Under the pieces are notes generated by a model. The model was not told the DNA's origin, did no database searches, and saw nothing but the letters and a program-made list of their open reading frames with translations. Both the position numbers and the translations under genes were made by a program. A stretch of 19,071 bases of DNA, taken from positions 1 to 19,071 of the forward strand of contig NW_021824618.1 in assembly GCF_006345805.1 (NCBI RefSeq), written 5' to 3'. Positions within the stretch are counted from its first letter, which is position 1. Each line of letters begins with the position of its first letter. This stretch comes from Octopus sinensis (Eukaryota). Shown here piece after piece: positions 1 to 19,071 of the stretch.

Positions 1-80
1 CGGACTAAAACAGCTCTAAGGGAAAACCCGACATAGCTGCAGTCCAGAAACTGATGAGAGGAAATGAATAAAAGAACAGA
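1..80 (+). mobile_element. Degenerate 3' tail of a tRNA-derived SINE
   Basis: GACTAAAA...CTGCAGTCCAGAAACTGA...AATAAAAGA resembles the tail GACTAAAGG...CCGCAGTCAAATGGCTGAAACAAGTAAAAGA of the full copy at 13056-13441. Confidence 0.5.
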
Positions 81-498
81 CATACACATTCACACACAAA
101 CACATACATACATACATACATACATACAACATACATAACATACATACTACATACATACATACATACACACACATACATACATACATACATACATACATAC
201 ATACATACATAATACATACATGCATACATACATACTAGACATACATCATACATACATAACAATACATACATACATACATACATACATACATACTCAATAC
301 ATACATACATACATACATAACTACATACTACCACACATACATACATGCATAATACATACATACATACATACATGCATACATACTAATACATACATACATA
401 CATACATAATACATACATACATACATACATACATAATACATACATACATACATACATACACACATACTACATACATGCATACATACATACATAATACA

Positions 499-530
<32 letters not shown>

Positions 531-735
531 CATACATACATACATACATACATAATACATCAGCATACATACATAATAAATACACCATACACACATACAC
601 ACATACATACATACATATACATACATACAACATAATACATACATACATACATACATACATACATACATGCATACATACATACATACATAACATACATAAC
701 ATACATACATACATACATGCATACACACACATATA
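81..735. repeat. Imperfect (CATA)n microsatellite
   Basis: Directly visible. It produces the spurious MYVC/HTYI ORFs. Confidence 0.97.
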
Positions 736-759
736 CAGCAAATAAGAAAGTAGAAAAGA

Positions 760-1474
760 TACAAAATGGACAGACATCGGATAACAACAGTCGCCTCACA
801 CTGTGTCCAACAAACCCTCAACATCCAACTTTGATTGGAAAATGCTCCACTTTCCAACCTGTGCTTCACATTCCTCGAGGAGGTTTAAATAAAGTTCAGT
901 CTTTCGAGCCCGACCGGCGTCCATGTTATCTTCATGAAGAACCGTTAACTCGACCAGGTTTGCAACATTCTTTGCTTCACACCACATCAAAATGTCCGGT
1001 TTTTCGTAACTGTGATGGGAAAGAGTCCCTGGCACCCTGGTAAATCAGTAGTCGCCAATGGTCTTTCTGATTTCCTCAGTCTGGGACGATTCACATCACC
1101 ACTCCCGTATGTGCCTTTCCCCAGGTGTTGGCCCATTTGGTGTATAAGGGAGTCTGATTCCACTGCCTTCGCCTGCACCTCATGTCCGACTGTTGGTTCA
1201 TCCTGTATTGTGGAGAGGAAGATGTCTAGTCCCTTTTCCAAGACATTTACTTCAACCTTATACAGATTTCTTAATTTTTGCAGCAGGGCATTGAAGAGCC
1301 GTGGGCCTTTGAACTTTAGACTATTGCAATACCTGGTCCTGAATTTAGATGGAGTGGACGGTACCTTTGGTACAATACAATGACGGCCAGTTCTGGCATT
1401 TGTATAACACTCAATGCCGAAGTTAAGTACTAGGCCTCCTGAAGTTTTCTATATGTAGATTATTGCATATGTCT
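760..1474 (-). mobile_element. Decayed LINE 3' end (CR1/L2-group-like ORF2 C-terminus and probable 3' UTR)
   Basis: The minus strand reads ETYAIIYI*K...GIECYTNARTGRHCIVPKVPSTPSKFRTRYCNSLKFKGPRLFNALLQKLRNLYKVEVNVLEKGLDIFLSTIQDEP...SDSLIHQ. This matches the post-RT 'FN.LP..lr.....FK..LD.FL' tail. A stop and a frameshift are present. The left boundary is approximate. Confidence 0.75.
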
Positions 1475-1767
1475 CATATATGCATATGTACATGTGTGTG
1501 TCTGTGTCTGTGTGGTGTGTGGTGTTGTAAAGTAATATATTCGTATGTGGTGTGTTGTACATTAATATATACACATATCGTATGTGTGTGTGTGTAATAT
1601 ATATATATATATATATATCTATATATATAGTAATATATATATATATATATATACATATATATATCTATATATATATATTATATATATATAATATATATAT
1701 ATATATAGTATATATATATATATATATATATATATGCATATATATAATATATGCATATATACATATA

Positions 1768-1822
<55 letters not shown>

Positions 1823-1830
1823 TATATAAT
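1475..1830. repeat. Compound (TG)n/(TA)n microsatellite
   Basis: Directly visible. Confidence 0.95.
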
Positions 1831-1988
1831 TAATTAATAAGGGTGGAGAGAATTAGATACTAATTTAATAGTATCCCGATTCAACACCAAGTGGCCCAGT
1901 GCACAGAGAAACCTGGATTATTATAATTTTTTATAATATATATATATTTTATACATAAATAAATATAAGAGAGTGGTCACTATGTGGC

Positions 1989-2026
<38 letters not shown>

Positions 2027-2029
<3 letters not shown>

Positions 2030-2140
2030 AAAAAATGAATCGAGGTGGCTTTTTCGATAATTTCTCCACTTTAATAATTAGATGTTTTATTATTAAAGTG
2101 GAAAAATTATGAGAAAAGCAATTTCAATTCATTTTTTCAA
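2027..2140. repeat. Imperfect inverted repeat (~52-bp arms)
   Basis: TTGAAAAAATGAAT...CCACTTTAATAAT / ATTATTAAAGTGG...ATTCATTTTTTCAA, abutting a (TA)n tract. Confidence 0.85.
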
Positions 2141-2225
2141 AAAAATCATTTTAAACCAAAGACTTTCTATTTCTTATTCTACTGTTATAATACATCCTTC
2201 TGATATATGTATATATATATATATA

Positions 2226-2755
2226 CACTAAATTTATCAAGCTTCTGTGTATCTAGTACATACTTCGCCTTTAATGTACTTATATATGAATAATATATGG
2301 CCTGTGCTAGAAACACCAGCGATAATAATTAATTTTATTTTATCGCATTCTGACTTTGTTTACATATTTCTCGATGAATTTTGAGCGTTAGACTATATAC
2401 CAGAAATCCCTAGTTTGTTGGGTACGTTCTGCGTCTGCGCAGTGATCTGATTAGTTAGAAAGAGCAAATCAGTAGACGCACATGTGTCTATCGAGATGCG
2501 ATCTCAAAATAACAGGAATCTTACTGAAGAGCCTACCTGAGTAAATAAATATTATTTTTATTGCTGAAATAGGCGAAACTGCAGCCTAAGAAGAACCGAG
2601 TTAGTAAAAGTTTTTATTCTCATTTCACTAAATTTATCAAGCTTCTGTGTATCTAGTACATACTTCGCCTTTAATGTACTTATATATGAATAATATATGG
2701 CCTGTGCTAGAAACACCAGCGATAATAATTAATTTTATTTTATCGCATTCTGACT
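2226..2755 (+). mobile_element. Retrozyme/Penelope pLTR-like element: 400-bp unit with 130-bp terminal direct repeats
   Basis: 2226-2355 equals 2626-2755 (offset 400). There is an internal hammerhead motif and (TA)n on both sides. Confidence 0.75.
2519..2591 (+). ncRNA. Type I hammerhead ribozyme motif (C3-G8 core; U16.1 replaced by C)
   Basis: TCTTA-CTGAAGA-GCCTA..34 nt..TAGGC-GAAA-C-TGCA-G-CC-TAAGA. Stem I is TCTTA/TAAGA, stem II is GCCTA/TAGGC and stem III is palindromic CTGCAG. The cleavage triplet reads GCC instead of GUC. Confidence 0.8.
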
Positions 2756-2760
2756 GACTT

Positions 2761-2804
<44 letters not shown>

Positions 2805-2812
<8 letters not shown>

Positions 2813-3321
2813 GTTGTATACTGTCAATCTAACAAGAACGTGAAAGTAGGGGGTACACCACCGCTGTATAGCCCTAGGAAGCATCGAACGCCTCCTGATG
2901 GCTTTGACACATTTTTTCTCTGTATCCTTATATACATTTACGAAGGGGAGACAAACACCCCCGGCTACCGGAACTGCATCTAGGTACACGTGTTTCAGGA
3001 TCGTTGTCCTTCATCGGCCTAGAGTAGCAGACACCGGTCAGCTGGTGATATTTGTCTTGACTTCGTAATTGTATATATCTATATTCAGTGAAGTCTATTC
3101 ACTGATTATCAAAATAAGAAATATTGAATTTCTAAATCTCTCGTAGAGACATGTACGGTGGTGGGGCGATAGAATGGTTGTATACTGTCAATCTAACAAG
3201 AACGTGGCAGTAGGGGGTACACCACCGCTGTATAGCCCTAGGAAGCATCGAACGCCTCCTGATGGCTTTGACACATTTTTTCCCTGTGTCCTTATATACA
3301 TTTACGAAGGGGAGACAAACA
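2805..3321 (-). mobile_element. Second retrozyme/Penelope pLTR-like element: 364-bp unit with 153-bp terminal direct repeats
   Basis: 2805-2957 matches 3169-3321 (offset 364, 4 substitutions by eye). There is an internal minus-strand hammerhead and (TA)n on both sides. Confidence 0.75.
2979..3023 (-). ncRNA. Minimal type I hammerhead ribozyme motif (CCGAUGA core)
   Basis: The reverse complement reads TCTAGG-CCGATGA-AGGA-CAACGA-TCCT-GAAA-C-ACGT-G-TA-CCTAGA: 6-bp stem I, 4-bp stem II, palindromic stem III and a GUA site. U4 is C. Confidence 0.85.
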
Positions 3322-3750
3322 TATATATATATGTATGTATATATATACATGAGTGAATGATGCTTTATATGATACAGTGAGGTGGGATAGGTGCATATAC
3401 TAAGCTTGGTGGAAGGCAATGAGAAGAGAGACACCACATAGAGTGAAAGAGAGAAGAATCATAGACGCGTCGAAAAAGGAGAAAGAGTACATATACGTAC
3501 ATATATAGACAAACAGACAGACAGAGGGAGAGGTAGAAAGAGAGAGAGAGAGAGAGAGAGACCAATATGTGAGTATGTGCGTATGAATTGCCATGATATA
3601 GAACCTACAAAGCGGTTAACTTTGTTTCAATTTTTTTTTAAATTTATAATTCCATTTTCAGGTAATAAATATTTTTGTTTTGAAAATTAGCATTTCTTAT
3701 TTCATCATTTTGTATAAATACCGAAAAATATGATAAAAGGGAAATTATAG

Positions 3751-3939
3751 ATTACCATGAAGAATATGTTCTCAAGAAAAATCTCAGCAAAACGCCAAAA
3801 TGTAAAAATGAGCAAGACAAATGAAAACATAGGAAATATAAAAGTTTTATATTTCCTATGTTTTCATTTGTCTTGCTCATTTTTACATTTTGGCGTTTTG
3901 CTGAGATTTTTTTCTTGAGAACATATTCTTCGTGGTAAT
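3751..3939. repeat. Near-perfect long inverted repeat (~93-bp arms)
   Basis: ATTACCATGAAGAATATG...GGAAATATAAAA-G-TTTTATATTTCC...CATATTCTTCGTGGTAAT, centred on 3844. Confidence 0.93.
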
Positions 3940-4010
3940 GGCGATTTGACGTCTATGTTTAGCATACAGGTTGTCCGTCCACTTTTGTGGTCATTCCTCT
4001 TAATTTTGTA

Positions 4011-4072
<62 letters not shown>

Positions 4073-4246
4073 TATACTAGCATTATGACCTGTCGTTGCT
4101 GGGTCATAGTGCTAGTGCATGTATATATGTGTATATAAGTGTACTTATTTCATGTATATCTATATATATACATCTACACATAAAATACAAAATACAAAGT
4201 TATATCTTGATATCGCTAGTGATAACAATACTCAAAATATATAACA

Positions 4247-4779
4247 GACTAGAATTGTAGGCCCGTCTCTTGCAATTTCGATGAATTGTATCTTGTCCTC
4301 TCTCTTGTATAGAAGTGTGGCTACAATCCAGCCTACCGCTACTTCTGGGGGGACATTTTAAATTTTTATCCGGGACGTTCTACGTCCCAGATAAAAGGTA
4401 AAAATAAAATATTTCCACTTTGCAAGGTTCGAGTCGAGTACTCCCTTGCATGCTCCGTTGACTCGAACCTTGCTTCTATTGTGGCGAATTTACCGCCTCT
4501 GGTTAGATATCTTTCATAGTCGCACCAAGACACTTTTCGATGGTGCTTTCCTCCAGGTGTTCAAATCTTTTTTTTTTTACATTGTATGCTTTATAGACAA
4601 TAGTCTTTTCTTTAATTTAATTTTTTTATTTCGTTTGTTGGTGTTATCCTAGATTCACCGTCTTTGTCGGTGATCAATCCGAAATAGGTTTGTATTTCTT
4701 CCATTTTAATTTTAATGAGTTCGCGCCCGCCGACGGCTGCAGCGAAATTCATTTTTGGACTTTCTTCTATCGAAGGCAT
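4247..4779 (-). pseudogene. Decayed LINE ORF1-like N-terminal fragment inside the Helitron
   Basis: Broken minus-strand reading MPSIEESPKMNFAAAVGGRELIKIKMEEIQTYFGLITDKDGESRITPTNEIKKL...KTIVYKAYNV...YLGRRTSRIKI*NVPPEVAVGWIVATLL. The FAAAV and I.NVPPEV motifs resemble L1/Tx1-type ORF1. Confidence 0.5.
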
Positions 4780-5488
4780 TTTAACAAACATGCTTCCGTA
4801 TAAACGGTGAAAATATTGTCAATTTCCCCAAACAGGGACACAATTCAATTTTTAAACAATAACCAAAGCTCCTTCTCCCAAAGGGGGAGGGTTACGGTTT
4901 ACAATTATTTAACAAATGCAACACAACAACGTTTCCCTTACGAGGAACCAACAAACGTGAAAACAATAGTTAAACAGTAATAATAATAACAACAAACCTT
5001 ACGGTGAATCAAAAAGCAGTACTCTGTTGAAGCTATAGTCCTTTATGTATAAGAAATAAACCAACAGCAGTACTCAGTAGAAACATCTTTCGAGAACACA
5101 GACATTACATACAGCCAAACTTCATATAGATACTTAATGCTAGCTAATTAGCAGATAATCTAATGTAAAAGCCCTGGTAAACGGTATGTTCACAGCTCCA
5201 CCTGGACTATTCCATTTCTGCACACTAATTTTATTTTTAATTTATTCCCATTCATGTGAAACCATTTATTCAAGTTCAAGTCACTGATGCAATTTTATAC
5301 TAATTGCTATTTTTACTTTTGTTATGTTACGATTTAATTATTATATTATATTTTAGTTTGATTTTAATTATTACTTACTACATATAATTCAATTGTTATT
5401 ATTATCTCTAATTTTTATTGTTAAAGTGAAAGTATCTGACATAAAATAGAGAAATGTTTTGGTTTCACTTTTAACACGTAATACTGAA

Positions 5489-5779
5489 ATAGTGGAGAAG
5501 ATATAATATTGCTATGGGCTCGCCCTATGCAAGAAGTTGAACTTTTTTTGCCCTTGAAACTACATGGACCCTAAGTAAGGCATGTGTAAAATTTGAATGA
5601 AATTGGTTGTGTAGTTCTCAAGTTTTAGGGAATCATAGTGGAGAAGATATGATATTGCTGTAGGCTCGTCCTAGGCAAAAAGTTAAAAAATTTTTTGCCG
5701 ATGACACTCCCCGGACCCTAAGTAAGGCATGTGTATAATTTGAATGAAATTAGTTGAGTAGTTCTTAAGTTTTAGGGAA
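5489..5779. repeat. Two tandem ~146-bp core repeats of the Helitron
   Basis: ATAGTGGAGAAGATAT...GGACCCTAAGTAAGGCATGTGTA...AAGTTTTAGGGAA starts at 5489 and again at 5635. Confidence 0.9.
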
Positions 5780-5845
5780 ACACACAGACAGACAGACAGA
5801 CAGACAGACAGACTGACACGCATTCTCAGTTTTATATATATAGAG

Positions 5846-5847
<2 letters not shown>

Positions 5848-5880
<33 letters not shown>

Positions 5881-5943
5881 TGTATGTATGTATGTATGTA
5901 TGAATGCATGTATGTATGTATGAATGTATGTATGTATGTATGC

Positions 5944-5976
<33 letters not shown>

Positions 5977-6116
5977 TGTATGTATGTATGCATATGTATA
6001 TTTATATATATATGTCTGTATATGTATTTCTTTGTGTGTGCGTGTGTGCGCATGTATGTGTATGTGTATGTATGAATTATGTGTGTATATCTCTTCCACT
6101 CACCTCCTCTCTCTCC

Positions 6117-6148
<32 letters not shown>

Positions 6149-6150
6149 GC
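5848..6150. repeat. (TATG)n, (TG)n and (CT)n microsatellites
   Basis: Directly visible. Confidence 0.95.
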
Positions 6151-6633
6151 TTCCTTTCTCTATAATTTTTTTATATAATTTTGATTTCAGATTGATTTAT
6201 GAAATCGACTCTTTAATGTGACCTGACCTCGTTAAATTTTCTTGAATGATAAAATACATTTACAAATCTTCCTCAAAATTCAAAATACTGGAAAAGAAAT
6301 AAACTTTCTTTTAAAAAATGACACATTTAGAATAACATTTGTCTGAAGAACATCGATATAAATCTAACTTTTTGCGGTTTGCTAAGGAAATTCAGCAGAA
6401 AAGCAACGAGAATGTGTTGCAAAATCAATAATTACTAATTTTTGCATCAGTGTGTTCCAGTGTTAGGAATATTGGTTCAATTCTTAGCAGTTCTAGCAGA
6501 CAGGCGTGTCAATACTAAGTCTGACACCCGGGAGAAAGAAATACGGTTCTTTCAAATTTCTTTATTGTTTCTGTAAGATATCTGCTCATACGTTCGTCTG
6601 TGTGTCTCTGTAAACAAACATAGGTACATGCAA

Positions 6634-6635
<2 letters not shown>

Positions 6636-6686
<51 letters not shown>

Positions 6687-7081
6687 TACATACACACATA
6701 TATATATACTTATGTATATATATATATAGATATATATATATATATATAGGTAGTTATATAGATATATATAGATACATGAACATATATATATATGTACATA
6801 CATATATATACTTATACAAATATTTATATATACTTATATATGTATAAACATATATATATATGCGTATATATATATGTGTATATATATGCATATATATATA
6901 TATGCGTGTGTGTATATATGTATATATATGTATATATATATGCATGCATAAATATATATATATGTGTATGTGTATATATATTTGTATATATATATATATA
7001 TATATGTATACACCTTATGTATATACATATGCATATATATGTATATATGTTTGTGTGTGTGTGTGTGTGTGTATGTATGTG

Positions 7082-7116
<35 letters not shown>
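6636..7116. repeat. Compound (TA)n/(TG)n microsatellite
   Basis: Directly visible. Confidence 0.95.
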
Positions 7117-7120
<4 letters not shown>

Positions 7121-7161
7121 AAACAGATGTTCAATATTTTCAATGTTAGTTTCCCCACCGA

Positions 7162-7201
7162 AATAATAATAATAACAATAATAATAATAATAATAATAAT
7201 A

Positions 7202-7240
<39 letters not shown>

Positions 7241-7263
7241 TTATTATTATTATTACTATTATC

Positions 7264-7330
<67 letters not shown>
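7162..7330. repeat. (AAT)n immediately followed by (ATT)n
   Basis: The repeat switches strand at about 7238. Confidence 0.95.
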
Positions 7331-7334
<4 letters not shown>

Positions 7335-7702
7335 TTCTTTTTTTTTTTAAAAAAGTGTATGTATGAGAACTCTTTTATCTTTAAAGATAAATTTATGTAA
7401 AAAAAGCCAAACGCTAACTTCCTGATGGCAGCTGAAGATCGTGTTTAAGATGTACGTGCCTTTTCATATGTATCTACGACAACATTCTCTGTAGACTTGC
7501 CTCGTCTCACTGACCCCTTCTAGTTTGTCTTGAAGTGTCAATACACAGCCAGTGGCTTGTTTACTTCAGCATGACTTTAGATTATGTGTCAAAGCTGGAG
7601 GGCAGCAGAACATACCAAAAACACAAAAAAATTCCGGTGTAAAAAAAATATTAAACTTTAAGATTAATGATATTTCATAAAAAAAAAATTTACAAATCGT
7701 AG

Positions 7703-8612
7703 ACGCAAGCATGGCTATGTGGTTAAAGAGGTAACTTTGCATGTGCGTGGTTTGCGGTTCAATCCCGCTTTGCGGGTGTCACGTGGGGCAAATGTATTCT
7801 GCTATTACACCAGACCGACAAATGGATTATGAATGAATTTGGTAGACGGAAACTGTGTGGAAGCCTGTCGAACATATATATTGCATAAACACAGACACAC
7901 ATGCATTTGTATGTATATATGTGTATATATCACGTGATCGACCAGACTGTCGGATGTTGTTGATACATCGATGGTCACAATGCGCTTCGCATTGTTTTCA
8001 CTTTGGAATGACACCACCTCGCTGTCCGGGTGAGCAGACCAACATTCCTACCCCTACCCCGATCGGAAGAATACTCCATCGCAAGGTAACCAATTTACAG
8101 CTGAGCGGACTGGAGCAACATGAAACAACACGGGCTGCTCCGTCAGGAAATCGAACCCAATATCATTCAGTCGTAAGAGCTACATCCTAACCACAATGCC
8201 ACACGCCTTCTCATGTGTGTCTGTAGGAAATTTTGATACACACACGATGCAGTTTATATCATTTGTTCCCTACATCCGTTTCACCGTAGTGGTTCTTTGC
8301 ATTGTGTCTACACAGATCAAATATCTTACATCTAACTGTACAGACAAGATATGGGTGTGTGTTTGTGTGCATGTGTTAGTGTGTGTGAGAGAGTATCTTT
8401 GTGTTTGTGCTTGTTCTTCCATCATCACTTGATAACCGCAATTGGTTTGTTTACGTCCCCGTATCTTAGCGGTTTGCCATAAGTTGACGATAGAATATGT
8501 ACCAGAGTTATAACAAAAAGAAGTACTGTTGTTGATTTGTTTGACTATAATTTCAAAGCGTTACTCCAAGATGGTCGCAATCCAATGTCTGAAACAAGTA
8601 AAAGATAAAAGA
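7703..8612 (+). mobile_element. Old tRNA-derived SINE (family A), interrupted; head ~7703-7880, tail ~8355-8612
   Basis: The head has A-box TGGCTATGTGG, B-box GGTTCAATCCC and GGTAGACGGAAACTG. The tail has TTTACGTCCCCGTATCTTAGCGG...GAAACAAGTAAAAGA. Both are colinear with the copy at 13056-13441. Confidence 0.75.
7930..8210 (-). mobile_element. Nested minus-strand tRNA-derived SINE
   Basis: The reverse complement begins AGGCGTGTGGCATTGTGGTTAGGATGTAG...TGGGTTCGATTTCC (A and B boxes). Confidence 0.65.
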
Positions 8613-8840
8613 TGGACACTCAACTCAAAAAATCAATATCTAAATCTAGAAAATAGTACATCACAGAAATTATGATAATGGTTTGCTCCGGTTTGGACAA
8701 GTTTGATTTGGTTTGGTCTGGTTTGATCTGGTTTGGAGTTCTTGGGTAGTTTTTAATCTATAACATCACATTACTTGCAGCGTGGAAGGTGTTTATAAGC
8801 CATTAAAAACCGTTAGATTCACTTCAACATTTAAATTTAA

Positions 8841-8891
8841 TTTGCTAAAATATTTTCATCGCTTTGAGACCGCGACCTGTTCACTGACAAA
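8841..8891 (-). ncRNA. Variant hammerhead motif (G3-C8), left-arm copy
   Basis: The reverse complement reads TTTGTCA-GTGAACA-G-GTCGC-GGTCTCAAA-GCGAT-GAAA-ATAT-TT-TAGCAAA, with two substitutions relative to the right copy. Confidence 0.6.
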
Positions 8892-8903
8892 GCTTCGTGC
8901 TGT

Positions 8904-8954
8904 TTTGTCAGTGAACAGGTCGCGGTCTCAAAGCGACGAAAATATTTTGGCAAA
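8904..8954 (+). ncRNA. Variant minimal type I hammerhead motif (G3-C8 core, one extra G)
   Basis: TTTGTCA-GTGAACA-G-GTCGC-GGTCTCAAA-GCGAC-GAAA-ATAT-TT-TGGCAAA: 7-bp stem I with one GU pair, 5-bp stem II and palindromic AATATT stem III. Confidence 0.7.
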
Positions 8955-9370
8955 TTAAATTTAAATGTTGAAGTGAATCTAACGGTTTTTGTGTGTTTCT
9001 TAAATGGTTTATAAACACCTTCCACGCTGCAATTGTCTTTCTTTCAGCACACGATCTCAGATCAGGACACTTGGTATGCAAGTACATCGTAATCACGTTA
9101 TTTGTAAGCATTAAAAAAATTGGTATGTTGTGAAGCTCACTCCTACTATCTCATAATAATAATAATTATTCATTAGTTTTCATTTCTAATTATGTACTTT
9201 TACTGCGTAACTGAGTACAGTTCCAAATTCCTTGGCTAGACGCAATGTTTCGTTTCAATTTTTTGCATTTTCTCGATTGCATTTTCTGTATTGTCCTTTG
9301 TAAAACCATTTTCTCTACATTGGATATATTTATAAGTCCTGGGCTCGTCGGTGATGTATTTGTCAGGCCT

Positions 9371-10245
9371 TTATTATTATGTTATGAAAACTCTCAGCTT
9401 ATTTTGCTGGGTATGATGGAAAGTATCAGCTATCCACAGCCAACAGACTAAGGTGCCATTTATATACTGGTCATGCTTCAAGAACTCTGCGAAGAATTCT
9501 TGCAGTTCTAAGCAATGCTGATTATTGTAGGTGTTCTACCTTCACACTTGTACCGTTCTTTTTCAGTCATGTTGGTAGTTGAGCGCTGATCCTTCCAAGT
9601 GCGCAAATTACTATTGTTATCACATCCACTCTCCTCATTGACCACAACCTTTCGTATTTCCCACTTCAAATCGCCACACATGTTTATATTTTTTCTTCTT
9701 CTTTCACATTGATCCTGTTGTCAGCGGGGCATGCTATCTCGACTATCATACAAGTTTTTTTCTTCTTTTTTTCATTCACCAGAACAATGTCCAGTTTCCG
9801 ATGTCTGGTCGGGTGATCACACTGAATCATTGTATCCCACAGGATTTTGCAATTCTCATTCTCGATGACTCTTTCTGGGGTTTGCACATACTACGCCTTT
9901 ACTCTTTCTAAGCCGTGATTCCCACAGAAATCCCAATGGATCATTCTTGTCACATTGTCATATCGTCTTTTGCATTCTCGTTGTGCCAATTCCGGGCATT
10001 CGCAAACGATGTTCGATACCGTTTCACCCCTCTCCTCACACATTCTGCATTTGTCGCTGTCGGTAGTGCTGTCTATCCTGCACTTCACATAGTTGGTCCT
10101 TAATGCTTGTTCTTGAGCTGCGCATATAAGTGCTTCTGTCTCTATCTTCAGGTTACTCCTTATCATCCTTAGCCACCGGTCTTCTGTATCTGTCTATACG
10201 TTCGTATCTCTTGCAAACTCTCCGTATATTTTTCCTTCCATGATG
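9371..10245 (-). mobile_element. Decayed 3' part of an RLE-type LINE (R4/Dong-like)
   Basis: LKIETEALICAAQEQALRT, knuckle CRMCEERGETVSNIVCEC, KRRYDNV, ILWD...HRKLDIVLV...IVEIACP...KEEEKI, ending SALLRTARILRRVLEA* at 9471 with a short (TAA)n tail. The H, RHD and PD motifs are mutated and frameshifts are present. Confidence 0.88.
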
Positions 10246-10282
10246 GGTTTTTTTTAAATTAGTATCATTGTTACTATTATTT

Positions 10283-10508
10283 AAGGCTGCGAGCTGGCAG
10301 AATCGTTAGCACGCCGGGCGAAATGTTTAGCGGTATTTCGCACGTCGCGACGTTCTGAGTTCGAATTCCGCCAAGGTCGTCTTTGCCTTTCATCCTTTCG
10401 GGTTCGATAAATTAAGTACCAATGAAACACTGGGGTCGATGTAATCGACTAGTCCCCTCCCCACAAAATTCAGACCTTGTGCCTTTAGTAAAAAGGATTA
10501 TTATTATT
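10283..10508 (+). mobile_element. tRNA-derived SINE (family B), full length
   Basis: GAGCTGGCAGAATCGTTAGC...GAGTTCGAATTCC head, TTCATCCTTTCGGGTTCGATAAATTAAGTACCA central domain and (ATT)n tail. Homologous to 11018-11585. Confidence 0.85.
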
Positions 10509-10744
10509 GTTGTTGTTGGCCACAGTCTAATGGCGAAAACAAGTAAAAGGTATTTGTGTTTTTTTTCCTTCTTTCCATTACTCCGAGGCGAGGAAGTGCC
10601 CCAATTTTACAAAATTTCAGAAATAATCTGGAAGTCTTGTAAAAATCTTCGGAGAACTGGGTAACCACTCTGTTAGAAATAGAGCTCAACAACTTCCATA
10701 TTGAAAACATTGAGAAAAGTGAAGGCAGAGAAATGATCGAGAAG

Positions 10745-11650
10745 CCAGCAGTTGTGTGACTGTGGTAAGAAGCCTGCTTCCCAAACACATGTTTCCAGAT
10801 TCAGTCCCACTGCATGGCACCTTGGGCAAGTGTGTTTTCCTATAGCCCAGGGATGAGTAAAACTTTGTGTGTGGATTTGGCAGACGGAAACTGAAAGAAG
10901 CCCATCGTTCACAACTGCTGTTAGATTGTCTATGTCCCCGCAACTTAGCAATTCATCGGCAGAGACAGATAGAAGCACCAGATTGAAGAAAAAATAAATA
11001 CTTGGGTAGATTCATTCTTTCCTACTCTAGGCACAAGGCCCGAAATCTTGGGGGAGGAGGCTAGTCGATTAGATCTACCCCAGTACGCAGCTGGTACTTA
11101 ATTTATCGACCTCGAAAGGATGAAAGTCGACCTCCGTGGAATTTGAACTCAGAACGTAACGGCAGACGAAATACCTATTTGTTTACTGCCCACAAGGGGC
11201 TAAACACAGAGAGGACAAACAAGGACAGACACACGGATTAAGTCGATTACATCGACCCCAGTGCGTAACTGGTACTTATTTAATCGACCCCGAAAGGATG
11301 AAAGGCAAAGTCGACCTCGGCGGAATTTGAACTCAGAACGTAACGACAGACGAAATATCTATTTCTTTATTACCCACAAGGGGCTAAACACAGAGAGGAC
11401 AAACAAGGACAGACAAACGGATTAAGTTGATTACATTGTGCGTAACTGGTACTTATTTAATCGACCCCGAAAGGATGAAAAGCAAAGTCGACCTCGGCGG
11501 AATTTGAACTCAGAACGTAGTGACAGACGAAATACCGTTAAGCATTTCGCCCGGCATGCTAACCTTTCTGCCAGCTCGTCGCCCTCGGTGTAGATTCATT
11601 CGACATCCAGCATGGTGGCAGGCTAAAGAATTCATAAGCAACAATAAAAG
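10745..11650 (+). mobile_element. SINE family A copy split by a family B insertion
   Basis: 10745-11017 is colinear with the 13056 copy. It resumes at ~11590 with GATTCATTCGAC..CCAGCATGG..AATAAAAGA. Confidence 0.75.
11018..11585 (-). mobile_element. SINE family B, composite with three tandem central units
   Basis: CTGGTACTTA..TCGACC.CGAAAGGATGAAA..GGAATTTGAACTCAGAACGTA..CAGACGAAATA occurs three times at ~180-bp spacing. It is flanked by GTAGATTCATTC at 11006-11017 and 11590-11601. Confidence 0.88.
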
Positions 11651-11908
11651 AGATTGTTTTAACTTCGAAGTCATAGATTTATAAAATTTGTATTTCTGTC
11701 GTTGTTGTTCCCCAAATCAGTCCTCTATATGGACTGCATCACCTTTTTAAAGATAATATTATCTTTAAAAAGGACAGAACTGAAGAATTGAAATTTGGCT
11801 GTTTATTCTAACGAGTCGATACACAGCAGAGACGCTCCCTTTTTGGTTCGTGCAATATATACTTATTTGGAAGGAAATTGTTTGCATTATGGAGAGGAGA
11901 TGTTTCTG

Positions 11909-12820
11909 TTCTTCTTCCGGTGTCGTGTCCAGAACGTAGAACAGAGGCAATCATGTCCTGCTACAATTCTTGGCTCTTTGTTTTCTGTAACGGTTCCACT
12001 TGCCGGTGTTTAATTTCTCTTTCTTCCAACCGGTTCGTCAAGCTTAACATCCACATCATCCTTCTCCTTCTTCTACTTCCTTTCCCTTCAGTCTTTCCGG
12101 TCATCACTAAATTTTTCAGGTCCTCCTTCCTCATCACGTGACCAAGAAATCTTAGTTGCTTGGCCCTTATCTCAGATCTTTTCAATTGCTATATCGAAGA
12201 TCAAGGTCCGTATATTGAACTCCTATGGCTGCTGGAACTGAAACTAACACGACGCTGTTGGAAGACAGGTTTAGAGAGAGCGCAGGCTAAGATTACGCGC
12301 CCTCCTCCTCCATTGGTCAGTTGAAGTTTAGACAGTGTCACGGGACAATTAGCTGGTGCTGGCTGCTTGAGCCTACCGCTCAGTATTTGAAGGGAAATTT
12401 GGCGGGGTGGTCCTTCGCCTGCTGACATTCCTTGATGCTGCATTGATGAGGTCAGAGAACAGAGGAAAGAAGGAGAAAGAAGAAATGCACTCAACGCCAG
12501 AGCTGAAGACACCTCCGAAAGGAGAGGCCCCGCCACGTAGAAAACGGTTGAGGAGTAGGGGCCAAAACCGAACGTGGTTCCTCCTGATGATGTCTTTACC
12601 CACTGGATCCTATAAAGGAGCCGTTGAGGTAGCAAACCACGAAACGCAGTTGGAATTCCCTCCCTCTGTTTTAATGTGTGGAGGTGGAGAAGGATTAAAA
12701 TGAGAAGGTGCTTGGGGAGCTGCAAAATATGATTCTTTAGGAGAATATTGAGGACAGCATGGATAGACAAAGTGTCTAACGAAGAAATGGTGATCCATAC
12801 TGCAGTAAACAGCGAGCTGC
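11909..12820. mobile_element. RTE-clade LINE derivative with an inverted 5' segment
   Basis: The minus strand (11909-~12175) reads EIRAKQLRFLGHVMRKEDLKNLVMTGKTEGKGSRRRRRMMWM, with a GAAGAAGAA tail. The plus strand (~12700-12820) reads FFRRILRTAWIDKVSNEEMVIHTAVNSEL, the immediately upstream RTE motif. Confidence 0.8.
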
Positions 12821-13055
12821 AATGGAGAGGTAGGCTATCAAATTACATAAAGAATTTATATCCATTCACTGTTTTTATTTCATTTCCATAGCAAGGAAAA
12901 GAATCTTGTATCTGGAGAAGGTCATTATGCCAGTAATAAACACACGCACTGGTTAGAGTTAATTTCTTTTCATTTATTTGTCAATTGACTCACTTTTTCC
13001 GTTAGTGAAGTGAAAACAATAGAATATATTTAATTAACTTTAATAGAAGTTAATA

Positions 13056-13441
13056 GGCGCAAGGGTGGCTGTGTGATAAGTAGCTTTCTTACAAACTACA
13101 TGGTTCTGGGTTCAGTCCCTCTGCGTGGCACCTTGGCAAGTGTCTTCTACTATAGCCTCGAGCCGACCAAAGCCTTATGAGTGGATTTGGCAGACGGAAA
13201 CTGAAAGAAACCCATCGTATATATGTATATGTATTTATATATATGTGTGTGTGTGTTTATGTGTCGGTGTTTCTCCCCTAACATAGCTTGACAACCGATG
13301 CTGGTGTGTTTACGTCCCCGTAACTTAGCGGTTCGCCAAAAGAGACCGAAAGTACTAGGCTTACAAGAAATAAGTCCTGGGGTCGACTAAAGGTGGTGCT
13401 CCAGTATGGCCGCAGTCAAATGGCTGAAACAAGTAAAAGAG
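13056..13441 (+). mobile_element. tRNA-derived SINE (family A), near full length
   Basis: GGCGCAAGGGTGGCTGTGTGATAAG...GGGTTCAGTCCC head, internal TA/TG tract and GAAACAAGTAAAAGA tail. The flanking direct repeat TATTTAATTAACTTT is at 13027-13041 and 13445-13459. Confidence 0.9.
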
Positions 13442-13754
13442 AAGTATTTAATTAACTTTTCTTTTTGCTTCATTTCGAATATAAATTCCATAACATTCGT
13501 ATGTAGCAGTTATTTCGATCTGGTTGGATCTCTTCCGTGCGGAGAAACCAAGGAACTCAACATCTATGAATCAGTTTGCACTACATGAAATTAGCTTAAC
13601 AAAAGGAGAAGGAAGAAAATCGTGGTTACACTGTAATTTGAACCGCGAACCAGGCGGCGGAACTTGTACGCTTCACCGTAATTGGGAAATGATATCATTG
13701 TCACTATTTTCAACGCACGCAGATACTTATATGATGCATATAAGTATGAATGCA

Positions 13755-13783
13755 TGTATATATATGTGTGTGTGTATACATAC

Positions 13784-13836
<53 letters not shown>

Positions 13837-13964
13837 CACATATATAAGTGTGTGTGTGTGCATACATATATATATGTATATTATATATATATATATATAT
13901 ATTATACATAAATATATATATACCATGTATATATGTATATATGTATGTGTATATATATATATTG

Positions 13965-14019
<55 letters not shown>
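13755..14019. repeat. Compound (TA)n/(TG)n microsatellite
   Basis: Directly visible. Confidence 0.95.
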
Positions 14020-14021
<2 letters not shown>

Positions 14022-14349
14022 TTAAGTATAACGCCTACGCAGCGACTGCCGGTCGCCACTGACCAGCCCAGATTTTCCCACTCCCACCCCCTCAAGAACT
14101 CACAACGACCTCGAGTGCAAACACAATACACAAGTGCAAACAAGGGAGTCAGAGAAAGGCAGAATGCCACCTATATCTGAACACTACTATGGAAGTATTC
14201 CTTTAAAAAAACCTTTCTTCTAATTTTTCTAAATTTTTCTAAATTTAATTATTTAATCGTTACAGTTGAAAAGGTCTCAAAATGACCGAAACCGGTACTG
14301 AAAGATTCACTATAAAATCATCTTAGCATTTTCTATTTTTGACTTGTTT

Positions 14350-14354
<5 letters not shown>
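14020..14354 (+). mobile_element. Hammerhead-bearing Penelope pLTR-like fragment between (TA)n tracts
   Basis: A ~335-bp island bounded by (TA)n that contains the motif at 14255-14307. Confidence 0.6.
14255..14307 (+). ncRNA. Minimal type I hammerhead ribozyme motif (U3-A8 core)
   Basis: AATCGTTACAG-TTGAAAA-GGTC-TCAAAAT-GACC-GAAA-CCGG-TA-CTGAAAGATT. Stem I is CAG/CTG extended by AATC/GATT, stem II is GGTC/GACC and stem III is palindromic ACCGGT. The GUA site ends at 14297. Confidence 0.85.
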
Positions 14355-14380
<26 letters not shown>

Positions 14381-14384
<4 letters not shown>

Positions 14385-15245
14385 AATATATATGTATGTA
14401 TATATAGTATATATATTTATTTATATATACGGTCCCGCAGCTTAAATAGACCGAGAGAATAAGTACCAGGTTTTAAGAAAAGAAATATGCACTGGCATCG
14501 TTTCCTCAAGGTAATATGGTCGCAGTCTAATGACTGCAACAAGCAGCAGATAAAAGATAAAGTTATGTGTGTGGTGTGTGTGTGTGTGTGTGTGTATGTG
14601 TGTGTGTGTGTGTGTGGTGTGTGTGTGTGTGGTGTGTGTTGTCTCTGCTTGAGACCCAATCTCCTTTTATAGTGTAGATACAATCGTCTTAGACAGCGAG
14701 TACATTCTTCATAGTATCGTATTTATCATATAAATATGGAAGATTTCTGATTTAATGCAAAACAAATAGAATACAACCGGCTATGTATACATATTTTCAG
14801 ACAGCCTCTATGGGAGAAAACATAGCTAGTAGTCATTCAAAAAATACAACTAAGATAGTGAAACAGACGAAATTATGAAAGAAAAAAAAATAAGAGAAAA
14901 CAAAATGGCGTCCGTTGAAATGGTTGCAATATCGAGGAGCGATGAGAAACTGAAAAACATCGCTGAATGACTTAAAGAAAACTAATTCTTTGCCTATTTT
15001 GTTTCGTTTTCCTTGTATTTATTTATTTAAGTGACCAGTTATGTTTCTAAACGACCGGGATCATGTGACACTGGAGACTTCAATGCTAGAGGGCGCTGTC
15101 TGTGGCGGCATTTAGATCAACTCTGACACCAATTATCGTTTGATCTTGAGAAAATATACGGCTACTCAGTAAACACTATTTTGTCAGTTTTATTAGTGGT
15201 GGAGTTGTATAAATACATAACATCATGTTTCGTAGGAAAACATAT

Positions 15246-15304
<59 letters not shown>

Positions 15305-15422
15305 GCATATGTGTGGGTGATTGTGTATATGTGTGTATGTGCGTATTTGTGTGCGTGTGTATATGTACGTACGTGTGTGTATGTACACATAAACATACAA
15401 ACATATATATACCTACCCAACT

Positions 15423-15462
<40 letters not shown>

Positions 15463-15650
15463 AATATATATGTATGTATATATAGTATATATATTTATTT
15501 ATATATACGGTCCCGCAGCTTAAATAGACCGAGAGAATAAGTACCAGGTTTTAAGAAAAGAAATATGCACTGGCATCGTTTCCTCAAGGTAATATGGTCG
15601 CAGTCTAATGACTGCAACAAGCAGCAGATAAAAGATAAAGTTATGTGTGT

Positions 15651-15720
<70 letters not shown>

Positions 15721-16331
15721 TGCTTGAGACCCAATCTCCTTTTATAGTGTAGATACAATCGTCTTAGACAGCGAGTACATTCTTCATAGTATCGTATTTA
15801 TCATATAAATATGGAAGATTTCTGATTTAATGCAAAACAAATAGAATACAACCGGCTATGTATACATATTTTCAGACAGCCTCTATGGGAGAAAACATAG
15901 CTAGTAGTCATTCAAAAAATACAACTAAGATAGTGAAACAGACGAATTATGAAAGAAAAAAAAATAAGAGAAAACAAAATGGCGTCCGTTGAAATGGTTG
16001 CAATATCGAGGAGCGATGAGAAACTGAAAAACATCGCTGAATGACTTAAAGAAAACTAATTCTTTGCCTATTTTGTTTCGTTTTCCTTGTATTTATTTAT
16101 TTAAGTGACCAGTTATGTTTCTAAACGACCGGGATCATGTGACACTGGAGACTTCAATGCTAGAGGGCGCTGTCTGTGGCGGCATTTAGATCAACTCTGA
16201 CACCAATTATCGTTTGATCTTGAGAAAAAATATACGGCTACTCAGTAAACACTATTTTGTCAGTTTTATTAGTGGTGGAGTTGTATAAATACATAACATC
16301 ATGTTTCGTAGGAAAACATATATACATATAT

Positions 16332-16389
<58 letters not shown>

Positions 16390-16550
16390 TATATAATATA
16401 TATATATATATAATATGGTATATGCATTGTGTGGGTGATTGTGTATATGTGTGTATGTGCGTATTTGTGTGGTGTGTGTATATGTACGTACGTGTGCGTA
16501 TGTACACATAAACATACAAACATATATATACCTACCACACTATATTTATA
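14381..16550. repeat. ~1.08-kb tandem duplication (two copies)
   Basis: The unit starts CATAAATATATATGTATG at 14381 and 15459. Unique parts look identical by eye except for homopolymer indels. Each copy has a SINE family A tail at its start. Confidence 0.95.
14901..15097. promoter_or_regulatory. Candidate YY1 + E-box + CTCF motif cluster (second copy at 15975-16171)
   Basis: CAAAATGGCG at 14901-14910, TCATGTGAC at 15061-15069 and CTAGAGGGCGCT at 15086-15097. These are motif matches only. Confidence 0.4.
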
Positions 16551-16624
16551 GATATATATATATAATATATGGTCATATATATACACACCGTGAGAGAGAG
16601 GGGGAGAGACAGACAAAGTCAGGC

Positions 16625-16628
16625 AGAC

Positions 16629-16712
<84 letters not shown>
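16625..16712. repeat. (GATA)n microsatellite
   Basis: Directly visible. Confidence 0.97.
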
Positions 16713-16714
<2 letters not shown>

Positions 16715-16739
16715 ACAGAGGAGCATTGGTTATAATCAT

Positions 16740-16925
16740 TAAACTGCGGTCATGCTAGAGCACCGTCTTCAAAAGTCTTTAGTTAATTTTGTGGAATATT
16801 TTCTGTAGCTTTAATTTTATCAATGTCGGAAGCATGAAAACCTAAGTGGACCTGAACGAATAAAGGAGGGTGGATAATACCACAAGGTATTTCATAACAC
16901 TTTGCACGGACTGTGACTTTTAAGA
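16740..16925 (-). mobile_element. Highly decayed SINE fragment
   Basis: ACTGCGGTCATGCTAGAGCACCG is the reverse complement of the SINE tail GGTGCTCCAGTATGGCCGCAGT. Confidence 0.5.
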
Positions 16926-17061
16926 TGATAATATTTGAAGTGGCAGTGAAATTAAACCTTGAACCAAATAAACTAAGAACGAAACACATGGCCCCCGCTT
17001 CGTCTCGTGTCTGTGTGTAGTGTGTTCGTATGCGTGTACTGGATGTTTATATACGTATCTA

Positions 17062-17176
17062 TATGGTAAGAAGCTTGTTTCCCAACCACATAGTTCTGGG
17101 TTCAGTCCCACTGCTTGGCACCTTGGTTAAGTGCCTTCTACTATAGCTCCGGCACGACCAAAGCCTTGCGAATGTG
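17062..17176 (+). mobile_element. SINE family A 5' fragment
   Basis: GGTAAGAAGCTTGTTTCCCAACCACATAGTTCTGGGTTCAGTCCCACTGC..GGCACCTTGG..CTTCTACTATAGC matches the 13056 head. Confidence 0.85.
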
Positions 17177-17178
17177 TA

Positions 17179-17215
<37 letters not shown>

Positions 17216-17217
<2 letters not shown>

Positions 17218-17520
17218 CATATAGGTACACTGCGACACAATTTCTTTTCCTCAACAGGTCTTGCCCTGTTTAAGATTGTCCCGAAAGAGATCAAAAGGAT
17301 CCCATCACCCTTAAACGGAGTCTGGACAGATTTCTTCAAGGAATACCGAATAAGCCACTCATACCTGGATACACTCAACAAGAACTCACTGCTTGAATGG
17401 ACCATAAACAAAACTTGACTTAAACAGGATTTAGATAATCCTATCAGGTGGTGCTATTAAGTTAGACATGGCCTGGACCAATCTTTGGTCGAAACATAAT
17501 TAAGTTTATCTAAGTTTAAG
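17216..17520 (+). mobile_element. 5'-truncated LINE 3' end (CR1/L2-group-like)
   Basis: IGTLRHNFFSSTGLALFKIVPKEIK / KRSLDRFLQGIPNKPLIPGYT / NKNSLLEW with frameshifts, then a short UTR and TAAGTT-like tail. (TA)n lies on both sides. Confidence 0.72.
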
Positions 17521-17532
17521 TATATATATATA

Positions 17533-17640
17533 TAGTAATCCCTCAACTATCGCGGGTGATACATTCCAAAATCTCTCACAGAAATAATTAAAATCTAAAA
17601 ATATATAAATACCTGTCGCGATATACTGAGTGTGTAATAG
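17533..17640. mobile_element. Possible pogo/Tigger-like DNA transposon end
   Basis: TA-TAGTAATCCCTCAACTATCGCGGGTGATACATTCC resembles CAGT-starting TIRs at a TA site. No partner TIR was found. Confidence 0.35.
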
Positions 17641-18136
17641 GTGTATGAATGTATGTTTATTGGTCTTTTTAAAAGGAAATGGTTGACATTGACTTCGAAG
17701 TTTTGGCTTGTTGTCTTCGAGAGACTGAGAAAAACAAACAAGCTGAAACTTCGAAGTCGCTATTAAACTTTTCCTTGCAAAGCTTTATCAAAATTGGTCT
17801 CAATTTAAATATACTTAATACTCCAGTTTAACGTTAAATTGCTTTTATATGGAACTTGACATCAGAACACGCATTACATACACACAAACATACACCTATA
17901 TTTTTATATTACTGGAGTAACATTATACGGATTTTTGCTCGTATATATGGTATCCAACTGTAGTACCAGTGAAATGAATGTTTAACACACCCCTTTGAAG
18001 GATTTATTTTCTTCAGTTTGTTACTATATATATGCAAGTAAGTCTGTATGTATGGAGTGTTAGATGTGATGAACAGAAATGAATATTAAGAAAAAAAAGT
18101 CGACAGAAATTTGGGAAAAAATCCTTTTATTTCTCC

Positions 18137-18183
18137 ATTATTAATAGCGCTTTCGTTCCTCTCTAGAATTTGCCAAATACAAT
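18137..18183 (-). ncRNA. Decayed hammerhead motif, left-arm copy
   Basis: The reverse complement reads ATTGTAT-TTGGCAA-ATTCTAGAGAGGAAC-GAAA-GCGC-TA-TTAATAAT. A6 and G10.1 are mutated. Confidence 0.5.
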
Positions 18184-18203
18184 TTTGTTTGTACATTCAC
18201 AAA

Positions 18204-18246
18204 ATTGTATTTGACAAGTTTTAGGAACGAAAGCGCTAATAATAAT
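18204..18246 (+). ncRNA. Minimal type I hammerhead motif (U3-A8 core)
   Basis: ATTGTAT-TTGACAA-GTT-TTAGG-AAC-GAAA-GCGC-TA-ATAATAAT, with palindromic AGCGCT and a weak bulged stem I. Confidence 0.68.
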
Positions 18247-18289
18247 GAAGAAACAAAAGGAATTTTTTTCCAAAATTCTGACGACTCTT

Positions 18290-18291
<2 letters not shown>

Positions 18292-18332
<41 letters not shown>

Positions 18333-18338
18333 ATATTA

Positions 18339-18421
<83 letters not shown>

Positions 18422-18538
18422 TGTGCATATTTTGATTATAATCACCCACGGATTTATATGGATAACACCATACAGAATTCTGGGTGCATCTAAATTAAGT
18501 ACCATATTCATTTGAATCTAATTTTTGCTAAACTTATA

Positions 18539-18622
<84 letters not shown>

Positions 18623-18740
18623 TATACACGCATACATACATATATATACATATACATATGTGTGTGTCTATGTATGTGTGTATGTGTGTATTTAAATTTG
18701 TGTATCTGTATGCAGCATAACCACACACACACACACACAC
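18292..18740. repeat. (CT)n, (TA)n, (TG)n and (CA)n microsatellite cluster
   Basis: Directly visible, with a unique spacer at ~18426-18533. Confidence 0.92.
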
Positions 18741-19071
18741 GTGTTGTACACTTATTTATATTCGACCTGTTTGTATTCGTGATTCTAACTGCATATTAAG
18801 CATTTAGAGTTGTGCAAAACCAGTTTTAGCGAGGTGTGGGGGGATGTTGTATTCCAGGGAAGAAAGAGGAAATAAGGAAGTACTTAACCACAACAACAAC
18901 AGCAACAACACCAACAAAAACACGACTACAGAAGCCCTTTCAAACCACAACTACCGCTCATTTTTCCACCCCCATCGTAGAAACTACGATGGAGGGGATT
19001 TAATCGATATTCATATGGTGGTAACTTCAGAAGTATATTTTGTCCCTATGCTTAGGGGGCGTTGTAGGCTG

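What the first reader, a model, noticed from the sequence alone, without database searches (positions are those of the whole stretch)
2805..3321. Second permuted unit (364 nt) with a minus-strand hammerhead, tail-to-tail with the first
Seen: 153-bp terminal repeats with 4 differences and a compact hammerhead with perfect stems but a CCGAUGA core. The predicted cut is between 2985 and 2984. It is unrelated in sequence to the 400-nt unit but has the same architecture and shares its (TA)n tract.
Basis: partly seen in the sequence, partly recalled or inferred. Interest (0 to 1): 0.75.

Follow-up and report, generated by a model that had tools for sequence, protein, structure and literature searches.

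The report
Hammerhead retrozyme copy in TA repeat
This stretch is one of many scattered copies of a 364-base non-coding mobile element whose RNA carries a hammerhead self-cutting motif with an unusual core letter; it was likely pasted into a TA repeat by the enzyme of a Penelope-like retrotransposon, so it is a new member of a known kind.

Summary
Bases 2805-3321 are 1.42 head-to-tail units of a 364-nt repeat, with 153-bp terminal repeats that differ at 4 places. The minus strand carries a compact type I hammerhead with core CCGAUGA and a predicted cut between 2985 and 2984.

The unit belongs to a dispersed family in this 2.7-Gb genome. C4 is the family state, not a private change: 146 exact C4 31-mers against 7 U4, and 43 C to 1 T in an unbiased sample. 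It also shows no common variant in contigs of runs under five organism labels. Rfam does not recognise the motif.

Across 176 copies, 140 have their RNA-sense 3' end at one of two sites 55 nt apart, and 100 of those 140 abut (TA)n. The 5' ends vary, and 122 copies sit in head-to-head inverted pairs. This is the insertion signature of Penelope-like elements, and intact ones that end at (TA)n are present in the genome.

It is an animal non-LTR retrozyme, a known kind. The window copy has only one hammerhead, so it cannot itself release a unit-length RNA. Cleavage by the C4 core and expression of the RNA remain untested.

The parts
2805..3321 (-). One insertion copy of the 364-nt retrozyme family, 517 nt or 1.42 units. 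In RNA sense the 5' end is at 3321 (unit position 153) and the 3' end is at 2805 (unit position 1).
2805..2957 (-). First copy of the 153-nt terminal direct repeat. Its changes at 2844, 2919 and 2924 are private or minority states against the family.
3169..3321 (-). Second copy of the 153-nt terminal repeat. It is a partial unit (positions 1-153) and lacks the hammerhead.
2979..3023 (-). Type I hammerhead motif with stems I, II and III, core CCGAUGA with C at position 4, and GAAA.
2984..2985 (-). Predicted self-cleavage site, after A17 (complement of 2985) and before C1.1 (complement of 2984). The family has C17.
   Evidence: Five of 176 copies have their 5' end exactly at the equivalent of 2984.
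2805..2813 (-). Insertion 3'-end site A (RNA ...CCAUUCUAU), used by this copy. The last 3 nt overlap the (TA)n tract.
   Evidence: 74 of 176 copies end here
3114..3122 (-). Insertion 3'-end site B (RNA ...AUUUCUUAU), 55 nt further along the RNA. It is internal in this copy.
   Evidence: 66 of 176 copies end here
2764..2807 (.). (TA)22 microsatellite, the likely target site. It is shared with the 3' end of the neighbouring 400-nt element.
3321..3347 (.). (TA)-rich flank at the RNA-sense 5' end of the copy, likely the other half of the interrupted microsatellite.
2226..2767 (+). Context: a copy of an unrelated 400-nt retrozyme family. Its hammerhead lies at about 2520-2590 on the + strand, and its 3' end faces the same (TA)n tract.

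Best explanation
Bases 2805-3321 are one dispersed copy (1.42 units) of a 364-nt non-coding animal retroelement of the retrozyme kind, whose minus-strand RNA carries a type I hammerhead motif with a family-wide C at core position 4; the copy was likely made by target-primed reverse transcription of a circular or multimeric retrozyme RNA by the enzyme of a Penelope-like element (PLE) at a (TA)n microsatellite, and the hammerhead is predicted to cut between 2985 and 2984.

Shown here:
- the repeat and the hammerhead motif
- the family and its copy structure
- two discrete 3' ends, the (TA)n flanks and the head-to-head pairs
- conservation of the hammerhead and of the predicted RNA pairing
- intact PLEs in the genome that end at (TA)n

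Inferred:
- Loci with two hammerheads are transcribed.
- The RNA cuts itself into 364-nt monomers, which a host tRNA ligase circularises, as shown for other retrozymes in PMC7229834.
- A PLE protein nicks both strands of an AT-rich target and starts cDNA synthesis at one of two internal RNA sites, as shown for the anole element in PMC11167929.
- Going round the circle gives copies longer than one unit, and the two cDNAs meet head to head.

The window copy has one hammerhead and is most likely a dead-end product.
For: Motif: all features except U4 are present, with 1 hit against 0.05 expected per shuffle.

Family:
- 2252 first-look candidates, 40 scored, 95-97% identical.
- 146 exact C4 31-mers against 7 U4.
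- In the sample not chosen by the hammerhead: C4 is 43 C to 1 T, and H17 is C in 48 of 49. Minor-allele frequency is 1.1% in the hammerhead against 2.5% elsewhere.
- The only common variants inside the motif are in loop 2 (3003) and a G inserted in the stem III loop, seen in 25 of 65 copies.
- In contigs of 8 runs under 5 organism labels, no variant reaches 10% at 3011-3017, apart from N7 (3013) and a single contig at 3015.

Predicted RNA structure:
- The circular monomer folds at -117 kcal/mol, z = -6.9, with 64% of bases paired.
- At 7 pairs the common polymorphisms keep pairing. One pair shows a C-G to G-C double change in 4 of 47 copies.

Insertion signature, in 176 distinct copies:
- 3' ends fall at unit position 1 in 74 copies, at position 310 in 66, and elsewhere in 36.
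- (TA)4 or longer follows directly in 52 of 74, 48 of 66 and 3 of 36 (Fisher p = 3e-12).
- 5' ends are spread out, and lengths run from 22 to 921 nt.
- 122 copies sit in head-to-head pairs. In the first 106 copies there were 37 head-to-head pairs against 1 tail-to-tail.
- The two arms of a pair differ at 2.0% of sites, against 3.7% (sd 0.2) for random partners.
- 7-8 of the 176 copies hold two hammerheads 355-366 nt apart.

PLEs in the genome:
- 5029 GIY-YIG candidates, with 147 of 150 scored above the cut-off.
- Open frames of 775-883 aa carry RVT_1 followed by a C-terminal GIY-YIG domain.
- 4 of 4 copies examined of the 781-aa family end directly at (TA)n.

Literature:
- Tandem and inverted copies, the 'tail' and microsatellite bias of PLEs: PMC8557442, passages.
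- Two internal start sites and cutting and extension of both strands: PMC11167929, main text.
Against: - Rfam finds no hammerhead here, neither at gathering score nor at E up to 10. It also finds none in three other family copies, although it does find the neighbouring family's hammerhead at 30.6 bits.
- U4C is reported to lower activity considerably in vitro (PMC3088659, Discussion). Cleavage was not tested.
- No run on record as RNA holds the unit, and all runs laid were contigs. Expression, RNA ends and circles are unseen.
- The unit has no DNA similarity to the 27 PLE loci sampled out of thousands, so the partner is not identified.
- In the anole PLE, hammerhead cleavage was not needed for insertion in vitro, so a circle is not required.
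- The 5'-end hot spot at the cut site (5 copies) has company at unit positions 254 (5 copies) and 99 (4 copies).
- The window copy has no inverted partner.
Confidence: 0.62

Rival explanations
1. The element and its insertion mechanism are the same, but the C4 hammerhead no longer cuts, or cuts negligibly. It would be kept for another role, such as folding or protein binding, and the family would move as uncleaved linear multimeric transcripts without a circular stage.
For: U4C considerably lowers activity in vitro (PMC3088659). Rfam does not score the motif. In the anole PLE, ribozyme mutants inserted normally in vitro and no reads ended at the cut site. Only 7-8 of 176 copies have two hammerheads.
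Against: Variation inside the motif is confined to positions known to tolerate change: loop 2, the stem III loop, N7 and H17. Five copies begin exactly at the nucleotide after the predicted cut, where 0.48 are expected. Copies longer than one unit are common although long source arrays of this family were not seen, which is easier to explain from circles. A viroid with U4C still self-cleaves well enough in vivo to be infectious, as cited in PMC3088659 (I could not read the original paper).
Confidence: 0.22
2. The family is mobilised by a non-PLE reverse transcriptase, such as a LINE that targets (TA)n. The head-to-head pairs would then arise by twin priming.
For: Fixed 3' ends, 5' truncation and inverted joins also occur with LINEs (recalled knowledge). 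No sequence link to a PLE was found.
Against: Both arms of a pair end at the same two specific sites, not at random internal sites. Two alternative ends a few tens of nucleotides apart, partial tandems and a hammerhead are PLE hallmarks. Intact PLEs ending at (TA)n are present. LINEs of this genome were not examined.
Confidence: 0.08
3. The unit is not a separate element. It would be the terminal repeat (pseudo-LTR) of an autonomous PLE, seen as truncated tail-end copies.
For: PLE ends carry hammerheads.
Against: Copies longer than 364 nt always wrap round into the same 364-nt unit, up to 921 nt or 2.5 units. None of the 176 continues into a shared longer sequence. The window has no reading frame of 120 aa or more in the unit. 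The unit has no similarity to 27 PLE loci.
Confidence: 0.05
4. It is an ordinary satellite or segmental repeat with a chance hammerhead-like string.
For: Short hammerhead-like strings do occur by chance in large genomes (PMC3088659).
Against: The descriptor gives 1 hit against 0.05 expected. Copies are dispersed on many contigs with defined ends. The motif is conserved and the pairing is maintained.
Confidence: 0.02

Closest known systems
Animal non-LTR retrozymes (Cervera and de la Pena 2020, PMC7229834; abstract and passages read)
   Same: A non-coding unit within the 170-400 nt range, with low GC (42.9%), a type I hammerhead, head-to-tail repeats and a highly self-paired predicted circle. 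It is species-specific in sequence and co-occurs with PLEs.
   Different: The core has C4 instead of U4 across the whole family, and Rfam's model misses it. Most copies are 0.1-2.5 units and dispersed rather than in long arrays. Seventy per cent sit in head-to-head inverted pairs. RNA circles were not shown here.
Penelope-like elements with a C-terminal GIY-YIG endonuclease, and their insertion products (PMC8557442 passages; PMC11167929 main text)
   Same: Partial tandems, 5' truncation, an adjacent inverted 5'-truncated copy, two alternative ends a few tens of nucleotides apart (the 'tail'), AT-rich or (TA)n targets, and a hammerhead near the start sites.
   Different: It has no reading frame and a 364-nt unit. 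The tail is 55 nt, against the 30-40 bp reported. A possible 3-nt match (UAU) to the (TA)n target exists at both start sites, whereas the anole element starts at a site with no homology to the target.
U4C hammerhead variant of a viroid (Ambros and Flores 1998, known to me only as cited in PMC3088659, Discussion)
   Same: The same core substitution occurs in a naturally propagating RNA.
   Different: There it was a variant in a plant viroid. Here it is the fixed state of a genomic animal retroelement family, seen under five organism labels.
The neighbouring 400-nt retrozyme family of the same genome (window 2226-2767)
   Same: It has the same architecture, a fixed 3' end next to (TA)n, and a type I hammerhead with a short palindromic stem III.
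   Different: It has a canonical U4 core that Rfam scores at 30.6 bits in copy L166. It has one 3'-end site instead of two, forms arrays of up to about 19 units, and showed no inverted pairs in the hits listed.

Membership tests
Type I hammerhead ribozyme (Rfam RF00163) | Core C3-U4-G5-A6-N7-G8-A9 | tested here: not met
   The core reads CCGAUGA, so six of seven positions fit and position 4 is C. C4 is the family state.
Type I hammerhead ribozyme (Rfam RF00163) | G12-A13-A14 followed by the A15.1-U16.1 pair, and an NUH triplet before the cut | tested here: met
   GAA at 2996-2994. A (2993) pairs with U (2986). The triplet is GUA here and GUC in 48 of 49 family copies.
Type I hammerhead ribozyme (Rfam RF00163) | Three helices, with the open end in stem I | tested here: met
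   Stem I has 6 bp, stem II has 4 bp with a 6-nt loop, and stem III has 2-3 bp. Stems I and II also appear in the minimum-energy fold of the circle.
Type I hammerhead ribozyme (Rfam RF00163) | Match to the curated covariance model | tested here: not met
   No match at gathering score, none at E up to 10 on 2000-3500, and none in family copies L010, L016 and L018.
Type I hammerhead ribozyme (Rfam RF00163) | Site-specific self-cleavage | not testable with these tools
   The only hint is indirect: 5 of 176 copies start exactly at the nucleotide after the predicted cut.
Animal non-LTR retrozyme | Non-coding unit of about 170-400 nt with a type I hammerhead and GC below 50% | tested here: met
   The unit is 364 nt with GC 42.9%. 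No frame of 120 aa or more overlaps it.
Animal non-LTR retrozyme | Head-to-tail repeats with a hammerhead in each unit, so that a monomer can be released | tested here: inconclusive
   This is met by 7-8 of 176 family copies. It is not met by the window copy, which has one hammerhead.
Animal non-LTR retrozyme | Highly self-paired predicted circular RNA | tested here: met
   -117 kcal/mol, z = -6.9, 64% paired. Polymorphisms keep the pairs.
Animal non-LTR retrozyme | Expressed as linear and circular RNA | not testable with these tools
   No holder is on record as RNA, and only contigs could be laid.
Non-autonomous element mobilised by a Penelope-like element | Partial tandems, 5' truncation and an adjacent inverted 5'-truncated copy | tested here: met
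   for the family. The window copy is a partial tandem without an inverted partner.
Non-autonomous element mobilised by a Penelope-like element | Two alternative cDNA start sites (the 'tail') and an AT-rich target | tested here: met
   140 of 176 3' ends fall at two sites 55 nt apart, and 100 of those 140 are followed by (TA)4 or more.
Non-autonomous element mobilised by a Penelope-like element | An autonomous PLE in the same genome | tested here: met
   RT plus GIY-YIG frames of 775-883 aa. 4 of 4 copies of one family end at (TA)n.
Non-autonomous element mobilised by a Penelope-like element | Sequence shared with the end of a PLE | tested here: inconclusive
   No similarity to 27 PLE loci, but these are a tiny sample of 5029 candidates.

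The most novel reading that the evidence does not exclude
A hammerhead with C instead of U at core position 4 is the working ribozyme of a whole animal retrozyme family kept across several related species. It may be selected as a slow or protein-assisted cutter that spares the finished RNA circle. Because searches built on CUGANGA and Rfam's model miss it, such families would be undercounted in animal genomes.
Probability: 0.45. Interest if true: 0.55.

Novelty: new member of a known kind. Interest (0 to 1): 0.4.

Why it matters
Retrozymes and their suspected dependence on Penelope-like elements are already in print. Two things here add to that picture.

First, the junctions of 176 copies show the PLE insertion signature directly on a retrozyme: two discrete start sites, TA-repeat targets, and paired head-to-head arms that are more alike than random copies. 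The published argument that I read rests on co-occurrence and sequence likeness.

Second, a core variant (U4C) that is reported to cripple minimal hammerheads is the fixed state of a successful family. If it cuts, it bears on how much core variation natural hammerheads tolerate, and on why circles are not re-cut. It also shows that model-based censuses can miss whole families.

Tried and rejected
- Rfam gave no hammerhead at gathering score or at E up to 10 on the window, and none on three other family copies. The weak miRNA-like matches are TA-repeat or hairpin noise.
- Expression: no RNA holder is listed. Eight runs were laid, all of them contigs, some only guessed to be RNA. They cannot show ends, strand or circles. 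The 'goes back 364' joints also exist in DNA as tandem copies, so they say nothing about circles.
- The search for the autonomous partner by DNA similarity found nothing above TA-rich noise in 27 PLE loci.
- The hammerhead scan of seven PLE loci gave only loose candidates, one repeated at 5,935-nt spacing in L119. I did not pursue them.
- No tRNA-like module is present. I had suspected one from a box-B-like string, GUUCGAUGC.
- The bacterial promoter and terminator scan is not meaningful for a eukaryote.
- A fuzzy-regex extraction timed out and was replaced by blastn.
- The sample was partly chosen by the hammerhead 31-mer and so is biased. I recounted without those loci.
- The apparent 5'-end hot spot at unit position 364 is partly an artefact of broken blast chains.
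- The Ambros and Flores 1998 paper is not held.
- Look-ups of this scan's notes by place and by sequence returned nothing for this genome.

Full report
**Observation.**
- The repeat finder reports a two-copy direct repeat, 2805-2957 and 3169-3321: 153 nt, 97% identical, spacing 364. The four differences are at 2843, 2844, 2919 and 2924.
- On the minus strand I read UCUAGG (3023-3018), CCGAUGA (3017-3011), and AGGA-CAACGA-UCCU (3010-2997). These are followed by GAA (2996-2994), ACACGUGU (2993-2986), A (2985) and CCUAGA (2984-2979).
- This is a type I hammerhead layout with a 6-bp stem I, a 4-bp stem II and a 2-3-bp stem III. The cut is predicted between 2985 and 2984.
- A descriptor written for this layout finds this one site in the window on both strands. 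It finds 0.05 sites per dinucleotide-shuffled window (100 shuffles).
- The only departure from the consensus core is C at position 4.

**The family.**
- The window lies in a 2.72-Gb genome of 13,516 contigs. The 364-nt unit has 2252 first-look candidates. The 40 that were scored are 95-97% identical and lie on many contigs.
- The exact 31-mer across the core with C4 occurs 146 times, and the same 31-mer with U4 occurs 7 times.
- Loci chosen by that 31-mer would bias any count. I therefore recounted on loci chosen by whole-unit similarity or by a 34-mer outside the hammerhead. There C4 is 43 C to 1 T, and position 17 is C in 48 of 49 copies.
- So C4 is the family state, and the A at 2985 is private to this copy. 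A is still an allowed base at that position.
- C4-G5 is a CpG, so the few U4 copies may be deamination products. One head-to-head pair carries U4 in both arms (two matches 280 nt apart on opposite strands), which suggests that a U4 template also moved.
- Contigs of eight public runs under five coded organism labels were laid on the unit. They show no variant at 10% or more in 3011-3017, except at N7 (3013) and in one divergent contig at 3015. They show T>G at 2985 throughout and a common change in loop 2 (3003).
- Within the genome, the only common variants inside the motif are that loop-2 position and a G inserted in the stem III loop, seen in 25 of 65 copies. These are positions where hammerheads tolerate change.
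- Minor-allele frequency is 1.1% in the motif and 2.5% elsewhere.

**RNA structure.**
- The window's own monomer, taken as a circle, folds at -117 kcal/mol. Dinucleotide shuffles give -80 ± 5, so z = -6.9, and 64% of bases are paired. Stem I is extended into a long imperfect rod.
- In 47 copies spanning the rod, the common polymorphisms at seven predicted pairs all keep a standard pair (G-C, G-U or A-U). One pair shows C-G to G-C in 4 copies.
- This count is informal. The structure came from one of the sequences, and related copies are not independent.

**How copies are built.**
- I collected 176 distinct copies from loci, and oriented them in RNA sense.
- The 3' end falls within 3 nt of unit position 1 (...CCAUUCUAU) in 74 copies, and within 3 nt of position 310 (...AUUUCUUAU) in 66. 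It falls elsewhere in 36.
- (TA)4 or longer follows directly in 52 of 74, 48 of 66 and 3 of 36 (Fisher p = 3e-12).
- 5' ends are spread over the unit and lengths run from 22 to 921 nt. Copies longer than one unit always continue round into the same unit.
- 122 of the 176 copies sit in pairs whose 5' ends meet within -12 to +10 nt, with the 3' ends pointing outward. In the first 106 copies there were 37 such pairs against 1 tail-to-tail pair.
- The arms of a pair differ at 2.0% of shared sites, against 3.7% (sd 0.2, minimum 3.1 in 500 draws) for random partners. The two arms were therefore likely made in one event from one template or from near-identical templates.
- The depth profile of contigs is lowest just before position 310 and highest after each end site. 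This fits two start sites with 5' truncation.
- Five copies begin exactly at the nucleotide after the predicted cut, where 0.48 are expected. That hints at run-off on cleaved RNA. But positions 254 and 99 are also hot spots, and several copies begin 3-5 nt upstream of the cut, so I treat this as weak evidence.

**Which enzyme.**
- Each of these features is described for Penelope-like elements. Partial tandems, an adjacent inverted 5'-truncated copy, a short optional 'tail' and microsatellite bias, including (TA)n, are in PMC8557442 (passages).
- The purified anole element cuts and extends both strands of an AT-rich target. It starts cDNA at two internal RNA sites, and the interval between them is the tail (PMC11167929, main text).
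- This genome has 5029 GIY-YIG candidates, and 147 of the 150 scored pass Pfam's cut-off. Open frames of 775-883 aa carry RVT_1 followed by a C-terminal GIY-YIG domain.
- In the four copies of the 781-aa family that I examined, the shared sequence ends directly at (TA)n.
- I found no DNA similarity between the unit and 27 PLE loci, so the partner is not identified. LINEs were not examined.

**The window copy and its neighbour.**
- The copy runs from unit position 153 at 3321 round to position 1 at 2805, and contains the hammerhead once. It cannot release a unit-length RNA and is most likely a dead-end insertion.
- Its two 153-nt ends should have been identical when made from one template. Three of the four differences are private or minority states of the first repeat, and one is private to the second. 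That is about 1.3% change per site since insertion.
- It is flanked by (TA)22 at 2764-2807 and by TA-rich sequence at 3321-3347.
- The 400-nt neighbour belongs to an unrelated family of 811 candidates. That family has a fixed + strand end at its position 142, next to the same (TA)n tract, and forms arrays of up to about 19 units.
- Its hammerhead has a canonical U4 core, and Rfam scores it at 30.6 bits in copy L166. The window copy of it has a private U16.1-to-C change at 2585, which 0 of 48 other copies share.
- The tail-to-tail arrangement is therefore best read as two independent insertions into one microsatellite, not as one paired event. Paired events give head-to-head joins.

**Comparison with what is known.**
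- The element fits the animal non-LTR retrozymes of Cervera and de la Pena (PMC7229834: abstract and passages) in size, GC content, hammerhead type, self-pairing and co-occurrence with PLEs.
- Those authors name PLEs as the likely mobilisers. A 2026 preprint argues the same from co-distribution and sequence likeness in vertebrates (10.64898/2026.07.22.740005: abstract, section 14 and passages). In the passages I searched, it does not mention tails, or retrozymes lying in inverted pairs or inserted at microsatellites.
- U4C is known as a natural viroid variant that lowers activity in vitro but still permits infectivity (PMC3088659, Discussion; the original paper is not held).
- One full-text search for 'hammerhead' with 'U4C' returned only that paper. 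I did not search further for C4 retrozymes, so I do not claim that this is unpublished.

**Verdict.** This is a correct catch of a known kind of element. Two modest additions are a family-wide C4 core that Rfam misses, and junction-level evidence for Penelope-type insertion. Cleavage, circles, expression and the partner's identity are untested.

Noticed in passing
window 2226-2767 (+); L166; G000:C9:51659327-51666970: The neighbouring 400-nt unit is a second, unrelated retrozyme family with 811 candidates. It has a canonical type I hammerhead (CUGAAGA core, GUC site) that Rfam RF00163 scores at 30.6 bits in L166, a single fixed 3' end at unit position 142 next to (TA)n, and arrays of about 19 units. 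The window copy has a private U16.1-to-C change at 2585, which likely disables it.
   Followed up: partly
L118, L119, L123, L124 (G000 C6:12729500-12737500, C1:207473500-207481500, C1:135605000-135613000, C19:35623000-35631000): A young PLE family, with copies 98-99% alike and an open 781-aa RT plus C-terminal GIY-YIG frame. Its 3' end (...TTTTTTACAA) abuts (TA)n in all 4 copies examined. L119 and L124 also have a 479-aa upstream frame with no clear Pfam match. L119 has a hammerhead-like CUGACGA...GAAA motif repeated 5,935 nt apart.
   Followed up: partly
window 3777-3911: A perfect 67-nt inverted repeat with a 1-nt spacer (arms 3777-3843 and 3845-3911, 100% complementary), forming a 135-nt perfect palindrome.
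   Followed up: no
window 2040-2127: A long AT-rich hairpin that Rfam scores weakly as miRNA-like (mir-576, 34.6 bits, far below the gathering score of 99). It is probably a repeat-borne foldback.
   Followed up: no
window 5489-5782: A tandem duplication of a unit of about 146 nt (5489-5635 and 5635-5782, 84-88% identical).
   Followed up: no
window 60-750 and 5830-6000: Long (ACAT)n and (ATGT)n microsatellites in opposite orientation. With the many (TA)n tracts, they make the window very rich in simple repeats.
   Followed up: no
family copies, unit positions 254, 99 and 3-7: Extra 5'-end hot spots occur at unit positions 254 (5 copies) and 99 (4 copies). Several copies stop a few nucleotides past one full turn, which could mark a stop where the enzyme meets its own starting point on a circle.
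   Followed up: partly
window 2854-2887, seen in contigs of other organisms' runs: Many contigs match only this 34-nt block and then diverge on both sides. Related but distinct families therefore share this block, and its role is unknown.
   Followed up: no

Follow-up and report, generated by a model that had tools for sequence, protein, structure and literature searches.

The window, that is, the whole stretch of 19,071 nucleotides from Octopus sinensis analysed here (contig NW_021824618.1), contains a fold-back insertion whose two arms each carry a small hammerhead-shaped motif. We focus on the motif in the right arm, in which the pair between core positions 3 and 8 is G-C and not the canonical C-G. 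The insertion and the motif comprise the following features (window positions).

8765..8774, plus strand: left copy of a possible target-site duplication, matching the right copy at 8 of 10 bases
8775..8902, minus strand: left arm, an inverted, 5'-truncated copy of the element end seen in the right arm, without a tail and with a 12-nt deletion
8841..8891, minus strand: left-arm hammerhead motif with the same GTGAACAG core; 10.1-11.1 is G.U, and stem I contains a C.A mismatch
8903..9092, plus strand: right arm, the 3' end (pLTR part) of a Penelope-like element (PLE), 5'-truncated just before stem I
8904..8954, plus strand: minimal type-I hammerhead-shaped motif with a G3-C8 core and a predicted cut after U17 (8947)
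8904-8910 and 8948-8954, plus strand: stem I, 7 bp with one U.G
8911-8917, plus strand: core GTGAACA, in which G3 is 8911 and C8 is 8916
8918, plus strand: extra G between core and stem II
8919-8923 and 8933-8937, plus strand: stem II, 5 bp, with G10.1-C11.1 formed by G8919-C8937
8938-8941, 8942-8945, 8946 and 8947, plus strand: GAAA, ATAT, U16.1 and U17
about 9035-9092, plus strand: tail of the right arm, about 58 nt
9092..9101, plus strand: right copy of the possible target-site duplication, pairing with 8765..8774

A re-reading of the 51 bases at 8904-8954 agrees with the preliminary description in the stems, the GTGAACA core, the extra G and the UUU cleavage-site triplet. Stem III, described there as "only A-U", is indeed minimal but is in fact the palindrome AATATT (8941-8946), for which 2 bp can be drawn within one molecule, and 6 bp when two molecules pair. 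C3 and G8 of the canonical CUGANGA core are absent and the motif is thus classed as a variant. The 3-8 pair of the hammerhead was established through engineered G3-C8 rescue, and G5, G12, A13 and A14 are the catalytic letters of the core. At 8904-8954 the 3-8 pair is Watson-Crick, and U4, G5 and A6, A9, G12, A13 and A14, the A15.1-U16.1 pair and H17 are all present. The hallmarks of minimal PLE hammerheads are found as well, namely an extra nucleotide between 9 and 10.1, the G10.1-C11.1 pair and palindromic 15.2-16.2 with loop 3.

In the monomer, the predicted minimum-energy structure pairs G3 with U17 and thereby lengthens stem I. For the dimer, the energy model gives -29.4 kcal/mol for the inactive form and -24.2 kcal/mol for the active form, which thus lies about 5 kcal/mol above the best structure. 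The fold of 8904-8954 alone is weak (z -2.1), a relaxed descriptor that accepts any Watson-Crick 3-8 pair matched once in the window and also in one of 100 dinucleotide shuffles, and an Rfam scan of the window (137 matches at E<=1) returned no hammerhead family over 8904-8954. Such values would suit a chance look-alike within a fold-back or MITE-type repeat. However, the motif sits at the position of PLE hammerheads and aligns with canonical hammerheads in two homologous families, which already contradict this explanation; we find it hardly credible.

The motif heads a repeat of roughly 200 nt with 671 candidates, and a 31-nt word from the 3' part of the repeat has 3,430 exact matches. Longer copies reach further upstream, first across a 3' region rich in microsatellites and then into an open reading frame. 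In the locus L146 this frame encodes 1,042 amino acids, among which DKSG, YSRYVDD, a CxxxCxxC linker and GIVY..YIG can be recognised by eye; its stop codon precedes the hammerhead by about 900 nt. A hammerhead also lies downstream in most of the loci selected by their open reading frame (L116-L165). The L146 frame has no Pfam match and no PDB match of its own; homologues of it match Pfam RVT_1 (below cut-off) and GIY-YIG (above cut-off in P0065). One relative, which its source names as an Octopus protein, is represented in the genome by copies 99% identical to it. The CX2-5CxxC linker between reverse transcriptase (RT) and endonuclease reads CQSNCAVC in L146 and CTDNYCTVC in L341. The order that marks the Neptune clade, an RT followed by a C-terminal GIY-YIG with CCHH, is found by eye in L146. 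Neptune-clade elements, as far as described in the accessible text of PMC8557442, have RT, CX2-5CxxC linker and GIY-YIG with CCHH in the same order and likewise show 5' truncation, inverted copies, a tail and microsatellite flanks, whereas the octopus tail of about 58 nt is longer than their 30-40 bp. The parent is, by its motifs, a high-copy Penelope-like retrotransposon of Neptune-like type, a context that the preliminary description did not recognise.

A truncated copy in inverted orientation often stands before a copy of the family; the same part of PMC8557442 describes both such inverted copies and a one-sided tail for PLEs. The 3' ends of 124 arms (de-duplicated by sequence, five long loci included and three tandem duplicates excluded) are bimodal, with 54 short (about +122-127 from G3), 68 long (about +177-187) and 2 other ends. 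Tandem arrays, which would mark a non-LTR retrozyme, do not occur at the locus, and copies are single or in inverted pairs. Same-strand pairs 5.3 kb apart (L061, L062), considered as full elements, proved to be local duplications. As judged from its sequence, the fold-back in the window is the usual inverted, 5'-truncated PLE copy. The predicted structure of its read-through RNA is one long hairpin (-94.8 kcal/mol), and this particular copy is therefore probably inert. Apart from CpG transitions, the differences in RNA reads over 8893-9100 (runs X21-X23) are mostly A>G and T>C; they could reflect editing of the fold-back RNA or divergence among copies.

The window holds further repeats. A second minimal hammerhead at 14263-14300 (plus strand) has a U3-A8 core (TTGAAAA), a 4-bp stem II, a CCGG palindrome and a GUA site, and gives a weak Rfam HH9 match (E 0.099). 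Matches within one mismatch number 2,275, with U3-A8 in 99 of the first 100 listed, and GIY-YIG-type coding sequence lies upstream in 2 of 5 loci; by these sequence features it belongs to a separate Penelope family. On the minus strand, the 3' part of a non-LTR retrotransposon lies, broken, at 9500-10230 and includes a zinc-knuckle region (zf-RVT match, weak, E 0.0017). A fragment of 152 aa encoded at 987-1448 on the same strand looks, by eye, like the C-terminus of a LINE reverse transcriptase; Pfam gives no match. A 184-bp tandem repeat occupies 11063-11583 (2.6 copies) with an inverted partial copy at 10285-10470, and the hammerhead descriptor has no match in either. At 14348-16369 the sequence is duplicated in tandem almost perfectly, the period being about 1,075 bp. 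Short fold-backs at 3781-3907, 17672-17777 and 18120-18263, which give sub-threshold matches to microRNA models, are probably other inverted repeat insertions.

The G3-C8 pair is shared by the family at large. A search with positions 3, 7 and 8 left free gave 1,112 matches, and the first 100 listed comprise 87 with G3-C8, 3 with G3.G8 and none with C3. Among arms chosen by their 3' end, and hence independently of the core, 74 of 85 are G3-C8 and none has C3. These family-wide counts also sustain the earlier claim that the core predates the inversion; the argument originally given for it, a core common to both arms, is weak because both arms stem from one insertion event. Matches within one mismatch of the canonical core number 36, of which 31 are G3.G8, 5 have C3 alone and none is C3-G8. 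One decayed copy (L114) has C3-G8 together with an altered stem I. U17 is found in 101 of 102 arms, and the palindromic stem III is preserved as ATAT TT in 151 of 168 parsed copies. In sequencing runs labelled as four other organisms, from which reads were counted only if at least 80% alike, no change occurs at 8911 (G3) among the 40 of 59 rows listed, and C8>G makes up 0.4-0.9% of contig depth and 23 of 591 RNA reads (overall 0.4-3.9%). Across the copies compared, G3-C8 is the ancestral state of the repeat family and not the decay of one copy.

The genome also holds two related families that have the motif in the corresponding position, and both share the extra G. Sister family 1 (787 pattern matches) has a CTGAAGAG core, stem II GTCAC/GTGAC and C17; 41 of its 42 parsed copies are C3-G8, and pieces of its open reading frame are 38-50% identical. 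Sister family 2, which is Neptune-like (L341-L370, e.g., L341:4639-4687), has in 35 of 39 matches a CTGATGCG core, that is, C3-G8 with C at position 9 (A9C). Its stem II is also GTCAC/GTGAC, position 17 is C or U depending on the subfamily, and its open reading frame is 54% identical. Between the families, pair 3-8 is C-G vs G-C and pair 4 of stem II is A-U vs G-C; across all three, A15.1-U16.1 is invariant and stem III remains self-complementary.

As the related families keep C3-G8 and the changes in stem II preserve pairing, the 3-8 swap looks compensatory, with both sides of the pair changed as the preliminary description had proposed. The covariation alignment has 8 rows, 2 of them partly misaligned, and holds three lineages only, so that the swap counts as one event. 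The two C3-G8 families resemble each other more than either resembles the G3-C8 family, and the polarity of the change hence rests on the wider PLE consensus. We infer that G3-C8 is the derived state and that selection on the 3-8 pair maintained it. A9C in sister family 2 implies that cores in the clade may be loosely constrained. The sister-family loci (n=30) are too diverged for calling break points relative to the cut site. At the level of sequence, the motif at 8904-8954 is genuine: a candidate ribozyme of the known minimal Penelope type, in a variant whose G3-C8 pair holds across the family.

The metazoan consensus of PLE hammerheads, as given in the available part of PMC4209133 (Cervera and De la Pena 2014), has an extra base between 9 and 10.1, G10.1-C11.1 and a palindromic helix III. 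The octopus motif resembles these minimal type-I hammerheads in all three respects and also in its pLTR position, its predicted need for a dimer, its U17 and UUU site and the occurrence of opposite-strand copy pairs; it differs in G3-C8 and in having G as the extra base. The 56 aligned motifs in Fig. S3 of that source comprise 53 with C3-G8, 2 with U3-A8, 1 with U3.G8 and none with G3-C8; U17 is common, and the UUU site (in an oyster) and an extra base G occur in one each. Of the four features combined in the preliminary description, the 3-8 swap alone is unusual; the extra base, the tiny palindromic stem III and U17 or UUU are ordinary for PLEs.

Natural compensatory change of the 3-8 pair is known as U3-A8, which occurs in Schistosoma PLEs (PMC4209133, available part) and is the only 3-8 covariation reported in the accessible text of Perreault 2011 (PMC3088659). 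The octopus pair is alike in being a natural covariant; however, U3-A8 arises by two transitions via a U.G wobble, whereas G3-C8 takes two transversions via a G.G or C.C mismatch. G3-C8 itself has been engineered: a C3G/G8C double mutant of the Poseidon hammerhead of Anolis carolinensis partially rescued cleavage, for which protein was also needed (PMC11167929, in the portion available), and the available portion of PMC8495972 also has G3-C8 as a partial rescue. The Anolis case and the octopus family share the swapped pair, uncut RNA as the main insertion substrate and the tail signature, but the Anolis mutant is laboratory-made and the octopus swap is natural, is present in thousands of copies and belongs to a Neptune-like element. 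The literature covered yielded engineered G3-C8 only, and no natural case appears in the accessible parts of bioRxiv 10.64898/2026.07.22.740005, PMC2920678, PMC10085705, PMC6765202, PMC8495972 and PMC2377424. The earlier suggestion of an undescribed natural variant thus agrees with the sources covered and is provisional.

Copies with a broken 3-8 pair bear on whether the core is needed. G3.G8 copies make up about 3% of the family (in L035, L048, L094-L101, L149 and L153) and, at 31 vs 5 of the 1,112 matches, are about six times commoner than C3 singles (p 1e-5). They span several subfamily haplotypes, and L094 has different bases at position 8 in its two arms. That they form an older stepping-stone subfamily is not supported, both because of the several haplotypes and because they are not older (16 vs 207 arms, divergence p 0.25). 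Since G3.G8 copies, expected to be dead, are over-represented across subfamilies, the core is perhaps dispensable for spread, which suggests that the element can move without an intact core. Subfamily changes within the family fall mainly in loop II and the flanks. Shared variants occur at 3 of 42 constrained positions vs 18 of 159 elsewhere, a raw count that is not significant (p 0.32) and reaches p about 0.01 only once an alignment gap, a CpG site and a wobble are taken out post hoc.

Hence, the motif might be a dead relic: cleavage would no longer be needed, position 3-8 would have drifted via G3.G8 and been re-paired by a chance C8, and the fold would persist from the youth of the family. 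The abundance and spread of G3.G8 and the raw constraint test are in line with such decay, as is the available text of PMC11167929, in which hammerhead mutants had no effect on the in vitro insertion of another PLE. It would, however, require drift to produce precisely the two transversions by which the one Watson-Crick pair of the core is restored, while U4, G5, A6, A9, GAAA and U16.1 were kept, stem II changed on both sides between families and subfamily changes clustered in loop II and the flanks. The way insertions begin adds a further point in favor of decay; on balance we regard decay as unlikely.

Insertion starts show what kind of RNA was copied. Upstream starts, 16-28 nt before G3, account for 52 of the 124 arms, and a single arm begins at the predicted cut site or no more than 2 nt from it. 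The most frequent start is -23 from G3 (e.g., L146:1554); there, G stands in place of the template C in 13 of 16 arms, against a G background in the flanks of 25/160; a second parse of these starts gave 15/20 G (binomial p about 4e-7). In L1, capped templates are recognisable by an extra G (PMC11702581), and we accordingly take the untemplated G to be a likely copy of the cap. Together with the 1/124 starts at the cut site, this makes it likely, from the sequences, that most insertions came from capped, uncut RNA that starts in the pLTR and was copied whole. Cleavage is not the maker of most insertion templates, which is the further point that a dead ribozyme would explain. Yet a short monomeric RNA is not expected to cut, and so uncut insertions do not show the ribozyme to be dead.

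A splice product was also considered for the -23 pile-up and set aside: the upstream sequence resembles a 3' splice site, but only one upstream base is shared, so that a cap fits better. A very short exon is nevertheless a possible source. A downstream promoter element overlapping the core was rejected. The RGWYV downstream promoter motif is expected at +28, and the RGWYV-like word here lies at +30/+31. Raw RNA reads of a related organism show both orientations about equally and no pile-up of ends, a weak test given the fragmented libraries.

The hammerhead begins 16 nt past the inferred transcription start. This placement would fit a fold kept for a job other than cutting, e.g., as a binding or dimerisation site for the RT of the element, close to the start site in the pLTR, with the 3-8 pair serving shape and not chemistry. 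The available part of PMC4209133 leaves room for it in the low in vitro activity of PLE hammerheads and in the non-cleavage roles it leaves open, and A9C in sister family 2 is compatible with it. On the other hand, mere binding would not need the catalytic G12, A13, A14 and G5 or the 3-8 pair, yet every one of them is kept, and fungal and plant PLE hammerheads cut well (same part of PMC4209133). We consider such a role improbable.

What we favor, and think fairly probable, is a hammerhead-shaped RNA in the 3' terminal repeat of a high-copy PLE whose family-wide G-C pair at 3-8 replaces C-G and which likely cuts after U17, slowly, only when two copies pair via AAUAUU, and probably with the help of protein. 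Within a single tandem or read-through RNA, the AAUAUU palindromes of two copies would pair with each other, and the paired copies would be cut after U17 (8947), slowly by analogy with tested PLE hammerheads, whose dimers cut only weakly in the part of PMC4209133 available. The element's own protein would probably assist. U17 in place of C17 may weaken the competing pair between G3 and N17, as a C17 would, by pairing with G3, lock the RNA in an inactive form, in the way argued for C3-G17 (PMC3884650); the same paper mentions, as "data not shown", that a G3-C8 variant is less active with C17 than with G17. The near-invariant U17 of the family fits avoidance of a G3-C17 trap, but represents a single lineage. 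Since most inserted copies appear to derive from capped, uncut RNA starting at -23, we infer that cleavage would process tandem or read-through RNAs of the element and not make the usual insertion template.

A bolder version goes further in several ways: an active natural G3-C8 hammerhead in a family of thousands of copies, reached via a G3.G8 stepping stone of the kind still seen in about 3% of copies and made workable through U17; C3-G8, U3-A8 and G3-C8 PLE hammerheads side by side in one genome; searches for CUGANGA that undercount; and cleavage that serves something other than the insertion template. As a whole we put this forward tentatively, as possible but doubtful.

A large natural family fixed for the swap, with canonical sisters in the same genome, constitutes an evolutionary replicate of the engineered rescue and a natural set of constructs. 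Moreover, because standard descriptors and Rfam miss the swapped core, PLE hammerheads are probably undercounted, and a second search with a swapped-core descriptor could be made in clades supposed to be free of hammerheads. Finally, the untemplated-G signature offers a genomic handle on the role of Penelope hammerheads.
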